Shown: piece after piece, positions 1-64,000 of the stretch
How positions within the stretch are numbered: the first letter of the stretch is position 1
Layout: each line of letters opens with the position of its first letter
Origin: Roseibacillus sp.
Lineage (GTDB): Bacteria; Verrucomicrobiota; Verrucomicrobiia; Verrucomicrobiales; Akkermansiaceae
NCBI GenBank assembly: GCA_051251855.1
Contig: JBPOGI010000002.1
Coordinates: 749,605 to 813,604 of the forward strand
Direction of reading: 5' to 3'
DNA length: 64,000 nucleotides
The notes under the pieces: model-generated
The model's database searches: none
The model's input: only the letters and a program-made list of their open reading frames with translations
What the model was told of the DNA's origin: nothing
Made by a program: the position numbers and the translations under genes

Positions 1-383
1 GCTTCTTTGGTATCGGGAGTGAACTCGTCGCCGAGTCCTTTTTCGAGAGTGTCGAGGAGGGCTGCTCCTACCGTCTCGTAATGCTCTGCTTTGACGCCGT
101 AGCCAACATGGCGTTTACCAAGGCTTTGGACAGCTGGGACAAGCTCGCCGAGGGTGTCGAGCCCCTTGACGGCAGCCCCGATCATTTGCATGAGCTTCTT
201 GCCCTGTTCCTCCATGTTCGAGTCGGCAAACATCGGTTTTAAAGAGGGGTCGAGTTCGAAGAGTTTTCCGTAGAAGAGCTCTGCTGCGGTATCGGAGATA
301 GGCTTCACTTTCTCCCAGGATTCCTGGACGAGATTTTTCTGATGAAGGGTCAAAGGGCCTTCGGGTTCGGTTTCTTCTGGCAT
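1..383 (-). CDS. globin domain protein (flavohemoglobin/Vgb-like), 3' end runs off the window
   Basis: Not in ORF track. Manual translation from ATG at 383: MPEETEPEGPLTLHQKNLVQESWEKVKPISDTAAELFYGKLFELDPSLKPMF...EEQGKKLMQMIG...LGKRHVGYGVKAEHYETVGAALLDTLEKGLG. B10 Tyr, CD1 Phe, E7 Gln and F8 His pattern of bacterial 3/3 globins. Confidence 0.9.
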   Translation of the reverse strand, partial: MPEETEPEGPLTLHQKNLVQESWEKVKPISDTAAELFYGKLFELDPSLKPMFADSNMEEQGKKLMQMIGAAVKGLDTLGELVPAVQSLGKRHVGYGVKAEHYETVGAALLDTLEKGLGDEFTPDTKE

Positions 384-468
384 TGGTTTGGTTGGTTCTG
401 GTTTTGGGGGCTCAGTCGTGGAGCCGCCGAAGATTTTCTTAAAAAAGGAGATCATGATATGGAGAGAA

Positions 469-498
469 GGAGCCCGCCATTGGGGGCTGGAGGGCTCC
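469..498 (-). terminator. possible terminator hairpin after the cytochrome c5 gene
   Basis: GGAGCCC (469-475) / GGGCTCC (492-498) inverted repeat just downstream of the stop at 522; only a weak pyrimidine tail on the minus strand. Confidence 0.4.
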
Positions 499-521
499 GT
501 TGGTTAATTGTTTCGAGGAGG

Positions 522-914
522 CTACTTTGGAGTTGCCAACATATAGTTGACGGCATTGGTCACTTCTTCGTCGGTGAGACTGGGGGTGCCTCCGCGAGCA
601 GGCATCTCGCCATCGGGTCCTTGAAAGCCGTTGATGGCGTGATCAAGGAGAACGGCGAGTCCCTTCTCGGACCGAGTTTCCCATTCTTCCGCTTTCGCAA
701 GGGAAGGGGCTCCTTCCTCTCCTTCGTCGTGGCATCCCGAGCATTCGATCTGGTAGATCGCTCGTCCGGCAAGGAGGTCAGGATCGGAGGGGATCCAATC
801 CCACGGGTGCTCGGGCTTGATTTCCTTTTCAGTTTCAGCTGCTTCCTCTGGCGAGGATTTACAGGAGGAAAGGAAGGCGAGGCTGAAGCAGGAGAGGAGA
901 AGAAATGGCTTCAT
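522..914 (-). CDS. cytochrome c5-family lipoprotein
   Basis: Lipobox FLSS-C, single CSGCH, c5-like 'LLDHAINGF...MPARGG...AVNYM'. Confidence 0.85.
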   Translation of the reverse strand: MKPFLLLSCFSLAFLSSCKSSPEEAAETEKEIKPEHPWDWIPSDPDLLAGRAIYQIECSGCHDEGEEGAPSLAKAEEWETRSEKGLAVLLDHAINGFQGPDGEMPARGGTPSLTDEEVTNAVNYMLATPK

Positions 915-938
915 TATCCAAAGTATCCAGGTGAATTG

Positions 939-1574
939 TTAAGAGGTGGGGATACGGATGACGATACCTCCCATGACGTCGTTCTTCTTAAACTCTGGGT
1001 AGTCTGGTTGGCGGTTTTCGTGGTTGTTGTGGCATTCCCAACAAGCAGGAGCGACGGCTTTGTCGGGATAGATTCCAACAAAGTATTCTTGTCCGCCAAT
1101 CTCTTCGAGTGCAGTCCACTTCTTTCCGTAATAATCGCTGGCAGGGTCGGATACCTCAGCGAGACCTTTCTCTACGGCAGGAGTTTTCTTCTTGGCGTTC
1201 TCCATGTTGAGGGGCCAAGTCGACTGAAGAGAGTAGGAGAAGTCAAAGGGCTTGCCTTCGACGGAGTCTACTTCTTCTGCGCCTTCGCGGAACATTTGAG
1301 CAGGGAGGAGGAGGGCTTTTTCTTCGGCCCATTCTTCGTGTGCTTTGATGACCTTCTCATCTCTCACGAGACGGTTGACGATCTTGGTCGCGTAGACTTT
1401 GCGGTCTGACTTGAGCACGATATAGAGCGCTTCGGCGACGGCTTCGGCATCGTAGCCTCCATCGGAGCCGCTGCTGGCTTCTGAGTCTCCGGACTTACAG
1501 GAAGCAAGTGCGAAGGCGAGGGTGGTGGTGCCGGCGATCCATGTGGGGCCGATCCATCTTTTATTCATTTTCAT
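939..1574 (-). CDS. DUF3365/Tll0287-like monoheme cytochrome c lipoprotein
   Basis: Start moved to ATG 1574 (or 1568), overlapping the upstream stop. Lipobox ALAS-C; C-terminal AVAPACWECH...DVMGGIVIRIP typical of this domain. Confidence 0.75.
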   Translation of the reverse strand: MKMNKRWIGPTWIAGTTTLAFALASCKSGDSEASSGSDGGYDAEAVAEALYIVLKSDRKVYATKIVNRLVRDEKVIKAHEEWAEEKALLLPAQMFREGAEEVDSVEGKPFDFSYSLQSTWPLNMENAKKKTPAVEKGLAEVSDPASDYYGKKWTALEEIGGQEYFVGIYPDKAVAPACWECHNNHENRQPDYPEFKKNDVMGGIVIRIPTS

Positions 1575-3030
1575 TTGGTAGTTTGGTTTGTTCTTCTTCG
1601 GGTGGGGTCGGGGTGGAACCGGCCTGTTCTTCTGAGGGAGATTCGAGGAATTTCTTGAGAGCGATAATCTCTTCGTTACCGCGCTCAATAGCGGCATCGA
1701 CGGTCCAGCTGATGCCGGGGTGCTCAATGGTGGGATGGCTGGCGAAGTTGCTCTTGATGAGCTTTTGGTCGGCGAGCGCGTTCATGGAGAATTGGAGTCC
1801 GTGGCAGTCCATGCAGACATTGCGCAACATCTTCTCGTTGGGAGTGAGGTTGGCGTTCTGGTTGTGATTGACGACGACTTGGCCCTCGCGCTCCTCGCGT
1901 GGCATGTGGCAGGTGGCGCAAGAGACTCCGGTGTTCTCTTCACCGGTGCCGGCGAGTTCGGCGAGCCAGAGTCGTGAGTGACCAGAGTTCAAGTAGTTCT
2001 TACTATGGTCGTCGTCGTGGCATTGAAGGCAGGCTTGTTGGGAGGCGAATTGACGGTCGTAGTTGTGGGGCTGATGGCAAGAGGAGCAAGAGAGGTCGCG
2101 ATGTGCCGAGGAGGATTTCATAGGGCGTCGAGCTTGCTCGGGGGTCATCCCGGAGAGGCTTTGAGCGAGTCTCATGCCGTGCTTGCCTTTGAGGAAGTCG
2201 GTGACTTCGGGCTCGTGGCAGCTTTGGCAGGAGGAGTGGTCGGGGGATGGGACCCACGCACCGGTGGTGGGATGGTCGTGGCAGTCTGAGCAGTTTACTC
2301 CTGCGTTGGCGTGGGCGGTGTGTTCCCAGCTGTCGTTAATGGATTGGTTGGTGAGTTGGGGGGCGGGAGCATCGGCGGTGGCGATAGTGAGGGGTTCACG
2401 CTTCTTATTTCCTTCGTCGAGCCACTTTTGCAGGGCATCGGCTTCGAGGAGGGTGCTTTCTGGAAGGAAGTCAGCTTCACCATAGTGCTTGAGGAGGAAG
2501 CTGGGGGCTAAGGCAACGTTGTCGTGGTAGTTGTGGCAGCCAGAGTCGGCGCAGGAATTGAAGGGGAGGAAGCGATGTGAATCGAGGTTGTCGAGGGTGA
2601 CTTGATGGCAGTGGGCGCAGTAGTCAGGGGGGAGAGTTACGCCCATTTCGTGGGTGATTTTTTCGTTGTGCTCGGCGTGGCAGGCGACGCAGCTCATGGC
2701 GTCCACGTGCTCAAGGTAGATGTGGTTGTCGGGGTTCTTAAACTTGCGGGTGGGGTGGGAGTCGCTGAAAGCGGTGAGGTCCTCGCCGTGGCAGTTGATA
2801 CAGGCTGAGCTGGGGACGCCGGAGGAGGTGAAAATATTCTCGCTTTCTTCGTCTGTGTGGCAGGCGGCGCAGGCAAGCTCGATTTGGTAATGGCCGTGAG
2901 TGGTCTTGCCTGGGAGGAGGACGGTTTTGTCTTCGGCCCTGAGAAGGATGTGGCTCAACCACGCAGAAAGGCCCACTGTGACGATGAGCCAGAGTAGGAT
3001 GCTTTTTCGTTTTTGAATCCAATGAGCCAC
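1561..3030 (-). CDS. membrane-anchored multiheme cytochrome c (10 CxxCH + 1 Cx4CH)
   Basis: N-terminal hydrophobic helix; motifs CAACH, CINCH, CVACH, CAHCH, CADSGCH, CSDCH, CQSCH, CSSCH, CLQCH, CATCH, CMDCH; no CxxCK. Confidence 0.9.
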   Translation of the reverse strand: MAHWIQKRKSILLWLIVTVGLSAWLSHILLRAEDKTVLLPGKTTHGHYQIELACAACHTDEESENIFTSSGVPSSACINCHGEDLTAFSDSHPTRKFKNPDNHIYLEHVDAMSCVACHAEHNEKITHEMGVTLPPDYCAHCHQVTLDNLDSHRFLPFNSCADSGCHNYHDNVALAPSFLLKHYGEADFLPESTLLEADALQKWLDEGNKKREPLTIATADAPAPQLTNQSINDSWEHTAHANAGVNCSDCHDHPTTGAWVPSPDHSSCQSCHEPEVTDFLKGKHGMRLAQSLSGMTPEQARRPMKSSSAHRDLSCSSCHQPHNYDRQFASQQACLQCHDDDHSKNYLNSGHSRLWLAELAGTGEENTGVSCATCHMPREEREGQVVVNHNQNANLTPNEKMLRNVCMDCHGLQFSMNALADQKLIKSNFASHPTIEHPGISWTVDAAIERGNEEIIALKKFLESPSEEQAGSTPTPPEEEQTKLPNENE

Positions 3031-3038
3031 GAAGTTTT

Positions 3039-5051
3039 TTAGTAAAGGTAGACCGAGAGAATGTGGAAGGTGAGGAGCACGGGGAGGGGCCAGAAGAGAA
3101 TGAGGTGCGCGTAGGTGAGGGCGGGGCGGAAGCGTCTGGCGGTGAGGGCAGCCTTGGAATTACCGGCGCTTTCGATGGCTGCGACGACTCCAGCAAGGGC
3201 TCCTAGTAGATTGAGAGCTACGAAAGTGAACATGAGCCAGAAGTTTAGGTTGTGACCGAAGCGGAATCCGGTGTGAACGAACAATGCCAAGAGGGCAATG
3301 ATGCCGAAGGCGGTATGAAAGACCCTCCAGTAGGCGAAGTGGCCAAAGCGAAACCACTTGATGCGCTTGCGAAGTGAGAGGAGAAGCCCAATCAGGAAGA
3401 TGCCCATGAGGGTGTATCCGGTAATCTGCTTGATGACGCCGTCGCGCCAAAATTGGTCGACTTGATACCACCATGATGCGACTGAGTCGGCCATCGCTGG
3501 TGGGGGAGCAAAGATAGTGATGAGGACGGCAAGGAGAGCAAGAATGGAGAGGGCGAGAAGGGCGCGTGCTCCCTTGGGTTTCGAAACGACGGGGGCTCCG
3601 CAAAGTTCATCTAGGAGAGGTTCGCAGGAACCGCAAACGGTGGACGCGCTGGTCTGGGCGGCGAGAAGTTTGGGGTCGTTCTTGCACTTAGCGAGGCAGG
3701 CGACGAGCTGCCCCTTGTTGACTCCCATGCAGTTGCAAACGATGCGCTCGTCGGGCCATTGGGCGACCGGTGTTTCGCCGCCACCTGGTTGGAGGACACC
3801 TTCGGCGGCGAAGTAGTCTTCTTCCTTCTTCTTGATGAATTGTCCCTCGGCATAGAGAGATTGGATTTTTCCACCTTCAGGCCAGTCGCCTACTCCAAGG
3901 CCGCCTTTGAGTTCTCCCTTGGGTCCTAAGATGAGCATGCGGTAGAGATCGTCGGTGGAGAACTCGACGCGTCGGCCTTCTTCGAGGGGGTCGCCAATGG
4001 TGATGACGTCTACCCCGAGCATTTTAAGTCGAGTGGAAAGGTCAGGAGTGGGGAAGGGGGCGATCTTTTGCCCTTCGAGGCGCGCGATGAGGTGGCGGGC
4101 CATGGCGTAGCCCGGAGCGGCGAGGCCATAGATGTTTCCATCGAGGAGGGCGCATTCACCGATGGCGAAGATATTGTCTTCGCTGGTCTCGAAGTGGTCG
4201 TTGACGACGATGCCTCCGCGGAGACCTGTCTCTAATCCGGAGTTTTTGGCAAGCTCGCTATTGGGGGTGATACCGGCGGAGATGACGACGAGGTCGCAGT
4301 CGAGGGGATCGCCTTTGTCGAAGACGAGCCTGAGTTGTTCGCCGGTGTCCTCGATGGTGGTAGAGCCTTTGCCTAGGTAGAGTCCGATGCCTTGCTCTGT
4401 AATGGATTTTTGAAGGAGAGTGGATGCGGTTTCGTTGAGTTGGCGGGGCATCAAGAACGAGGCTCGCTCGACGACGTCTGCTTTGAGTCCCAGTTTTTGA
4501 ATGGCTTGAGCGGCTTCGAGACCGAGGAGTCCACCCCCGACGACTGCGGCTTTGGATTTACCCTTGGAGGCTGAAATAATGGACTTGAGGTCGACTATAT
4601 TGCGGTAGAGGAAAACGTTGGGATGGTCACCGCCGGGAATGGGAGGGACGAAGGGGCGTGAGCCGGTGGCGAAGACGAGGATGTCGTAGTTGTGCTTGGT
4701 TTCATCCGAAAGGGTGACGCACTTGAGCTTGGGGTCGACTGCGACGACTTCGGTGCTAGTGAGGAGGGTAATTCCTTTTTCCTGATACCACTCTTCGCTG
4801 TTGAAGATGAGCTGGCTGGCATCCTTGTGGTCAACGTAGGTTGAGAGGTTGATGCGGTCGTAGGCGGGGAGAGGTTCTTTGCCGACGACGGTAATCTCCA
4901 GGTTAGGGAAAATCTTCGATTGGGTGAAATACTCACAGAGCTTTCCTCCGACCATGCCGTTGCCAATCACCAAGAGGCGAGAACCTTTGGGCAACGCCTG
5001 GCGGCGGCTTGCCTTCTTGTTCTTGGATTGACCTTGAAAGGCGGACTTCAC
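3039..5051 (-). CDS. NirB-like NAD(P)H/FAD oxidoreductase + BFD-type [2Fe-2S] + C-terminal His-rich membrane domain
   Basis: VIGNGMVG, ATGSRPF, VGGGLLGLEAA, AIGECA (NirB N-terminal half); CNC...CGSC cluster motif; about 5 C-terminal TM helices with two His pairs 14 residues apart; no siroheme/4Fe-4S domain. Confidence 0.85.
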   Translation of the reverse strand: MKSAFQGQSKNKKASRRQALPKGSRLLVIGNGMVGGKLCEYFTQSKIFPNLEITVVGKEPLPAYDRINLSTYVDHKDASQLIFNSEEWYQEKGITLLTSTEVVAVDPKLKCVTLSDETKHNYDILVFATGSRPFVPPIPGGDHPNVFLYRNIVDLKSIISASKGKSKAAVVGGGLLGLEAAQAIQKLGLKADVVERASFLMPRQLNETASTLLQKSITEQGIGLYLGKGSTTIEDTGEQLRLVFDKGDPLDCDLVVISAGITPNSELAKNSGLETGLRGGIVVNDHFETSEDNIFAIGECALLDGNIYGLAAPGYAMARHLIARLEGQKIAPFPTPDLSTRLKMLGVDVITIGDPLEEGRRVEFSTDDLYRMLILGPKGELKGGLGVGDWPEGGKIQSLYAEGQFIKKKEEDYFAAEGVLQPGGGETPVAQWPDERIVCNCMGVNKGQLVACLAKCKNDPKLLAAQTSASTVCGSCEPLLDELCGAPVVSKPKGARALLALSILALLAVLITIFAPPPAMADSVASWWYQVDQFWRDGVIKQITGYTLMGIFLIGLLLSLRKRIKWFRFGHFAYWRVFHTAFGIIALLALFVHTGFRFGHNLNFWLMFTFVALNLLGALAGVVAAIESAGNSKAALTARRFRPALTYAHLILFWPLPVLLTFHILSVYLY

Positions 5052-5062
5052 TCTTTGAGTTG

Positions 5063-5079
5063 AGCATTCGGGTAACCAA
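5063..5079 (-). promoter_or_regulatory. sigma54-like -24/-12 element upstream of the redox operon
   Basis: Minus strand TTGGTTACCCGAATGCT (GG-N10-GC); GC lies 13 nt before the GTG start. Confidence 0.55.
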
Positions 5080-5127
5080 TAGTTTGGAGCTTGCTTCGAT
5101 TCTTTAGGAAAGTGGGACCCCGAAAGA

Positions 5128-5142
5128 ATGAGTTTTGTTAAT
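5128..5142. promoter_or_regulatory. degenerate ATGA-N7-TCAT box
   Basis: ATGAGTTTTGTTAAT (1 mismatch), 51 bp from the GG element as in the other promoters. Confidence 0.5.
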
Positions 5143-5175
5143 GCTCTATTTCGCTCCTGAAAATCGCGGAAATGG

Positions 5176-5190
5176 ATGATTGGATTTCAT
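5176..5190. promoter_or_regulatory. ATGA-N7-TCAT box (LysR-type T-N11-A)
   Basis: ATGATTGGATTTCAT, perfect half-sites. Confidence 0.6.
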
Positions 5191-5385
5191 GAGAGGTGGC
5201 CTTGGTTGATCGTCACTTTGATGGGCACTATCTCCGACTGCGCTCCCCTCGGTGATGATGGCTCGAGGGAGCGAGTGTCTCTTATACGCGAGTGTGAATT
5301 TGGTCGTCTCGACTGGATGAGTAGGGCTTCTATCCAATTGGACTCAGACTCACTGACTAGAGGGCTGTGCTACTTGTTAAGTGAC

Positions 5386-5415
5386 AAAAAAACTCCGACG
5401 AATGAATCGTCGGAG
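5386..5415 (-). terminator. rho-independent terminator after nrtB-like gene
   Basis: CTCCGACGA-atgaa-TCGTCGGAG perfect 9-bp stem; A7 at 5386-5392 gives the U-tract on the minus strand. Confidence 0.85.
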
Positions 5416-5447
5416 CTTTGAGAAGAGAAAAAACTTGAGACCTACGT

Positions 5448-7082
5448 CTAGGCGGTGGCGGAACCGTCATCGAAGGAGACGAGGCGTTGGAGTATAATCA
5501 TCAAGCGGTCGAGGAAGAATCCAATGACTCCTACCACGAAGCAGGCGAGGATGATGTTGGCAAAGGATTGTGAGGAGCCATTTTGATATTCGTCCCAGAC
5601 ATACTTGCCGAGTCCGTCGGATGAGGAAAGGGCTTCAGCGGCGATGAGGACCATCCAGCCCACTCCGAGTGAGATGCGCAGGCCGGCGAAGACAAGCGGA
5701 AGGGAGGAGGGAATGACGATTTTGAAAAGGCGGGACCAGAAGCCGAGCTTGAGAACCTTGGCGACATTGAGGTGGTCTTTATCGATGGCAGAAACGCCGA
5801 GCGCGGTGTTGACCAACGCAGGCCAGAGGGCGCACATAGCAACGGTGCAGGCCGAGAAGATCATGGCGGGGTTGGTTTGCAGAAAAGACAAGGGGTTGAG
5901 GGAGTCGTTCATGAAAACGAAGAGGGGATGGCTCGCTGGATCGGGGAGGAAAAAGGCGCCGACGATGATTTGGAAAATAAGGAGCCAAACGACCGGTGAT
6001 ACTGGGCGGAAGATTGAAATGAGAGGCGTCATGGAAGCCATGAAGATACGATTGAGTCCGCACATGATACCGAGAGGAATGGCTACGACAGCGGCAATGA
6101 GGAACCCTACGAAGACGGTGGCGATAGAGCGCTTAGTCTGCCAAAAAATGGTAGCGGTGCGAGGGTAGGTTTGTTCGCTCGTGCTGGCAGCGCGTTCGCT
6201 GTTTTTGACGACAGACTTCGCTTCTTTGAGGGCTTCTTTTCCAGTAGCAGCGGCGGCGAGTTGCTGGGTGTCTTCTTTGGCCTTGGCGATGAGGGTTGCT
6301 TCTTTGACGCTGCGGTTTCCAGTAGTGAGAATGTCGATGAGCTTCTTGTAGTGCTGCACTTCGTCGGCTACCTTGTTCGTTGCGAGTTGAGATGATTTGA
6401 CCTCTTCAGGAGGGTTGTCTCGAATGAGGTCGAGCTCGTCTTTAAGCAGGGTTTCTGCATTTTTTTCCTTCTCTTCGAAGGCGGTGCTTTCTTTCACGAG
6501 AGCGATGAGTTTTTCAGGGGATGCTTCCTTCAGCGCGACCTTTTCTGCGAGGGTTTCTAAGGCGAGGTCTCGAGCGTCTTCGGCGGCATTATTCTTCGCC
6601 TTGATGGCATCATAGCGAGCTTGCACGGGGGCGAGCTTGGCGTTCATTTCTTCCTTGGAGGAGGCTGCGATTTCGACTGCCTTTTTTTGGAGCTTGGCTT
6701 GCTCGGCTTCGAGGGTGATGAGTTCTTTCTTGGCGCGTTCGATTTCTTCCAACCGTGGCTTGCCAGTGAGGCCGAAGGCGTTCTCCTTCTCGTTCTCGCG
6801 CTCATTAAAACGTCGGGCGTCGTTGAACGCGGTGCTGACGGCAGCTGGACCGGGGACTTCGCCGGACTTGGTCTTCAGTTTAGTGATGACGGTGGCCCAG
6901 ATGAAGATGAGAATGGAAACAAAGACGATAGGAACGACCATGTATTGGGCGATGTCTTTGACTTGTTTCTGAGGCTCCTCGCCAAAGAGGAGTCTAACGG
7001 GCGGGTCGAGAACCTTAAAGCCGCTGACATCGATGACCTTGAGAATTCCGTATTTGATTTTGTCCTTGGGTGAGTCTGACAT
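5448..7082 (-). CDS. nrtB: nitrate/nitrite ABC transporter permease (NrtB family) with long coiled-coil insertion
   Basis: Start moved to ATG 7082 (MSDSPK). C-terminal NrtB motifs FRPVSPVVW, LVNTALGV, GLRISLGVGWMVLIAAE, GLGKYVWDEYQNG. Confidence 0.85.
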   Translation of the reverse strand: MSDSPKDKIKYGILKVIDVSGFKVLDPPVRLLFGEEPQKQVKDIAQYMVVPIVFVSILIFIWATVITKLKTKSGEVPGPAAVSTAFNDARRFNERENEKENAFGLTGKPRLEEIERAKKELITLEAEQAKLQKKAVEIAASSKEEMNAKLAPVQARYDAIKAKNNAAEDARDLALETLAEKVALKEASPEKLIALVKESTAFEEKEKNAETLLKDELDLIRDNPPEEVKSSQLATNKVADEVQHYKKLIDILTTGNRSVKEATLIAKAKEDTQQLAAAATGKEALKEAKSVVKNSERAASTSEQTYPRTATIFWQTKRSIATVFVGFLIAAVVAIPLGIMCGLNRIFMASMTPLISIFRPVSPVVWLLIFQIIVGAFFLPDPASHPLFVFMNDSLNPLSFLQTNPAMIFSACTVAMCALWPALVNTALGVSAIDKDHLNVAKVLKLGFWSRLFKIVIPSSLPLVFAGLRISLGVGWMVLIAAEALSSSDGLGKYVWDEYQNGSSQSFANIILACFVVGVIGFFLDRLMIILQRLVSFDDGSATA

Positions 7083-7109
7083 AGCGAAGCTGTGAGCTGG
7101 CCGAACTCT

Positions 7110-7126
7110 TGCAGCCCTCGGGCCAA
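7110..7126 (-). promoter_or_regulatory. sigma54-like -24/-12 element upstream of nrtB
   Basis: Minus strand TTGGCCCGAGGGCTGCA. Confidence 0.65.
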
Positions 7127-7173
7127 GTGGCGGAGTTGGGCTGAGAATTTTGAGAAGAGATGAACTCGACTCC

Positions 7174-7188
7174 ATGAATTTGATTCAT
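7174..7188. promoter_or_regulatory. ATGA-N7-TCAT box upstream of nrtB
   Basis: ATGAAT-TTG-ATTCAT palindrome; the 18-mer CATGAATTTGATTCATGA differs at one base from the copy at 13123-13140. Confidence 0.75.
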
Positions 7189-7201
7189 GAATTTTTCCGT
7201 T

Positions 7202-8089
7202 TTACGGTTTTTGAATGATAATACGGAAGCCGATGTTGTAGCTACGGCTTTCGGGGCCAGAGCTGTAGCGGTAGGCTGACCGGCAGCTATTGGCGGTTCG
7301 GTTCCAAGTTCCCCCGCGAATATTTCTACCGTCACCTGTTTCGGGGCCTTGGGGATCGTTCCCGCCGCTGGCTTTCTCGGAATACCAGTCGGCACACCAT
7401 TCGTAGAGGTTGCCGTGCATGTCGTAGAGTCCCCATGCGTTGGGTTCGAAGCTTTTTACCTCGGTCGTTTTTTCGCGGTACTCGCCTTCTTCAGTGAGAC
7501 CGTAGGGCTTCTTGCCATAGAAGTTTGCTTGTTCAGCGCTGAGGGTGTTACCGAATGAGAAGACGGTGCGCGTGCCTGCGCGGCAGGCGTATTCCCATTG
7601 GGCTTCGGTGGGGAGGGTGTAGGCGAGTTCCTTTGGAAGAACTCCGGACTCGTGTTCAGTTTGGGTAAGGATCTTGGCAAAGGAGATGGCGTCTGACCAG
7701 TTGACGAAGCTCATGGGTTGATTGGGTCCTATTGCTGAAGCTTCTGCGACCAAGTTAGCTCCGCGCCCGATAGGGCCTTCTTTGATGTCGATTTGCTGTT
7801 GGATGGTCTTTCCCATGACGGCGAGCCATTGTCCTTGCGTAATCTCGGATTCAGACATGAGGAAGTTCTGCGAAATTTTCACGGAGACTTCGTCTTCGTC
7901 GTTGCCACGGCCTTTTTCCGTTTCGGGGCTGCCCATTACAAATTCGCCGGCAGTGATGGGGAGCATTTTGAGGCCGATGCTGTTGTTGTAGGGTTCGGTG
8001 AGAAGTCTTTCGTCAGCAAGAGAAGTATGGGTGCCGAGAGCGAGGGTTACCACGGCGAGAAAGGGGAGGGGCCAGAGTTTTTGCTGCAT
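7202..8089 (-). CDS. secreted FGE-sulfatase (SUMF1/NirV-like) domain protein
   Basis: Signal peptide; LPTEAQWEYACRAG, NAWGLYDMHGNLYEWC, RGGTW, IGFR. Confidence 0.85.
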   Translation of the reverse strand: MQQKLWPLPFLAVVTLALGTHTSLADERLLTEPYNNSIGLKMLPITAGEFVMGSPETEKGRGNDEDEVSVKISQNFLMSESEITQGQWLAVMGKTIQQQIDIKEGPIGRGANLVAEASAIGPNQPMSFVNWSDAISFAKILTQTEHESGVLPKELAYTLPTEAQWEYACRAGTRTVFSFGNTLSAEQANFYGKKPYGLTEEGEYREKTTEVKSFEPNAWGLYDMHGNLYEWCADWYSEKASGGNDPQGPETGDGRNIRGGTWNRTANSCRSAYRYSSGPESRSYNIGFRIIIQKP

Positions 8090-8103
8090 TATGGGAGGAT
8101 GAG

Positions 8104-8120
8104 AGCAGAAAGAGAACCAA
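8104..8120 (-). promoter_or_regulatory. sigma54-like -24/-12 element upstream of FGE-domain gene
   Basis: Minus strand TTGGTTCTCTTTCTGCT; only an ATGA half-site (8168) lies 50 bp upstream. Confidence 0.45.
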
Positions 8121-8170
8121 GGAGCACGAAGGCAGCTTTTGATTCACGAGTGGAATTACTTTAAACTATG

Positions 8171-8208
8171 AAACAAAAAGACCGTCTGGAGATGAACTCC
8201 AGACGGTC
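8171..8208 (-). terminator. rho-independent terminator after nrtA-like gene
   Basis: GACCGTCTGGAG-atgaa-CTCCAGACGGTC perfect 12-bp stem followed on the minus strand by TTTTTGTTT. Confidence 0.85.
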
Positions 8209-8233
8209 AAATAACCAGGATAAGTTGTTTCGA

Positions 8234-9595
<1,362 letters not shown>

Positions 9596-9602
9596 TGTTT
9601 GG

Positions 9603-10679
9603 TTAGTTTTCTTTGACTCCTGGAACGGAGGTTGAGAGTTGTTCTTGGGCTTGCTCGAAGAGGTCCATGCGGAAGATGAAGTCGTTGGGGAGCTGTTGCC
9701 CTTTTCTAAGAAGTCCCGAGAGGCGGACTCCTTCGCGCAGCCACGAAGCTGTCTTGCTAGTGGGAGCGTTGACTTCCTTGTCGTGAAAGATGTGAAAGTC
9801 GGGAAAGGACTTTTCGGGGTTTCCACTGGTGGCAGGAAGGCGACCCAAGAGGCTGAAGGGGAGGGAATCTTGGATAAGGTTCATTCCGGGTTCGGCTGAG
9901 AGGTAAGTGAGAACTTCGTTGTGATTGCTTGGATTCTGGCAATACTGGCAGGCTTCCAAGAGGGCGCTAGTGAGGGATCGGAGCTCGTTAGGATGGCTTT
10001 CAGCAAAGCTGAGAGTGGCAGCGAGTACTTTCTCGGGGTGGCCGTTAGAGAGTTCTATCGAGTTGGAAACGCACCAGCCGATTCCTTGCATCATGGCCAC
10101 CGAGTTCCAAGGTTCGCCCACACAGCAGCCGTCAATATGACCGTGGGAAAGACTACGAATCATGATTTCTGGTGGAAGAGAAATGATTTCGACGAAGGGG
10201 TGTTTTGCAATTCCATTTCGCTTGAGCCACAGGAGAAGGAGCGAGTGATGTGAAGAGCAGGGATGCACGGAGGCGAGGGTGAGGGGGGACTCCTTGCTGT
10301 AGTTTTCTTCGATGAAAGCTAGGAATTCTCCAGGCTTATCGAACATGTCACGGGGAATCTTATTAGAGAGGGTAAGGCCGTTACCGTTGGCGCTAAGCAC
10401 GAGGGGAACGACCATTTCTTTGGGGATTGTGCCGACGCCGTGATGGATGGCGAGGGCGAGAGGTCCGAGGCATTGGGCTGCGTCGAGCTCGGCGTGAACG
10501 AGTTTTTCGCGAACGGTGGCCCAGCCTGGCTCTTGGGAGGTGACAACGTTGACACCATGCTTTGCAAAGAGTCCCTTCTCTCGAGCAACGATGATCGGAG
10601 CGCAGTCAATGAGGGGGATATACCCCAATCGGATTGGCTGGTTAGTGATTGTGAGAAGGTTGGAATCAGGTGAAACCAT
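9603..10679 (-). CDS. cytoplasmic NrtA-like nitrate/nitrite sensor (NasS-like)
   Basis: [26 protein letters not shown]; no signal peptide or lipobox. Confidence 0.75.
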
Positions 10680-10690
10680 GCCGTTCTCTC

Positions 10691-10707
10691 AGCCGGAGTC
10701 GTGCCAA
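10691..10707 (-). promoter_or_regulatory. sigma54-like -24/-12 element upstream of NasS-like gene
   Basis: Minus strand TTGGCACGACTCCGGCT (consensus TGGCAC); GC lies 13 nt before the ATG. Confidence 0.65.
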
Positions 10708-10755
10708 ATGGCAAAAATGGCATATTTGGTGCTATGGGAAAGTATCTCAACAATG

Positions 10756-10770
10756 ATGAACCCCATTCAT
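10756..10770. promoter_or_regulatory. ATGA-N7-TCAT box overlapping the lysR start codon
   Basis: ATGAACCCCATTCAT in the divergent intergenic region; typical LysR autoregulatory position. Confidence 0.7.
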
Positions 10771-11728
10771 GTACCGTGAATTACCAGACCTGCGCCAAGT
10801 AAGAGCCTTTGTGGCGCTTGCAGATACCCAGTCCTTTACGCGGGCGGCTGAGACTTTATTTTTGACGCAGTCGGCGGTAAGCCATTCGATTCGCAGTCTT
10901 GAGCAGCAACTGGAGGTTCAGTTGGTGGAACGTTCGGGCAAGAAAATTGCTCTCACGCAGGACGGAGTTGTTTTTCTTCGACGTTGTCGTTCAGTGATTA
11001 GCGAGTTGGAGCAAGCCACCCAAGAAATGGAGGCGCTTAAGCGTTGGGGCCAAGGCAGAATTCGATTAGGGGCGACCCACACGCTTTGCCAGTATCTCTT
11101 GCCGACAGTGCTGCGGGAGTTTCGCGATTGTTTTCCACGTTGTGAAGTTCACATCGAGTCGGGCGACACGGCGGAACTCATGCAAAAGCTTGAGGATGCT
11201 CAGCTCGATTTGGTTTTGGGGTTAGGTGGTCGCACACCCAACTGGGCCGCTTTTCTCCCCGTGTTCGATGATGAGCTGGTTTTCGTGGTGTCCGCGCAGC
11301 ACCCTTGGGCGAACAAAGTAGAGATTCCTTTGGAGGAAATTGGCAGCGAGTCTTTTCTAATTTATGCGAAGAAGAGTGAGACCTATCGGCTCATTCGCAA
11401 TCACTTCGAGGGTCTTGGCGTCAAGCTAAGGACCACGCTCAACCTAGGTGCGATGGAGGCCATTAAAGAAATGGCACGTATTGGAATTGGGGTTGGGATC
11501 GTTTCGCCTTGGGTGGCTCGAAAGGAATTGGAGCGAGGTCAACTCGTGCAGGTTCCCATTCGAAAGGAGCCTCTCACCAGGGAGTGGGGGGTCTTTTGTC
11601 ACGAGAGTAAGAAGCTTTCATTGGTCGAAGATACTTTCGTGGGAATCTGTGAGGTGACGGCTCGGACCTTCAATGCTTCACCAACGGCCCCAACTGAAAA
11701 AGCCGTCGACCTTGCGGCGACGGCTTAG
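10769..11728 (+). CDS. LysR-family transcriptional regulator
   Basis: HTH SFTRAAETLFLTQSAVSHSIRSLE...LTQDG followed by a substrate-binding domain. Confidence 0.95.
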   Translation: MYRELPDLRQVRAFVALADTQSFTRAAETLFLTQSAVSHSIRSLEQQLEVQLVERSGKKIALTQDGVVFLRRCRSVISELEQATQEMEALKRWGQGRIRLGATHTLCQYLLPTVLREFRDCFPRCEVHIESGDTAELMQKLEDAQLDLVLGLGGRTPNWAAFLPVFDDELVFVVSAQHPWANKVEIPLEEIGSESFLIYAKKSETYRLIRNHFEGLGVKLRTTLNLGAMEAIKEMARIGIGVGIVSPWVARKELERGQLVQVPIRKEPLTREWGVFCHESKKLSLVEDTFVGICEVTARTFNASPTAPTEKAVDLAATA

Positions 11729-11751
11729 AGTCAGTTGTTAGAGGAGGTTTC

Positions 11752-13038
11752 TTAGAACTTGTAAGAGAGGTCGACAGTGACTTGCTTGATATCAGCATAG
11801 GCGCTGCTCTCGTCTCCGAAGAAGTAGGCCGCTTTGATGAGACCTGACAGGTTGTCAGTGAATTTCTTCGCCAAGATGAGGTCTGCTTCGTAGCCGTATG
11901 TTGCGCTGAAGCTGTCATCGGCAAAGTAGTGAAGGAAGCCTTTGAGAGTGACGCCTCCAGGAAGCCCGGGCTGCACGAGGCCTAGATATACATCTGAAAG
12001 ACCTTCGTAAGTTCCTCCAGGTCCATTGCGAAGTCCAATGCGGTCGAGGATGAACGCATCCGCAAATCCGTTGTAGGCGTGAACGGTCGCGAAGGGGGTT
12101 TTGAAGTCGTCTTCAAGATACTCAAGTCCGGCAATGAGGGAGGTTTTACCCACTTTATGGGTATATTTTACGTGCCCGTAGAAGGCTTCGTAATCACCTC
12201 CAACTGTGCTGGTCCCGTCTTGAAAAGCTATTTCTCCATAGAGCCCACCGATTGTTGCGAAGGCACCGTAGGTGTTGCTCTCGCCGACGTTGGTGTTGTT
12301 GTCGACGTCAATGAGATATGCGTATCCACCGACGGTTCCAAAGTCAGCGTTGTAGGTGCCGTCAATGAAGTGGAAGTCACCCTCGAAATCATGGAGAGGA
12401 GGTCCGGGCAGAGCGTCATTGGCATCATTTCCGAAGATACGTTGCACGCGATTGGAGTAGGCATATGAGAGCGAGAAGTCGTCGTTCTTGTAGGCGATTT
12501 GGGCTGCGTCGAAGGTCTGTTCGTTCTGACGCCAGCCGACGTTACCAATGAAAGCGGCGCTGTTGCGAATGATGCGTTGGCGTCCTACTTTGGCGAGAAA
12601 GCCATCTTGCTTGTATTGAACCCACGCACGGTTGAGTTCTGCGTTCTGAGGGTCGCCGATGGGGGTGTTACCTGATACGTAAGGGTAAGTTGACCGACTG
12701 AATGGATTGCCGCTAGGAAGAGGGTTACTGGAGTAATCAGCCACTCCTGCGCCGGTGAACTCTCCTTCGGCGAAGGCGCTGAATCCGCCGAAGTCGCCGA
12801 GAAGGAGGCCAACTCGTGCCCTAGCGGTGAGAGCGTTTGAGGGGTCGAGGCCGTCAACTTCGCGGAACTCATACCGAGTATTGAGATTGACGCTTGGGGT
12901 AAGCCATTTGAAGGCATCCGGTTCGGAAGCTACGACAGGCTGCTCAGGAATATCGACGAAAGTCTCGCCTGCAAAAGCTGGAGAAGAGAGGCTAAGCGCA
13001 AGAGTGCAGCGACAAATATATGGATGGATAGTTTTCAT
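11752..13038 (-). CDS. alginate-export-family outer membrane porin
   Basis: Start moved to ATG 13038. Signal peptide; GRQRI...FIGNVGWRQNEQTFDA; FATVHAYNGFAD; C-terminal YKF. Confidence 0.8.
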   Translation of the reverse strand: MKTIHPYICRCTLALSLSSPAFAGETFVDIPEQPVVASEPDAFKWLTPSVNLNTRYEFREVDGLDPSNALTARARVGLLLGDFGGFSAFAEGEFTGAGVADYSSNPLPSGNPFSRSTYPYVSGNTPIGDPQNAELNRAWVQYKQDGFLAKVGRQRIIRNSAAFIGNVGWRQNEQTFDAAQIAYKNDDFSLSYAYSNRVQRIFGNDANDALPGPPLHDFEGDFHFIDGTYNADFGTVGGYAYLIDVDNNTNVGESNTYGAFATIGGLYGEIAFQDGTSTVGGDYEAFYGHVKYTHKVGKTSLIAGLEYLEDDFKTPFATVHAYNGFADAFILDRIGLRNGPGGTYEGLSDVYLGLVQPGLPGGVTLKGFLHYFADDSFSATYGYEADLILAKKFTDNLSGLIKAAYFFGDESSAYADIKQVTVDLSYKF

Positions 13039-13058
13039 ATGATGGTCCGAGAACAGGA

Positions 13059-13075
13059 AGCGTTTGCGGTGCCAT
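13059..13075 (-). promoter_or_regulatory. sigma54-like -24/-12 element upstream of porin
   Basis: Minus strand ATGGCACCGCAAACGCT. Confidence 0.65.
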
Positions 13076-13123
13076 CGAGGTGAAGAAGAGTGTTGGTGAC
13101 GGGTAAAGTGTTTCCATCGACTC

Positions 13124-13138
13124 ATGATTTTGATTCAT
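13124..13138. promoter_or_regulatory. ATGA-N7-TCAT box upstream of porin
   Basis: ATGATTTTGATTCAT within TCATGA-N7-TCATGA. Confidence 0.75.
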
Positions 13139-13199
13139 GAGCTGACAACTAGCTCTTGGATTCGGGGGCTGACGAGGTGTCAGGGGTACGAATTTTGCC

Positions 13200-14672
13200 C
13201 TAGTTGAGACGGAGCGCGAAGTAGGAGGTGCGTCCGTCAGCGTAGATGTAGAGGAGGTTGTTGCCCTTGTCGATGAGGAGCCCTTTGGCTTGGGCGAGAG
13301 AGTCAATAGATTGGCGGTTGATCTCTAATACAACTTGTCCTGGCTGGAGATGGCGAGCGAACGGGGAGTCGGGTGCGGTCTCGGTAATGAGGAGTCCCGA
13401 GACTTCGCGAGGGATGTCGTACGTTTTGCGGTGCTCATTATTGAGAGTGGTGGCGGTGACTCCTTCGACGAAGGCGTTGCCTGCGATGAGGTCACCAGCA
13501 GGATCGGCGACTTTGACCTCGAAGGTCATTTCTTTGGTCTCGCGCAGGGCGATGATGCTCACGGAGTCTCCAGGGGAGGTGGTGGATACTTCGAGGCGGA
13601 GGTCATTGGGGTCGTCGACGCGGCGGTCGTTGACTTGGATGATAATGTCTCCGTGACTGAGGCCTGCTTCTTTAGCGGGATATCCATCGACGACCTCCTC
13701 AATGAGAACACCCTTGGTTCCCAATACACCCATAGCTTCGGCGACTTGTGGGTCGAGGGGGCTCATGCGAATACCGATGAGGCCGCGTTTCACTTCGCCA
13801 GTCTCGGTGAGTTGGGTGGCTGTTTGGATGGCAAGGTCTGAGGGGATGGCAAACCCAAGGCCGATGGAGCCGCCGGAGGTGGACTTGATGGCGGAGTTGA
13901 TTCCAATAAGGCGGCCTTCGATATCAACGAGGGCGCCACCGGAGTTGCCTTGGTTGATGGCAGCGTCAGTTTGGATAAAGTCCTCGTAGCCGTCGTTGCC
14001 ATAGATGCCGATGGAGCGTTCGGTGGCGGAAATGATACCGGAGGTGACGGTCAGGCCGACGCCGAGGGGGTTGCCGATTGCGAAGACAATGTCGCCGACC
14101 ATGATTTCGTCGCTGTCGGCGACTTTGATGAAAGGGAGGTCGGTGGCGTCGACTTTGATGACGGCGATGTCGGTCTTGGGGTCGCGGCCGATGAGCTTGG
14201 CTTCGAGTTCGGTGTCGTCGCTGAGGCGGACGAGGATCTCGTCAGCGTCTCCTCCGCGTCGGTCTTGTACAACGTGGTTGTTGGTGAGAATATAGCCATC
14301 CGCGCTGATGATGACGCCTGAGCCAACTCCTTGGGGGACTTTTTGCTCTTGGAGAGGCTCTTGTCCTTGAGAGGAAGGAGGCCGAATACCGAAGAGTTGG
14401 CGTAGGATTTCGTCTTGTCGGGAGCCGGAGCGACGAGCGTACTGCACGACCTCGGAGGTGTGAACTGAGACGACAGACTGACGGGCATCCGCGAGCATGG
14501 GGGCGTAGCTGGTAGGCTGGGCGCCGCCGGTGCGTTCGATGGGGCGGCTGTCGGTTTCGATGGCGAGAGGGGCGGACGGGGGGGCTTCCTTTTCTTGAGC
14601 GACCAGATAGCCAGTGATGGCAGCGAGCGCGGTAGCGGCAAAGGGGAGGAGAATACGAACAGGTTTCTTCAT
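13200..14672 (-). CDS. htrA: HtrA/DegP-family serine protease with two PDZ domains
   Basis: TNNHV, DIAV, GNSGG catalytic triad; PDZ region; N-terminal signal. Confidence 0.92.
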   Translation of the reverse strand: MKKPVRILLPFAATALAAITGYLVAQEKEAPPSAPLAIETDSRPIERTGGAQPTSYAPMLADARQSVVSVHTSEVVQYARRSGSRQDEILRQLFGIRPPSSQGQEPLQEQKVPQGVGSGVIISADGYILTNNHVVQDRRGGDADEILVRLSDDTELEAKLIGRDPKTDIAVIKVDATDLPFIKVADSDEIMVGDIVFAIGNPLGVGLTVTSGIISATERSIGIYGNDGYEDFIQTDAAINQGNSGGALVDIEGRLIGINSAIKSTSGGSIGLGFAIPSDLAIQTATQLTETGEVKRGLIGIRMSPLDPQVAEAMGVLGTKGVLIEEVVDGYPAKEAGLSHGDIIIQVNDRRVDDPNDLRLEVSTTSPGDSVSIIALRETKEMTFEVKVADPAGDLIAGNAFVEGVTATTLNNEHRKTYDIPREVSGLLITETAPDSPFARHLQPGQVVLEINRQSIDSLAQAKGLLIDKGNNLLYIYADGRTSYFALRLN

Positions 14673-14848
14673 GATGTTATGTTGAGAGAATCGTTGAATG
14701 GGACGAAATTTGTTTGGGAAAAAATCACTTAATTTGAAGAGCGGTCAAATGGATTTTGTTACTTGCAAAGAGTTGGTTTTGAGGGGGTGGAGGGGTTGTC
14801 TGACATGGGAGAGGGGATGCCGTGGTTCTGGTTGGACGGGGCTGGAGG

Positions 14849-14898
14849 CCAGGCAGGATGCCTGGGATGACCTTCGCAGCCCAGAGGGCAGCGCCACG
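14849..14898 (-). repeat. REP-like two-hairpin element, copy 1
   Basis: 38/50 ungapped identity (counted by hand) to 48029-48078; minus strand GTGG + hairpin + GAAGGT + hairpin. Confidence 0.65.
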
Positions 14899-14921
14899 GG
14901 TGGAGGGCTGCGGGGCGTGGG

Positions 14922-16946
14922 CTACTGGGCGGCTTGCCAGTAAGCGAGTTCTTCGCGGAGGGTTGCTTGGGAGGCGAGAGCTTCGTCGAGGGCCTTTTTG
15001 GGCTCGTCGAGTTTCTTTGCGAGGGGAGGGAGCTTTTGTTCGAGGCTCTTGAGGGATTCACGGCCGGCTTTGATGAGTCCGCGAATCTCGCCGCTTTGTT
15101 GGCGGAGGCTCTTGAGGCTTCCTGCGAGTTTATTGCGTTCTTCGTTTAGTTTCTTTGATTTGTTGACGAGCTCGCTTTCTTTCTTGGCCGATTCTTGTTG
15201 GTGCTTGGCGGCCTCTTGAAGTGGTTGGGTGAGCTCAGCGAGATCCTTTTTTTCGGCTTTCATTTTCTCGAGTTGGGTTGTGACCCTTTTTTGCTCTTCG
15301 ATGGCTTTTTGTTTCGCTGCTCTTGCCTTGTCGAGGGCTGGTTTGTCTGTGGCAATTTGAGCCGCGAGATTTTTCACCTTCGAGTCGAACTCTTTGATTT
15401 TTTTGTCGAGGTTTTTGACAGTGTCTTCGTTTTTTCTGAGCGCTTTGCGGGTGCCGTCGATGCTGCTGGCTATGGAGTCGCGTTCTTTGGCTACGGCTTG
15501 GAAGGTGGACTGAGCTTTGGTGACTTGTTGAGTTTGTTCCGCGACCTTTTTAGTGAGGTAGGCGAGACGATTTTTGAGGGTGGGTGGGTTGGATTCTAGA
15601 GTGGCGATGGGGGCTTTGTTACTGGAAACGTCGTAGGCGAGAACTTCGCCATTGTAGTCAGCCATGAATAGATGTTTACCGTCTTGCGAGAGGGCGGTGG
15701 CGGTGATGACTTCAGGGAGGTTCTTGAAGGAGGCTTTTTCGTTGAAGTCGGGTTTGAAGATTTTGACGGTGCGGTCGCGCCCGGCGGTGACGAGGTGGCC
15801 GTCTCGGTGGTAGTGGAGGGCAGTGACGCCTTGGTTGTGCGCTTTGATTTTCTTGGCGGGGGAGCCTTTTTTCATGTCCCAGATGATGAGTTGGCCGTCT
15901 TCGCTGGTGCTGGCGAGGAGTTTGGAGTCGGAGCGGAAAGCGAGGGCGGTGACTCCGCCTTGATGGTCGCGGAGGGCGTGGATTTCGTTGCCGTTGAGGT
16001 CCCAGACGTGGATGCCTCCATTACGGTCGCCACTGGCGAAGAACTTGCCATTGGGTGAAGCGGCGAGGGCGGTGATCCAGTCGGTGTGCTTCTTGATAGA
16101 TTGGGTTTGGGCGTTCTCGCGGGTGTTCCAAATTTTGAGAAGGCGCAGGGGACCGCCGAGGGCGACGGTGGCAAGGTCGGGAGTGATGGCGGTGGCGAGG
16201 ACGGAGTCGAACTCGCGGCCAGCGGTGAAGAGCTCTTTGCCGGTGGTGATGTCCCAAGCGATGGCTTGTCCTGATTTGCCGGCGATGCCTCCACCAGCGA
16301 GGAGGTATTTCCCGGAGGGATGGAAGGTGAGGGTCTCGGGTTGGCCTTTGGGGAAGGGAAGACTGCCGAGAAAGCGGAAGGTTTCGCTGTGGTAGAGGAG
16401 GATTTGTTTTTGGCCGGTGAGGGCGATGAGGGGTGCCCAAGGGGAGGCGGTCATCGCTTTGACGAGACCAGCGCGGGGAGCGACGAAGGAGGGGTCGAGA
16501 GAGAGGGCGGCCGGCATGGGGGGAGGGCCTTCGGGCTTGCCGGCGGTGGTGTCGATGGCGAGATCGAATTTAGGCTTGGCGGCTTTTTTGGCGGAGGAGT
16601 CTTTGGTTTCTAACATGCCGCCGTCGATCCAAGCGCGGATGAGTCCGGAGGCTTTGCGGTCAATCTTATCGCCTTCGGGGGGCATGACTGGTTCTTCGGT
16701 TCCGGTGGTGACGGTGTAGAGCTTGGAGCTGCCACCGTCGCCGGGGACGGCGACTTTGCCGCCGGAGCCGCCGATCATGAGGGCGGGGTAGGAAGAGAGG
16801 TCGAGATCTCCTTTCTTTTTGTCAGGGTTGTGGCAATTGAGACAGGATTGCTCGAAGATGGGGAAGATATGATCGTCGTAGGTAATCTTCTCCTGGCCTT
16901 GAAGCGGGAAGCTTAAGAGGAGTGGGAGGAGGAGAAGGAATTTCAT
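14922..16946 (-). CDS. planctomycete cytochrome c domain + WD40 repeats + coiled coil
   Basis: CLNCH...MPP...WID PSCyt1-like domain; repeated H-(TD/QG)...WD units; K/E/Q-rich C-terminus. Confidence 0.85.
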   Translation of the reverse strand: MKFLLLLPLLLSFPLQGQEKITYDDHIFPIFEQSCLNCHNPDKKKGDLDLSSYPALMIGGSGGKVAVPGDGGSSKLYTVTTGTEEPVMPPEGDKIDRKASGLIRAWIDGGMLETKDSSAKKAAKPKFDLAIDTTAGKPEGPPPMPAALSLDPSFVAPRAGLVKAMTASPWAPLIALTGQKQILLYHSETFRFLGSLPFPKGQPETLTFHPSGKYLLAGGGIAGKSGQAIAWDITTGKELFTAGREFDSVLATAITPDLATVALGGPLRLLKIWNTRENAQTQSIKKHTDWITALAASPNGKFFASGDRNGGIHVWDLNGNEIHALRDHQGGVTALAFRSDSKLLASTSEDGQLIIWDMKKGSPAKKIKAHNQGVTALHYHRDGHLVTAGRDRTVKIFKPDFNEKASFKNLPEVITATALSQDGKHLFMADYNGEVLAYDVSSNKAPIATLESNPPTLKNRLAYLTKKVAEQTQQVTKAQSTFQAVAKERDSIASSIDGTRKALRKNEDTVKNLDKKIKEFDSKVKNLAAQIATDKPALDKARAAKQKAIEEQKRVTTQLEKMKAEKKDLAELTQPLQEAAKHQQESAKKESELVNKSKKLNEERNKLAGSLKSLRQQSGEIRGLIKAGRESLKSLEQKLPPLAKKLDEPKKALDEALASQATLREELAYWQAAQ

Positions 16947-17048
16947 GGGATGGGATTACGCGATATTAGTTACTCGTTTTTAGGGGGAGGTGATTTGGTT
17001 GTTAGGGGAATGTGGGATTTTGATTGGTGGAGGTGGTGAGGTTGAGTC

Positions 17049-17078
17049 AAAAGCGGTGCGCAGCACCGCACTCCAAAG
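17049..17078. repeat. single REP-like palindrome
   Basis: AAAGCGGTGC-GCA-GCACCGC-ACTCCAAAG directly after the stop at 17082; only one copy in window. Confidence 0.45.
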
Positions 17079-17081
17079 GAC

Positions 17082-19889
17082 CTAGTGGTTGAAGATGAAT
17101 TCTTTGGAGTTGAGGAGGGCCCAGAAGAGGTCGTGGTAGAATTCTGTTTTGGCTTCGTCGGTGGCTTCTTTGCGGGTGCTGAGGAGGTGTTGGAGCTCGG
17201 CGGAGTTGGGTTCGCGGGTGAAGGTGCGCAAGTAGAGGGCAGAGATGATTTTTGTGGGGTCGTTGCCGTGTTCTTCTTTGAGAGTTTTGATGAGCTTGCC
17301 ACGAATGATGCGCTCGTGGGTGGAGTCGCCGTTGAGCATGTGAAGGGCTTGCGAGAGGTTGGGTTCCATAACGACTTCACAAGAGCAAACGGTGGCACGG
17401 GTGGCGCGACCGAAGGTGGTGAGAAAGTCGTTGGTGGTGCCTCCATCCGCGATTTGCACGGCGCGGGAACCGACGGGGAGTCCGCGGAATTTGTTGGGGG
17501 TGTTGGTGACTTGGGCGATGACGTCGAGGAGGACTTCGGCACGCATACGACGCACGCGGGACTTGGAGAAGTTGGTTTCGTCGAGGGTGTTGGTCTCGTT
17601 GGCGTGAGTGGAGAGCTGGTAGGTGCGCGAATTGCAGATGTCGCGCACCAGCTTCTTGATGTCGAAGTTGTAAGCGGTGAGCTTTTCGCCCAAGGCGGCA
17701 AAGAGTTCAGGATTGGAGGGAGGGTTGGAGATACGGGCGTCGTCTACGGGGTCGACGATGCCGACTCCAAAGAAGTGATCCCAGACGATGTTAGAGATGT
17801 TGCTGGCGAACCAGGGGTTGTCCTTGGAGGTGAGCCATTCGGCGACGGCTTCGCGGCGGGAGGCGTCAGTTTTTTCGAGAGTTGCCCCTCCGAGGAAGGT
17901 GGGGGGAGCGTTTTTATTAGTGACGGGGTTTTTGATTTCGCCGTTGGCATCGTAAACAATTTGCTCGTGGGGGTCTTCGGCACGCTTGCGTTTGACCTGG
18001 GAGAAGAAACTGGCGAATCCGTAGTAGTCGTCCATGGTCCAGCGGTCGAAGGGATGGTTGTGGCATTGGGCGCATTGGATGCGGGTGCCTAGGAAGACTT
18101 GGGCCACGTTCTCGGTGACTTTCTTGATGTCGGCTTCGAGCTTGTAGTAGTTGGTCTGCGGTTGGGTAAGGGTGCCACCGGGAGTGGCGAGTTGCTCGCG
18201 CACGATTTGGTCGAAGGGAGTGCCGGAGGCGATTTTTTCGCGGAGCCATTCATACCAGAGGGTGGCGGCCTTGTAGGTGATTTGATTGGAGTTGTTGCCG
18301 GTGGAGCGAATCTGGAGGAGTTCGGCCCACTTCATGACCCAGATTTCGGTGAACTCCTTGCGTTCGATGAGTTGGTCGATGAGTTGGGAACGTTTGTCGG
18401 GGGAAGAGTCAGCGAGGAAGCTGGCGCGCTCTTCGCGGCTGGGGAGGAGACCGATGAGGTCGAGGTAGACGCGGCGGACGAAGTCCTCGTCGGTGGCGAG
18501 CTTGGAGGGGATGATACGGAGCTTGTGAAGTTTTTCGTGAACGTGATCGTCGATGTAGTTTTGAGATTGGATACTAGGTTTCTGGTAGTTGGATTGGGCG
18601 GGAATGACGATGTTCTGGCTGCCTTCGGTAAAGGTGTGGAAGCGCGCCATGAGGAAGGCTTCGCCTCGCTGGGCAGAAACCGTTTTTCCGCTGTTAGGGT
18701 CGACTTTGACGGAGCTGTCGTTGGAGCTGGTGAAGCTGGAAAGGCTGGTGACGTCGCGATCGGTTCCATCGGCATACTCGGCGCGGACGGTGAGTTGCAT
18801 GCGCTGGCGGGGGCCTTTGAGAACGGTTTGGGCGGGTTCGACGGTGATGCTGGTGGGAAGGGCGATGTCGGCGGGATCGTATTTGGCGCCGTCTTGCAGC
18901 CAGCGAAGCATAGTGGAGTAGAAGGGGTGGTCTTTCTCGAAAAGTTTGCCGCCGGTGTGGGGAACGGCGCCGATGGACTTGGTGAGGAGGAGGGATTCCT
19001 CGGGGATGGCGAGGTTGATACGGCGGCCTAGTTGTTCGCGGGTGATGCGGTTGTAGTCGCCCTTGGGGTCGTAGCCAAAAAGAGAGAGCATGAAGCCGTC
19101 TTGCCCGCGCGCGGAGCCGTGGCAAGAGCCGGTGTTGCAGCCGCCGGCGGTAAAGATGGGAACAATGTCTTGCTGGAAGGAGACGGTGCGCTCGCGGGTG
19201 GCGTCTTTGACAGTGAGAGGGATTTCCTGGCTCTGGCCTCGGAATTCGATTTTGATGGTGGTGGTTCCGTCGGCGAGAGGGCGAAGGGTGGTGCCTTCGA
19301 GTTTGGCAAGCTTGGGATCACTGAGGGTGAGCTTGGCGGAGGCGCTGACGTCGCGAGTGGTGGCGTCTTTGGAGGTGGCTAGGATGACGAGGCGGTGGAA
19401 GTCGGAGGAGGTTTCGAGGGAGACTTGGGAGGGGAAGACTTCGATGTGAGCGAGTTGGGGATCGAGTTGGTGGGGGTCTTCGAGGGGAGCGGTCTTTTCC
19501 TTGGGTTCGAGAATGATGCCTTTGGGCCAAGGTGCGCCAGCGAGAAGCCATTTTTCCATGACGGTGATTTCGCCGGGTGTGAGTGCTTCGCGGGAGACTT
19601 TTTTGGAAGAGGGGGGCATGAATTCGTCTTCCTCTTGGGGGAGACGAACGCGGCGCAGGAGTTCGGAGTTTTTGGGGGCCTTTTTGTTAAAGGCGAGTTC
19701 TTCGTCGCCTCCGAGGAGAAAGTCGTCGTGGGTGTGGAGCTTGAGTCCGCCTTTGCCTTCGTCAGCATGGTGACACTCAAGGCAGTTTTGTTCGAGGATG
19801 GGGCGGACGGCCTCGAAGTGGGCATTGGCCCAGATTCCGCATGTGCTGATGAGGAAGATGAGGCTGCTGAGGATGGAGGGACGAGACAT
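17082..19889 (-). CDS. PVC-type cytochrome c / Ig-like / DUF1549 / DUF1553 protein
   Basis: Start moved to ATG 19889. CLECH; CNTGSCHG; FVRRVYLDLIG; CAQCHNHPFDRW; PSNPEL; RRMRAEVLLD; WALLNSKEFIFNH. Confidence 0.88.
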   Translation of the reverse strand: MSRPSILSSLIFLISTCGIWANAHFEAVRPILEQNCLECHHADEGKGGLKLHTHDDFLLGGDEELAFNKKAPKNSELLRRVRLPQEEDEFMPPSSKKVSREALTPGEITVMEKWLLAGAPWPKGIILEPKEKTAPLEDPHQLDPQLAHIEVFPSQVSLETSSDFHRLVILATSKDATTRDVSASAKLTLSDPKLAKLEGTTLRPLADGTTTIKIEFRGQSQEIPLTVKDATRERTVSFQQDIVPIFTAGGCNTGSCHGSARGQDGFMLSLFGYDPKGDYNRITREQLGRRINLAIPEESLLLTKSIGAVPHTGGKLFEKDHPFYSTMLRWLQDGAKYDPADIALPTSITVEPAQTVLKGPRQRMQLTVRAEYADGTDRDVTSLSSFTSSNDSSVKVDPNSGKTVSAQRGEAFLMARFHTFTEGSQNIVIPAQSNYQKPSIQSQNYIDDHVHEKLHKLRIIPSKLATDEDFVRRVYLDLIGLLPSREERASFLADSSPDKRSQLIDQLIERKEFTEIWVMKWAELLQIRSTGNNSNQITYKAATLWYEWLREKIASGTPFDQIVREQLATPGGTLTQPQTNYYKLEADIKKVTENVAQVFLGTRIQCAQCHNHPFDRWTMDDYYGFASFFSQVKRKRAEDPHEQIVYDANGEIKNPVTNKNAPPTFLGGATLEKTDASRREAVAEWLTSKDNPWFASNISNIVWDHFFGVGIVDPVDDARISNPPSNPELFAALGEKLTAYNFDIKKLVRDICNSRTYQLSTHANETNTLDETNFSKSRVRRMRAEVLLDVIAQVTNTPNKFRGLPVGSRAVQIADGGTTNDFLTTFGRATRATVCSCEVVMEPNLSQALHMLNGDSTHERIIRGKLIKTLKEEHGNDPTKIISALYLRTFTREPNSAELQHLLSTRKEATDEAKTEFYHDLFWALLNSKEFIFNH

Positions 19890-20008
19890 TGGCTCGCGAT
19901 AGAACGTGCATTTTTGTGCGCTTCTATCGCAGGAAGTGTGTCGTGGGGTGCAGCCACGTTGAGGATTCGACGACTGAAATCGATGCTCCCATTGGGATGA
20001 GAGGAGAG

Positions 20009-20644
20009 CTAGCCGCGCCAAGTTTTGTTTTCGCCTCGGGTGTCGAGGTGAATGAAGGTCTTGTAAAGGCCGATACCACCTTGGAAGTAGCCTTCGTCAC
20101 GGAGGTCGCGGGCGATGGAGTAGGCTTCGCGAGGTCCGCCTTCGAAGACGAGGTCGAGAGCGCAATTCTTGGTGTGCCAAGAGCCGGAAGCGCCTCCGCA
20201 GGCTCGGTTGTAGGTGGGGTTACGGTAGGCGGAAGTGATGAGCTTCAATGGCTTACCGAGGCGTTCACGAATTTCGTCGGCGACGAACAGGGTGGCGGGC
20301 ATGGCAGGCCAGAGCTCGATGGGCGGAAGGGTGTTCGTAATTCCGCGCGTGGATTGGCGGTGGGGATTGATGATTTCCTGAGGCTGGATGTGGCGCAGGT
20401 TGAATCGGGCGAGGAATTCCTCGTAGGTGAGAGGCTCGGTGGCGGCTGGATCTGGTAAGGGGGCAGGAGATTCGGCAACCAAGGGTTCCGCGGGAGTTGA
20501 TGGGAAGGCGGTTGCTTCGACCTCAGGGGCCGGGGGAAGGCTGAGCCTCGAGAGAGACTTTGCCGTCAAGGCGGTGCCGAGGGAGAGGAGGCTGGCTGAT
20601 TGTAACCAGCGACGGCGAGTAGGGGTATTCGTCGTTTCAAGCAT
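20009..20644 (-). CDS. Tat-exported M15A/YcbK-like Zn peptidase (D-Ala-D-Ala carboxypeptidase fold)
   Basis: TRRRWL twin-Arg signal; SAYR..YN...GGA..SWH...ALD; GIGLY..FIHLDTRG. Confidence 0.85.
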   Translation of the reverse strand: MLETTNTPTRRRWLQSASLLSLGTALTAKSLSRLSLPPAPEVEATAFPSTPAEPLVAESPAPLPDPAATEPLTYEEFLARFNLRHIQPQEIINPHRQSTRGITNTLPPIELWPAMPATLFVADEIRERLGKPLKLITSAYRNPTYNRACGGASGSWHTKNCALDLVFEGGPREAYSIARDLRDEGYFQGGIGLYKTFIHLDTRGENKTWRG

Positions 20645-20735
20645 TTCGCTCCGGAATAGTTAAGGAATCCGAACTAAAAAGAAAGCTCGAATTACGTTCG
20701 CTTGAGTAGTGGTTTTGGGGGCGAGGTGCAATAAG

Positions 20736-21350
20736 CTAGCGTAAGGGCCGTGCTTTGGGGGATTTAGGGCCCGATGGAGGAGGGGGAATGATTTCAGCGT
20801 TCTCGAGCTTTTGCCTCCAAATTGTGTTCTCTACGGCGACGGACATGAGGTGTTCTTCATGGTTGCAGCGTTGTCTGTTTTTCCAAAAGACACTTGCGAA
20901 AAACAGGAGCGCAAGAAAGGAGAGTGAGAAGAACCAGAGGAGAGCTGAGCAGAGGATGCTATGAAGCAGATAGCTAGAGTCGAAGGCCCACTCGTTAAAG
21001 GCTCCGGTGAGGCAGATTTGTTGGATGGCTGCAAAGATGAAGAATCGTTTGGCGGTGGGGGCTTCACACCGCATGTAATAGAATACAGCGACGAAGGCAT
21101 TGGGAAGGGCTATAAAAGCGAAGGCAGAGGTCATGACCCAGAGCGGTACCATGAGAAGGCTAGAACCGCTGAGGGAGGGAAGAAAGTAGGAACCGGAGAG
21201 TGGGGTGAAACTGAGTAGGAACTGAGCCGATAGGGCGCTGATGAAAGCAAAAAGACTGCCAAGAATGATGCAGCCAATAAAACCAAAAGCGCGCTGGAGG
21301 GCTTCCCATATGGCGAGTCCGAAGACTTCTTCAGGGTCGATGGGGATCAT
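20736..21350 (-). CDS. hypothetical membrane protein
   Basis: About 4 hydrophobic segments; fills the gap between neighbours; start uncertain (21350 or 21365). Confidence 0.6.
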   Translation of the reverse strand: MIPIDPEEVFGLAIWEALQRAFGFIGCIILGSLFAFISALSAQFLLSFTPLSGSYFLPSLSGSSLLMVPLWVMTSAFAFIALPNAFVAVFYYMRCEAPTAKRFFIFAAIQQICLTGAFNEWAFDSSYLLHSILCSALLWFFSLSFLALLFFASVFWKNRQRCNHEEHLMSVAVENTIWRQKLENAEIIPPPPSGPKSPKARPLR

Positions 21351-21516
21351 GTTCTTAGTTAACAACTTGTTTTCGTTTTGGCAAAATCTGAATTGTGACT
21401 TGGTAAGCTGTTTTTGAGTGGGGGCAGTTACGGTGCTTTTTGGACAAAGGTGTTATCGAGTCTCGTTTAGGAATTGGAGCAGGCGTCAGAGGGCGCTAGT
21501 TTCTTGGAAACGCTTT

Positions 21517-23259
21517 ATGAGAAAACTCTTTTCGGTTCTGTGGCCTTTCCTCTTGGCGGGGTTGGGTGGCTTGTTGCTGGCGCTCTGCTTTGCTCCCTTC
21601 AATTTGCCTGATCTCGTTTGGTTGGCTCCGGTCTGTCTGTTGGCGGCGGTTTGGTTGGGGGTGGGTGACGTGCGTTATAAGAGAAAGGGGTTCTTAATAG
21701 GCTGGGTTGCGGGTTTGGTGTTTTGGGGCGTGAATTTGAAGTGGTTGAGCACGGTGACGGGGGGAGCGTATTTTATCTTAGCAGGATATCTCGCGGTTTA
21801 TTTTGCGTTGTTTGGATTGTTCGCTTCTTCGGTGGGGAATCCGTTTCGAGGGGGAGTTCGCTTGAGGGGAAAAAGGGAAGTGGCGTTGCGGTCTCTTGGT
21901 TTTGCTACGCTCAATGCGGGGTTGTGGTGTGGGTTGGAGTGGGTGCGGGGGCATGTTTTGACAGGCTTTAGTTGGAATGGATTAGGAGCTGCTTTTCACG
22001 CCCGCTTGCCTTTGGCGCAGGGTGCGGAGTTGGTGGGAGTAGCTGGATTGGCGTTTTTGCCGGTCTTTGTGGCTGGGGTGATGGTGCAAGTGGGGGTGCG
22101 TTTGGTGGAGGGGACGAAGGCGGGAAAGATAGAGCGTCATTGGGACTTTGCGGTGATGGTGTTGCTGTTGATTGGGTGCTTTACTTACGGAGTCTTTCGG
22201 ATGGCGGCGATTCATCGTTCGCCGAGTGATGAGTTGCGGGTGTTGTTGGTTCAGATGGATATTCCACAGGTGGCAGGGCAGGTGTTGTGGACGGGTAGGC
22301 AGGTGCATGAGGGTTATGAGGGGGAGACTCGGGCTGCTTTGGCACGAGTGGATGAACGAAATGAGAAGTTGATTGCGGAGGCTGAAGGAGAAGTGGAGTT
22401 GGAGGCGATTGATTGGGTGGTCTGGCCGGAGGTGGTGCTGTATGGAATTCTGCTGAATGATGGCGGGGAGAATATGGCGCTGTATGAGCCGTCATCCTCT
22501 ACCATTGAGCGGATGCGGGACGCGGGGGTGCGGAATTTAGTGGCAGGGGTTTGGGAGGTGGAGGCGGAACGGGTGGAAGGAGGAATCCGACCCAAAGAGG
22601 ATGCGACACAATATAACGCTCTTCTGGCGGTGGACCCGAATGGAGAGTTGGCAACGCATCGGAAGCAGCATTTGGTGATCTATGGGGAGTTCATTCCTTT
22701 TGTGGATTCGGTGAAGTGGTTGGGTGATATTTACGAAAAGGTGGCGGGAGTTCCTTGGTCAGGGAATCTTGGGCGTGGCACGGGTTCGGAAAGTTTTTCG
22801 CTGCCGGGGGCAGGGGGAGAGGTGAAGGTGATTCCGTCGATTTGCTTTGAGGATACGGTGCCGCGAGTGGTGAGGAAGTTCAGTAAGGGGCCCAGAGAGG
22901 TGATTTTGAACATTACCAACGATGGCTGGTTCGGCGAAAGCGAAGGGTCGCAGCAGCACTTTGACAATGCACTCTTTCGAGCCATTGAGTTGCGGCGTCC
23001 GATGCTGCGGGCGGCGAATCGAGGAGTGACGGGGGTGGTTTCGGCGACGGGGAGCTTAATGAATTATGAGACGGGGGAACGGCAGATTTTGGAAGATGAG
23101 AAGGGGCGTCCTTTTCAGCGGGGAAGTGTTTATGCCAAGGCGCATATCTTGAGAAAAGGGGGGCCGACTTTGTATGCGCGGGTGGGCGACTTGTTTTCGG
23201 TGCTAGGGCTGGTAGCTGCGCTGTGCTGGGGAGTGGTGCGCTGGCGGTTGCAAAAGTGA
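21517..23259 (+). CDS. lnt: apolipoprotein N-acyltransferase
   Basis: Start moved to ATG 21517. TM domain then WPE, KQHLVIYGEFIP, ICFE, NITNDGWF, RAANRG. Confidence 0.95.
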   Translation: MRKLFSVLWPFLLAGLGGLLLALCFAPFNLPDLVWLAPVCLLAAVWLGVGDVRYKRKGFLIGWVAGLVFWGVNLKWLSTVTGGAYFILAGYLAVYFALFGLFASSVGNPFRGGVRLRGKREVALRSLGFATLNAGLWCGLEWVRGHVLTGFSWNGLGAAFHARLPLAQGAELVGVAGLAFLPVFVAGVMVQVGVRLVEGTKAGKIERHWDFAVMVLLLIGCFTYGVFRMAAIHRSPSDELRVLLVQMDIPQVAGQVLWTGRQVHEGYEGETRAALARVDERNEKLIAEAEGEVELEAIDWVVWPEVVLYGILLNDGGENMALYEPSSSTIERMRDAGVRNLVAGVWEVEAERVEGGIRPKEDATQYNALLAVDPNGELATHRKQHLVIYGEFIPFVDSVKWLGDIYEKVAGVPWSGNLGRGTGSESFSLPGAGGEVKVIPSICFEDTVPRVVRKFSKGPREVILNITNDGWFGESEGSQQHFDNALFRAIELRRPMLRAANRGVTGVVSATGSLMNYETGERQILEDEKGRPFQRGSVYAKAHILRKGGPTLYARVGDLFSVLGLVAALCWGVVRWRLQK

Positions 23260-23372
23260 GGAAGGTTTGGAGTGGCCTTTTTAGGGGTATGTTTGGCACA
23301 GTCCTGTCTGCAAAGTCTTGTCGATTCGAATTTGAAAAGATAGACTTTGGCGGAACAAACAACTGCACTTTT

Positions 23373-23906
23373 ATGAATAGAACACTTCCTTTTGCGCCTT
23401 TGATGTTGCTGGCGTTTTTTCTCTTTGGCTGTCAGGCAATGAAGCCTGTTCCGTTGACTCCTTTTGCTGATGGCGAGCATTGGGTAGTAGAAGCTCCGCT
23501 TGTTTACGAACGGGCGAGTAATGGTGAGGTCTATGAGGTGCCCGAGGGATTCGTGACGGACTTTGCGAGTATTCCGCGTCCGTTGTGGCCCATCTATCCT
23601 AAGACGGGTCGCTACCAGTTGGCGGCGGTGGTGCATGATTATCTCTACTGGGACCAGTCGCTCACGCGTAAGCAGGCGGACGACGTTTTTCTGGAGGGTA
23701 TGAAGGAGTCCGAGGTTCCAAAGAAGGACCGCTTTATTATCTATCAGGCGGTGCGAAAGGGTGGCGAAAAAGCTTGGAAGAACAATGCGGCGCAGAAGGC
23801 GGCAGGAAAGCCTCGCATCATTCCCGACGAGCATCGAGATATCCCAGCTAACACAGAGTGGGCGGAGTATCGCGAGCATCTTTATAAAGAAGGCGTGCGT
23901 CCTTAG
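23373..23906 (+). CDS. DUF1353 lipoprotein
   Basis: Start moved to ATG 23373. Lipobox LFG-C; VPEGFVTDFASIP, AAVVHDYLY. Confidence 0.8.
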   Translation: MNRTLPFAPLMLLAFFLFGCQAMKPVPLTPFADGEHWVVEAPLVYERASNGEVYEVPEGFVTDFASIPRPLWPIYPKTGRYQLAAVVHDYLYWDQSLTRKQADDVFLEGMKESEVPKKDRFIIYQAVRKGGEKAWKNNAAQKAAGKPRIIPDEHRDIPANTEWAEYREHLYKEGVRP

Positions 23907-23927
23907 CGGTGGCTGGCTAGCGTTTGC

Positions 23928-24911
23928 GTGATGGAAGGAGTAACCATTCATGGATGCGGGTTGGCTGGGGTCTTTGTGGGCTGGCGGCTGTGGCAACGGG
24001 GTGTTGGCTTTCGTCATGTGGGCGAGCAAGGCGTGGGCGCTTCGTGGGCGGCGGCAGGTTTGGTTAATCCGGTGACGGGCAAGGGGATGAATTTGGGCTG
24101 GCGCCTCGGGGAGTTTTTGGAGGAGATGCGGGAGTTCTATCTCGATGCGGGGTCGATCTTGGGGCGGCACTATTTCAAGGAGGTGCCGGTGTTGCGGGTC
24201 TTTGCGGATGAAAAAGAGAGGGCGAAGTTTGAGGCGAAAAAGCCAGAGTTGGAGCCTTGGATTTGTGATGTCTATCCGGTGCTGACGGATGTGAAGGAAG
24301 GGGGCTTTGGTGGAGTGGAGTGGAACGGTGGTGGATGGGTAGATGTGCGTTCGTTTTTGCGGGATTCGCTCAAGTTTTTTGAGGAAGAAGGAGGGGTGGG
24401 GGCTCCGGGGCCTAGGGTAGATGTCTATTGTGAGGGGATAAAGGGGCTGTTGGAGGGGGAGTTTTCGTTTTTGCCCAATCGCTTAGCTAAGGGAGAGATT
24501 TTGGAAGTGGAGGTTCCGGGGTGGAATGAGGAGCGGATTCTGAATCGTCGCGGTTGGAGTATTCCGATTGGCAATGATTGTTATCGGGTGGGAGCAACTT
24601 ACGAATGGGATGATTTGACGAATGAGCCCACGGAGAAGGGAAGGGTGAAGTTGGAGTCCTTGGTGCGAGAGTTTACCGACTTGCCGTTTGAGGTGAGGAA
24701 TCATGTGGCGGGGGTTCGTCCTATTGTTCGAAATAGTGAGCCGGTGGTGGGAGCTCATCCACAGGACTCTTCCAGTTATGTCTTGAATGGGTTGGGTTCG
24801 AAGGGCTGTCTTTATGGTCCCAAGGTGGCTCAGCAATTGGTGGAGCTGGTTCTGGATGGCCGCGCGGTGGATGAGGAACTGAATTTGAGTGCCTTTGGGG
24901 AACCGTCCTGA
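23928..24911 (+). CDS. FAD-dependent oxidoreductase (DAO family, MnmC oxidase-domain-like)
   Basis: GCGLAG, GASWAAAGLVNPVTG, GATY, AGVRP, GLGSKG. Confidence 0.75.
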   Translation: MMEGVTIHGCGLAGVFVGWRLWQRGVGFRHVGEQGVGASWAAAGLVNPVTGKGMNLGWRLGEFLEEMREFYLDAGSILGRHYFKEVPVLRVFADEKERAKFEAKKPELEPWICDVYPVLTDVKEGGFGGVEWNGGGWVDVRSFLRDSLKFFEEEGGVGAPGPRVDVYCEGIKGLLEGEFSFLPNRLAKGEILEVEVPGWNEERILNRRGWSIPIGNDCYRVGATYEWDDLTNEPTEKGRVKLESLVREFTDLPFEVRNHVAGVRPIVRNSEPVVGAHPQDSSSYVLNGLGSKGCLYGPKVAQQLVELVLDGRAVDEELNLSAFGEPS

Positions 24912-25462
24912 TGACGATTAGTGATTTGGCGAAGGAGCTGGTGGCGGAGGTGATTGTGCGTGGGGATCGTGCGGTGGATGCGACAATGGGGAATGGTTGG
25001 GACACTCTTTTTCTTGCGGAGAAGGTGGGGGAAGAAGGGCGGGTCTTTGCCTTTGATGTCCAGGCGGCAGCTTTGGTTTCGACGCGGAAGAAGTTGGTGA
25101 AGGCTGAGTTGTTAGAGCGTTGTGAGATTTTTGAAAGAGGGCATGAGGAGATGGATGAAGTGGTGTCTGCTGAGGTGGGGGCGGTGATGTTTAATTTGGG
25201 ATATTTGCCCTATGCAGAGAAAGAAATTACCACGTGCCGGGAGACGACTTTGCAAGCACTGGATACGGCGGCGTTGCTCTTGAGAGCAGGTGGGATTTTG
25301 ACGGTGATTTGTTACCGCGGTCATCCTGGAGGGCAGGAAGAGGCGGCGGGAGTGCTCGCTTGGGCCGCAGAGCAAGAGGGCTTTGTGAAGGACGGACCTA
25401 CGGAATTGCCGGAGGGGGTGAAGCCGTTTTTGTTGAGTCTTAAGAAGAAGGCGACTGAGTGA
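24911..25462 (+). CDS. SAM-dependent methyltransferase, YtqB/MnmM family
   Basis: AVDATMGNGWDTLFLA, FDVQ, MFNLGYLP, YRGHPGGQEE; TGATG overlap with the upstream gene. Confidence 0.8.
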   Translation: MTISDLAKELVAEVIVRGDRAVDATMGNGWDTLFLAEKVGEEGRVFAFDVQAAALVSTRKKLVKAELLERCEIFERGHEEMDEVVSAEVGAVMFNLGYLPYAEKEITTCRETTLQALDTAALLLRAGGILTVICYRGHPGGQEEAAGVLAWAAEQEGFVKDGPTELPEGVKPFLLSLKKKATE

Positions 25463-27584
25463 TGGCGTTTTCGATTTCGGCGAGGGTTTCGCTGACGTCG
25501 ATGGGCGGGTGGAGGACGCGGAGATGCAAGACGTAGTGACCTCCTTCGACGGGAGTTTGCGCTAGAATGAGACGGATGGGGCCGCGTTGAAGGTCGGCTT
25601 CGGACTCGTCAGAGGCGATGTTCCAATTGGTATCAAGGAGTTGTTTGAGAACTCGTGCCCTTGGCTCCGAGTCGCTCAAAGGATAATCGCGCCGGGTCTT
25701 TTTTTCGAGAGGATCGTGGTTGGGGACCGGGGCTTGCCAACTAGAGGTTGGTCCACCGTTTTCCTTGCGCGTTTCCCGGCGTTGATAGCGGGCAAGCCAT
25801 TCAGTGCCCTTTCTGATGAAACGGTTCAACCGGGTATCGAAAGCGCGCGATAGCGGGCGCGTCGGCATGTGGGTGAGATGAAGGATTTGAAAGGGAGCTT
25901 CTCCCATTGGTCCGTGATAGATGACCGAATTATGGTCAACCGTTAAGGGCGCTCCCGAGTAAATGAATCCCTGCCAGCGAATGCCGTTGGAGCCGAAGCG
26001 CTCAGGGTGTTTTTGGAATAGCAGCGCCTCTGCTTCGCCGTAGCCACGTTGTTGGCGAAGAAAGCCTTTGATGGTGGGGCGGCGGTCATGGAAAACATAA
26101 GCGGCAGGATGGAAGGCGAGTTCGTGTCCGGCATCAAGCAACCGCCAACAGACATCGACGTCATCACCGGCAGCATGGAAACGCTTGTCGAAGCCGCCAA
26201 TCTCTAACAAGAGTTCTCGACGGAGGGCGAAGTTGCACCCGGGGAGGTGTTCGGCTGTGGTGTCGTTGAAAAGTATGTGAGAGGCATTTCCGGCACAGGC
26301 CGTGACGATGGCGTTTTGGCGAGAAACCGGGGTGGGAGGAAGATTGGGGCCTCCGGCAGCGGCGGCCTTGGGGTTTTCGGCAAAGGCTTGGCGTAGGTAG
26401 TGCAGCCACTGCGGATAAGGTCGGGCGTCGTCGTCGATGTAGACAATGAACTCGCCTTTGCCTTCGCGAGCGGCGTGGTTGCGAGCGGCAGAGAGGCCGG
26501 AGGGAGGCTGGGTCAGGAGGTGGCAGTTAAGGTGACTGCCTGCGATAAATTTCTTGATGATGGTATCGGTCTCATCGGTGGAACCGTCATCAATGATGAT
26601 TAGTTCGAATTTGGGGTCTTCGATTTGTTCGAAGTGGGGGAGGTTTTTTTTCAGGCGATGGCCTCCGTCGCGGGTGCAGATGGCGATGGTGAAGAGAGGG
26701 AGGGGCGATTTCTCTTTCTTTGGTTGAGAGAATTGTTTGGAGAGGGTGGCGAGGGCAGGTTTGGCGGTGCCGTCGCGGCGGGTGAGGCCGAAGGACCAGT
26801 CGAGGATTTCGCGACCGCCATTGAACCAAAGGTCGCACCACGAATAGACTGTGAAGCCAGCGGTGCCGTGGTTTTGGGCGCTTTGAAAGGCCCACGAGAG
26901 CATCTCACTTTGCTTTTTTTCTAGGTCATGGTTGGAGAGGTTTGGGGCGCCTTCGGTCCAGGTGTTGAATCCGAATTCGGTGAGGAGGAGAGGACGGTCG
27001 CCTGCGATATTGTGGAGTCGCTGGAGGTAGCTTTCGAATTTTGACTGCTCTTCTAGGTAGACGTTGAAAGCGGTGAAGTCAGCGTTGCGGGGCTCGAGAT
27101 ATTCGGTGGTTGGGAAGTTGGCGTAGGCGTAAAGAAGAGCAGGGGCGTGCTTGCGGCATTCGGTGATGATGTCTTCAAGGACTTCGCGGACTTTGACCGG
27201 GCCCATGAAGCGAACGAGGTCGGGCCGGATTTCGTTCGCGATAAGAACGGCGGCGAGGGCGGGGTGTTTCCCATGGCGAGTGAGAAAGAGGGATAGGTCG
27301 CGCTTGGCGTCGCCAATGGTGTCTGGGTTTTCAGTGAAGAGGGAGTCGGAATACCAAGGGACGGTGGCGAAAATGACGAGGTTGTTTTGCTCGGCTAGAT
27401 CAAGTTCCTCCTTGTTGGGTGCCCCGTAGAGGCGAATGGCGTTAAAGCCGGCTGCCGAGATGCGGGGGAATTCGAGGGAAGGGTCGAGCTGTTGCTCAGG
27501 GGGGAAGGGGCCGTAGGTGACGGCGTTGACGAAGCAAGGCTTTCCCTGATTCTCGAAGAATCGACCGTTGATTGTGAGTGCCAC
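25440..27584 (-). CDS. GH2-like TIM-barrel + GT2 glycosyltransferase fusion
   Basis: N-terminal GFNAIRLY, ANE, LLTEFG; C-terminal IIIDDGSTD, ARN, YIDDD, GCNFA, GDDVDVCWR. Confidence 0.8.
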   Translation of the reverse strand: MALTINGRFFENQGKPCFVNAVTYGPFPPEQQLDPSLEFPRISAAGFNAIRLYGAPNKEELDLAEQNNLVIFATVPWYSDSLFTENPDTIGDAKRDLSLFLTRHGKHPALAAVLIANEIRPDLVRFMGPVKVREVLEDIITECRKHAPALLYAYANFPTTEYLEPRNADFTAFNVYLEEQSKFESYLQRLHNIAGDRPLLLTEFGFNTWTEGAPNLSNHDLEKKQSEMLSWAFQSAQNHGTAGFTVYSWCDLWFNGGREILDWSFGLTRRDGTAKPALATLSKQFSQPKKEKSPLPLFTIAICTRDGGHRLKKNLPHFEQIEDPKFELIIIDDGSTDETDTIIKKFIAGSHLNCHLLTQPPSGLSAARNHAAREGKGEFIVYIDDDARPYPQWLHYLRQAFAENPKAAAAGGPNLPPTPVSRQNAIVTACAGNASHILFNDTTAEHLPGCNFALRRELLLEIGGFDKRFHAAGDDVDVCWRLLDAGHELAFHPAAYVFHDRRPTIKGFLRQQRGYGEAEALLFQKHPERFGSNGIRWQGFIYSGAPLTVDHNSVIYHGPMGEAPFQILHLTHMPTRPLSRAFDTRLNRFIRKGTEWLARYQRRETRKENGGPTSSWQAPVPNHDPLEKKTRRDYPLSDSEPRARVLKQLLDTNWNIASDESEADLQRGPIRLILAQTPVEGGHYVLHLRVLHPPIDVSETLAEIENAITQSPSS

Positions 27585-27653
27585 TGCGGAAGCATCAGGT
27601 ATGTGCGCTCAAAGGTCCAACCTTGAGCGCGTGATGCAGGGGAATGAGAGAGG

Positions 27654-27944
27654 TTAGACGCCTTTTTTGCTGCGAGTGCGGGCTTCGGCTAGGATTTCGA
27701 GGTAGAAAGACACTTTCTCTTCTTTCTCGGCAGCATCGATTTTCGTGAAAATTTCAGCTTCGTGAATGGGAGCTTTTGATTCTGGGGTTTCGCCGAATTG
27801 GCAGTTGAAGCCCCAGAAATCGAAGCCTTCGGGGAGCTTTTTGCCGCGCTCCCGTTTGATGTATTTGTTGATTTCACCTTTGGCCGCTTCGACTTTTCGG
27901 GCGGGTTTGATTTTGGGATGAGTGAGGGTGAAAGTCTTTTTCAT
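27654..27944 (-). CDS. small conserved hypothetical protein (DUF6172-like)
   Basis: Start moved to ATG 27944; KYIKRER.KKLPEG.DFW.F.C.FG...FYLEILA. Confidence 0.7.
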   Translation of the reverse strand: MKKTFTLTHPKIKPARKVEAAKGEINKYIKRERGKKLPEGFDFWGFNCQFGETPESKAPIHEAEIFTKIDAAEKEEKVSFYLEILAEARTRSKKGV

Positions 27945-28034
27945 GGTTGTTGAGGAGTCTTGTGACCGTGGGTCGCGGGCAACAAGTGTTTCTTGATTTT
28001 TAATTGGGATGATTTGGGCGCTGAGAGGCATGAG

Positions 28035-29225
28035 CTACTGGGCGTGGTAGGCGGCGGTTGAGGTGGAAGTGGTGCTGGGGGGGATCTCGACGAAGCCGCT
28101 GGCGGAGAGGGGGCTGGTGGTGTCGCCGGAGTTTTGGGGGGTGATGAGTTGGAGTTGGCCGTTGGGTTGGAGGATGGCGGGGAGGAAGAGGGTGAGCTTG
28201 GGGTGGGGTTGTTGGGGGCTCGTGAGCGGAAGGGTGATGGGTTCGGGAATGGCGTGGCCTGCTAGGAGGTGGAGGGCGGGGCGGACGTAGCGGAGGAAGG
28301 TGGTGTGGGTGGAGTTGGGGTTGCCGGGGAGGGCGAAGAGGGGTGGGTTTTTGCTACTAGGTTTCCAGTAGGCGAGAGGTTTGCCGGGGCGTTGGGCGAT
28401 GCCGTGGAAGGTGGGTGGACCGATGAGGGATTCGAGGGCGGGGCGGATGAAGTCTTTTTTGCCTTTGGAAATGCCGCCAGAGAGGAGGATGAGGTCGGAG
28501 GAGGTGAGGGCTTGTTCGAGGGCGGCGATGGTGAGGTCGAGGTCGTCGGGGAGGTGTTGGACTTGGATGGACCGGTTCGTTGGGGCGGCTTGCAAAGCCA
28601 CGCTCCTGAGGACGGTGCCGTTGGATTGGCGGAGTTGGTGCGGGAGGGGTGACTGGTCGGGTGGGACGAGTTCGTCACCGGTGGTGAGGATGGTGATGCG
28701 CGGGTGGCGGGTGACGGTGAGTTCGGTGGCGCCGATGGTGGCGGCGAGGCCGAGGTGGGAGGGGGTGAGGACTGTTCCGGGATTGAGGAGTGTCGTGCCA
28801 GCGGGACTGTCGGAGCCTTGGCGGTGGATGAACTGACCGGGTTGGGGATTGGCAGCGGGTGAGAGGGTGGCGTGGGTTTCGGAGAGGGTGAGTTCTTCGA
28901 TGGGAATGATGGTCTCGCAGTCGGGAGGGAGGACGGCGCCGGTCATGATTTGCCAGCAGTGGGCGGGTTTGAGTTTTTCGGGAATGGGGGAGCCGGCGGG
29001 GTGGAGGCCTTGGATGGTGAGGGGGCCGAGGGAGAGGTCGGTTGATCGGCAAGCGATGCCATCCATGGTGACGCGGTCAAAGGGTGGGAAGTCGCGGTCG
29101 GCGACGAGGCTTTCCCGCAGGGTTCGGCCGAGGGCGCTGTCGAAGGGGACTTGTTCGGCTGGGAGGGGCGTGATGTGCTCGCGAATGTGAGCGTCGGCTT
29201 GAGCAGGAGTGATGAGCGGATTCAT
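28035..29225 (-). CDS. moeA: molybdopterin molybdotransferase
   Basis: PPFDRVTMDG, IMTGAVLP, TGDEL, SGGISKG, QRPGKP, LPGNP. Confidence 0.93.
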   Translation of the reverse strand: MNPLITPAQADAHIREHITPLPAEQVPFDSALGRTLRESLVADRDFPPFDRVTMDGIACRSTDLSLGPLTIQGLHPAGSPIPEKLKPAHCWQIMTGAVLPPDCETIIPIEELTLSETHATLSPAANPQPGQFIHRQGSDSPAGTTLLNPGTVLTPSHLGLAATIGATELTVTRHPRITILTTGDELVPPDQSPLPHQLRQSNGTVLRSVALQAAPTNRSIQVQHLPDDLDLTIAALEQALTSSDLILLSGGISKGKKDFIRPALESLIGPPTFHGIAQRPGKPLAYWKPSSKNPPLFALPGNPNSTHTTFLRYVRPALHLLAGHAIPEPITLPLTSPQQPHPKLTLFLPAILQPNGQLQLITPQNSGDTTSPLSASGFVEIPPSTTSTSTAAYHAQ

Positions 29226-29246
29226 GGGAGGCGTGTTTGAAGGCTG

Positions 29247-29867
29247 TTAGGCTGGGCGCTCGATTTCGAAAAGGTCTTGGGTGTGGGTATACCAGTCGGG
29301 GGAGGCCATGCGTCCGACGGGGGTCCAGTCTTTCTGGTCCAAGTGGTAGTTCGTGGGGTCGAGGAGCCCGTCTTTGGCAAAGATGTGTTGCACGACGCCG
29401 ATGACGAGGCGGTTGGTTCCGATTTCGATGGTTTGGTGTTCGGTGCACTCGAGGGCGACGGGACATTCTTTGATGCGAGGAGGAGCGACGCGGAGAGAGG
29501 GGGTGGTGGTCAGTCCGGCGGCTTCGAGTTCGCTTTCGCCATCGGGGAGGGAGGCGGAGGTGGCGACCATGGCGTCGGCGAGTTCGGGCGGGACGAGGTG
29601 AATGACGAATTCGCGGTTTTCGCGAATGTTGCGGGCGGTGTCTTTGGCGATGGCGGGTTGGCCGTTTTTGGCGGGTGCTTTGTTGCCGGGGGCGAAAGCG
29701 ACGAGGGGTGGGTTGGAGCCGAAGACGTTGAAAAAGGAAAAGGGGGCGGCATTGACGCGGCCGAGGTTGTCGACAGTCGTGACCCAGGCAATGGGGCGGG
29801 GAGTGACGAGGGAGGAGAGAATTTTATAGCGGTCGGAGGGTTTGAGCGCAGGGAGGTCGATTTCCAT
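29247..29867 (-). CDS. flavin reductase-like (FMN split-barrel) protein
   Basis: PRPIAWVTT, NAAPFSFFN, KDTARNI. Confidence 0.88.
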   Translation of the reverse strand: MEIDLPALKPSDRYKILSSLVTPRPIAWVTTVDNLGRVNAAPFSFFNVFGSNPPLVAFAPGNKAPAKNGQPAIAKDTARNIRENREFVIHLVPPELADAMVATSASLPDGESELEAAGLTTTPSLRVAPPRIKECPVALECTEHQTIEIGTNRLVIGVVQHIFAKDGLLDPTNYHLDQKDWTPVGRMASPDWYTHTQDLFEIERPA

Positions 29868-29948
29868 GGGGGGAGAATAGGCCGCCAGTAGGAAATTTCA
29901 CTTCGTTACTTCAAAAAGTGGAGGGGAACTGTCCTTGAAGGAGCATTA

Positions 29949-29965
29949 TGTGACGAAACTGTCAC
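29949..29965 (+). promoter_or_regulatory. TGTGAC-N6-GTCAC motif (Pho-box-like), copy 1
   Basis: TGTGACGAAACTGTCAC upstream of the TonB-dependent receptor. Confidence 0.65.
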
Positions 29966-30016
29966 CGGTGGAGGCGCGATATTCGGGGTGGGTTCAGTTT
30001 GTATCTCGGTCAATTT

Positions 30017-33000
30017 ATGCAGCAATCCGTTGGCGGCAGAATGGGCGCGCTCCTTTCCTCTGTTTTATCTTTTTCCCGTGCATGGACTCTTGCTTTGGTG
30101 CTGGTGCTTGGATGTTTGCTGAGCCTTCCTTTGATTTTGGCTGATGAGGATTTAGAGGAGAAGACGGAAGAAGGGTTCGATAGGGAAGTTGCTGAGTTAA
30201 CCGAGGGAGAGCTTGGGGAGGAAGTGGGGGAAGTGGAGCTGGGCGAAGAGATGCCTTTGGATGAAGAAGTGAGCGAGGAAGAAGGAAACGTTTTGGCGGA
30301 GGTGGGAGAGGAAGGTGGGAGGGAATTTTTTGACGATGAAATTGGTGAGCTTGAGGAGTCGGAAGTCACGAAGGAGAAAGCCGGGGACAAGGCGGTTGTT
30401 CAGGAACTTTCTTTGGAAAAAGGTCAAATGGAAAGCCAAGGAGGAAAGCAAGGGGCACTTACTGAAGGAGGGGCGACAGCGGACAGCGGCGATGAAGTGA
30501 TGCCTAGGTCCGATGATGAACTATTGAGCCAATTGGAAGCGGAGAGCGAAGAGCCTTCCTCAGAAATGGGGGTGGCGGTGAGCTCTTCGGAATCGATTCC
30601 GCTTCCGAAGAAGGCGCCGGGAGATTCTGAGGGTGGACCTAACGAGCTCTTGCCGCAGATGGAAGGCATCTTAGGAGAGGTCTTTGGGCCCAATGGAGAA
30701 GGATTGCCGGGGGTGGTGGTGAGCATTCCTGCGATGGATCGTTCGACTCGTGCGGACCAAGAGGGTGAGTTTGGCTTTGCGGATCTGCCTGCGGCGGAGT
30801 TGGTGATTCAGTTCAATAAGTTGGGTTACAAAGTGGCGAGCCGGACTGTGATTCTCAAAGAAGGGGAGTCGGTTGAAATCAGTCAGGCGATGGAAGAGCA
30901 GCCAGTCGAATATGATGACGGTGAATACGAGATGGATGAGGTGGAAGTGGTGGGGGAGTATGTCGAGGAGGAGAAGGCGGAGATTGTCTTCGATGACGTG
31001 GCGGGAGGAATCAAGTTGGAGGCCTCCATCGGGCAGGTGGAATTTACCAAGAAAAATATCAGCACGGCGGCGGATGCGATTGCGAAGATTTCGGGAGCGA
31101 ATGTGGTCGATGGCAAGCGTCCGGTGGTGCGAGGTTTGGCGGACCGCTACATTACGACCACCTTTAATGGAGGCAGTGTGGCTTCGACGACGCCTTTGCG
31201 GAAGGCGGTCGAGCTGGACCTCTTTCCCACCAGCGTGATTCAGGAGATTAAGATCAACAAGGTCTACAATGCCACTCTGCCCGGGGACTTTGGAGGAGCG
31301 GCGATTGATATTGTTTCGAGAAATTTTCCTGAGGAACGAACCTTTAGCTTCAAGGTGGACTCAGGATTCAATGACAACTGGGTGGGGGATGATTTCTTTG
31401 TGAGCCAAGCTCCGGAGTTGGACTTTTGGGGGAATGCCGACTTTCCGGATTACCGAGCGATTCTTGGAGCGGCCGAGGGGGCGACTGCGGAAGAACGAGC
31501 CCTCATTTGGGGGGAAGCGGTGAGAACGCATAATTTTCTTCCTGAGAAAGATAACCAACAGATGGACCTGGGATTTTCTCTCAACTACGGTGATTCCTTT
31601 GATGTGGGGCGAAGTGGAAAGTTCGGGGTCGTCCTTGCAGTGTCTCACGATAACGAAGACCGGGCGATTGTGGGCGGGCTGGTGGATCGGGGTGATAGTG
31701 GGGGGCGCTATCTTTTTGATGATTTTCAGCGCACTGTGGACTGGAGCTCGATGCTGGGATTAACTTGGCAGGTTTCAGATGCCCATGAATTGAAGGCGAC
31801 GTTTTTCAAGAAGCATGTCGGGACCAGTCTGGCCCGTAATCTTTACAATTGGGAAGACCCTGCGGGAGAGTTTGAGATTACCCGTGAGTTGGTAACGGAG
31901 TCTAACAATGGAGGACTGTATGCTTCGATTGGAGGAAACGTTGCTGAAGTATTGGGAGGGAATTTCTGGGGGATTATTCAAGATGAAAACTCGCTGGAGA
32001 TTGTGCAGTTGGCAGGACGTCATAAGCTCTTTGGAGACTCACTGGACGATGAGGATGGGGCACTGTTTGAGTGGGCGCTGACCCGGACCGAAAATGAAAT
32101 TGTCACCGATACGAGTGTAACCCGCCGCATTGAGTTGGACTTTGATAGTGCCGCGGTGCGCGAAGCCTCGGCGGGAGCGGGTTTGACTGTGGACCAGTTT
32201 ACGGTGGATACGCGGTTTGCCGGCGATGCTCAGAGCCTTGCCCAGTCGACCTATCTCAAGCCCCGCTTCGGAAACGCCACCGATCGACCTCTGAGTAGCG
32301 CGGATGTCGCTTCCATCCAATCGTGGAGTGACTTGGAGAGTTTGCTTTTGAATGCGGGGGTGAGCACCAACGCTTTGGATACTTATAACAACAGCCTCGC
32401 TGGAGCTCTTGATGGTGCTAATCAGCCTCGGACCGACTACGACCCTTCTCGTGGGACTGCTTTTGCGATCTACAATGGAGTGACGCCCAATCAGCTGAAG
32501 TCTTTTAAAGAAAATTTCACGCAGTTCGAGCGGACGGAGAACTTCAAGACGGACTTTACCTTTCCTTTCCTCCTTGGGGGGAGTGAGCTCGAGAGTCGGC
32601 TGACCCTGAGAACAGGGATTAATTATGAACGTCGGAATCGTAGTGAGCGGGCGATCGAAGTTGCGGTGGATAATCAGCGCTGGGGACAGGTGGCTTCGGA
32701 TGATGTTCTGACTCCGGGTTCTGATCCCAGTGGAGGGTATTCGCAGATTTTTATCGATACTGCCAACAGTTCGAATGGTACCGCTCCCATTCTTGACCCG
32801 ACCCTTGAGCCGGGGAGCGCAGTTTCTGAGGCTCGGGACATCGATGCGGAAGTGATTACCACTGGTTATTATGGTGATGCGGAGTACCGAAGCGGCGACT
32901 TCGTCTTTCGAGTAGGGGGCCGGCATGAACAAGTGGACAGAAGCTATGTTCTGTTAGGTTTTGGCGATGGCAGTGGGGGGCAGAGCCAAAATAAGGCAAA

Positions 33001-33811
33001 CATTTTTGGGGCGAGCGCAGGCTATACGTTCTCGAACGATTTGAGCTTCCTCGTCGGGATGTCGAATACGGTTGCTCGCCCGGTAGTGAAGGAGACTTTA
33101 CCCGTGAGACAAGTCAATCAGGAAGATGGTTCCACCTTTCGAGGGAACGCGGAGCTACAAGATGCGGAGATTCAAAACTTGGATCTCTCGCTGGTTTTTC
33201 CAGAGTATAATGGAATCAACAGTAGACTATCGCTTTTTCACAAGAAGCTTACGGGGCCTCCGGTCTACATCGATAATGCGGGAGATGTCACTATCGCGAA
33301 TGGAGACTCGGGATTGATTCGAGGGTTGGAATTCGAGACTGAGGTCGATCTGATGGGGCCGTTTTCTTTCGATTTGAACTATGCTTATATTCAAGGGGAT
33401 TTGAAGTATGGAGGGTTGTCGACCTCGTCGGTGCCGGGTGAGGATTTAGTATCAACGTTCCCAGAGCAGCCGCGGCATGTTCTCAATATGAGTCTGGGCT
33501 ATGAGAGCGAGGATTTGGGGCTCAATGTAAATTTGGCTTACAACTATGTCAGCGAGTATGTTGTGACTTTGCCATCGACTTCGAATGGCGCTTTTCAGAT
33601 GAAGCAACCTTCGCCCAAGCTTGATTTGGTCTTCACGAAAAATTTCGAAGTTTATGACAGTGACCTTGTTCTGGGTTTTGCGATGAAGAACATTCTTGGC
33701 TCCAACGATGAGGTTTGGAACGTGGGCTATCAGGACAATGGGTTCCAAGGAATTCGGTCGGAATATAGCCCTGGCCGGAACTTTAGCTTTTGGCTGAAGT
33801 CGACTTTCTAA
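30017..33811 (+). CDS. TonB-dependent receptor with acidic N-terminal extension and carboxypeptidase-regulatory-like domain
   Basis: Signal peptide (start 30017 or 30041); plug VVRGLADRY...LDLFP...LPGDFGGAAIDI; TVARP...GNAEL; C-terminal Phe. Confidence 0.88.
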   Translation: MQQSVGGRMGALLSSVLSFSRAWTLALVLVLGCLLSLPLILADEDLEEKTEEGFDREVAELTEGELGEEVGEVELGEEMPLDEEVSEEEGNVLAEVGEEGGREFFDDEIGELEESEVTKEKAGDKAVVQELSLEKGQMESQGGKQGALTEGGATADSGDEVMPRSDDELLSQLEAESEEPSSEMGVAVSSSESIPLPKKAPGDSEGGPNELLPQMEGILGEVFGPNGEGLPGVVVSIPAMDRSTRADQEGEFGFADLPAAELVIQFNKLGYKVASRTVILKEGESVEISQAMEEQPVEYDDGEYEMDEVEVVGEYVEEEKAEIVFDDVAGGIKLEASIGQVEFTKKNISTAADAIAKISGANVVDGKRPVVRGLADRYITTTFNGGSVASTTPLRKAVELDLFPTSVIQEIKINKVYNATLPGDFGGAAIDIVSRNFPEERTFSFKVDSGFNDNWVGDDFFVSQAPELDFWGNADFPDYRAILGAAEGATAEERALIWGEAVRTHNFLPEKDNQQMDLGFSLNYGDSFDVGRSGKFGVVLAVSHDNEDRAIVGGLVDRGDSGGRYLFDDFQRTVDWSSMLGLTWQVSDAHELKATFFKKHVGTSLARNLYNWEDPAGEFEITRELVTESNNGGLYASIGGNVAEVLGGNFWGIIQDENSLEIVQLAGRHKLFGDSLDDEDGALFEWALTRTENEIVTDTSVTRRIELDFDSAAVREASAGAGLTVDQFTVDTRFAGDAQSLAQSTYLKPRFGNATDRPLSSADVASIQSWSDLESLLLNAGVSTNALDTYNNSLAGALDGANQPRTDYDPSRGTAFAIYNGVTPNQLKSFKENFTQFERTENFKTDFTFPFLLGGSELESRLTLRTGINYERRNRSERAIEVAVDNQRWGQVASDDVLTPGSDPSGGYSQIFIDTANSSNGTAPILDPTLEPGSAVSEARDIDAEVITTGYYGDAEYRSGDFVFRVGGRHEQVDRSYVLLGFGDGSGGQSQNKANIFGASAGYTFSNDLSFLVGMSNTVARPVVKETLPVRQVNQEDGSTFRGNAELQDAEIQNLDLSLVFPEYNGINSRLSLFHKKLTGPPVYIDNAGDVTIANGDSGLIRGLEFETEVDLMGPFSFDLNYAYIQGDLKYGGLSTSSVPGEDLVSTFPEQPRHVLNMSLGYESEDLGLNVNLAYNYVSEYVVTLPSTSNGAFQMKQPSPKLDLVFTKNFEVYDSDLVLGFAMKNILGSNDEVWNVGYQDNGFQGIRSEYSPGRNFSFWLKSTF

Positions 33812-33826
33812 GAGGCGGTCTCCCAA

Positions 33827-33844
33827 TGTGACCAATTTGTCACA
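33827..33844 (+). promoter_or_regulatory. TGTGAC-N6-GTCAC motif, copy 2
   Basis: TGTGACCAATTTGTCACA, with a possible -10 TAGTTT at 33876. Confidence 0.65.
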
Positions 33845-33923
33845 CCGGTCTTCTCGACGAAGAAACAGGTATCCCTAGTTTGCGGGCGGTCCCAGACGTG
33901 GCCGTATTCGAAGATAAAAAACT

Positions 33924-35669
33924 ATGAACTCAAAAAGGATAATTTGCAGAACGCTGCTTTCATTCGGTTTGGTGACAAGCTCCGGCTTTTCCCAGACTCT
34001 TGTGAATTTGCTGCCAGACGATGTTGATATTTCTGCATCATTGACGACCTCCAAGCAGGTCGGAACGACTGTGGGGGCGGAGGCGTTTGTGGACGCTATT
34101 GCGACCGACACGACTTTCACTTCTGATAAAACTTACATCTTGAAGGATACCGTTTATGTGACCGATGGGGCGAAGTTGACCATCGAGGCTGGAACCAAGA
34201 TTTACGGTGCTTCTTATGAAAATGGGGCGGGCACCGCTGATAACCAATTGGGTTCTATCGTGGTGACGCGGGGGGCTCAAATCGAGGTTCTGGGAACAGC
34301 TACAAGTCCGGTGTTGATGACTACTCTCGATGCTTTGGAAGCGGAGCGGGGTAACGATATCGACGATGATTCTTTGACTGCGGCTGCTCCTACTGCGGAG
34401 ACCGCTGGCCGTTGGGGTGGCTTGGTTGTGCTTGGAAACGCTTTCGTGGCGAACTGGAGCGACCCTGATTCCACTGCTGGAAACGGTGATGAGTTCAACC
34501 GCTTTGAGAAGTCAATCGAAGGCTTCGCGGGAGCAAACTTCGACGATGCGGACAGTGATGGCTTCAGTGACATCATCGAGTATGGAAGCGATGCCAACAG
34601 CAACGCGGCCACCCTTGCAACGAACAATGCCGAGAGCTCAGGTATCATCCAGTATCTCTCGATTCGTCACGGTGGCTTCGCCCTTGCAGACGGCAATGAA
34701 ATTAACGGCTTGACCCTCGGTGGAGTGGGAAGTGGAACCGTCATCGACCACGTTGAGGTTGTTTCCAATGCTGATGATGGTGTCGAGTTCTTCGGCGGCA
34801 CCGTGAGCACCAGCCACATGGTAGTGAGCTTCACTCAGGACGATGCCTTTGACATCGACCAGGGTCACAGCGGAACGCACCAGTTCTGGTTTGCGATTTA
34901 CGATTCCACCGACGGTGACCACGGCGGTGAGTGGGACGGAGTGGATGGTTACAAGGCTGATGGTCTTGGAAACTCTTCTCCAGTCATCCTCAATGCGACC
35001 TTCTTGGACGCAGGGAACTCGTCTTCGACAGAGGGCATTAAGTTCGATGACTACTTCGATGGCTTCCTGGTGAACAACGCGATTAGTGAATTCGGATCGA
35101 CCTTCGACCACGCGGGTGACGGATTCGGAGCTAATGTCGGCGTGTTCAACAACGTCTTCGGTGGCGCTTCGGATGCGAATAGCTACGACGCGAGCAACAG
35201 CTTCAACGCTGCTTTAGGCCTCACCAGTGTGAGTGCTCTTCCTAACGGCTTGTTGGACCCACGTCCGACGAGCAGCTCAATTCTCCTTGATTCAAACGGC
35301 ACCGCCTTTGATGAGAGTGTGATTCCTGGTGCTGCAGTGGTTGATTACCGGGGAGCATTCAGCGCGACGGACCTTTGGGCCGATGGCTGGACCTTCCTCT
35401 CGGATAAGGGTTATTTCCCAGCAGAATCGAGTGACATTGAGATTGTGAGCTGTGCGAAAGTCGGAGGGAACTTCGAGATATCCTTCAATGGTGAGGTTGG
35501 AAAGACCTATCGCATCACCTACTCAACCACGCTTGCGGACGACTTCGTGAATGTGGTGTCAGGGCAGACTGGAATTGTCGGCGGTGCAGGTGTTTCCCGC
35601 ACGTTCCCCATCCCAGGAGCAGCTGCGAAAATCTTCTTCCGTATCGAAGAAGAAGTGCCCGCTCCCTAA
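33924..35669 (+). CDS. secreted acidic beta-helix-like protein accompanying the TBDR
   Basis: Signal peptide; LTIEAGT, WGGLVVLG, EINGLTLGGVGSGT, DDGVEFFGGTV, DDAFDID. Confidence 0.8.
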   Translation: MNSKRIICRTLLSFGLVTSSGFSQTLVNLLPDDVDISASLTTSKQVGTTVGAEAFVDAIATDTTFTSDKTYILKDTVYVTDGAKLTIEAGTKIYGASYENGAGTADNQLGSIVVTRGAQIEVLGTATSPVLMTTLDALEAERGNDIDDDSLTAAAPTAETAGRWGGLVVLGNAFVANWSDPDSTAGNGDEFNRFEKSIEGFAGANFDDADSDGFSDIIEYGSDANSNAATLATNNAESSGIIQYLSIRHGGFALADGNEINGLTLGGVGSGTVIDHVEVVSNADDGVEFFGGTVSTSHMVVSFTQDDAFDIDQGHSGTHQFWFAIYDSTDGDHGGEWDGVDGYKADGLGNSSPVILNATFLDAGNSSSTEGIKFDDYFDGFLVNNAISEFGSTFDHAGDGFGANVGVFNNVFGGASDANSYDASNSFNAALGLTSVSALPNGLLDPRPTSSSILLDSNGTAFDESVIPGAAVVDYRGAFSATDLWADGWTFLSDKGYFPAESSDIEIVSCAKVGGNFEISFNGEVGKTYRITYSTTLADDFVNVVSGQTGIVGGAGVSRTFPIPGAAAKIFFRIEEEVPAP

Positions 35670-35709
35670 GACAGAAAACTCTTATCTGCATTCTGGCAGG
35701 TAATCCAAC

Positions 35710-35749
35710 AGAGCCACTCCCTTTGGTCGGGGAGTGGCTCTCTTTTTTT
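35710..35749 (+). terminator. rho-independent terminator
   Basis: AGAGCCACTCCC / GGGAGTGGCTCT 12-bp stem followed by T7. Confidence 0.9.
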
Positions 35750-35764
35750 CGCAAAGGGTTGTTT

Positions 35765-35792
35765 TGTGACTAAATCGTCACTTGGGAGTCAT
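35765..35792 (+). promoter_or_regulatory. TGTGAC-N6-GTCAC motif, copy 3, with a third repeat
   Basis: GTGAC 35766, GTCAC 35777, GTCAT 35788: 11-bp period. Confidence 0.65.
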
Positions 35793-35828
35793 TGTCGGTG
35801 ACAGCACCCCTCACTATGTCCTCTTTCG

Positions 35829-36644
35829 ATGTTTTCTCTCAAGCAAGCGGGCTCCCTTTGTTTCGTTTCAAGTTTCTTGATGACGGTGCCTTTGAGTAGT
35901 CAAACGACTACAGCGGAACAGCACGTAGAATTGCGGGCTACGATTGAGCAATGGATGCAGGCGGTGGATAAATCACAAGCCCTCGAAAGTCAGTGGTCTC
36001 TTGAGAGATCGGTGTTGGAAGACTCAATTGTGGGTTTGCAAGGGATGTTGGAGCAGGCGGCAGTGGAAGTTGCGACCGTGGAAGGTCGGCTGGCGACGGC
36101 AGATGAGGATTCGCAGGAGAAAATCGCGCAGCAAAACGAGTTCAACGAGGCGCGGGAAGTATTGAAGAAGGGTCTCGCTCCGGTAGAGGCGGAAGTGGCA
36201 GCAGTGGTGCCGTTGTTTCCGGATTTTTACGTGAATGGGGAGGATGGCTCCTCCAAGTTGAAGGCCTCGATCGAGGCCCTAGAGAAGCATCGTCAGGAAG
36301 AGCCGGGTGATAAGGAGAAGTTGGGCCTCAATGGGCGTATCCAGCCCTTGGTGCAAATTCTTACTGAGGCGGAGCGCTTTCATGGCAAGTTGTGGGCGGT
36401 CACTCATTCTTTGAAGGTGGGAGAAGTGGATAAGCAGATGGACGTGCTCTACTTTGGCCTCTCGGTGGCCTATGCGGTGGATGATGGGGCCACCATTGCA
36501 TTGGAGGGACGCAGTTCCCCAGAAGGTTGGAATTTTACCGAGATGAGCGGAGAGGAAATCGCGCTGAAGGTCCAGACTCTCTACAAGGCGGCGGATGGTT
36601 CTGGTGAGTCCCAGATGGTGTCGCTTCCTCTTGCTCTCGACTAG
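35829..36644 (+). CDS. DUF3450-like periplasmic coiled-coil protein
   Basis: Signal peptide, coiled coil, LYFGLSVAYAV...W...LP ending; position at the head of an exbB-exbB-exbD-tonB-TPR operon. Confidence 0.7.
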   Translation: MFSLKQAGSLCFVSSFLMTVPLSSQTTTAEQHVELRATIEQWMQAVDKSQALESQWSLERSVLEDSIVGLQGMLEQAAVEVATVEGRLATADEDSQEKIAQQNEFNEAREVLKKGLAPVEAEVAAVVPLFPDFYVNGEDGSSKLKASIEALEKHRQEEPGDKEKLGLNGRIQPLVQILTEAERFHGKLWAVTHSLKVGEVDKQMDVLYFGLSVAYAVDDGATIALEGRSSPEGWNFTEMSGEEIALKVQTLYKAADGSGESQMVSLPLALD

Positions 36645-36680
36645 TACTTTCAACCTCTTGCGAAAGAGGTTTCTGATACC

Positions 36681-38135
36681 ATGAAATTCTTTTCTATTCT
36701 TTTTGTTCCTTTCTTTTGTTCGTCTTTGGCTGTGATGGGGCAGGTTTCCAGTGGGGAGGCGCTGCAGAAGGCACGCAACAATTTGGCGGCCGCTCAGCGC
36801 GAGTTCAACGAGATGCAGCAGGCGATCGCGCAGGAAGAAAGTCCTCTGGTGGTGCAGGTGCAGACTCTGGAAGAGGAGCTTCGGCTGCGGGAAAAAAAGT
36901 TGCGTGAGCTCGAGACTCAGGAGATGCAGATTGCTGGGAAGGAAAAGCGACTCAACAATGAGTTGGCGAGTCGCAGGGGGGAGTTTGATTACACCCGCAA
37001 TGTGCTCGATGGGTATGCGAAGGGGTTTCTAAACCGCGTGCAGCCCTCGGAGGTGCAGCTCTATCAAGAGAAAGTGGAAGCGGCGCGCCAGGATGCGGCG
37101 AATGAGAAGAATCTTGCCAAGGAAATGGAGGCCCGCCTGGAAGCCTTGCTGGTGGGCGCCAAGCGCTTGCAAGAGGTCGCGGGAGGACAGCGGTTTGAGG
37201 GGCGAGGCTTGGTCGGTTCGGACTTTGTGAACGGTGATTTTGCGGTGATGGGGCCGGTGGGGTATTTTTCGGCAAAAGGAAAACCGCAGAGCGGGTTGAC
37301 GGGGATTGCGAGCAACGGATTTCCCCAGATTGCACTGTTTGAAGGGGAAGAGGCGCAGCAGATGAAGACTCTAGTTGAAACTGGGAGTGCGACTCTGCCC
37401 ATTGATGCCACGAGTGGAAAGGCGCTCAAGGCGAAGACCGAGACTCCCACTTTGGCGGATCGAATTGAGGATGGCGGAGTGGTCGGGTATGCGATTTTGG
37501 CGCTGGGGGCGGTGGCTCTTTTGATTGCGCTCTTCAAGTTTATTGAGATTACGAATTTCTATATTCCGAGCCGAAAGCGGGTGAACGATATCTTGGAGTC
37601 GCTCTTGGACAAAGACCAAGAGAGTGCTTTTGAGAAGGCGAAGAAAATTCGGGGCCTTTCCGGAAGGATGGTCACCGCGGGGGTAGAGAATTTTTACAGC
37701 AAGCGCAGGATTCTGGAGGATGCCCTTTTGGAGCGCTTGAGTGCGATTCAGCCGAGGTTGGAGCGCTTTCTTCCTTTCTTGGCTTTGGTGGCGGCGGCGG
37801 CACCGATGATGGGTCTGTTAGGAACAGTGCTGGGGATTATGAAAACCTTCGATGCCATGGCGATTTATGGGACGGGGAATGCACAGAATTTCTCGAAAGG
37901 AATTGGCGCGGCCTTGGTGACGACTGCGCAGGGATTGGTAGTGGCGATTCCGATTATCATTATTCACGGCATGTTGAAGAGTCTGGCGCGGGCGCGGTTC
38001 GATACTGCGCAGGGAGTGGCTTTGGCGGTGCTGAATGGAACGACCGAATTGGTTGAAGGCGATAAGCCGGAGAAGAAAGAAAAGGACTCTTCTGAGGAGG
38101 AAGATTTCGACGAGCAAGAATTGGCACCAGCTTAA
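36681..38135 (+). CDS. MotA/TolQ/ExbB protein with periplasmic extension (TtpC-like)
   Basis: Coiled-coil N-terminus; APMMGLLGTVLGI, ALVTTAQGLVVAIP. Confidence 0.88.
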   Translation: MKFFSILFVPFFCSSLAVMGQVSSGEALQKARNNLAAAQREFNEMQQAIAQEESPLVVQVQTLEEELRLREKKLRELETQEMQIAGKEKRLNNELASRRGEFDYTRNVLDGYAKGFLNRVQPSEVQLYQEKVEAARQDAANEKNLAKEMEARLEALLVGAKRLQEVAGGQRFEGRGLVGSDFVNGDFAVMGPVGYFSAKGKPQSGLTGIASNGFPQIALFEGEEAQQMKTLVETGSATLPIDATSGKALKAKTETPTLADRIEDGGVVGYAILALGAVALLIALFKFIEITNFYIPSRKRVNDILESLLDKDQESAFEKAKKIRGLSGRMVTAGVENFYSKRRILEDALLERLSAIQPRLERFLPFLALVAAAAPMMGLLGTVLGIMKTFDAMAIYGTGNAQNFSKGIGAALVTTAQGLVVAIPIIIIHGMLKSLARARFDTAQGVALAVLNGTTELVEGDKPEKKEKDSSEEEDFDEQELAPA

Positions 38136-38141
38136 CGAACG

Positions 38142-38741
38142 ATGGGAGCAAACTTACAGGAGGTCTTTGATATTTTTCGCAACGGGGGGCCAGTGATGGC
38201 GGCTTTGGCGGGGGTGGCGCTGTTGCTTTATATTACTTCGATTGCGGCGGTGATTTATGTCTTGAAGGGCAACCTGACAACGGCTCGCCGGGGAGAGTGG
38301 GAACGCTGGATTGAGAATCCGGAAGAGGCAGAAGGCCGTTTGGGAGAGATTATTCGTTATGCGGTGAATGGGCCTCGTCTTTCGGTGAAGCGGGTGCAGC
38401 GGCGGTTCGATGAGGTGTTTGATGTGTTGGTGCGGTCGGTGGATCAGCGCTTGATTATTATTACGACCTTGATTGCGGCGGCGCCAATGACGGGGCTGCT
38501 CGGGACGGTGATGGGGATGTTGGCGATGTTCGATGGCTTGGGGGCTGGAGGGGGGAAGCAGAGTATGGAGATGATTTCGGCGGGAATGAAGGAGGCTCTT
38601 TTTACCACCCTCACGGGTCTGGTGATTGCTTTGCCGGGAATGTTTTTCGCCCTGGTCATTCGGGAGCGTCGCAACGAGATGGCGACGGTGTTGAGTCAGC
38701 TACAGGCGGCGATTGTTACCACCAAATTTAAATCAATCTAA
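38142..38741 (+). CDS. exbB: ExbB/TolQ proton channel
   Basis: APMTGLLGTVMGM, EALFTTLTGLVIALP. Confidence 0.88.
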   Translation: MGANLQEVFDIFRNGGPVMAALAGVALLLYITSIAAVIYVLKGNLTTARRGEWERWIENPEEAEGRLGEIIRYAVNGPRLSVKRVQRRFDEVFDVLVRSVDQRLIIITTLIAAAPMTGLLGTVMGMLAMFDGLGAGGGKQSMEMISAGMKEALFTTLTGLVIALPGMFFALVIRERRNEMATVLSQLQAAIVTTKFKSI

Positions 38742-39163
38742 TGTTACGCGACGGACCATCCCTGGCTGGCGGCGACGAGGAGGCGAAGCCTGACCTCTCG
38801 CCCATGATCGACTGTGTCTTTATCCTGCTAATTTTCTTTATCGTGACCACGGTGTTCGTGAAGGAACCCAAGGTGCCGGTGGATGATCCGGCGGCGATAA
38901 CGGCGGATGCGTTGGAGAAGAATAGTATCATTTTCGCAGTCACGGCGGATAACAAAGTGTTTTACGATGGCAAAAGCATCGGGCTCGCGGGGGTGCAGCA
39001 GGTGGTGACTCCGCTGTTGTTAGAGAAAGCGGATCCCGAGGATGCGCATGTCATTATTAAGGGCGACAGCACTGCGCATGCAGGGTTGGTCGATGATGTT
39101 GGCAAGGAGTGTCTTACCGCCGGGGTGGCGAAGCACCGAATCACGACTTCTACTGAAAGCTAA
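38741..39163 (+). CDS. exbD: ExbD/TolR
   Basis: DLSPMIDCVFILLIFFIVT with the conserved TM Asp. Confidence 0.9.
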   Translation: MLRDGPSLAGGDEEAKPDLSPMIDCVFILLIFFIVTTVFVKEPKVPVDDPAAITADALEKNSIIFAVTADNKVFYDGKSIGLAGVQQVVTPLLLEKADPEDAHVIIKGDSTAHAGLVDDVGKECLTAGVAKHRITTSTES

Positions 39164-39573
39164 TGTTTGGACGAGGCAGATTAGGGCACGATGAGGAGGG
39201 TGATCCGGAACCGGATCTATCGCCCATGATCGACTGTGTCTTTATTCTACTGATCTTCTTCATCGTGACGGCGGTCTTTGTTGAGGAGGACGGGGTGCCC
39301 TTGCCACTGCCGGAGGACTCAAGTGCGGTTTCTTCGGTTCAGGACAAGGTGACGGTGGTTTTTACACTAGCGCAGGACAATGCGGTGGTTCACGAGGGAA
39401 AGCGGGTTTCGATGGATTCGATCGGCACGATTGTGCGCAACGCGCTGTCGCAGGATGAGGAGGCTCCGGTGATTATCCAGAGCCATCCCCAGGCCCAGCA
39501 TGGGGTCCGGACTCGGGTCTACGATGAGGTGCGGCAGGCGGGAGCCGAGTTGGTCACTTTCACACAGGGATAA
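39163..39573 (+). CDS. exbD: ExbD/TolR, second copy
   Basis: Identical DLSPMIDCVFILLIFFIVT segment. Confidence 0.9.
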   Translation: MFGRGRLGHDEEGDPEPDLSPMIDCVFILLIFFIVTAVFVEEDGVPLPLPEDSSAVSSVQDKVTVVFTLAQDNAVVHEGKRVSMDSIGTIVRNALSQDEEAPVIIQSHPQAQHGVRTRVYDEVRQAGAELVTFTQG

Positions 39574-39578
39574 GAACG

Positions 39579-40250
39579 ATGAGCCGACTTTCTACCAGAC
39601 ACGTTTATCGCCCTCCCAAGTCGAATCGACCGCTCAATATTGCGGCGGCAGTGGTAGGGGGATTGGTGTTTACGTTTTTGGTCTTTTACGTGATTCCTCT
39701 CATGCAGAAATTGGAGGGGGAAAAGGAGACCAAGACCTCGGTGTTGGAGGTGGCTCAGATTGAAGAGGCGCCGGATGAATTTGAGGTCGAGGAAGAACCA
39801 CCGCCGCCTGAGGATGAGCCCGAGCCCGAGCCCGAGCTAGTCTTGGAGACCGAGCCGATGGAGATACCCGATATTCCGTTCAATATGGGAGCAGGGACTC
39901 CGGGAAAGATGCTCTTGAATCTGAAGCCCAACTTCGATGTCGCGAATGACCCTGATGCGCTGGGAGGCAGTGACCTCGATACTCCGCCGCGTCCCACGAG
40001 CAAGCCGCAGCCACGGTATCCCAAGGATCTTCTGAATAAGAAGCAAGGGGGACGGGTGATCGTTCTCGTGACGGTGGACGAGCGGGGGACGGTGACAAAT
40101 GCTTCTGTAAAGGAGAGTTCGGGTTATCAAGCGTTGGACGCGGCCGCGCTTAATGCGGCCAAGCGATGGAAATTTAAACCTGGGATTAAAGGCGGCCGCA
40201 AGGCGGTGATGACTGCCAAGATTCCGTTCAACTTTCGGGTAAAAACATGA
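39579..40250 (+). CDS. tonB: energy transducer TonB
   Basis: TM anchor, EP-rich linker, PRYP...G.V...VDERG.V...WKFKP. Confidence 0.9.
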   Translation: MSRLSTRHVYRPPKSNRPLNIAAAVVGGLVFTFLVFYVIPLMQKLEGEKETKTSVLEVAQIEEAPDEFEVEEEPPPPEDEPEPEPELVLETEPMEIPDIPFNMGAGTPGKMLLNLKPNFDVANDPDALGGSDLDTPPRPTSKPQPRYPKDLLNKKQGGRVIVLVTVDERGTVTNASVKESSGYQALDAAALNAAKRWKFKPGIKGGRKAVMTAKIPFNFRVKT

Positions 40251-41782
40251 TGAGAATACTAATTTTAGGAGCATTACTTGTGAGCCCTCTGGCGGCGGAT
40301 CCTTTGCGGGTGCCGAAGGAGCAATTTCGTAGTCCAGAATTTATCAAGGGCTTCGTGGGGGCTTACGGTTTTTTATCTCCGGTCGAGCCCAAGGTGGATC
40401 GGGAAGAGAACGAATTGCTGGCAGAGCTGGCGGATTTGTTTTCGGATGCGCGCTTTCGGGAAGCCGAGGGTGAAATTGTCAACTTCATCAAGCAGCGCAA
40501 GAATCCCACGGAAGAGGGGGTGGAGCCCAAGGAGGTCAGTCCGGCGCTTATTTTTCAATTGGCGCAGCTCTACTATATGAATGACCGCACTTCAGATGCG
40601 GAGCGTGCTTATAAGTTGGCAATTAAGGGGCATCCCGATTTTCGGCGAGCCCATAAGTATCTCGCATTATTATATGCGAGCCAGGACCGGACTCTCGATG
40701 CCTTGCCGCATTTGAAGAAGGCGATTCAACTGGGGGAAGCGGACCAGTTGATTTACGGTCTGTTAGGTTATGCTTACACGCAGCAGGAAAAGCCCTTGGC
40801 GGCTGAGGCGGCGTATCGTCAGGCCTATCTGTTGAATCCTGATGAGCCACAGTGGCGCTCGGGTTTGACGCTTTCTCTCTATCAGCAGGAGAAGTGGCCC
40901 GAGGCCTCGGCGATGTTGGGAGATTTGTTGTCCTCTACCCCAGAGGCGACGGATTTCTGGAAGATGCAGGCGAACTGTTTCTTAAATATGGGGCAGCCTT
41001 TGCGGGCGGCGGAGAACTTCGAGGTGATGCGATTGAAAGGGCTCGCCGATGCCACCACGCTCAATACTTTGGGTGATATTTATACCGACCAGAAGAAGCC
41101 AGTGCTGGCACTGGGAGCCTACTTGGCGGCCATGAGTTCGGATGAAAGTCTGGATGCGGAGCGGAGTCTGAGAACGGCGAAGATTTTGGCAGACTTTGGC
41201 GCTCCACGAGAGGCGGCGAAGTTTATCGGGGCGTTGCGGGAGAAGAAGGGAAGCAAGCTGACCCGCAGTCAAGAGGTGAAGTTTCAGCTCATCGACATCA
41301 AGATTGCCAAGGAGTCGAACGATTTGCCGAAAGTCGCCGCACTGGTGCGCACATTGTTAGATTTGGAGCCGATGAACGGGGAGGCTCTGGTGGAAAACGG
41401 GATTCTTCATGAGCAACTGGCGGAGACTGCGGACTCGGAGGAGGATGAGATTCGCTTGCGGGGTAAAGCTCAGGCGCAGTTCAAGCTCGCGATGAAAAAC
41501 GAGGATAGCCAAATCCAGTATCTGGCGAATCGGAGTTTTGGGCAGATGCTGGTGAGGCAGCGGGAATTTGAGGATGCTCTTCCTTATTTGGAAAGGGCTC
41601 TCGATACCAAGCCGACCGATGGCCTGGCACGCTTTGTGAAGCAGGTGACCGTTTTTGCGGAGCGCCAGAAGGAACGCCGTGCCAAGGAGGGTGCCGAGCG
41701 AGAAGTGATGTTGGAAGAGAAGGAGAAGAACAAGGCCGCCAAAGAGGAGGCTCAAAAGAAGGAAGAAAGTGATGAGAAATAG
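40247..41782 (+). CDS. periplasmic tetratricopeptide repeat protein
   Basis: Signal peptide; multiple TPR-like units. Confidence 0.85.
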   Translation: MMRILILGALLVSPLAADPLRVPKEQFRSPEFIKGFVGAYGFLSPVEPKVDREENELLAELADLFSDARFREAEGEIVNFIKQRKNPTEEGVEPKEVSPALIFQLAQLYYMNDRTSDAERAYKLAIKGHPDFRRAHKYLALLYASQDRTLDALPHLKKAIQLGEADQLIYGLLGYAYTQQEKPLAAEAAYRQAYLLNPDEPQWRSGLTLSLYQQEKWPEASAMLGDLLSSTPEATDFWKMQANCFLNMGQPLRAAENFEVMRLKGLADATTLNTLGDIYTDQKKPVLALGAYLAAMSSDESLDAERSLRTAKILADFGAPREAAKFIGALREKKGSKLTRSQEVKFQLIDIKIAKESNDLPKVAALVRTLLDLEPMNGEALVENGILHEQLAETADSEEDEIRLRGKAQAQFKLAMKNEDSQIQYLANRSFGQMLVRQREFEDALPYLERALDTKPTDGLARFVKQVTVFAERQKERRAKEGAEREVMLEEKEKNKAAKEEAQKKEESDEK

Positions 41783-43088
41783 TGTTTTGGTAGGTTCGAG
41801 AATAGTCATTGGGTTAAGTGTGTTGTTTATGTGTGACTCGACGGCCAATGAGGCACTGGATCTTCTCGAAGGGAAAATTTCGGCAGAAGAGGTGACCGTG
41901 ACTGAACTCTTGAAGGAGAAGAAGGAGGAGTCGGTTGAAGCAGAGTGGAAGAAGAAGGAGAAGGTGTTGCGCGATGATCGTGACTATTCTCAGCGTTGGA
42001 AGAATCGGCTCGCTCCTATTGGGGTCGTTTACGAGAATGGGGATAATCCATTGGTCCAGAGAGTGGCCATTGACGGGCTCGCGGAGTGGGGAATCACGGC
42101 GGGTGAGATTGAGCCTGATCGTGGTGCGACAACGAAGCTGAACGACAGTCAACTCAAGCGGTTACGCTTGGGGGGGATGATGCGTGCTTTTTACAACACG
42201 GATTTGGAGGGGCGCGTGGTGGCAGATGGCGATGGATATCAGGGAGTGGATACTTTGAAAGCGACGGTGCAGGTGAATGAAGCTTTGACGGTGGAGGCGG
42301 GAAAGTTTCGGCCGCCCTTTAGTCAGGAATATCGGCAAGATCCGAATGTGAGGGTGGCTCCTGGGTTGTCTCCCATTGTGGCCCAAATGGCACCGAGTAA
42401 TACGATGGGCGTTCGGGTGGGGGTGGTGAATGGTCCGTGGGAAGCGGGACTAGGGTGGTTTAGCGGTGACCTTGATAAGAATATCCCTGGCTTTGATGGA
42501 GGTGGATTCGTCTTGGCAAACTTGAGCTACACTTTCGACGGAGAGTTGGTGGTGGGTTGGGAAGACGAAGACGCGGTGGCTCCTCCGGGGCATCAACGTT
42601 GGCACCTCGACTATCTCTACAATACTTCAGAGAAAGAGGGGGGGAGCTTGCCGAACAGCTATCGCCATCTGGTGTCCACCGGGATTGAGGTGAGCAGTGG
42701 TGACTTTGACTTTGGAGGTGATTTTTTGCTCGCGAATGGAGACGTCGATACTGCTTGGGGGATGACGCTGACGGGGCGCTACTGGCTGGTGGAGGATGCG
42801 ATTCGGATGGTGGGGCGTTACAATTATGCCGATACCGATGACCCCGGGGGGCTTTCGGTGGGCTACGGAGTGCCCGGTGCTTTGGGAGATAGCACGCAGC
42901 CATTGTTAGGGTATTCGAATGTGCTGCAAGGAGACGAATTTCATTCCTTTTACCTGGGCCTCGATTGGCATGTCTTGCAGGACTATCTGATGTTTTCGAC
43001 CGGGGTGGAGTTGAAGCTTCTGAAAGATGAAATCAATGGAGATAATTCAGGACTTTTCTGGCACACCGGAGGTCGAGCCGCATTTTAA
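41769..43088 (+). CDS. outer membrane porin, OprO/OprP-like
   Basis: KRLRLG, AGKFRPPFSQE, amphipathic beta strands, terminal Phe; family assignment by motif only. Confidence 0.6.
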   Translation: MMRNSVLVGSRIVIGLSVLFMCDSTANEALDLLEGKISAEEVTVTELLKEKKEESVEAEWKKKEKVLRDDRDYSQRWKNRLAPIGVVYENGDNPLVQRVAIDGLAEWGITAGEIEPDRGATTKLNDSQLKRLRLGGMMRAFYNTDLEGRVVADGDGYQGVDTLKATVQVNEALTVEAGKFRPPFSQEYRQDPNVRVAPGLSPIVAQMAPSNTMGVRVGVVNGPWEAGLGWFSGDLDKNIPGFDGGGFVLANLSYTFDGELVVGWEDEDAVAPPGHQRWHLDYLYNTSEKEGGSLPNSYRHLVSTGIEVSSGDFDFGGDFLLANGDVDTAWGMTLTGRYWLVEDAIRMVGRYNYADTDDPGGLSVGYGVPGALGDSTQPLLGYSNVLQGDEFHSFYLGLDWHVLQDYLMFSTGVELKLLKDEINGDNSGLFWHTGGRAAF

Positions 43089-43123
43089 GAACACAAATTA
43101 AACTTACTCAAAAAATAATTACC

Positions 43124-43729
43124 ATGAAACTAGTAGCAATTCTTATCGCGGTCGGATTTTCCGGTCTCAGTTCTGCCTTTGGGCTTGGCATTGATGTCGA
43201 GAGCTTGGGTCAAAGCCTTAACGGTTGGTCAAAAAAGCGGACGGCGTCGTACACCATGGATAGTCAAAGTTATCGCACCCACGTGCCCACCGTGACTCAG
43301 AATCTCGATGGCGGGATTTTCGTCTCGATGCGGGTGGAGCACCTCTCGGCGGTGCGTCCTGATGCGACGGCGTATCTAGAACTGACTTTTACCCCCAGTG
43401 GATATGTCGGTGCTTCTCAGATTCGGCTGACGATGAACGGCAAGAAATACGATACCGGTCAAGTCCTTCGAGAACAGGAGCAGGCTTTGGCAGAGGATGA
43501 GATCGGTTCCAAGGATTGGCGCACCACTCATATGAAGATGGTGTTGGACCTGTTCAGCAAATTGGATGCGGAGTTTGCGAAGGAAGAAGGGGAGGAGAAA
43601 AAAGGGAAACGTGACCTCTGGGGTCGCTTGAATGGCTCACGCTTGGATGAGTCCGATGTTTCGGCGGCTTTACGGCACAATTTGAACCTGCTCTTGTCGA
43701 ATGTGGGTCACCACTTTGGCGGGAAGTAG
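43124..43729 (+). CDS. hypothetical secreted protein
   Basis: Signal peptide; co-oriented ORF; no family recognised. Confidence 0.7.
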   Translation: MKLVAILIAVGFSGLSSAFGLGIDVESLGQSLNGWSKKRTASYTMDSQSYRTHVPTVTQNLDGGIFVSMRVEHLSAVRPDATAYLELTFTPSGYVGASQIRLTMNGKKYDTGQVLREQEQALAEDEIGSKDWRTTHMKMVLDLFSKLDAEFAKEEGEEKKGKRDLWGRLNGSRLDESDVSAALRHNLNLLLSNVGHHFGGK

Positions 43730-43809
43730 CCCTTAGTTTGACGGCTCTAGATAAATTATGTTTTTCTGTTAGCCAGTTCGGTGCCTTTTGAGATAGCTTA
43801 AGAGGACGA

Positions 43810-46371
43810 ATGTTTCGTCCTCTCAAATGGTCTCTTAATTTTGTGTTTCTGGGTGCCCTTTACTCTCAAGCGGTCACTCTCGAAGAGGCGCTCGATGCTG
43901 AGGGGCTTGTCTGGAATGGTGCAGGGGGGGATGTGCCTTTTACTGGCATTGCCGATCCGTCTGGGATTGGTGGTAATTACGCTGGGGCAACGCTAGAGCC
44001 TGGAGAATCGGCGGAGCTTTCGACGACTCTCGCGGGACCCGGGGTGATTGATTTTTGGATTGCAGGAGGACAGTTTTCGGATTGGGAGGCTTTTCTTGAT
44101 GGAGAGCCTTTGGATATTTCGAGTGGCACTTGGCCTTACGGATTTCCGGTGGAGGGTGCGGGGCCGCATGTGTTTTCGATGCGTTATACCTCATCTTCGT
44201 CAACTACGGAAAGCGTGTCTGCTGATGGAGTGATTTTTCAAGAGGAGGCATCAGTGAGTCTCCAAGAAGCTTTGGATGAGCCCGATTTGGTTTGGAGTTC
44301 TCCCGATGCGACGAAGTGGGTTGGGGTTCCTGCTTTTTTTGCGGGCGACGGGGAAGATGCGGCTTGGATTGGGGGGTTGGCTGATGAGGAGGTTTCTTCA
44401 CTTAAGACGACGGTGACGGGCCCTGCCGAAGTGAGCTTTTGGTGGCAAACCACGCGGGGAAGCTACACGGATGGAGAGTTGCTCGTTGATGGTGAGGTGT
44501 TCGGGAACCTTAGCGGTCCTTCTCAGAATTTCTGGAAGCAAGTTACCTTTACCGTCGGCGCGGGTCACCACGAAATTGAGTTTCGTGCAACAGGGCAAAC
44601 GCCGTGGTTGGAGTCTCATGTGAGAGGGATGTGGCTCGATCAGGTTGAGGTGACGCCGCTCGAAGATGGCCGCTTATTGAGTTTGGGTGCTGTTCCGGAG
44701 GGGACTTGGTTACGAGGAGCTTCAGGCGTTATCGGGGAGGGGCAAGACGATGATTCTTCTTTGGGTGTGCTCTTGCAGAACTATGAGGCAGCTCAATTGT
44801 CGTGGCCGCTTCTTGCCTCCGAGCAGTTGCGTGTGATCAGCCTGTTTCATAAGAATGTCTCATCTCTTTCAGTGAGTTTTGATGGGGTTTATGAGGGGGT
44901 AAGTAGTCAATCTGAATGGGTGGAGACTCAGTTGCGAGTGACGCCTTCAGAAGAAGGACGTTTGAGAGTCGAACTCGCGAATACCGATGATTTGAAGTTC
45001 GTTCAGCTGGATGATTTAACTGTTACGGAGTTGAGTCCTTTGCCAGTCGCGGAGGCTTTGGGTTGGTCGGAGACCGAGGTGGTGGCGGATGGTTTCTATG
45101 GTTGGCCGGGGACCGAACCGGAAGCCTTTGCTACCGACTATGAGGCGAGTTTAAGTTTCTCTGTTTTGGGGCCTGGAAGGCTGTCGTTCGAGAAGGGAGG
45201 AGAGAGTTCTTTCGAAATTTCGCTGAATTCTTTGCCATTCGATTCGGGATCAAGTAGCGGCACGGGGAGTCACGAGCTGCTCATCCCTGAGGGAGACTTT
45301 GAGGTTGTGATTAAGAAGACTGGATTTGGTTCAGGGTTGTCGATTAGTGATCTGAATTTTGAGGCTTTTACCAATTTCTCTTATGGTGAGGCGTTGGGAG
45401 TGCCGGAGTTGGTTTTCTCTTCTTCGGGGACCTACTATGATGAGGACGCTCAGGAAAGGCTGGATTTTGTGGGGGAGACTTTCATCGCTTTTGAGGGAGA
45501 GGTTTTAGGCTCATCTCCTCCAGGAGCAAATTTCGTCCTAGAAACTGAAATCGAGGGGCCTGCTCTTTTCTCGTTTCAGAGGCGAGTGACCAATGGAGTA
45601 GTTGAGAAGAAACAGGAAGAGCAAGATGAGAAGCGTTCAAAAATTACGATCATTGTGATCCCTCCAACGGTCTTTGAGTTAGGAACGGCTTTGTATGTGA
45701 ATGGAGTGCGAACTTTGGAGGCAGAAACTAACTTCTTCTTTTCGGAGGAATATCCCGCTCAAGAGCCGATGGATTCCTCGCAACCTAGTTTGCTCGGGGA
45801 CGAATTTGGAAGTGTGGGTCTAACGCGTGAGGTCGAAGTGAATGAAGAGGGGTGGAAGCGATTTGAGTTATATCTCAGTGCTGGCACTCACACCTTACAA
45901 TGGAGGGTTCAAAAGTCGAAAGATGGGAGTGCCCCTCTTTCAATACAATTGGCCGATTTTGAGGTGAAACCTGTTCAACAGTCTTATCACGACTGGGCAG
46001 CTAACCAATGGCAAGCCGACGTTGGGGTTGATGATGCCGAAACTTGGCTGGCTGCTTGGCAGGACCCGATGGGTGATCCGGATCGAGATGGCTTTTCTTC
46101 TGCCTACGAATACGCATTTCAGACAGATCCGCGCTCTCAATTGAGCGTGCCCCCGCAGGCTGTTTTCGAAAATCGGGCGGTGGTCTGGCCAACGCCACCG
46201 ATCAGCAGTCCTACTGTGGGGTGGAACTATTGGTGGAGTCCTCATTTGGTTACGTGGGCAGAGGATGGGCTCTTGAATGAAGTCGTTGGTGGTGAAGTTC
46301 GAAGCAGTTTGGTTCAGCCTAGCGAGAAAGCTTTTTTCCGTCGCGAAGCGGATGTGACGACGAGTCCATAA
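43810..46371 (+). CDS. secreted protein with internal repeated domains
   Basis: Signal peptide; repeats of (L/V/Y)xEAL(D/G)...GPxxxxF; C-terminal DPDRDG...YEYAFQTDP. Confidence 0.8.
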   Translation: MFRPLKWSLNFVFLGALYSQAVTLEEALDAEGLVWNGAGGDVPFTGIADPSGIGGNYAGATLEPGESAELSTTLAGPGVIDFWIAGGQFSDWEAFLDGEPLDISSGTWPYGFPVEGAGPHVFSMRYTSSSSTTESVSADGVIFQEEASVSLQEALDEPDLVWSSPDATKWVGVPAFFAGDGEDAAWIGGLADEEVSSLKTTVTGPAEVSFWWQTTRGSYTDGELLVDGEVFGNLSGPSQNFWKQVTFTVGAGHHEIEFRATGQTPWLESHVRGMWLDQVEVTPLEDGRLLSLGAVPEGTWLRGASGVIGEGQDDDSSLGVLLQNYEAAQLSWPLLASEQLRVISLFHKNVSSLSVSFDGVYEGVSSQSEWVETQLRVTPSEEGRLRVELANTDDLKFVQLDDLTVTELSPLPVAEALGWSETEVVADGFYGWPGTEPEAFATDYEASLSFSVLGPGRLSFEKGGESSFEISLNSLPFDSGSSSGTGSHELLIPEGDFEVVIKKTGFGSGLSISDLNFEAFTNFSYGEALGVPELVFSSSGTYYDEDAQERLDFVGETFIAFEGEVLGSSPPGANFVLETEIEGPALFSFQRRVTNGVVEKKQEEQDEKRSKITIIVIPPTVFELGTALYVNGVRTLEAETNFFFSEEYPAQEPMDSSQPSLLGDEFGSVGLTREVEVNEEGWKRFELYLSAGTHTLQWRVQKSKDGSAPLSIQLADFEVKPVQQSYHDWAANQWQADVGVDDAETWLAAWQDPMGDPDRDGFSSAYEYAFQTDPRSQLSVPPQAVFENRAVVWPTPPISSPTVGWNYWWSPHLVTWAEDGLLNEVVGGEVRSSLVQPSEKAFFRREADVTTSP

Positions 46372-46487
46372 CGTGGAATCTCGTTGAGGATGAGGGAAGT
46401 TTTGCCCCGATATCCTATGCAAAAAGGCTGTTTTTTCGGTTTCTGAGGGATTTTGGGCGAGAAATCGCGTCTGAGGTGAGGCAGAAC

Positions 46488-46516
46488 TTGAAAAAATCGT
46501 TCGTCGTGGTCACATT
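46488..46516 (+). promoter_or_regulatory. possible sigma70 promoter for leuC
   Basis: TTGAAA-17 bp-CACATT followed by GC-rich CCCGCCCCC. Confidence 0.4.
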
Positions 46517-46546
46517 CCCGCCCCCGCGTGAAGCGGTTTGAAGAAG

Positions 46547-47950
46547 ATGGGAAAGACCTTGTATCAAAAAGTTTGGGATGCTCACACGGTGGGTAAGATG
46601 GGTGACGGACGCACACAGCTGTTCATTGGCACCCACCTCATTCACGAGGTGACTTCGCCACAGGCCTTCGGGATGCTGCGTGATTTGAATTTGAAGGTGA
46701 AGTATCCGCACCGCACGTTCGCGACCATTGACCACATTGTTCCGACTGAGAATCAGGACCAACCGGCGGATCCGTTGGCGGCGGATATGATCAATGCCAT
46801 TCGCGCGAACTGTGATGACTTTGGGGTGACTTACTTTGACTTGAAGTCGGGTAAACAGGGGATTGTGCACGTGGTGGGGCCTGAGCAGGGAATTACCCAG
46901 CCGGGAACGACCATTGCTTGTGGTGATTCGCATACGGCGACTCACGGGGCTTTTGGAGCGATTGCTTTTGGAATTGGAACCACGCAGGTGCGGGACGTTT
47001 TGGCGACTCAGACTTTGGCGATGGAGTCATTGAAGGTGCGCCGCATTGAGGTGAACGGGGAGCTTCCTCCTGGGGTTTACGCGAAGGATGTGACACTGCA
47101 CATCATTAAGCTTTTGGGTGCAAAGGGTGGTATTGGTTACGCGTATGAGTATGCGGGCAGCACCTTCGACAACTTTACGATGGAAGAGCGGATGACGGTT
47201 TGCAACATGGCCATCGAAGGTGGTGCACGTTGCGGGTATGTGAATCCGGATGAAAAGACTTTCGAGTTCTTGAAGGGGAAGCCCTATTCTCCCAAGGATA
47301 CAGAGTGGGATGAGGCGGTTGCGCGTTGGGCTTCTTTTGCCTCCGATGCGGACGCGGAGTATGACGATTTGATTGTGATCGATGCGGCGGATATCGCGCC
47401 GACGGTGACCTGGGGAATTTCTCCCGACCACGCGTTGTTTGTTTCTGAGAATGTGCCGGAGCGCAACGAGGAGACGGCGGAAGCGCTGGATTACATGAAG
47501 TTGGAGCCCGGTGCGCCGATTAAGGGGACGAAGATTGACGTTGCCTTTATGGGGTCGTGCACCAATGGCCGTTTGTCTGATTTCCGTGAGGCGGCGAAGT
47601 ATTTGAAGGGCCGCAAAGTGGCTGCGGGGGTGCAAGCGATTGCGGTTCCGGGTTCACAGATTACGGCGGTGCTTTGTAAGCAAGAGGGGCTGGATAAGAT
47701 TTTTGAAGAGGCCGGATTTGAGTGGCGCGAAGCGGGTTGCTCGATGTGTTTGGCGATGAACCCTGACAAATTGGTTGGGGACCAGCTTTGTGCTTCTTCT
47801 AGTAACCGGAACTTTAAAGGACGTCAGGGGTCGCCGATTGGACGGACTGTTTTGATGTCTCCGGTGATGGTGGCTGCGGCTGCGATTGAAGGCCATGTTG
47901 CTGATGCGCGTGAGACCTTTAGTTTCGCGGATGCGGCAGCGGTTGCGTGA
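46547..47950 (+). CDS. leuC: 3-isopropylmalate dehydratase large subunit
   Basis: [49 protein letters not shown]. Confidence 0.97.
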
Positions 47951-48028
47951 GGAGTTTTTGAAGCGCGTGCTTTTTGGCAGGTGAGTGTGGGTTCAGTTGC
48001 TTTGGCTGGATGGAGGCTCAATTTGCAG

Positions 48029-48078
48029 CCATTCGAGACGACTGGGCTTACCTTCGCGGCCCGGAGGACCGCGCCACG
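48029..48078 (-). repeat. REP-like two-hairpin element, copy 2
   Basis: Ungapped match to 14849-14898 with different but still pairing stems; lies between convergent leuC and pyrE. Confidence 0.65.
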
Positions 48079-48086
48079 TGAGTTGG

Positions 48087-48644
48087 TTAGGCAATGAGTT
48101 CGGCTTTGCCGTAGACGCTGAGGACTTCGACGCCGCGTGCTTCGATGACTTCTTTGGCGCCTTCTTGGCGGTCGACGAGGATGAGGACAAAGGCGACTTT
48201 GCCGCCTTCGGCTTCGATGGCGTCCATAGCTTTGATGGTGGAACCGCCGGTGGTGGCGGTGTCTTCAACGAGGATGATGGTGTCGCCGGACTGGAAGTTG
48301 CCTTCGACGCGCTTGCCGGTGCCGTATTTTTTGGCTTCCTTGCGGACGGAGAACATTTGGAGGGGCGCCCCTTGGCGGGAGGATTCCATGGCGATGGCGA
48401 GGGAGATGGGGTCGGCGCCCATGGTCATGCCTCCGATGGCGACGGGTTTCTCGGGGAGTTGCGCGATTTTTTCGGCAACGGCGGCGTAGCCGACTTCGCC
48501 GACGAGGATGGCTCCGCGGCAATCCATGGTGCTGACGCGGCAGTCGACGTAAAAATCGCTCTTTTTGCCGGAGGCGAGGGTGAAATCACCGGTGCGGATG
48601 GATTTTTTCTGAAGGATGGATTTGAGCTCGTCGCGTGCTGTCAT
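48087..48644 (-). CDS. pyrE: orotate phosphoribosyltransferase
   Basis: FTLASGKKS, VRKEAKKYG, LVEDTATTGGS. Confidence 0.95.
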   Translation of the reverse strand: MTARDELKSILQKKSIRTGDFTLASGKKSDFYVDCRVSTMDCRGAILVGEVGYAAVAEKIAQLPEKPVAIGGMTMGADPISLAIAMESSRQGAPLQMFSVRKEAKKYGTGKRVEGNFQSGDTIILVEDTATTGGSTIKAMDAIEAEGGKVAFVLILVDRQEGAKEVIEARGVEVLSVYGKAELIA

Positions 48645-48825
48645 GGGCCGAGTGAAGCGGGTGATTTACGGCTTCGCCATCAAAATTTTTGGCGAGATTG
48701 AGAGCAGCAATGGCTGATAGGCTAAGAGTCAGGGGGCAGGTATGCTAGGTTACTTGGAAAATGACTGTTTGCGGTTGTTTTCATTGTTAGTTTGGCCCAC
48801 GGAGGAACGTAGACGAATTAAGAAA

Positions 48826-50382
48826 ATGGATATTGGTAAAATCATGGTGTCGGGTTTGGTGGGTTTCCTTTCAGCAGTGCCGACGGCATTGGCGATGGAT
48901 GGGAAGGCGCAGTATGAGATGCTTTGTGGTGCTTGTCACAATCCTGATGGGAAGGGCGCAGGGGAGGGGGCTTTTCCTCCCTTGGCTGGAAGCGAGTGGG
49001 TAAAAGGCGACCCCGAGCGCATGGTACAGGTGATTTTGCATGGTTTAGAAGGGCCGGTGGATGTGTTGGGGAAGACTTACAATCTCGCGATGCCCCCGCA
49101 GGGTGCCGCTTTGACTAATGAGCAGATTGCGGCGATAGGGACTTACGTTCGAGGAGCTTGGGGGAACAAGGAGGGTAAGATTGATGCTAATTTCGTTAAG
49201 GAGGCTCGTGCTCGGACAGCAAAGCGCAATGCGATGTGGAAGGAAGGAGAGCTTTTGAAGCGGTGGCCTTTACCGGAAAAGAAGGGTCCGCTGAATAACC
49301 TGATTGCGACTGCGTATAAGGGCCAGTTTAAGACGATGCCTGATTTCTCCAAACTAGAGGTGATCAGTGTTGAGGAAGAGGCTTCAGGATTTATTGAGTT
49401 AGCATCGGTTGAACAAAAAGGCCCGTTTGCGGCCGTTTGGGAGGGTGAGTTTGAGGTGGCCTCGAAAGGAGATTACACCTTTCAATTGGATTCAGATGAT
49501 GGGTCGCGCCTGTTTGTCAATGGAGAGAAAGTGGTCGAGGTGAAGGGGACGGGTCCGATGGGGCGCGTGCGCGAAGGTCGGGTGCTTTTGAAAGAAGGGG
49601 TCTCCAAATTTCGCCTCGAGTATTTCGAGGCCAGTGGGCAGAGGGGCATTGCGGTATTGCTACGGAAGAATGCCAAGAATCGCACGCCATTCACAAAGAC
49701 AAAGGTGTCTGGTGGCGCGAAGCATCCACCGATTCCACTAGTGGCGGACAAGGAGGCGCGTATCTATCGCAACTTTATTAAGGGAACGACGGCCCGTGCC
49801 ATTGGGGTAGGTTATCCCGAAGCGGTGAACCTCGCTTTTAGTGCGGATGAGTTGGGAATTGGCTTGGTCTGGATTGGCGAGTTCATGGATGCTGGATTAC
49901 ACTGGACCGGGCGAGGGAAGGGATTTCAGCCACCTGCGGGACAGCGTGTGGTTGCGCTGGGAAATGGGCCAGCTTTCGCGCTGGTGTCTGGGAGAGGGGC
50001 GAAATGGCCAAAAGCTTGGCAGCCTGAGTTGAAAGCACGTTTTGGAGGTTATGTGCTCGATGAAAAGCGGCGTCCGGAGTTTCACTACGAGGTTGCAGGA
50101 TTGCAGGTCATGGACAAACCGGAAGCAGTGGAAGGTCGTGAGTTGGTGCGCAATATTCGTCTAAAGGCGGGAGGGAACCCTCCTCAGGGGTTGAGTCTGC
50201 GGTTGAGTGGAACAGGCGCAAAAGCGATTGGTTCTCACACCTATGAACTCGGCAGCGGAGTTCGTTTAGTGATTGCAGAGAGCGATGCCGTGGAGCCAGT
50301 GGTGACAGACGAAGGAGTATTCCTGCGGTTGAAGTTGAAGTCGGGAGAAAATCGCATTGGGGTCCGCTACTTGTGGAAATAG
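48826..50382 (+). CDS. cytochrome c + PA14 domain secreted protein
   Basis: Start moved to ATG 48826. CGACH...FPPLAGS; SDDGSRLFVNG...EYFE (PA14). Confidence 0.85.
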   Translation: MDIGKIMVSGLVGFLSAVPTALAMDGKAQYEMLCGACHNPDGKGAGEGAFPPLAGSEWVKGDPERMVQVILHGLEGPVDVLGKTYNLAMPPQGAALTNEQIAAIGTYVRGAWGNKEGKIDANFVKEARARTAKRNAMWKEGELLKRWPLPEKKGPLNNLIATAYKGQFKTMPDFSKLEVISVEEEASGFIELASVEQKGPFAAVWEGEFEVASKGDYTFQLDSDDGSRLFVNGEKVVEVKGTGPMGRVREGRVLLKEGVSKFRLEYFEASGQRGIAVLLRKNAKNRTPFTKTKVSGGAKHPPIPLVADKEARIYRNFIKGTTARAIGVGYPEAVNLAFSADELGIGLVWIGEFMDAGLHWTGRGKGFQPPAGQRVVALGNGPAFALVSGRGAKWPKAWQPELKARFGGYVLDEKRRPEFHYEVAGLQVMDKPEAVEGRELVRNIRLKAGGNPPQGLSLRLSGTGAKAIGSHTYELGSGVRLVIAESDAVEPVVTDEGVFLRLKLKSGENRIGVRYLWK

Positions 50383-50403
50383 AGGAAGAAAACAAATATT
50401 TTG

Positions 50404-51855
50404 ATGAGAACGAAAAAAGGATTTTTGGGAGCGTTGGTTGTGGGGCTGAGTGGGCCCGTCGCTGCGGAGGAATACTATCAGACAGAAGCGATTCCACTGC
50501 CTGAAGGAGAAGTGATGGAGCTAGGTTCGATTGCTCTCTTGCCGGAGAAGAAGGTGGCAGTGGCGAGTCGTCGCGGAGACGTTTGGATTTGCGAAGGTGC
50601 CTATGGGGATGATTTGTCGGCGGTCAAATGGACCAAGTTTGCGGAGGGGATTCACGAGCCGTTCGGGATGTTTTGGCGCGATGGTTGGCTGTGGCTGACT
50701 CAGCGGCCGGAAATTACCAAAATGCGTGATACCAATGGTGACTGGAGGGCTGATGAGTTTGTCTCGGTGGCTGCTCCTTGGGGAATCAATGGCGATTATC
50801 ACGAATACACCTTTGGCACGGACCCTGATAAAGAGGGCAATATTTGGACCACGATTTGTTTGACCGGGTCTGGTGCAGCGGCTGATAATTCTCCTTTCCG
50901 TGGGTGGGGCTTTCGGACGAGTTTGGATGGAAAGTCGATTCCCACTGTAACGGGAGTTCGCTCTCCGGGTGGGATTGGATTTAATGCTGTGGGAGACACT
51001 TTCTATTGTGATAACCAAGGGCTTTGGAATGGTAGCTCTTCGCTGAAGCACATGCGCGTGGGAGGATTTATGGGAAATCCAACGGGGAACAAGTATGTGA
51101 AGTTGCAGAACGTTCTTAAGGACCCTGGAACTCCGGAAAGCGGATCACGGATTGAGACCGAGCGCAAACGCATCAAGGATCTTGTGCCACCGGCGGTGGT
51201 CTTTCCTCATGGTCTCATTGGTCAGTCGCCCACGGGGGTGATTCCTGAGCTGACTGGGGGGAAATTTGGACCGTTCGCGGGCCAGACTTTGGTGGGTGAG
51301 CAGACTCATTCGCAGGTGCAGCGGGTTTATTTGGAGAAGGTGAACGGCTTTTATCAAGGAGCGGTGTGGCATTTCCTTGAAGGCTATCGCTCGGGGATTG
51401 TTCCTTTGCGATTGAGTGAGGATGGAACTCTCTTTGTCGGGGGGACGAATCGGGGGTGGGCAGCACGCGGTGGCAAGCCGTTCACTTTTGAGCGCACTCG
51501 TTGGACGGGTAAGGTTCCTTTCGAAATGAAAGAGATGAAGCTGACCAAAGAAGGTTGGGAGCTTGTCTTTACCGAGCCGGTTGATGCGGCCACTGCCGGC
51601 GACCCTGCCTCATACAAAATGGAGGCTTGGACTTATATTTACCAAAAGTCTTACGGAAGCCCGCAAGTTGATCAGGCAACCCCTGAAGTGGTGAAGGCCG
51701 AGGTGTCTGGCGACAAACTCTCGGTCAAATTGACGGTCAAAGGCCGCGTGAAAGGTCATGTGCACGAATTGGATTCCTCGGCTCTCAAGTCGCAGAAGGG
51801 CAAGGGGCTTTGGCATCCGAAATGTTACTACACCCTTAACGAGTGGTTAAAGTAG
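50404..51855 (+). CDS. secreted beta-propeller protein (sorbosone/PQQ dehydrogenase-like, PVC type)
   Basis: Signal peptide; GDYHEY, GVRSPGG, DNQG, GPFAGQ, GGTNRGW. Confidence 0.7.
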   Translation: MRTKKGFLGALVVGLSGPVAAEEYYQTEAIPLPEGEVMELGSIALLPEKKVAVASRRGDVWICEGAYGDDLSAVKWTKFAEGIHEPFGMFWRDGWLWLTQRPEITKMRDTNGDWRADEFVSVAAPWGINGDYHEYTFGTDPDKEGNIWTTICLTGSGAAADNSPFRGWGFRTSLDGKSIPTVTGVRSPGGIGFNAVGDTFYCDNQGLWNGSSSLKHMRVGGFMGNPTGNKYVKLQNVLKDPGTPESGSRIETERKRIKDLVPPAVVFPHGLIGQSPTGVIPELTGGKFGPFAGQTLVGEQTHSQVQRVYLEKVNGFYQGAVWHFLEGYRSGIVPLRLSEDGTLFVGGTNRGWAARGGKPFTFERTRWTGKVPFEMKEMKLTKEGWELVFTEPVDAATAGDPASYKMEAWTYIYQKSYGSPQVDQATPEVVKAEVSGDKLSVKLTVKGRVKGHVHELDSSALKSQKGKGLWHPKCYYTLNEWLK

Positions 51856-51913
51856 AACCCAACTCGCGTTTTTCCCGCTTGGAAGGTTGGGGGATCGACT
51901 CCATGTTGGAGGC

Positions 51914-52837
51914 ATGAAAGTTCTTCTCTCAGCCCTTTCGGTTGCTCTACTCGCGAGTTGCTCATCCTTTAAGGGGGATGCTCCTCCTTTGCAGGGAACT
52001 GTCAGTGGCGACAATCCGGCCGCAGCGACTTTATTTGCCACTGCTAAGGGTTATGAAGCGGCAGGGGAGCGCAAGAAGGCGGTGAAGTCTTATCGGAAGT
52101 TGGTAAACAACTTTCCCGCCGACAAGCGGGCTGCAGAAGCTCGCTTTAACGAGGCGGCTTTGCTGAATACGTTGGGTGATGAGCGAGGAGCGTTCGATGC
52201 CTATCAACAATTTATTGAGCGCAACCCAGGAGACCGTCTTTACAGTCAAGCCGTGGCCCAACAAGAGGCCGTTGCTCATGCCGCAGCCGAAGGTGTGATT
52301 CGCACCAGCTTTCTCGGTCTCAAATCTCGCTTAGACCGAAAGACAATTGTGGGGATGCTCGATAAGGTGAGAGATAATGCCCCGCGGGCTAATTCGGCGC
52401 CTCGCGCGCAGTATATGATTGGTCAGGTCAATGAGTCTCGTAAAGAGCCATATCCCGCGATTGCTGCCTACGAAAAGCTCGTGGATGAATATCCAGATGC
52501 GAGTGTGGCGCCTGATGCGCAGTTCCGAATTGGGGAAATTATTCTTAAGCAAGCTCAGCAGGGGAACCAAGATAAGGCGAACCTCGATCGCGCGAAGAGT
52601 GCTTATCGAGACCTCTTATTGGCCTATCCGAGTTCTTCGTTTTCCGCCCAGGCCAAGCAGCGTATCGCAACTATCGGTTCCCGAGACTTGCAGGCTTCCT
52701 ACAACGTAGCTGAGTTCTATCGCAAGAAGGGAGAAAGGGATTCTGCTGCCTACTACTATCAAGAGGTGGTTGATGGTGCAGCGGCAAGTGATTTACGTAA
52801 CCGTGCGGCCGCTCGCCTTGCGGAATTGAAACAATAG
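51914..52837 (+). CDS. bamD: outer membrane protein assembly factor BamD-like lipoprotein
   Basis: Lipobox LAS-C; TPRs with YP motifs; VAEFY...AAYYY; adjacent to lptE. Confidence 0.75.
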   Translation: MKVLLSALSVALLASCSSFKGDAPPLQGTVSGDNPAAATLFATAKGYEAAGERKKAVKSYRKLVNNFPADKRAAEARFNEAALLNTLGDERGAFDAYQQFIERNPGDRLYSQAVAQQEAVAHAAAEGVIRTSFLGLKSRLDRKTIVGMLDKVRDNAPRANSAPRAQYMIGQVNESRKEPYPAIAAYEKLVDEYPDASVAPDAQFRIGEIILKQAQQGNQDKANLDRAKSAYRDLLLAYPSSSFSAQAKQRIATIGSRDLQASYNVAEFYRKKGERDSAAYYYQEVVDGAAASDLRNRAAARLAELKQ

Positions 52838-52843
52838 GCGGCC

Positions 52844-53359
52844 ATGAGATGTCTTCCTTTTTTCCTGCTTTCGCTTGTTCTCTTTCTTTTGAGTTCGTGT
52901 GCGGGATATCGGTTGGGTGGGACAAAGCCAGAACCCCTGTCACATGTGCAAAAAATGCACGTGCCGCTCGCGACGAACTCGACTCAGATTCCTCGGGCTG
53001 CAGCGTTTGTGACCAACGGGGTGGTGGATGCTCTGGTGCAGGATGGGACTTATCGACTGGGGACTGCTAAGGATTCGGATGCGAGACTCGAGGTCGATTT
53101 TCACACCGTGGATTATCGAGCTTTGCGAACGGCAGAGAGGAACCGGTTGCGTGCAGAAGAGCTTTCCATGACGGTGACGCTGCGTTGGCGAGTTTATGAT
53201 GCCCGTGACCCGCTCAAGGTTTTGGACTCAGGGACATCGGTTGGGCGCACCAGCTTGTTCGTTGATCCCAATTTACAAACGGCCCAACAGTCCGGTATTA
53301 GCGATGCTATCAAGCGGGCATCCGTTTCTCTGGTCGCTCGCTTGGCGGATGGATTTTAA
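52844..53359 (+). CDS. lptE: LPS assembly lipoprotein LptE
   Basis: LSS-CAGYRLG lipobox; size and C-terminal helix typical of the family. Confidence 0.75.
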   Translation: MRCLPFFLLSLVLFLLSSCAGYRLGGTKPEPLSHVQKMHVPLATNSTQIPRAAAFVTNGVVDALVQDGTYRLGTAKDSDARLEVDFHTVDYRALRTAERNRLRAEELSMTVTLRWRVYDARDPLKVLDSGTSVGRTSLFVDPNLQTAQQSGISDAIKRASVSLVARLADGF

Positions 53360-53374
53360 AATTAACGAACTCTG

Positions 53375-54043
53375 ATGCTCACTGTGGTCCCCACTCCCAT
53401 CGGCAATCTCGCCGATATTACTCTTCGTGCTCTAGAGGTTTTAAAGACGGTCGATTGGATTGCATGTGAGGATACGCGGCATACTAAGCGGTTGTTGGAT
53501 CACTATGAGATTTCGGGGCGCCTGATGGCTATCCATGATCACAATGAGGAGAAGCAGATTCCAGAAGTAATCACCAAGTTGGAAAATGGGGAGACCTTGG
53601 CGTTGGTTTCGGATGCGGGGATGCCTTTGGTCTCGGACCCAGGCTATCGAGTGGTGCGGGCGGTAAGGGAAGCGGGCCTGCCAGTGACTGTTCTGCCCGG
53701 GGCCTCGGCTCCGGTGACGGCTTTGGTTGCGTCGGGATTGCCGCCCTATCCTCATCGTTTTGGGGGCTTTCTTCCGGTGAAGAAGGGCAAGCGTGGCAAG
53801 GAGCTGTCAGCGGCTCTAGAGAGGGAGGAGACGGCTATCTTTTTTGAATCTCCTCATCGTCTCATGTCTACTTTGGAGATTCTTTCGGAGCTTGATCCCG
53901 AGCAGCACGTAGTGGTCGCTCGTGAGTTGACTAAGAAGTTCGAGACGATTCATGCCGCTACGGCGAAAGAGCTTTTCGAGCACTTTCGTAATCATCAAGC
54001 AAAAGGCGAGATCGTGCTCTTGTTTCATCCTAAATCGCGGTAA
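53375..54043 (+). CDS. rsmI: 16S rRNA (C1402-2'-O)-methyltransferase
   Basis: VPTPIGNLADIT, CEDTR, SDAGMPLVSDPG, FESPHR, RELTK. Confidence 0.97.
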   Translation: MLTVVPTPIGNLADITLRALEVLKTVDWIACEDTRHTKRLLDHYEISGRLMAIHDHNEEKQIPEVITKLENGETLALVSDAGMPLVSDPGYRVVRAVREAGLPVTVLPGASAPVTALVASGLPPYPHRFGGFLPVKKGKRGKELSAALEREETAIFFESPHRLMSTLEILSELDPEQHVVVARELTKKFETIHAATAKELFEHFRNHQAKGEIVLLFHPKSR

Positions 54044-54052
54044 TCTTTATCC

Positions 54053-54850
54053 ATGAACTACATTGAACCTCATGCGCACATGGTCAGTCGGACCACGGCG
54101 GACTATCAAGCTATTGTGCAAGCAGGCTGCGTGGCCCTTTGCGAGCCAGCCTTTTGGGCGGGTTATGATCGGGTTTCGGTGGATGGCTTTCACGACTATT
54201 ATCGTCAATTGACAGAGTATGAACCTGCTCGGGCCGCCAAGTTTGGGCTGCCGCATTATTCCTGGCTTTGCATCAACCCCAAGGAAGCGGAGGATATAGG
54301 TTTCGCTAGGGAGGTGATGGCGATTATTCCTGAGTTTATCGACAAGCCCAACGTTTTGGGAATTGGTGAGATTGGTCTGAACAAGAACACCAAGAACGAG
54401 CTAACGATCTTTGAAGAGCACGTCGAAATCGCGAAAAAGTATGACCTTCCGATTTTGATTCACACTCCTCATTTGGAAGACAAGTTGAAGGGGACGAAGC
54501 TGATTCTGGATGCGCTAAAGAACGCGCAAGTGGATCCCAATCGCGTGATTGTGGATCATGTTGAAGAGCACACCGCGGGGATTGTTTTGGATGCCGGCTT
54601 TTGGGCGGGGATGACTCTTTATCCTGAGTCGAAGTGCACGGCCGCAAGAGCGATTGATATCTTGGAGACTTTTGGGCTGGAGAAAATCTGGATGAATTCA
54701 GCGTGTGACTGGGGGATTTCGGATCCTTTGGCAGTGATTAAGTGCGCGGTGGAGATGCGTAAGCGGCAGCATGCGCAGAACATTATCGATAAAGTGATTT
54801 TGGAAAATCCTCGAGCTTTTCTAAGTCAGTGTCCGAACTTTAAGAGTTAG
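54053..54850 (+). CDS. TatD-family hydrolase (EboB-like)
   Basis: HAHMVSRTT, EPAFW, INPKE, GEIG, HTPH, DH, NSACDWG. Confidence 0.85.
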   Translation: MNYIEPHAHMVSRTTADYQAIVQAGCVALCEPAFWAGYDRVSVDGFHDYYRQLTEYEPARAAKFGLPHYSWLCINPKEAEDIGFAREVMAIIPEFIDKPNVLGIGEIGLNKNTKNELTIFEEHVEIAKKYDLPILIHTPHLEDKLKGTKLILDALKNAQVDPNRVIVDHVEEHTAGIVLDAGFWAGMTLYPESKCTAARAIDILETFGLEKIWMNSACDWGISDPLAVIKCAVEMRKRQHAQNIIDKVILENPRAFLSQCPNFKS

Positions 54851-54851
54851 G

Positions 54852-55392
54852 CTAATCGATGGCGAACAAGTGATCGTAGCGTCTCAATCTTCCTGAAGTT
54901 GTTTCATGGCCTATCATGCCTTCGTCGCTGTAATTACCGCGAGAATTCCCATTTTCATCCAACTCCGTTACAGTCAAATTGAAGCTTGGGTAGGCTGTAA
55001 AAGTGATTCCTTGATTTAGCTCGTCTTCGCCCCGCCTTTTCCGCAGGCGTTGAGCTGTTTCTTCTTCGTCAAAGAGACGAAGTGAGATGAGGCGATCGTG
55101 GGCGAGTTCCTTGAGTTGTTGGGTAACTCCCTTTTGGGCAAGTTTAACCAAGTTTGCTCCGCCGATTTCTTCGAGTTCTGACAGGTAGCGTTTCCTTGGA
55201 GATGTCTTGGCTGTTGGCCGAGGAGGCTTGGGTTGAAGACTTGCTCGGAACGGGAAAGTCATCGCTAGCGTGTCGGAGCTGAGCAGTTGATTTTGGTTGA
55301 GCGGAAGAACTTTGAACAGGAGCTGAACCTCGGTCTGTGGAGTTGAGAAGGGAGCTACAGCCAAATCCCAAAATGGCACCCAACGCAATCAA
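54852..55392 (-). other. hypothetical ORF(s), possibly a frameshifted or degraded gene
   Basis: Two overlapping minus-strand frames (55144-55392 with a hydrophobic N-terminus; 54852-55388); no clear ATG start. Confidence 0.3.
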
Positions 55393-55478
55393 GCCTATTT
55401 CCTTTTTCAGTTTAATGAAGGGTGCTTCTTTTTGTTGAGATGGGTGCAGTAGGATTGCTTCTTTACCGCTCGTAGGAG

Positions 55479-56414
55479 CTAGACGAGGTGCAGTCTGTCC
55501 AAGGCGAGATTGGCTGCGCCGATGAGTCCTGCTTCGTTCCCAAAGCGGGCGGGAAGGATTTCGAGGTGCTCCTTGAAGGGTTGTCCGATTTGAGAAAAGA
55601 GTTTTTCTTGAAGAGGTTTGAAGAGGAGGTCACCGGCTTGCGAAACGCCGCCACCGATGATAATGGCTTCGGGATTCAGAAGAAAGACGGTGGAAGTGAG
55701 GGCGCAGGCGAGCTTCTCTGCAATGCCGTCCCAGACTTGGAGTGCGACGGGGTCGCCGTTTTGGGCGGACTGGGCGAGCGTTTTGGGCGAGCAGTCGTCT
55801 AGAGAAAGGCTTTGTCCCGCTTCGCGATAGAGCTCACGAGCGCGGGCAACGATTTCGTTGTTACCGATGTATTCTTCGAGGCCGCCGTGGTTCCCGTAGG
55901 GGCCGATACGTCCTTTGTAGTCGATGGACATGTGGCCAAGCTCGGAAGCTACTGAGTTAGCGCCGCGGGCGAGCTTGCCGTCGATTATCAATCCGCTTCC
56001 AACTCCTGTGCCAAGAGTCAACGCGACGATATGATTCATCCCTCGGCCAGCTCCCTTTTTCCACTCGGCATAGACCATGGCATTGGCGTCGTTGTCGACA
56101 GTTGCCGGCATTTCGAGTCGTTTCTCGAGCTCTCTTTTGAGGAAGATATCGACCCAGCCTTCGACATTGGTCAGGCGGTGAACACGTCCGGTGGGGAAGT
56201 CGACGAAGCCAGGCATCCCCGCTCCCGCTGCTGCGATTCTGGGGAAGCTATTCTGGAGGTTTTTGACGGTTCGCGCGATGTCATCAATCAGAGACGGCGC
56301 GTCTGGGTAGTCCTGAGTAGCGATCGGGGGGGCTTTGTCTAAAACCTTGCGACCCTCCACGACACCGATTTTGACCGTGGTGCCTCCGAAATCAATGCCT
56401 ACCGCTTGCTGCAT
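55479..56414 (-). CDS. ROK-family sugar kinase (glucokinase-like)
   Basis: GIDFGGT, DNDANA, TLGTGVG, ELGH, GGGV. Confidence 0.92.
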   Translation of the reverse strand: MQQAVGIDFGGTTVKIGVVEGRKVLDKAPPIATQDYPDAPSLIDDIARTVKNLQNSFPRIAAAGAGMPGFVDFPTGRVHRLTNVEGWVDIFLKRELEKRLEMPATVDNDANAMVYAEWKKGAGRGMNHIVALTLGTGVGSGLIIDGKLARGANSVASELGHMSIDYKGRIGPYGNHGGLEEYIGNNEIVARARELYREAGQSLSLDDCSPKTLAQSAQNGDPVALQVWDGIAEKLACALTSTVFLLNPEAIIIGGGVSQAGDLLFKPLQEKLFSQIGQPFKEHLEILPARFGNEAGLIGAANLALDRLHLV

Positions 56415-56584
56415 GGGACGAGCTTAGTCAGGTGAGCGAGGAGGGGGAGGCATTTTTTAGCAAAGTGGGACCGGTGAACTCGCTTTTGGTCTTGGGATAC
56501 AGCCACGCTTTTTGTGGTTCGGGCTGGTCATTACTGATTTCCAAATGATAAGGCTTCCTTAAGAACTTAATTCTACCTGCCGCC

Positions 56585-58348
56585 ATGATTCCATTTGAAA
56601 GAAATCGCCAACAGACAATCCCTTCTTCTTCCCTCAAAGTAATTGGCTTAGGAGGGGCTGGAGCCAACATGCTCGATCGCGCCGCTCTCGATGGTATGGA
56701 AGGAGCCGAGCTTCTTTCTCTCAATACTGATATGCGGACACTGGCTCAATCGGTGGCGGGCGAGAAAATTCAATTGGGGCCCAATTTGACGAAGGGGTTG
56801 GGCGCGGGAGGTGATCCAGAACTGGGTAAGCAGGCGGTGTTGGAAGTGGAGGACCAAGTCCGCGATGCCGTAAAGGGTCGTAGTATTGTTTTCTTGTGTG
56901 TCGGTTTAGGGGGCGGAACGGGCTCGGGAGCAGCACCTATTGTGACGCGTCTTGCTCGGGAAGAAGGAGCTTTCGTGGTGGTTTTTGCAACGATGCCATT
57001 TTCGTTCGAGGGACAACGTCGTCGAGATCAGGCTGAGACTGCGCTCAACGAGTTGGCGGTGCTGTCAAATGCGTTGGTGACTTTTGATAACGGCCGCATG
57101 GGAGAGTTGGTGTTGGCCAAGCAGGGAATTCATGAGGCCTTCTCGGCGGCGGATCGAATGATTTCAGAAAGTATCAAGGCGGTGACTCGTCTGGTAGTGA
57201 AGCCTGGTTTAGTGAATGTGGGGCTCGACGATTTGATGACGGCTCTCAAGACCAATCGTTCCCGTTGTCTCTTTGGCTCCGGAATCGCGAAGGGTAAAAA
57301 TCGTGCGCAATCTGCGCTCAAGAATGCCCTTTCCAGCCCTCTTCTTGACCGAGGAAGTCTTTTGCAAGATGCGGAGTCAGTATTAGTGCATGTGAGCGGA
57401 GGTCCCGAGATGACTCTTTATGAGGTGGAGCTCTTGATGCAGGGCTTGACGAAACATGTTCCGGAATCGGCGCATATTCTCTTTGGGGCGGCGATCGATG
57501 AGGCGATGGGGGATTCCCTGAGCGTGACGGTGATCAGTGCTTTGCCAGAGAACAAGTTGACCGCGACGATGCCGGGAAAGTCTGAAGGGGCGGAAAGCAT
57601 TTTTGAGACTGTTTCCGAGGATGAGATCGAAGACGAGGAGGAGGAAGTGAGCCAAGCGGGTACTTTTGTGCCTGCAGTGAGTTTCAAAAAGCCAGAAGCG
57701 CCAGTTGAGAAGAAGGAGAAGCCAAAGAAAGTTTTTAAGAAGCCTGAACCCGAGCCGGAACCAGAACCAGAACCGGAAACCGATTCTGTGATTGATGGTT
57801 TCGAAGAAGAAGAATGGGAAGAGGAAGAGCTTCCGACACGAGGGAAAGTAGAGAGCCCGTTTCTGGATGATGAAGACGTTGACGAGGAGGAAGACGAAGC
57901 ATTGAACGAAGTCGAGTCGCCAGCAGAGGTGGAGGATGAAGTCGAAGAGGATGAGGAAGAGTTTGAAGATTCGGAAGACGAGAGCGATGAGAACGACGAG
58001 GTTGAAGCTGAACTCGATGAAGAGGAAGAAAGTGAAGAGGAGCCCGAAATCGTCGTGTTGGACGAGGTGATTGAAAAAGCAAAGTCCAAAGCTGAAGACT
58101 CCAAAAAGGATAAGCCTGCCAAGGAGGATGAGCTTAATGAGCTCGAGGATACAGATTGGGCCGAAGTCCATCAGCCGAAGACATACAAGAAGAAGAGTTC
58201 AGCGAGCGAAAAGAAGCGCCCGGTGGCTGGTCAAGCTGAGCTCGAGTTAGATGGCGGCCCCCGAGGCCGTTTTGAGGGGGAAAGTCCAAACCTCAATGAT
58301 GGGGAGGATCTCGATGTTCCTCCCTATCTGCGAAAGCGGGCAAAGTAG
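56585..58348 (+). CDS. ftsZ: cell division protein FtsZ with long acidic linker
   Basis: NTD, TKGLGAG, GGGTGSG, PFSFEG, C-terminal DLDVPPYLRK. Confidence 0.93.
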   Translation: MIPFERNRQQTIPSSSLKVIGLGGAGANMLDRAALDGMEGAELLSLNTDMRTLAQSVAGEKIQLGPNLTKGLGAGGDPELGKQAVLEVEDQVRDAVKGRSIVFLCVGLGGGTGSGAAPIVTRLAREEGAFVVVFATMPFSFEGQRRRDQAETALNELAVLSNALVTFDNGRMGELVLAKQGIHEAFSAADRMISESIKAVTRLVVKPGLVNVGLDDLMTALKTNRSRCLFGSGIAKGKNRAQSALKNALSSPLLDRGSLLQDAESVLVHVSGGPEMTLYEVELLMQGLTKHVPESAHILFGAAIDEAMGDSLSVTVISALPENKLTATMPGKSEGAESIFETVSEDEIEDEEEEVSQAGTFVPAVSFKKPEAPVEKKEKPKKVFKKPEPEPEPEPEPETDSVIDGFEEEEWEEEELPTRGKVESPFLDDEDVDEEEDEALNEVESPAEVEDEVEEDEEEFEDSEDESDENDEVEAELDEEEESEEEPEIVVLDEVIEKAKSKAEDSKKDKPAKEDELNELEDTDWAEVHQPKTYKKKSSASEKKRPVAGQAELELDGGPRGRFEGESPNLNDGEDLDVPPYLRKRAK

Positions 58349-58430
58349 TGAGTGAGGCTTTGTTAAATTTTGGTAAAGATCGGCCTTTCCTGTTGTCAGA
58401 GGTTGTCTTTGGGTGGAATGCTTGCTTGAG

Positions 58431-59144
58431 ATGAGTGAGTTAGAGATGTCCGCGAAACGTATTCTGGTGATCGATGATGATCAGAAGCTCTGCGGACTGA
58501 TTGCAGATTACCTCACACCGTTGGGCTATCACGTCGAGGCAAAGCATACCGGCAACGAAGGTCTAGAGGCGGCGCAGGGAGAGGAGTGGGAGGCGCTCAT
58601 TCTCGATGTTATGATGCCGGGGATGGATGGCTTTGAAGTGTTGCGAGAGTTACGGAAGACCTCTCAGGTGCCGGTTCTTATGCTGACGGCCATGGGAGAG
58701 GAGGCTGATAGAATTGTAGGGCTGGAGCTGGGGGCGGATGATTACTTGCCAAAGACGTTTTCGACTCGGGAGTTGTTAGCGCGGCTGCGGGCAGTGACGC
58801 GAAGGGCGAAAGTGGCGACTCCGGTGAAGGATATGGCGACCGTTGATTTGGTGTCCGATGGTTTGGTTGTGAATGAGGCTGTTCATACTGCGGTTTTGGA
58901 TGATGAGCCGTTGGACCTAACTGCGCTAGAGTTTGCGATCTTAATCACCTTGATGAGAGGCAAAGGCCGAGTAAAGAGTCGAGAGCAATTGATTGAAGAG
59001 GTCAGCGAGCGGAAGTTTGATATCTTTGATCGCTCGATTGATGTTCATATTTCAGCCCTTCGTAAAAAGCTGGGGGAAGATGCTCGTGAGCCAAGATTTA
59101 TTAAGACGGTAAGGGCAGTGGGCTACCAGTTTGTCGTAAAATAG
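58431..59144 (+). CDS. OmpR/CpxR-family response regulator
   Basis: DDD, LDVMMP, GADDYLPK, RSIDVHIS.LR.KL, TVRAVGY; start 58431 or 58446. Confidence 0.93.
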   Translation: MSELEMSAKRILVIDDDQKLCGLIADYLTPLGYHVEAKHTGNEGLEAAQGEEWEALILDVMMPGMDGFEVLRELRKTSQVPVLMLTAMGEEADRIVGLELGADDYLPKTFSTRELLARLRAVTRRAKVATPVKDMATVDLVSDGLVVNEAVHTAVLDDEPLDLTALEFAILITLMRGKGRVKSREQLIEEVSERKFDIFDRSIDVHISALRKKLGEDAREPRFIKTVRAVGYQFVVK

Positions 59145-60662
59145 ATGATGAGTGAGCAGAAGCTGACCTTGAAGATGCCCCGCTGGGGAGTACCTCTCTA
59201 TGGGCAGGTTCTAAGCTGGTTTTTTATCAATGTTGCTTTCGTTGCTTTGGCGCTTTGGCTGCTACTTAGGTTGCAATTCGGAGTGAGCTTGGATGATGTT
59301 CTTGCGGAGCAGTTGCGGGTAAGAGTCGAGCCTCGAGCTGAGTTGATAGCCGCAGAGTTGAGGCAGAGTCCTCATGAAAAATGGTCGCAAATTCTTTCGC
59401 AGAAGGGCGACGAGCTCGGAGTGCGTGTAGCGGTCTTGACTGAAGATGGAGTGTGGACCGGTGGGGCAGGTTTACCGGCTGCCTTAAGAGCTTCGGCGGA
59501 GAAGGTGGGAGAAAAACAGGGACCTCCTTTTCAAGGGGGTCGTGAGGGAGGACCTGAAAGAGCTGAGATGAGGCTTGATGGGCCGGGAGGTCCCGGGGGG
59601 AGGAGGCCGCCTCGGCCGCCAAGGGATGCTCGACAGTTAGCACGCGTCGTCTTTAGTGGGAAGGGTTCTCAAGGAGGGCGTTGGGTCGGTGTTGAAATCT
59701 ATCTGGGAGGGGAGAGTTTTCGGCATCCTCCGCATGGAGTTTTGAGCTTTTACGTTGAGAAGGGGACGCGCAGTGAAGTCTTTATCAATTGGGGGCTTTT
59801 TTCTCTCATCGGCTTGGGGTTACTTGTGCTCTCGGGGTTGGTTTGGCTACCATTCGTGCTTCGTGTCACTAAGCGCCTGCGTTTGATGACCGAGGGTGCA
59901 GAGCGAATTTCGGAGGGTGATTTTCAAGTGAATGTTGCTTCGAATAGAGGGGATGAAATTGGGAGGTTGAGTCGTGTGATTCAGCGCATGTCCAGTCGTC
60001 TTGGTGTGTTAGTCGATGGGCAAAAGCGCTTTCTGGGAGATACAGCACATGAGCTTTGCTCTCCCTTAGTAAGGATTCGTATGGGGTTGGGGGTCTTGGA
60101 GCAGGGGCTTGATGGTTCCGATCGTGAGCGGCTGCAGGCGGTTGAGGAAGAGGTGGGCGAGTTGGCTCGCTTGGTAGATGAACTTTTGGTCTTTTCCAAA
60201 GCGTCATTGGCAAAGGGAGAGGTCGGTTTTGAATCGGTGTTCCTGTATGAGCTTTGCGAGGAGGTGGGGAGGCGCGAGTCTCTAGGAACTGAGTGCGAAG
60301 TTCTCGGGGGGCAGGGGCTCGAGGTTCGAACCAATCCGGACCTTCTCAGGCGGGCGTTAGGCAACCTTGTGCGTAATGCGGCGCGCTACGGAGAAGGGAA
60401 GTCGCTAAAGATTAAGGTTGAGAAACATGGGGAAGAGGTTTGGATTGGCGTGCTGGACCGAGGGCCTGGGCTTCCGGAAGGGTGGATGGAGCGCGTCTTT
60501 GAGCCCTTTGCTAGACCTGAAGAAGCCCGAACCCGCGAGGGCGGTGGAGCGGGGTTAGGTCTGGCTATTGTGAAGACCTGCGCAGAATCTCTTGGAGGGC
60601 GAGTATTTTGTCGAAATAGAGAAACGGGAGGGCTTGAGGTAGTTTTAGTGATTCCTGTATAG
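59145..60662 (+). CDS. HAMP sensor histidine kinase
   Basis: 2 TM helices, HAMP, HELCSPL, NLVRNA, DRGPG, GAGLGLAI. Confidence 0.93.
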   Translation: MMSEQKLTLKMPRWGVPLYGQVLSWFFINVAFVALALWLLLRLQFGVSLDDVLAEQLRVRVEPRAELIAAELRQSPHEKWSQILSQKGDELGVRVAVLTEDGVWTGGAGLPAALRASAEKVGEKQGPPFQGGREGGPERAEMRLDGPGGPGGRRPPRPPRDARQLARVVFSGKGSQGGRWVGVEIYLGGESFRHPPHGVLSFYVEKGTRSEVFINWGLFSLIGLGLLVLSGLVWLPFVLRVTKRLRLMTEGAERISEGDFQVNVASNRGDEIGRLSRVIQRMSSRLGVLVDGQKRFLGDTAHELCSPLVRIRMGLGVLEQGLDGSDRERLQAVEEEVGELARLVDELLVFSKASLAKGEVGFESVFLYELCEEVGRRESLGTECEVLGGQGLEVRTNPDLLRRALGNLVRNAARYGEGKSLKIKVEKHGEEVWIGVLDRGPGLPEGWMERVFEPFARPEEARTREGGGAGLGLAIVKTCAESLGGRVFCRNRETGGLEVVLVIPV

Positions 60663-60752
60663 GAATGATGGCCCCAATTAGACGGGCTAATTTAGAATTA
60701 CTGACTTCTTTAAGGGGTCGACTTTTTATAAAAATCCATTAATTTCGTAACT

Positions 60753-63746
60753 ATGTGGTGGTTCTTCCTACTGCTGCTCCTGATCGCAGTCTTCTTAGCT
60801 CCCCTCGTTTGGGCAATGTTCCGAGTCTCAAAGCTGAGGTTTACGGACTCGTATGGGCAGATTGTCGCTCCCGAGCAAGTGCCTGAGCCCGTTTTGGCGA
60901 GATTGAAGGACCAGGTGGAGCCTCTCATTGGTTCGGGGTTTGAGTATTTGGGAATGCGACAAGAAAGTCGTGGTGACGAAGACTACTGGCAAGCGTTTCT
61001 CACCTCAGCGGGAGGGATGGTCTGGGCCGTCGCCGAGGAGCCTGACGAGCAGGATGAAGGGCGTCGCGTGAAGTTGATTAGTTTTGGTAGTAATGGCTCG
61101 GTCGCCGTAACTGCTGATGGAGAGGGCTCCTTTGGTGTTGAGTGGCCAGGAGTGCTTTTACGGAGAGATTCTTTCGTGTCGGCTCTAGAACAAGCTGAGA
61201 ATCATGCGCTACTTTTGACGGAGGAGAAGGTGCCTGTAATCGCGGTCGAGCCCGAAATGTTCCTCAATCGATACGAGCGAATGTCTTCGCAGGGTTTGGA
61301 TTCAATCTTCCAGCGCGGTTGGTTGGAGGAAACCCAGGGACGCTCTCTCAAGGTGCCTTTTACTAAGTTACCGCAGGTAGCCATTGCTTGGATCAAGTAT
61401 CAGTTGGGTGAGCGCGGGCGTAAAAAGTCAGGAGCCTCTTGGTTGTTAGATAGCAATTTAGGAGAGAAGCCTGCGGTGTCTCAGCCGGCGGTGGAGGTTG
61501 ACGAGAGTGGTGTATCTGAAGACGTATTGACGGCCGTTGCGGAACAGCCCGTGTTTGGTGGAGTTGAGGTTTTAGATGCTGTTCCAGAGGTGGCGGTGAT
61601 AGACGAGGAACTCGAGGGGGCTGTGGCCGAAGCTCTTGCTGCCAACGAGCGAGCGCTGGAAGGGTCTCAGGTGGAGTCGATGCCCGTGGGTCCGATTGAC
61701 GGCGAGATGTCGACGGTTGTTCATCAGGAGAAGTCTAGCGAAGAGATGGTGCCGGATGAGCCTGCGATACAGATTCCCGAGGAAGATGGGTTGGCTCGTG
61801 ATTGGGCCCTCTACCAGCAACAGGCATCAAAGAAGAGCTGGGTCTATTGGTTCGGTGGTTTTGGTGGACGGGCTATTCTGTTTCTGAGTTTACTCGTTTT
61901 CTCGCTATGGATGGCAACGAGTGCTGGTTGGGGTCTTCGTGTTGTTCTTTTTGGGGTGGTGGCGCTTTTGGTTCATGAAGGGGGGCATGCTGTTGCGATG
62001 CTTGCTAGGCGTTCTTGGGATTGGTCGCAATTTTTGATTCCGTTGCCACATGCGATGCGGGCCAAGCATTGGTCCATTGATGGTGGGTTTGGTGAGTTTT
62101 TGACAATACTTGCCGGTCCTTTGCCTGGGTTTATTCTGGGGTGGGTGGTGCTGGCGAAAGCGTATTTTGGTTCGCCAATTAGTGATGCGATGCTCGATTT
62201 CGCATTGGCTGCTATCGTGGTTAATGGCGTGACGTTGTTGCCTTTCTTGCCCCTTGATGGAGGTCGCCTGTTAGACCTCGCAGTTTTGCGTCGTATGCCT
62301 CAGATGAGAGTTGTTGGCCTCGTTTTTGCTGGCTTGCTGTTTTTTGGATTGGTTCCTTTTGGTGGGGGGGTGATTGCTGGGGTTTTAGGTCTACTCATGT
62401 GGACCGGGATTCCTGCAGCGAGACGGAGGAGTAAATTGCTGCCATGGTTGCGAGCCAATGTTAAAGAAGATCATGAGCAGCGAGTTGTGACGGCCTTCAA
62501 TATTTCCCGTGAGCGTTCCTTGCGAAAATCCTTTAATCGCGAGGCTGGGATCGCCCGCTTAGACGAGCTCATCGGGCTGGGGCAGGCAAAGAGGTTGGGT
62601 TTCCTTGGAGGGTTGTTTGCTTTGTTCGTGCTCTTTGTCTCATGGGCTGCTCCTCTGGCTCTGCCCGCATATAGTGTGGTTCTAAATGGTCAGCAGTGGT
62701 ATGCCATGCAGGCTGACGTTGAGAATGAAGTGGCAGGTTACTTGGGAGATTTGCGCCCTATAAAGTCGGCAGGATCGTCGAGTTCTGAGTTAGAGGCGCA
62801 AGAGAGAGAGGGTGCCGTTACAGAGTTGGCGAGTTGGCAAAAGAGATTGAAGAAGGGTTCAAGTCAACCTGGAAGCGTCTTTGATGAAAAGATGGAGCTG
62901 GATGCGGTTCGTAGTATGAAGTGGCGAGTAGCCTCCCATTGGATAGCGGAAGGGCCTAGCGAGCGACAAGCGGTTGCTCATGCTGCAGTAAAGGCGCTGC
63001 GTCGCGAAGCGATTCGGTCTGCAGATACTGGCGACCATATGCAGAGTTTCCGCGATTTGAGTGTGGCGCTCCGGGTCATTATTGAGTGCGAACCTCGGCA
63101 TTCTCTCGATTCCTGGGTGGCATGGTTGGAGTTGGAGCGAGATGTCCTCAAGGAAGTCGAAGATGTCAGCTCTCGCTACCCTTTGGCTGATACATACATA
63201 AAGTGGTATGAGGGGGCTTTGGCTCAATGCCCACGTCCGACTAGCCGAAAGCTCGCAGGGCTTATGCTTGCTGAATCGCAGGGCTTTGAGTCGTTGGCTC
63301 AGGGGTTGGATCTACGTGGGATCTCAGTTGGAGCTGCTGAAGGAGGAGTTGGGCGAAGGTTTCTCTCGACGCTTAAAGGGGTGGGGGAGCTTGTTTCGGT
63401 TGAGTCTTTGCAGGACAAGAGAGAGTTTTCTTCAGGCTTAGCGAAGTCGTCGTCTTTGAAAGAGGCTACTGAGAAGCTCAAGCATTCCGAGGTGTGGTCG
63501 CCTGAGCTTGAGAAGGCTTTGCGTCAGATCGATAGTAATTATGCCTTCAGGCAGATCGCAATGAGTGCTCTCAAGGTCAAGAGGGTGGGGATGAGCGGCG
63601 CGGCGCGGGAGCTAACTCAGCTGCGTGAAGATTACGGCTATACCGCGCGTCTCGTCGATGAAGCGGGCGAACGCAAATCGCTCAAGTTAAGCCGTCTCAC
63701 GCCATCGGGAGAAGTGGTCGAGATGAAGTGGCGCTTACAGCAATAA
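60753..63746 (+). CDS. large membrane protein with M50 (site-2) metalloprotease domain
   Basis: HEGGH, AGP, N...LLPFLPLDGGR within a TM region. Confidence 0.8.
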   Translation: MWWFFLLLLLIAVFLAPLVWAMFRVSKLRFTDSYGQIVAPEQVPEPVLARLKDQVEPLIGSGFEYLGMRQESRGDEDYWQAFLTSAGGMVWAVAEEPDEQDEGRRVKLISFGSNGSVAVTADGEGSFGVEWPGVLLRRDSFVSALEQAENHALLLTEEKVPVIAVEPEMFLNRYERMSSQGLDSIFQRGWLEETQGRSLKVPFTKLPQVAIAWIKYQLGERGRKKSGASWLLDSNLGEKPAVSQPAVEVDESGVSEDVLTAVAEQPVFGGVEVLDAVPEVAVIDEELEGAVAEALAANERALEGSQVESMPVGPIDGEMSTVVHQEKSSEEMVPDEPAIQIPEEDGLARDWALYQQQASKKSWVYWFGGFGGRAILFLSLLVFSLWMATSAGWGLRVVLFGVVALLVHEGGHAVAMLARRSWDWSQFLIPLPHAMRAKHWSIDGGFGEFLTILAGPLPGFILGWVVLAKAYFGSPISDAMLDFALAAIVVNGVTLLPFLPLDGGRLLDLAVLRRMPQMRVVGLVFAGLLFFGLVPFGGGVIAGVLGLLMWTGIPAARRRSKLLPWLRANVKEDHEQRVVTAFNISRERSLRKSFNREAGIARLDELIGLGQAKRLGFLGGLFALFVLFVSWAAPLALPAYSVVLNGQQWYAMQADVENEVAGYLGDLRPIKSAGSSSSELEAQEREGAVTELASWQKRLKKGSSQPGSVFDEKMELDAVRSMKWRVASHWIAEGPSERQAVAHAAVKALRREAIRSADTGDHMQSFRDLSVALRVIIECEPRHSLDSWVAWLELERDVLKEVEDVSSRYPLADTYIKWYEGALAQCPRPTSRKLAGLMLAESQGFESLAQGLDLRGISVGAAEGGVGRRFLSTLKGVGELVSVESLQDKREFSSGLAKSSSLKEATEKLKHSEVWSPELEKALRQIDSNYAFRQIAMSALKVKRVGMSGAARELTQLREDYGYTARLVDEAGERKSLKLSRLTPSGEVVEMKWRLQQ

Positions 63747-63828
63747 TTCAGGTTCCGCTGAGTATCTTGAATGTTCAATTTCCAGCGTGGAACAGGCTGG
63801 AATCCTTGTTCCTTAAAGGGATTGCGAG

Positions 63829-63897
63829 AAAGTGAAAAAAGTGCCTCGAAAGTGATTGACGCATCGTGGTCTCGTGACTAGGTTCCCGCCCCGCCGC
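63829..63897 (+). promoter_or_regulatory. sigma70 promoter with UP element and GC-rich discriminator (stable-RNA type)
   Basis: A-tract 63829-63840, TTGACG 63856, 17 bp spacer, TAGGTT 63879, CCCGCCCCGCC. Confidence 0.6.
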
Positions 63898-64000
63898 GAG
63901 ATGTGGCCCACGAGAAACCAACCAAGCCGGTTACGACCAGAGTGTCCGACCGGCTAATTAGTCTCCGTGTGAATGTTCCTTTACAGTGCGAATTTTTAGA

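What the first reader, a model, noticed from the sequence alone, without database searches (positions are those of the whole stretch)
522..5051. Candidate NADH-to-periplasm electron conduit: NirB-half/diheme-b fusion + 11-heme cytochrome + two heme lipoproteins inside a nitrate/nitrite locus
Seen: four tightly coupled genes (gaps of 8 and 24 bp, one overlap) with their own promoter. The first has NirB-like FAD and NADH motifs and a BFD [2Fe-2S] motif; an 11-heme cytochrome c, a DUF3365-like lipoprotein and a c5 lipoprotein follow. Known: assimilatory NirB reduces nitrite in the cytoplasm at a siroheme domain, which is absent here, while NrfA/NrfH-type periplasmic systems draw electrons from quinol. 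Inference: electrons flow NAD(P)H > FAD > 2Fe-2S > membrane b hemes > multiheme c > monoheme lipoproteins, bypassing quinones, to reduce nitrite, NO or another N-oxide outside the cytoplasm. I know no characterised system with this make-up, although homologs may exist under generic annotations.
Basis: partly seen in the sequence, partly recalled or inferred. Interest (0 to 1): 0.9.

Follow-up and report, generated by a model that had tools for sequence, protein, structure and literature searches.

The report
NADH-driven periplasmic haem chain with globin
A conserved, uncharacterised five-gene module in nitrate-assimilation loci appears to carry electrons from cytoplasmic NADH straight across the membrane to periplasmic haem proteins, probably to remove reactive nitrogen oxides, and is nearly always encoded with a globin.

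Summary
Window 522-5051 (minus strand) carries four tightly packed genes. The first is a 670-aa fusion of the NirB N-terminal half (FAD/NADH), a BFD [2Fe-2S] domain and a 5-helix membrane domain with four invariant histidines. The others are an 11-haem cytochrome c with a membrane anchor, a Tll0287/DUF3365 (sCache_heme) lipoprotein and a class-I cytochrome c lipoprotein. In 36 loci from four phyla the fusion and the 11-haem gene are adjacent in 36, the sCache_heme gene is present in 34, a globin in 29 and the small cytochrome c in only 13. In 400 sampled Verrucomicrobiota genomes the fusion and the 11-haem protein occur in the same 8. Nitrate-assimilation genes, NasT-type regulators and ANTAR-like leader hairpins surround the module. 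A complex model with controls supports docking of the cytochrome on the periplasmic face of the membrane domain. Four haems of the 11-haem protein's C-terminal core align with NrfA haems 2-5, but no open catalytic haem is evident. The electron-export anatomy is well supported. The substrate is inferred, with NO favoured over nitrite or hydroxylamine. My literature searches found no description of the module.

The parts
3039..5051 (-). FUS: 670-aa fusion protein (GTG start), NirB-type flavoprotein + BFD + membrane di-haem-b domain
   Evidence: ORF. Full-length homologues of about 640-690 aa. Domain hits.
4134..4979 (-). FUS aa 25-306: FAD and NAD(P)H Rossmann domains (GNGMVG at aa 30, GGGLLG at aa 172, invariant Glu195 at the end of the second beta strand)
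   Evidence: Pyr_redox_2 E 1.5e-55. NirB model positions 1-470 only. Motifs; invariants.
3603..3743 (-). FUS aa 437-483: BFD-like [2Fe-2S] domain, Cys439/441/473/476
   Evidence: Fer2_BFD E 4e-4. The four Cys are invariant in 63 of 63 sequences. The model matches P. aeruginosa Bfd: Foldseek prob 1.0, VIA Z 7.7, rmsd 2.2 over 51 residues.
3042..3569 (-). FUS aa 495-670: five predicted membrane helices. His579/His593 lie on helix 3 and His649/His663 on helix 5, the presumed ligands of two b haems.
   Evidence: Hydropathy. The four His are invariant in 13 of 13 and 63 of 63 sequences. AF2 pLDDT 92.8. No Pfam family. 586 representative clusters carry the domain; in the 150 listed rows it lies at the C-terminus, mostly of ~640-690-aa fusions.
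1561..3030 (-). MHC11: 489-aa undecahaem cytochrome c. It has an N-terminal membrane anchor (aa 11-29), five N-terminal c3/c7-type haems and a six-haem C-terminal core, four of whose haems align with NrfA haems 2-5.
   Evidence: hhalign against E. coli NrfA gives prob 94%. Profile hits to NrfA and octahaem nitrite reductases. VIA Z 6.4-6.9 to HAO/IhOCC.
939..1574 (-). TLL: 211-aa stand-alone sCache_heme (Tll0287/DUF3365) lipoprotein. One CxxCH, an invariant LPAQMF-R motif, and no Cys available as an axial ligand.
   Evidence: PF11845 at 51.8 bits. Start, lipobox and haem motif. Invariants from 35 sequences.
522..914 (-). CYTC: 130-aa class-I cytochrome c lipoprotein, an optional member of the module
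   Evidence: PF13442/PF00034. Lipobox LSSC, CSGCH and conserved Met104. Present in 13 of 36 related loci.
1..455 (-). GLOB: single-domain Hmp-type globin (173-aa ORF). Its 3' end runs 66 nt past the left edge of the window (G000:C6:749538-750059). There is no signal peptide and no reductase domain.
   Evidence: Globin PF00042 at 67.7 bits on the full ORF. It matches only positions 9-136 of the flavohaemoglobin model NF009805 and is that model's only match in the genome. Conserved Tyr62, Gln84 and His116.
5386..5419 (-). Terminator-like hairpin with a U-run directly after the nrtB stop, at the start of the 396-bp region upstream of FUS
   Evidence: Sequence. The RNA fold shows a 13-bp stem.
5448..10679 (-). 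Context: nrtB-like permease (5448-7175), FGE-sulfatase-domain protein (7202-8089), nrtA (8234-9826) and a NasS-like cytoplasmic NrtA paralogue (9603-10679). A divergent LysR gene lies at 10769-11728 (+).

Best explanation
The locus encodes a quinone-independent electron-export chain belonging to the nitrate-assimilation regulon. FUS oxidises NAD(P)H, probably NADH, in the cytoplasm. It passes electrons FAD > BFD [2Fe-2S] > inner b haem (His579/His649) > outer b haem (His593/His663) across the membrane. The membrane-anchored undecahaem MHC11 docks on the periplasmic face of FUS and carries the electrons through five c3-type haems into an NrfA-related six-haem core. From there they reach the sCache_heme lipoprotein TLL and, where present, a class-I cytochrome c. 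The co-encoded cytoplasmic globin has no reductase of its own and is probably kept reduced by the flavin/FeS part of FUS. The most likely job is removal by reduction of reactive N-oxides that arise during nitrate assimilation. NO is the first candidate, then nitrite or hydroxylamine. The haem chain would act in the periplasm and the globin, as an NO dioxygenase, in the cytoplasm. Moving electrons outward while protons are released inside and consumed outside spends membrane potential, which suits a protective or assimilatory role and not a respiratory one. Shown here: gene content, conservation, co-occurrence, context and a docking model. Inferred: cofactor binding, direction of flow, the globin's donor, and the substrate.
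For: Anatomy. FUS is the NirB N-half plus BFD without any sirohaem domain. Its C-terminal domain has 5 hydrophobic helices with Arg/Lys-rich loops on the side of the soluble domains. It has four His invariant in 63 of 63 homologues, spaced i/i+14 on two helices.

Docking. FUS C-terminal 241 aa plus MHC11 aa 1-215 plus 2 haems scored ipSAE 0.65 (runs 0.62-0.66) against a best control of 0.00. That mark was reached by 116 of 157 solved complexes and 2 of 215 mismatched pairs. The runs agree in at least 89% of contacts and the partner's pLDDT is at least 68. The counts hold only roughly because I used my own alignments and a ligand rode along. The interface comprises FUS loops 517-542 and 597-603, the helix end 654-670, the MHC11 anchor helix, and Cys54/His58 of haem 1.

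Conservation. FUS and MHC11 are adjacent in 36 of 36 loci. TLL is present in 34 of 36; one miss is a contig end. A globin is present in 29 of 36: 22 Hmp-type, 1 full flavohaemoglobin and 6 truncated globins. MHC11 was found in exactly the 8 of 400 sampled Verrucomicrobiota genomes that carry the full FUS C-terminal domain; one further genome, G048, gave only a weak partial match (E 1.5e-6).

Nitrogen context. nrtABC lies within 10 kb in 13 of 36 loci. NasT-type ANTAR regulators flank 9 loci. Tandem hexaloop hairpins occur in 8 of 35 FUS leaders against 44 of 4162 background windows. All 8 FUS-positive Verrucomicrobiota carry NrtA, against 33 of 350 sampled genomes.

Globin. Conserved Tyr62, Gln84 and His116; I read these from memory as the B10, E7 and proximal positions of Hmp/Vgb-type globins. 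The genome has no full flavohaemoglobin. The genome also has no NrfA, NirK or full NirB, but it does have a NirA-like gene.

Precedent. The Bradyrhizobium narK-bjgb-flp-nasC operon joins a globin and an NAD(P)H flavoprotein to nitrate assimilation for NO detoxification (PMC4724949; abstract and passages read).
Against: No experiment bears on this, and no RNA run was listed. No substrate-binding site has been identified. MHC11 has no CxxCK motif, and 12 conserved non-motif His are available for 11 haems, so every haem may be bis-His. The extra haem 9 sits where NrfA has its active-site loop region. The fold matches are middling: Z 6.4-6.9 for the cytochrome core, and Z 7.3-9.8 for the membrane bundle amid unrelated helix bundles. 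[quoted passage not shown] In two loci the truncated globin brings its own FNR-type reductase, so FUS need not be the globin's donor. Only 13 of 36 loci have nrt genes within 10 kb. The window's own leader has no ANTAR-like hairpins. Related genomes are not independent, so the enrichment figures overstate the case.
Confidence: 0.5

Rival explanations
1. MHC11 is itself a periplasmic ammonia-forming nitrite or hydroxylamine reductase, an NADH-fed NrfA/epsilon-Hao analogue. The module would scavenge external or leaked nitrite as ammonium for assimilation. TLL and CYTC would be side carriers.
For: The profile hits NrfA (1.8e-11) and octahaem nitrite reductases (3.6e-10). hhalign against E. coli NrfA gives prob 94%, with haems 7, 8, 10 and 11 aligned to NrfA haems 2-5 and His351 next to the NrfA His264 region. 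The best fold matches are HAO, IhOCC and the reducing HAO-like Kustc0458. The module sits in assimilation loci.
Against: No CxxCK motif. Pfam Cytochrom_C552 scores 22.8 bits, below the 24.1 cut-off. There are 12 conserved spare His for 11 haems. A haem replaces the region that forms NrfA's active-site loop. The carriers already hold NirA or NirB. This reading explains neither TLL in 34 of 36 loci nor the globin in 29 of 36.
Confidence: 0.2
2. The chain has no catalytic site of its own. It is an NADH:cytochrome c reductase that keeps periplasmic carriers (TLL, CYTC, other c-type cytochromes) reduced for separate enzymes such as NO reductase, cytochrome c peroxidase or an oxidase.
For: All haems may be six-coordinate. 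TLL-type stand-alone proteins look like redox carriers, with +123 mV reported for the P. putida protein. CYTC is an ordinary class-I cytochrome c with a Met ligand.
Against: No candidate terminal enzyme is co-conserved among the two flanking genes on each side of the 36 loci. This reading does not explain the tight link to nitrate assimilation or to a globin.
Confidence: 0.15
3. FUS mainly serves cytoplasmic partners, as an Flp-like NAD(P)H donor to the globin and/or the assimilatory nitrate reductase. The membrane and periplasmic parts would be an overflow or a sensing branch.
For: The Bradyrhizobium Flp precedent. The globin lacks a reductase and the genome has no Hmp. The N-terminal half also resembles NorW, E 1.8e-43.
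Against: The four His, the whole membrane domain and MHC11 are conserved and strictly co-occurring, which implies selection on the export branch. The module also occurs without a nearby nitrate reductase.
Confidence: 0.08
4. The module is a periplasmic ferric or other metal reductase (FRE/NOX-like) that supplies the iron needed by the iron-rich nitrate-assimilation enzymes.
For: The design, cytoplasmic NAD(P)H to two transmembrane b haems, is that of ferric reductases. The NOX5 membrane domain appears among the fold matches at Z 7.3.
Against: No Ferric_reduct Pfam hit. No iron-uptake genes among the conserved neighbours. The globin association is unexplained.
Confidence: 0.04

Closest known systems
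NirB, NAD(P)H-nitrite reductase large subunit (TIGR02374)
   Same: The N-terminal FAD/NAD(P)H domains and the BFD [2Fe-2S] domain match NirB model positions 1-470, E 6.7e-126.
   Different: The C-terminal [4Fe-4S]-sirohaem catalytic half is replaced by a five-helix membrane domain with four invariant His. The score is below the family cut-off (421.7 against 578.35).
Nrf system: NrfA with the NrfH or NrfBCD quinol-linked donors
   Same: A periplasmic multihaem chain with a membrane-anchored donor. MHC11 haems 7, 8, 10 and 11 align with NrfA haems 2-5. NrfA is known to handle nitrite, hydroxylamine and NO, and in Campylobacter it acts alongside the globin Cgb; both statements are recalled, not checked here.
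   Different: The donor is an NADH flavoprotein fused to b haems, not a quinol dehydrogenase. MHC11 has eleven haems, no CxxCK, and an extra haem where NrfA's active-site loop lies.
HAO / octahaem family (HAO, HDH, IhOCC, Kustc0457/0458)
   Same: These are the best structural matches to MHC11 aa 215-432: Z 6.4-6.9, 187-208 residues aligned, rmsd 3.6-4.0, 20-26% identity. Foldseek prob about 1.
   Different: TM-scores are only 0.25-0.30. The haem count and order differ. No catalytic haem or Tyr cross-link was identified.
NOX/FRE ferric-reductase-domain enzymes and di-haem cytochromes b (CybB, cytochrome b561)
   Same: Cytoplasmic NAD(P)H flavin feeds two stacked b haems held by two His pairs on two helices, giving one-way electron export across the membrane. 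Fold matches: CybB Z 9.7, b561 Z 7.9, NOX5 membrane domain Z 7.3.
   Different: The flavoprotein is of the pyridine-nucleotide-disulfide-oxidoreductase type, is N-terminal and adds a 2Fe-2S cluster. No PF01794 or other Pfam hit. The acceptor is a docked multihaem cytochrome, not O2 or Fe(III). Z-scores lie within the range of unrelated helix bundles.
Bradyrhizobium narK-bjgb-flp-nasC system (PMC4724949)
   Same: A single-domain globin and an NAD(P)H flavoprotein are encoded with nitrate-assimilation genes under NasS-NasT control and couple assimilation to NO detoxification.
   Different: That system is wholly cytoplasmic, with no membrane b-haem domain, multihaem cytochrome or sCache_heme protein. 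Homology of Flp to FUS was not tested.
Stand-alone sCache_heme (DUF3365/Tll0287) proteins, Cluster 1 (bioRxiv 10.64898/2026.02.01.703092)
   Same: TLL is a stand-alone PF11845 protein with the CxxCH motif. The paper proposes a redox role for this class.
   Different: The paper reports no informative gene association for the stand-alone class, and a text search of it for operon, neighborhood, nitrate, nitrite, multiheme and NirB found 0 occurrences. TLL has no Cys axial ligand, unlike Tll0287, and carries an invariant LPAQMF-R motif.

Membership tests
NirB (NADH-nitrite reductase large subunit) | N-terminal FAD/NAD(P)H domains plus BFD [2Fe-2S] | tested here: met
   TIGR02374 positions 1-470, E 6.7e-126. 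Pyr_redox_2 E 1.5e-55. Fer2_BFD at aa 437-483.
NirB (NADH-nitrite reductase large subunit) | C-terminal NIR_SIR [4Fe-4S]-sirohaem catalytic domain and a score above the family cut-off | tested here: not met
   No PF01077 or PF03460 hit on FUS. 421.7 bits against a cut-off of 578.35. Model positions 471-794 are unmatched.
Ferric reductase domain (NOX/FRE/MsrQ) superfamily | Two His pairs on two transmembrane helices, spaced 13 and 12-13 residues apart (the family's spacing is recalled from memory) | tested here: met
   His579/593 and His649/663, 13 residues between each pair, invariant in 63 of 63 sequences.
Ferric reductase domain (NOX/FRE/MsrQ) superfamily | Sequence or fold membership (PF01794; NOX-like six-helix domain) | tested here: inconclusive
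   No Pfam hit at E <= 0.01. NOX5 membrane domain Z 7.3 and DUOX1 Foldseek E about 2, both among unrelated helix bundles. Five helices are predicted, not six.
Bacterial cytochrome b561 / CybB type di-haem b | Four-helix di-haem bundle fold | tested here: inconclusive
   5oc0 Z 9.7, 128 residues aligned, rmsd 3.1, 13% identity. Talin rod domains score higher, up to Z 11.8. No Pfam hit.
NrfA (cytochrome c nitrite reductase) | Homologous haem core (haems 2-5) | tested here: met
   hhalign prob 94%, E 1.4e-7, MHC11 aa 264-411 against NrfA aa 156-319. Profile hits to NrfA structures.
NrfA (cytochrome c nitrite reductase) | CxxCK catalytic haem and a family-level score | tested here: not met
   No CxxCK in MHC11. 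PF02335 22.8 bits against 24.1, and NF008339 15.6 bits against 595.
HAO / octahaem cytochrome c family | Eight-haem fold with a five-coordinate catalytic haem | tested here: inconclusive
   VIA Z 6.4-6.9 over model aa 215-432. Haem coordination could not be read because model coordinates are not returned.
sCache_heme / Tll0287-like (PF11845) | Family score above cut-off, CxxCH motif, extracytoplasmic location | tested here: met
   51.8 bits against 24.1. CWECH at aa 178 and lipobox LASC.
sCache_heme / Tll0287-like (PF11845) | Cys/His axial ligation as in Tll0287 | tested here: not met
   The mature protein has no Cys outside the CxxCH motif. Met145, His236 and Met252 are conserved instead.
Flavohaemoglobin (Hmp) | Globin domain with the conserved Tyr62, Gln84 and His116 triad (assignment to the B10, E7 and proximal positions is recalled from memory) | tested here: met
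   PF00042 67.7 bits. Tyr62, Gln84 and His116 conserved in 23 sequences.
Flavohaemoglobin (Hmp) | Fused FNR-like FAD/NAD(P)H reductase domain | tested here: not met
   Only positions 9-136 of 399 of NF009805 are matched. 77.9 bits against a cut-off of 432.

The most novel reading that the evidence does not exclude
This is a previously unrecognised type of N-cycle enzyme system: a prokaryotic NOX-like exporter built from a NirB-type flavoprotein, a BFD cluster and two b haems. It would drive a periplasmic undecahaem/sCache_heme reductase directly from NADH. That would allow aerobic, ubiquinone-based bacteria to reduce NO, nitrite or hydroxylamine outside the cytoplasm, which quinol-dependent Nrf systems are not known to do in such organisms. 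[quoted passage not shown]
Probability: 0.3. Interest if true: 0.9.

Novelty: new variant of a known kind. Interest (0 to 1): 0.75.

Why it matters
The module is not rare. Of 400 other species genomes sampled per group, I found it in 8 Verrucomicrobiota, 23 Gammaproteobacteria and 5 Planctomycetota, and also in a betaproteobacterium. Sources annotate the parts only as 'FAD-dependent oxidoreductase', 'nitrite reductase large subunit' or 'cytochrome c3 family protein'. The 'nitrite reductase' and 'NrfA' names can mislead metagenomic nitrogen-cycle budgets. If the module works as inferred, it is a new way to power periplasmic redox chemistry from NADH without quinones. It would link nitrate assimilation to nitrosative-stress control on both sides of the membrane. 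It would also provide a testable function for stand-alone sCache_heme proteins, whose role a 2026 preprint left open. Cultured carriers exist, so the tests are practical: Roseibacillus persicicus, Luteolibacter spp., Haloferula helveola, Thiogranum longum and Noviherbaspirillum sedimenti.

Tried and rejected
- **Expression data:** no RNA holder was listed for window 1-7200, so expression and co-transcription stayed unchecked.
- **Rfam:** the scan of window 1-12000 at E <= 1 gave 0 matches.
- **Promoter:** the sigma-70 scan found no site upstream of FUS. Its only hit lies inside the TLL-CYTC junction, and the total is below the shuffle mean.
- **Earlier findings of this scan:** nothing near this place.
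- **Membrane domain, Foldseek against PDB:** no match at E <= 0.001 other than the BFD part. VIA-wide gave generic helix bundles, so no family was assigned.
- **ESM Atlas, MHC11 aa 200-445:** returned only the protein's own and generic multihaem clusters.
- **The search for related loci with the full-length alignment:** returned mostly true NirB loci. Only 5 of 80 covered the membrane domain. I switched to genome searches with the C-terminal 241 aa.
- **ANTAR-like hairpins:** none in the window's own leader.
- **Literature:** searches with terms for NirB/multihaem/nitrate assimilation/Verrucomicrobia, HAO-like/NADH/periplasm, multihaem/globin/FAD oxidoreductase/nitrate transporter, NasT/multihaem/globin, ferric-reductase-domain/NirB, and four carrier species names found no description of this module in the listings and abstracts I saw. 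Subscription journals are not covered.
- **Respiratory role:** I rejected a DNRA-type reading because outward electron export from NADH consumes membrane potential. This is inference.
- **Reverse flow:** I rejected periplasmic donor to NAD+ as thermodynamically uphill. This is inference.

Full report
**What is there.** The window is G000:C6:749605-813604 of a 4.96-Mb, 13-contig genome. The closest named relatives of its proteins are from Roseibacillus persicicus, with 79% identity for the fusion. All genes of interest lie on the minus strand, in this order:
- a NasS-like cytoplasmic NrtA paralogue (9603-10679)
- nrtA (8234-9826)
- an FGE-sulfatase-domain protein (7202-8089)
- an nrtB-like permease (5448-7175)
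- the four genes of the finding (5051-522)
- a globin (455 to beyond the window edge)
- two ABC ATPases
- several PSCyt/DUF15xx genes and a giant protein
- a NirA-like nitrite reductase, a flavodoxin, a 4Fe-4S/DmsC-like membrane fusion and a 764-aa molybdopterin oxidoreductase without a Tat signal

The module therefore sits inside a nitrate-assimilation super-locus, between nrtB and the nrt ATPase genes. The 'own promoter' is not demonstrated. There is a 396-bp gap that opens with a strong terminator-like hairpin after nrtB, but no sigma-70-like site.

**The fusion protein (FUS, 670 aa).** Residues 25-489 match the N-terminal half of NirB: model positions 1-470 of 794, E 6.7e-126, below the family cut-off. 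This half includes both Rossmann motifs and the BFD [2Fe-2S] domain. No sirohaem domain is present. Residues 495-670 have no Pfam family. Hydropathy gives five helices with Arg/Lys-rich loops on the cytoplasmic side. His579/His593 on helix 3 and His649/His663 on helix 5 are invariant in 13 of 13 and then 63 of 63 homologues, as are the four BFD cysteines. Each His pair is i/i+14, so one His of each helix lies near each membrane face. This is the classical geometry for two stacked b haems.

An AF2 model of residues 430-670 is confident (pLDDT 92.8). Its BFD part matches P. aeruginosa Bfd. The helical bundle matches only generically: a de novo two-haem protein at Z 9.8, E. coli CybB at Z 9.7, cytochrome b561 at Z 7.9 and the NOX5 membrane domain at Z 7.3, while talin rods score up to Z 11.8. 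I therefore do not assign the domain to a known cytochrome b family.

A full scan of 1.84 billion representative proteins found 586 clusters with this domain. In the 150 listed it is always C-terminal, mostly in proteins of about 640-690 aa; the shorter rows look like fragments. The fusion is thus the family's normal state.

**The undecahaem cytochrome (MHC11, 489 aa).** It has an N-terminal anchor helix and 11 haem motifs that use all 22 cysteines. All motifs are conserved in 28 sequences, except for a deletion at motif 6 in two rows.

The first five haems hit c3/c7 families. For the C-terminal six:
- A family profile hits NrfA and octahaem nitrite reductases.
- hhalign against E. coli NrfA gives 94% probability. 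Haems 7, 8, 10 and 11 align with NrfA haems 2, 3, 4 and 5.
- The AF2 model (pLDDT 74.5) best matches HAO, HDH, IhOCC and Kustc0458. Foldseek gives E 4e-4 to 1e-2 and TM 0.25-0.30; VIA gives Z 6.4-6.9 with 187-208 residues aligned.

Against an enzymatic reading, there is no CxxCK. Twelve further His are conserved for 11 haems. Haem 9 occupies the stretch where NrfA has no haem and which, from memory, forms its active-site loop. Whether one haem is open could not be settled, because model coordinates are not returned.

**The small proteins.**
- TLL is a stand-alone Tll0287/DUF3365 lipoprotein (PF11845, 51.8 bits). It has one CxxCH, no other cysteine, and an invariant LPAQMF-R motif.
- A 2026 preprint renames this family sCache_heme. 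It shows NO binding by a signalling member and redox-like behaviour (+123 mV, weak NO binding) in a stand-alone P. putida member, and it leaves the stand-alone class without a function or an informative gene context (abstract and sections 5, 7, 9, 10 and 14 read).
- CYTC is an ordinary class-I cytochrome c lipoprotein.
- The globin has conserved Tyr62, Gln84 and His116, which I read from memory as the B10, E7 and proximal positions of Hmp/Vgb-type globins. It has no signal peptide. It matches only the globin part of the flavohaemoglobin model and is that model's only match in the genome. It therefore needs an external reductase.

**Conservation.** I examined 36 loci. Four came from the search for related loci and 32 from genome searches with the C-terminal 241 aa. 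They cover Verrucomicrobiota, Planctomycetota, Gammaproteobacteria and one Betaproteobacterium.

| Feature | Loci with it |
|---|---|
| FUS followed directly by MHC11 | 36 of 36 |
| TLL present | 34 of 36 |
| A globin in or next to the module | 29 of 36 |
| CYTC present | 13 of 36 |

The two TLL misses are L007, which ends at a contig edge, and L141, a variant with a short MHC11. The 29 globins are 22 Hmp-type, one full 397-aa flavohaemoglobin and 6 truncated globins, two of which bring their own FNR-type reductase. The usual order is FUS > MHC11 > TLL > (CYTC) > globin.

Among other species genomes sampled per group, the domain was found in 8 of 400 Verrucomicrobiota, plus one weak partial match (G048, E 1.5e-6), in 23 of 400 Gammaproteobacteria and in 5 of 400 Planctomycetota. 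MHC11 was found in exactly the same 8 Verrucomicrobiota genomes and in no other. It holds only for the fourth.

**Link to nitrate.**
- nrtABC lies within the fetched 10 kb in 13 of 36 loci, and Nas/NirA genes in several more.
- Pfam on 101 unassigned flanking ORFs found NasT-type ANTAR regulators beside the module in 9 proteobacterial loci.
- Tandem hairpins with A..G.. hexaloops occur in 8 of 35 FUS leaders against 44 of 4162 background 300-nt windows. This form of ANTAR targets is recalled from memory. A near-identical second hairpin appears in five distant loci. The window's own leader has none.
- All 8 FUS-positive Verrucomicrobiota carry NrtA, against 33 of 350 sampled genomes.
- Related genomes are not independent, so these figures are indicative only.
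- The own genome has a NirA-like gene but no NrfA, NirK or full NirB. The module is therefore an accessory and not the only nitrite reductase.

**Do FUS and MHC11 touch?** A complex prediction used FUS 430-670, MHC11 1-215 and two haems. It scored 0.65 (three runs, 0.62-0.66) against a best control of 0.00. That mark was reached by 116 of 157 solved complexes and 2 of 215 mismatched pairs. The runs agree in at least 89% of contacts and the partner's pLDDT is at least 68. The calibration holds only roughly here, because I used my own alignments and a ligand rode along. The interface joins the two predicted periplasmic loops and the C-terminal helix end of FUS to the MHC11 anchor helix, the conserved segment after it, and Cys54/His58 of haem 1. 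This supports binding but does not show it.

**Most likely mechanism and rivals.** I read the module as an NADH-driven, quinone-independent electron export chain that serves N-oxide removal during nitrate assimilation. The globin would cover the cytoplasm. The Bradyrhizobium bjgb-flp-nasC system is the nearest functional precedent (PMC4724949). I put the conduit itself at about 0.8, an N-oxide role at about 0.55, and the full statement at 0.5.

The rivals are:
- MHC11 as an NADH-fed ammonifying nitrite or hydroxylamine reductase (0.2)
- a pure NADH:cytochrome c reductase for other enzymes (0.15)
- a mainly cytoplasmic Flp-like role (0.08)
- a metal reductase (0.04)

**Novelty.** Sources name these proteins only generically, or wrongly as nitrite reductase or NrfA. 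Six literature searches found no description of the module in the listings and abstracts I saw. A seventh, on Bjgb/Flp/NasC, retrieved only the Bradyrhizobium precedent, and the sCache_heme preprints came from a separate search on Tll0287/DUF3365. All the parts belong to known families. What appears new is the fusion and the conserved five-gene system.

Noticed in passing
L005:3-3808 (G000:C6, downstream of the window's left edge), and L097, L103, L104, L154: The presumed assimilatory nitrate reductase is a 764-aa molybdopterin enzyme without a Tat signal. It is paired with a 510-aa fusion of a 4Fe-4S dicluster domain and a DmsC/NrfD-like membrane anchor, and sits beside a flavodoxin and a NirA-like gene. 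A membrane-anchored, cytoplasm-facing Nas would be unusual. The pair recurs in four other loci.
   Followed up: partly
window 5448-7175: The nrtB-like permease is 575 aa, about twice the usual length. A roughly 250-aa Glu/Lys/Ala-rich, probably coiled-coil insert lies between the first helix and the permease core. Relatives in L097 and L098 are also long (464 and 510 aa).
   Followed up: no
window 7202-8089: An FGE-sulfatase (SUMF1-like) domain protein with a signal-like N-terminus is inserted between nrtA and nrtB. From memory, the nirK-linked NirV belongs to this domain family; I did not test this.
   Followed up: no
window 9603-11728: A NasS-like NrtA paralogue without a signal sequence lies next to a divergent LysR regulator. 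No NasT was found within the stretch I scanned (window 1-35669 and the 19 kb to its left). The same NasS-like/LysR pair occurs in L103 and L104.
   Followed up: partly
window 11752-13125; also L006, L045, L054, L097, L098, L100, L103, L104, L136, L143, L144: An Alginate_exp-family outer-membrane porin recurs beside the nrt genes or the module. It is possibly a nitrate/nitrite porin.
   Followed up: partly
L132:6515-7863 and L145:6175-7521: In two gammaproteobacterial loci the module is followed by a truncated globin and then a Fer2/FAD_binding_6/NAD_binding_1 reductase. This looks like a non-orthologous replacement of the Hmp-type globin.
   Followed up: partly
L141 (G801:C1:1625783-1645782): A variant locus has FUS with a short (362-aa) MHC11 and no TLL or globin. 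A NarJ-like chaperone (Nitrate_red_del) and a second pyridine-nucleotide oxidoreductase lie nearby. It still has the tandem hexaloop leader.
   Followed up: no
L131 / L105 (G573:C90): The FUS homologue is interrupted by one in-frame TAG, giving 553-aa and 125-aa ORFs. This could be a pseudogene, a sequencing error or a recoded stop.
   Followed up: no
window 456-521: A GC-rich inverted repeat (GGAGCCC...GGGCTCC) lies in the 66-bp gap between the cytochrome c gene and the globin. It may act as an attenuator or processing site.
   Followed up: no

Follow-up and report, generated by a model that had tools for sequence, protein, structure and literature searches.

A LysR-type regulator likely decides which sigma-54 promoters fire in the nitrate-assimilation cluster of Roseibacillus

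Could a transcriptional regulator of the LysR type (LTTR), in place of a DNA enhancer, decide which sigma-54 promoters fire? The specificity of sigma-54 transcription normally comes from a bacterial enhancer-binding protein (bEBP) on an enhancer some distance away. LTTRs, as a rule, are activators of sigma-70 promoters that sense small molecules themselves, and NasS normally acts through an RNA antiterminator. The question is raised by a stretch of 64,000 nucleotides of Roseibacillus DNA (the window), which holds a nitrate-assimilation cluster, and for which an earlier note had proposed either a LysR acting on sigma-54 promoters or co-regulation with a distant activator. Here, both ideas are retained, but not as mutually exclusive choices, and a switch of the kind asked about, so far undescribed, is likely. 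In the literature searched, with subscription papers mostly outside, we found neither sigma-54 promoters described as activated by an LTTR, nor a NasS-LTTR complex, nor any account of this regulon.

Sigma-54 elements and boxes of the nitrate cluster

Five TGG-N10-GC elements are located on the minus strand where the earlier note had read them, and the boxes (ATGA-N7-TCAT) also lie at the positions given there, with 48 or 49 bp between the box and the T of TGG, that is, with the box centre at about -82/-83. The element at 5063-5078 (predicted +1 near 5052) precedes the gene of a NirB-like FAD/NADH oxidoreductase with a membrane C-terminus (3039-5051, minus strand, start codon uncertain), which heads a run of genes for a multiheme cytochrome, a Tll0287-like protein and a cytochrome c. 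Its box, at 5128-5142 (gap 49), has one mismatch, and an additional perfect box farther upstream (5176-5190) has no promoter at gap 48/49. The element at 7110-7125 belongs to nrtB, encoding an NrtB-like nitrate ABC permease that carries a long coiled-coil insert (5448-7082, minus strand), and its perfect box is located at 7174-7188 (gap 48). For the gene of an AlgE/Opr-like outer-membrane porin (11752-13038, minus strand), the element at 13059-13074 carries C at -14 and is accompanied by a perfect box at 13124-13138 (gap 49).

Another element lies between the divergent genes nasS and lysR. The nasS gene (9603-10679, minus strand), next to that of a periplasmic nitrate-binding protein (NrtA-like; 8234-9595, minus strand), has its element at 10691-10706 with G instead of T at -14; the predicted +1 is near 10680, and therefore the nasS message would be leaderless. 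The LysR-type regulator, with HTH_1 and LysR_substrate domains, is encoded on the plus strand (10769-11728). The earlier note missed a sixth sigma-54 element, lysR's own, which is located on the plus strand at 10718-10733 (predicted +1 near 10744), back to back with the nasS element and with 11 bp between them. The perfect box at 10756-10770 has gap 49 for the nasS promoter, occupies +13 to +27 of the lysR promoter and, as had been noticed before, overlaps the lysR start codon (10769-10771), while a weak second site with three mismatches (10734-10748), 22 bp from the main box, lies over the predicted lysR start site.

The fifth site, at 8104-8119 before the gene of an FGE-sulfatase-domain protein (7202-8089, minus strand), is doubtful. 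By chance, TCAT occurs at the same gap in 107 of 13,729 elements (0.8%), which favours this site. However, only a half box (8168-8182) is found, on the tail of an intrinsic-terminator-like hairpin of 12 pairs 3' of nrtA (8180-8208, minus strand), and TGG-N10-GC is present at the matching place in none of three orthologues of the gene behind it. Because of this absence and of the half-site on the terminator tail, 8104 is probably no member of the box-promoter system, and four of the five sites first proposed are kept.

The elements, conserved upstream of genes, show the exact spacing between GG (-25/-24) and GC (-13/-12); with rpoN present and the spacing conserved across the class, they are probably sigma-54 promoters, as had been supposed. 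A matrix scan for sigma-54 motifs gave 39 intergenic matches vs. 6-17 for wrong-spacing controls, and in a loose positional scan the upstream regions of all genes were not clearly enriched in such motifs. A perfect box, a gap of 48/49 and TGG-N10-GC are combined three times in the whole genome, always within the nitrate cluster, with about 0.2 expected by chance (arithmetic from 78 boxes and 13,729 elements). Across 151 family genomes, this composite gave 123 matches in 70 genomes, compared with 34 matches in 27 genomes for the control gap of 43/44, and it should be noted that such counts are not independent, the genomes being related. In another comparison, of element spacings, there were 89 matches at gaps 48-49, vs. 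5 and 0 for the N8 and N10 spacing controls.

The arrangement of sigma-54-type promoter and LysR-type box recurs at nitrate-use genes throughout the Verrucomicrobia. Among the 156 perfect box-promoter pairs of 107 related loci, 97 have the box 48-50 bp upstream of TGG-N10-GC; the 5063 site is kept in three of the five orthologous upstream regions inspected (L049, L050 and L053). The offset had been described as fixed, which holds in the window and in most lineages, but relatives also use other gaps. The remaining spacings cluster at 6, 15-16, 26-29 and 37-39 bp, mostly helical-turn steps, with a phase concentration of 0.73-0.75 at periods of 10.6-11 bp (0.55-0.60 once the main peak is removed). 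In g12/g15, 5-17 bp separate the boxes from promoters close to the consensus. The 25 bp upstream of the box showed no second motif.

Elsewhere in the genome, most other perfect boxes adjoin unrelated genes. In addition, a cysJ-like gene is preceded by a box at gap 25, another box has gap 49 with no clear gene behind (C6:504044), and a third, at gap 95, is located between two amt genes.

The adjacent LysR as candidate box binder

Then, which protein would bind the boxes? The box is a T-N11-A motif with dyad symmetry, and lysR is transcribed divergently, its promoter being covered by the operator, as is usual for LTTRs. The composite tracks the presence of the LysR across the family genomes, with 104 matches in 52 of the 81 LysR-positive genomes (18 at the control gap) and 19 matches in 18 of the 70 LysR-negative ones (16 at the control gap). 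A second site with at most three mismatches is found exactly at +22 in 22 of 51 non-nasS promoters, and in at most 8 at any other offset; such a strong-site/weak-site layout has been described for LTTRs (PMC11495319). The genes lysR and nasS have been duplicated together at a cyanate operon. The recognition helix of this LysR paralogue reads TPSALSH vs. TQSAVSH in the nitrate LysR, and a variant box is located at gap 49-50 in six of its seven loci (L290 was read by eye), four of the variant boxes having TCAC as right half, while no box was found in L293; the comparison covers seven loci only, and the boxes are loose. Several lines of sequence evidence thus agree that the adjacent LysR likely binds the boxes of the nitrate genes, as the earlier note had suspected.

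Alternatively, the box could be the UAS of a bEBP with a Fis-type HTH, most likely of the C12/L005 family, phased by looping, with the LysR a bystander or active elsewhere. Enhancers of bEBPs do lie upstream, at about 100-150 bp, and can be phase-dependent (PMC7057263), and the L005-family bEBP, which has an intact HTH_8, is present in all of the 55 genomes searched. However, the composite follows the LysR and not this universal bEBP, and the box varies with the LysR paralogue inside one genome. The 22-bp tandem pitch, the boxes so close to -24 and the box over the lysR start are LTTR-like as well, and would suit a looping hexamer poorly. Consequently, we regard this explanation as highly improbable and return to the LysR as the putative binder.

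The closest solved structures of the LysR are NdhR/CcmR (5y2v) and, second-best, NtcB (8h3v). At the cyanobacterial PnirA promoter, the NtcB box is centred at -82, its spacing matters and the alpha subunit is contacted (bioRxiv 10.1101/2022.10.10.511513). Like NtcB, the regulator described here is a nitrate-assimilation LTTR with a -82 box and would be a specific partner of a global nitrogen regulator. However, NtcB works at a sigma-70-type promoter with the CRP-family NtcA, with no NasS-like partner described in that text, whereas the system here combines sigma-54 with a bEBP. NtcB-type co-activation at a sigma-70-type promoter does not describe the targets, which carry sigma-54 elements; a sigma-70 scan found two sites, both on the opposite strand, with 3.7 expected.

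The boxes may also act on lysR itself, where a sigma-54 element is present in 65 of 67 family loci. Among the loci with this element, a box was never found 47-50 bp upstream of it; in 35 of these 65 loci it lies 34-38 bp downstream, and in others it overlaps or abuts the element. In this geometry, the tetramer serving nasS would also cover the lysR start site and lead to autorepression. AtzR of Pseudomonas sp. ADP reportedly represses PatzT, a sigma-54 promoter, in a phase-dependent way, and the nac and atzR genes are said to be sigma-54 dependent, the activated targets of both being sigma-70 promoters. Nac of Klebsiella represses its own promoter (PMC11495319). Like these, the LTTR gene here would be under nitrogen control with negative autoregulation. 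However, Nac and AtzR act repressively at sigma-54 promoters, whereas here the targets themselves are sigma-54 promoters and would be activated.

Activators of sigma-54 and the strength of the promoters

The inventory of rpoN and bEBPs that the earlier note had called for was made in the genome. The rpoN gene is intact, with Region I (PF00309, E 1.2e-11), core-binding and DNA-binding domains, and a sigma-54 without Region I, hence activator-free, was therefore rejected. Four bEBPs are encoded, all outside the window. Because Region I is kept and these four bEBPs exist elsewhere, joint action of the LysR and a distant bEBP is most likely, and not the replacement of one by the other. That the LysR alone activates sigma-54 transcription with no AAA+ ATPase is hardly credible: no bEBP appears in the 107 cluster maps, a weak sign given that they label only homologues of this cluster's genes, but Region I is retained, LTTRs have no ATPase domain, and each of the 151 family genomes searched encodes at least one bEBP.

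One of the four bEBPs is conserved and here lacks the DNA-binding helix (C1:1837598). It consists of a receiver and an AAA+ domain with the loop GSFTGA, and a domain search gave no match to HTH_8, which fits the layout of Group 5 bEBPs such as FlgR and CtcC, with receiver and AAA+ and no DNA-binding domain (PMC7175178). Unlike FlgR and CtcC, the loss of the HTH here is recent and partial in the family, and the protein is putatively linked with nitrogen genes. The HTH is deleted in six of seven Roseibacillus, and apparently eroded in 23 other family members (by eye); a frameshift concealing it was rejected, for there is no HTH-like frame past the stop. No kinase gene was seen beside this bEBP. 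The best-match bEBPs of other families have in many cases an intact-looking HTH, and the tree leaves their orthology to the Roseibacillus protein unsettled.

Several composite-bearing genomes (G102, G048, G111, G058, G010 and G008) have only two bEBPs. A sigma-54 element at glnK is missing from the two g6 genomes in which rpoN is kept and the other bEBP is the only one; this comparison covers a single genus, with genomes 90% complete. The HTH-less-type bEBP was not found in G089 (85% complete, 540 contigs), which has three composites. G149 was rejected as a box-bearing genome without it, the gene running off the contig end. No conserved upstream motif was found at the glnK promoters of 26 genomes.

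The base at -14 differs among these promoters. T is present in 26/26 glnK and 87/88 lysR elements, vs. 2/87 nasS, porin and nrtA elements with a box at 47-50. It is also found in 10 of 12 internal nrtB, nirA and nirB-like promoters, in all 28 of g12/g15 with closer boxes, and in two of the four good sites of the window. The possibility that the spacing rung sets this base was rejected, as the base varies with lineage and gene.

Upon nitrogen shortage, a bEBP, presumably the HTH-less one, would be switched on and would fire near-consensus promoters directly, namely those observed at glnK, glnA, amt, gltB, rpoN and lysR. At nasS, porin and nrtA, where T at -14 is almost absent, a LysR tetramer on the main site at -82/-83 and the weaker site 22 bp downstream would be needed for the closed complex to be loaded or held, perhaps by contact with the alpha subunit, which NtcB makes from -82. 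It is fairly probable that weakened promoters obtain sigma-54 polymerase in this way, recruited by the LysR under NasS-like control, while an enhancer-independent bEBP encoded elsewhere melts the DNA.

The LysR, produced when nitrogen is limiting, could instead repress from its boxes: it would block either the bEBP or the closed complex, and nitrate, once sensed by the NasS-like protein, would lift the block. The known LTTR action at sigma-54 promoters is repressive, as with Nac (PMC11495319) and AtzR, the g12/g15 boxes are placed as would suit steric repression, and the same box would almost surely repress lysR itself. However, the avoidance of T at -14 vs. its constancy at glnK would be left unaccounted for, no conserved enhancer to be opposed was seen at the glnK promoters examined, and the site is positioned like the activating NtcB box at -82 (bioRxiv 10.1101/2022.10.10.511513). 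Anti-activation is therefore rather unlikely. It is improbable, too, that the LysR, as a detachable DNA-binding domain, tethers the HTH-less bEBP by direct contact with no recruitment of polymerase. The lost HTH and the strict phasing would suit a tether, and a like idea has been raised for BosR and Rrp2 (PMC3037356), but the same bEBP family apparently serves box-free glnK with no adaptor, the weakened core points to a limit at polymerase binding, and box-bearing members of other families have bEBPs with an intact-looking HTH.

Recruitment of polymerase by the LysR has a partial precedent in BosR and Rrp2 at the Borrelia burgdorferi rpoS promoter, for which polymerase or bEBP recruitment has been proposed (PMC3037356). 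There, a non-AAA+ DNA-binding regulator is required at a sigma-54 promoter alongside an enhancer-independent bEBP, as it would be here. BosR is of the Fur family, and its site is a direct repeat next to -24 of a single promoter; unlike it, the system here has an LTTR palindrome, helix-phased, at several promoters per genome, class-wide, and a separate sensor protein.

The NasS-like sensor and the proposed switch

How might nitrate reach the LysR? The NasS-like protein has an NMT1_2 domain from residue 14, with no hydrophobic leader or evident signal peptide, as befits a cytoplasmic sensor, and its closest solved relatives are the C-terminal regulatory domains of NrtC/CmpC. Residues W53, H144, P169 and K217, which we take to correspond to the anion ligands of NrtA, are invariant across 73 sequences. 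For NasT/ANTAR (PF03861), no match was found in G000 (95% complete), G057 and G302, and the control genome G769 matched.

The complex of LysR and NasS-like protein was predicted with a score of 0.84, compared with 0.01 for the best of three controls; at least 91% of the contacts are shared between runs, with a partner pLDDT of at least 89. The 0.84 mark is reached by 116 of 157 solved vs. 2 of 215 mismatched pairs, rates that hold here only roughly, since the modelling took in two copies of the LysR and alignments that we had made ourselves, and the folding alignment, with only LysRs beside a nasS, may favour a conserved patch. Three residues of the predicted interface, R116, E117 and G292, do not vary among the 73 LysRs beside nasS and are kept in 7/7 paralogues. 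In the 14 LysRs of g12/g15, R116 is found in one, E117 in four and G292 in one, and no NasS-like gene was found in the five g12/g15 genomes searched; 18 other LysRs with no adjacent nasS (judged at the locus only) have R116 in 10 and E117 in 12. The NasS-like neighbour is thus predicted to bind the LysR, and this likely partnership is an addition to the earlier note. The joint copying of nasS and lysR at the cyanate operon speaks for it as well.

In Paracoccus, Azotobacter and Pseudomonas, the NrtA-like nitrate/nitrite sensor NasS forms a complex with NasT, an ANTAR RNA antiterminator that provides the output (PMC5424462). As in NasS-NasT, a cytoplasmic NrtA-like sensor without signal peptide is predicted here to form a complex with a regulator; unlike NasS-NasT, no ANTAR partner was found, and the predicted partner is a DNA-binding LTTR. 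With its anion cleft, the NasS-like protein would sit across the effector domain of the LysR and so gate this regulator. If NasS-NasT is a guide, the LysR would be released or switched by nitrate, and the outcome would be an AND gate of nitrogen limitation and nitrate.

On balance, it seems slightly more probable than not that the whole forms a three-part switch of the Verrucomicrobia, in which the cytoplasmic NasS-like sensor directly binds and gates a LysR tetramer; acting from its helix-phased sites, the LysR would activate sigma-54 promoters and so give the specificity that an enhancer-less bEBP lacks; the sensor-LysR pairs (nitrate, cyanate), with altered helices and boxes, would then be a reusable module. 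If true, this module would depart from the norms of sigma-54, of LTTRs and of NasS alike, and would be a second, far wider example of the unresolved BosR-Rrp2 logic. Its precise geometry (the helical ladder, the weakened -14 base and the paralogue with a changed box) would be mutable in harmless, cultivable bacteria, and would offer synthetic biology a modular AND gate. It would also explain the switching of nitrate use in an abundant soil and marine lineage.

Composite promoters in the nitrate-assimilation cluster

On its minus strand the window encodes a porin, a NasS-like protein, NrtA, an FGE-domain protein, NrtB and a NirB-like reductase with cytochromes; lysR and the NasS-like gene are divergently oriented. 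The named sequences most similar to the LysR locus belong to Roseibacillus (77-93% identity), which makes the source a Roseibacillus-like verrucomicrobium. As named from their translations, NrtC and NrtD lie directly beyond the window edge, and nitrite reductase and nitrate reductase about 10 kb further on, outside the window. In NrtB (window 5448-7082), a coiled coil of about 200 residues is inserted between transmembrane segments. The run at 522-5051, with a globin spanning the window start, is conserved (NirB-like membrane reductase, multiheme cytochrome, Tll0287-like protein, cytochrome c, globin), and within the nitrate regulon it perhaps serves nitrite/NO handling.

The earlier note had described five TGG-N10-GC elements of sigma-54 type on the minus strand, at 5063, 7110, 8104, 10691 and 13059, each with a full or partial ATGA-N7-TCAT box, and all were found at these positions, ahead of the nirB-like, nrtB, FGE, nasS and porin genes in that order. 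Three boxes are perfect and one has a single mismatch; the fifth, ahead of the FGE gene, is a half-site only. This last site is doubtful from sequence comparison, because none of three orthologues has the element and the half-site sits on a terminator tail, although a half-site at such a gap occurs by chance at only 0.8% of elements, which favours it. Perfect composites with a gap (box to the T of TGG) of 48 or 49 bp number three in the whole genome, all in this cluster, against about 0.2 expected from box and element counts. Just outside the window (locus L010), perfect boxes stand at gaps of 27 and 26 bp ahead of the sigma-54 elements of nrtC (G000:C6:749293) and nirA (G000:C6:737931), which would place both genes in this regulon, at a lower rung of the gap series. 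In addition, perfect boxes at gap 25 ahead of a cysJ-like flavoprotein gene (G000:C1:201456, L012) and at gap 95 between two divergent ammonium transporters (G000:C11:119580, L014) mark possible outlying members.

The spacing is kept in relatives, as the note's reading implied. We compared 107 loci, 67 from the family and 40 from elsewhere in the class (38 genomes of other families), each picked via a LysR match independently of the motif, and gap 48-50 is dominant. Among their 907 sigma-54-like sites, this gap is found in 97 of 156 perfect box pairs; the remainder cluster at 6, 15-16, 26-29 and 37-39, with six pairs at 9-10, a phasing of about 10.6-11 bp. Gap 48-50 occurs in most genera of the family and in families f6 (probably Opitutaceae), f10, f2 and f18; f5 has gaps of 36-40, and genera g12 and g15 use lower rungs. 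The exact pattern gives 123 matches in 70/151 family genomes and the 43/44 control gap 34 in 27/151. Since the genomes are related by descent, none of these counts is one of independent events. The composite is real and conserved across a class.

The LysR and its predicted NasS-like partner

The LysR is the likely binder of the box, since the box is symmetric (T-N11-A type) with a second site, matches track LysR, lysR's own promoter has a box and a paralogue has a variant one. In 22/51 non-nasS promoters the degenerate second site is placed at exactly 22 bp downstream of the box (other offsets, at most 8), the same strong-site/weak-site layout as that typical of LysR-type regulators (PMC11495319, in excerpt). 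LysR-positive genomes hold 104 composite matches in 52/81 (control gap, 18), and LysR-negative genomes 19 in 18/70 (control gap, 16); G020, scored negative, does carry a lysR, located where its fetched contig ends.

The sole other LysR found in a search of the predicted proteome is divergent from a second NasS-like gene, which precedes an ABC transporter and cyanase (G000:C1:36733-42668; L286:8734-14669). Its recognition helix reads TPSALSH versus TQSAVSH in the nitrate LysR, and its promoter box is GTGA-N7-TCAC at gap 49. A variant box at gap 49-50 occurs in 6/7 paralogue loci (TCAC right half in four), and the remaining one has none. In BenM, the changed helix residue reportedly reads the outer base pair. 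PMC12609908, in excerpt, names only the neighbouring position 30. Since only 6/251 family genomes carry this second pair, it is possibly mobile.

NasT is the usual partner of NasS (PMC5424462, in excerpt). No ANTAR was found in G000 (this genome), G057 or G302, with a control genome positive; therefore the NasS-like protein appears to lack that partner. Its gene adjoins lysR in 73/105 loci with a full-length LysR and was duplicated along with it. A predicted complex of two LysR copies and the NasS-like protein scores 0.84 (best control, 0.01), a mark reached by 116/157 solved and 2/215 mismatched pairs, counts only roughly valid for this job; at least 91% of contacts agree between runs, with partner pLDDT of at least 89. 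The models support binding of the NasS-like protein to LysR; judged by entry names, no similar complex occurs among sequence relatives in the PDB. LysR contributes residues 113-122 and 283-300 to the predicted interface. The sensor contributes residues 49-58 and 166-182, among them the invariant W53 and P169, and these sensor segments therefore probably flank the anion cleft. LysR residues R116, E117 and G292 are invariant in 73/73 proteins beside nasS and in 7/7 distant paralogues, and present in 1, 4 and 1 of 14 LysRs of g12/g15, which match the consensus at 0.25 in the interface and 0.42 in the remainder of the domain. A search of five g12/g15 genomes turned up no NasS-like gene in any of them. 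This conservation, an independent check, agrees with the predicted complex.

The lysR element (window 10718, plus strand) recurs in 65/67 family loci, none of which has a box 47-50 bp upstream of it. Rather, the box lies 34-38 bp downstream of the first T in 35/65 and overlaps or abuts the element in others; in the window it spans +13 to +27 of the predicted transcript, a layout that suggests autoregulation like that of Nac. Back-to-back elements are only 11-12 bp apart in 53/67 cases found, which suggests that the lysR and nasS promoters compete. Transcription of nasS is predicted to begin at or beside its own ATG (window 10679-10706), likewise in several relatives, and the message may be leaderless. 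In f5 (L237-L243, L245, L247), the whole nasS element, spacer included, is nearly invariant and lacks T at -26. On the strand of lysR it reads TTGACC, and lysR in these loci may use an overlapping sigma-70 promoter.

Sigma-54 activators and probable mode of action

The inventory suggested in the earlier note gave RpoN with Region I and four receiver-type enhancer-binding proteins (bEBPs) in the genome. An AAA+ ATPase would still be needed at the LysR-box promoters. One bEBP, C1:1837598 (L017:5599-6897), has no HTH, an architecture shared with FlgR and CtcC, which lack a DNA-binding domain (PMC7175178, in excerpt). Of the aligned sequences, 6/7 from Roseibacillus have the HTH deleted, and in the remaining 23 it looks eroded. 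In its receiver the usual Thr/Ser is Ala, as in most aligned relatives, and no kinase gene adjoins.

By score, amt, rpoN, glnK and glnA lead the sigma-54 matches in the genome, while gltB and lysR come lower (amt identified separately, the others named from translations), and none has a box at 47-50. The element of rpoN itself (G000:C1:260067, L001) is strong, second-best in the genome, and suggests positive autoregulation. At glnK a near-consensus element occurs in 26/30 loci by pattern, with near matches by eye in two more, and no conserved motif upstream. The only two glnK loci without any element belong to g6 genomes, which keep rpoN and solely the universal bEBP; orthologues of the HTH-less bEBP were found across the family, except in g3 and g6. 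Several genomes with composites hold just these two bEBP families. Because of the motif-free glnK, the g6 loss and the two-bEBP genomes, the HTH-less bEBP is pointed to, correlatively, as an enhancer-independent nitrogen activator. Against this, many best matches outside the family, of unsettled orthology, keep an intact-looking HTH. G089 (85% complete) yielded no copy.

T at -14 helps sigma-54 binding. It is present in 26/26 glnK and 87/88 lysR elements but, where a box stands at 47-50, in just 2/87 elements of nasS, porin and nrtA; on average these three groups carry 0.7, 2.3 and 3.1 mismatches to consensus, respectively. A weakened core below a phased upstream site is the pattern that recruitment predicts, although T at -14 is kept in 10/12 internal and 28/28 g12/g15 promoters, which counts against it. 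The main rival, that LysR is an anti-activator, seems less likely to us, as the weakened nasS, porin and nrtA cores with a phased site fit recruitment; in its favour, known LysR-type effects on sigma-54 promoters are repressive. AtzR reportedly acts so, and Nac does too (PMC11495319, in excerpt). Such a repressive mode may operate in lineages that have close boxes and no NasS. We rather favour co-activation of sigma-54 promoters by a NasS-controlled LysR, alongside which the enhancer-independent bEBP would work.

Relation to known systems

At PnirA, NtcB acts as an activator via the alpha subunit, with its box centred at -82 (bioRxiv 10.1101/2022.10.10.511513, in excerpt), a similar geometry, but the targets here are sigma-54 promoters, which rules out an NtcB system. 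Sensing resembles that of NasS, and the missing ANTAR sets the system apart from NasS-NasT and excludes the latter. In its regulatory logic the system resembles the pairing of BosR and Rrp2 at the rpoS promoter of Borrelia (PMC3037356, in excerpt). Outside subscription papers and bioRxiv supplements, we found no published account of this regulon, of a LysR-type regulator activating sigma-54 promoters or of a NasS complex with one, and the word LysR is absent from a genome-wide survey of sigma-54 regulons (PMC12316311).
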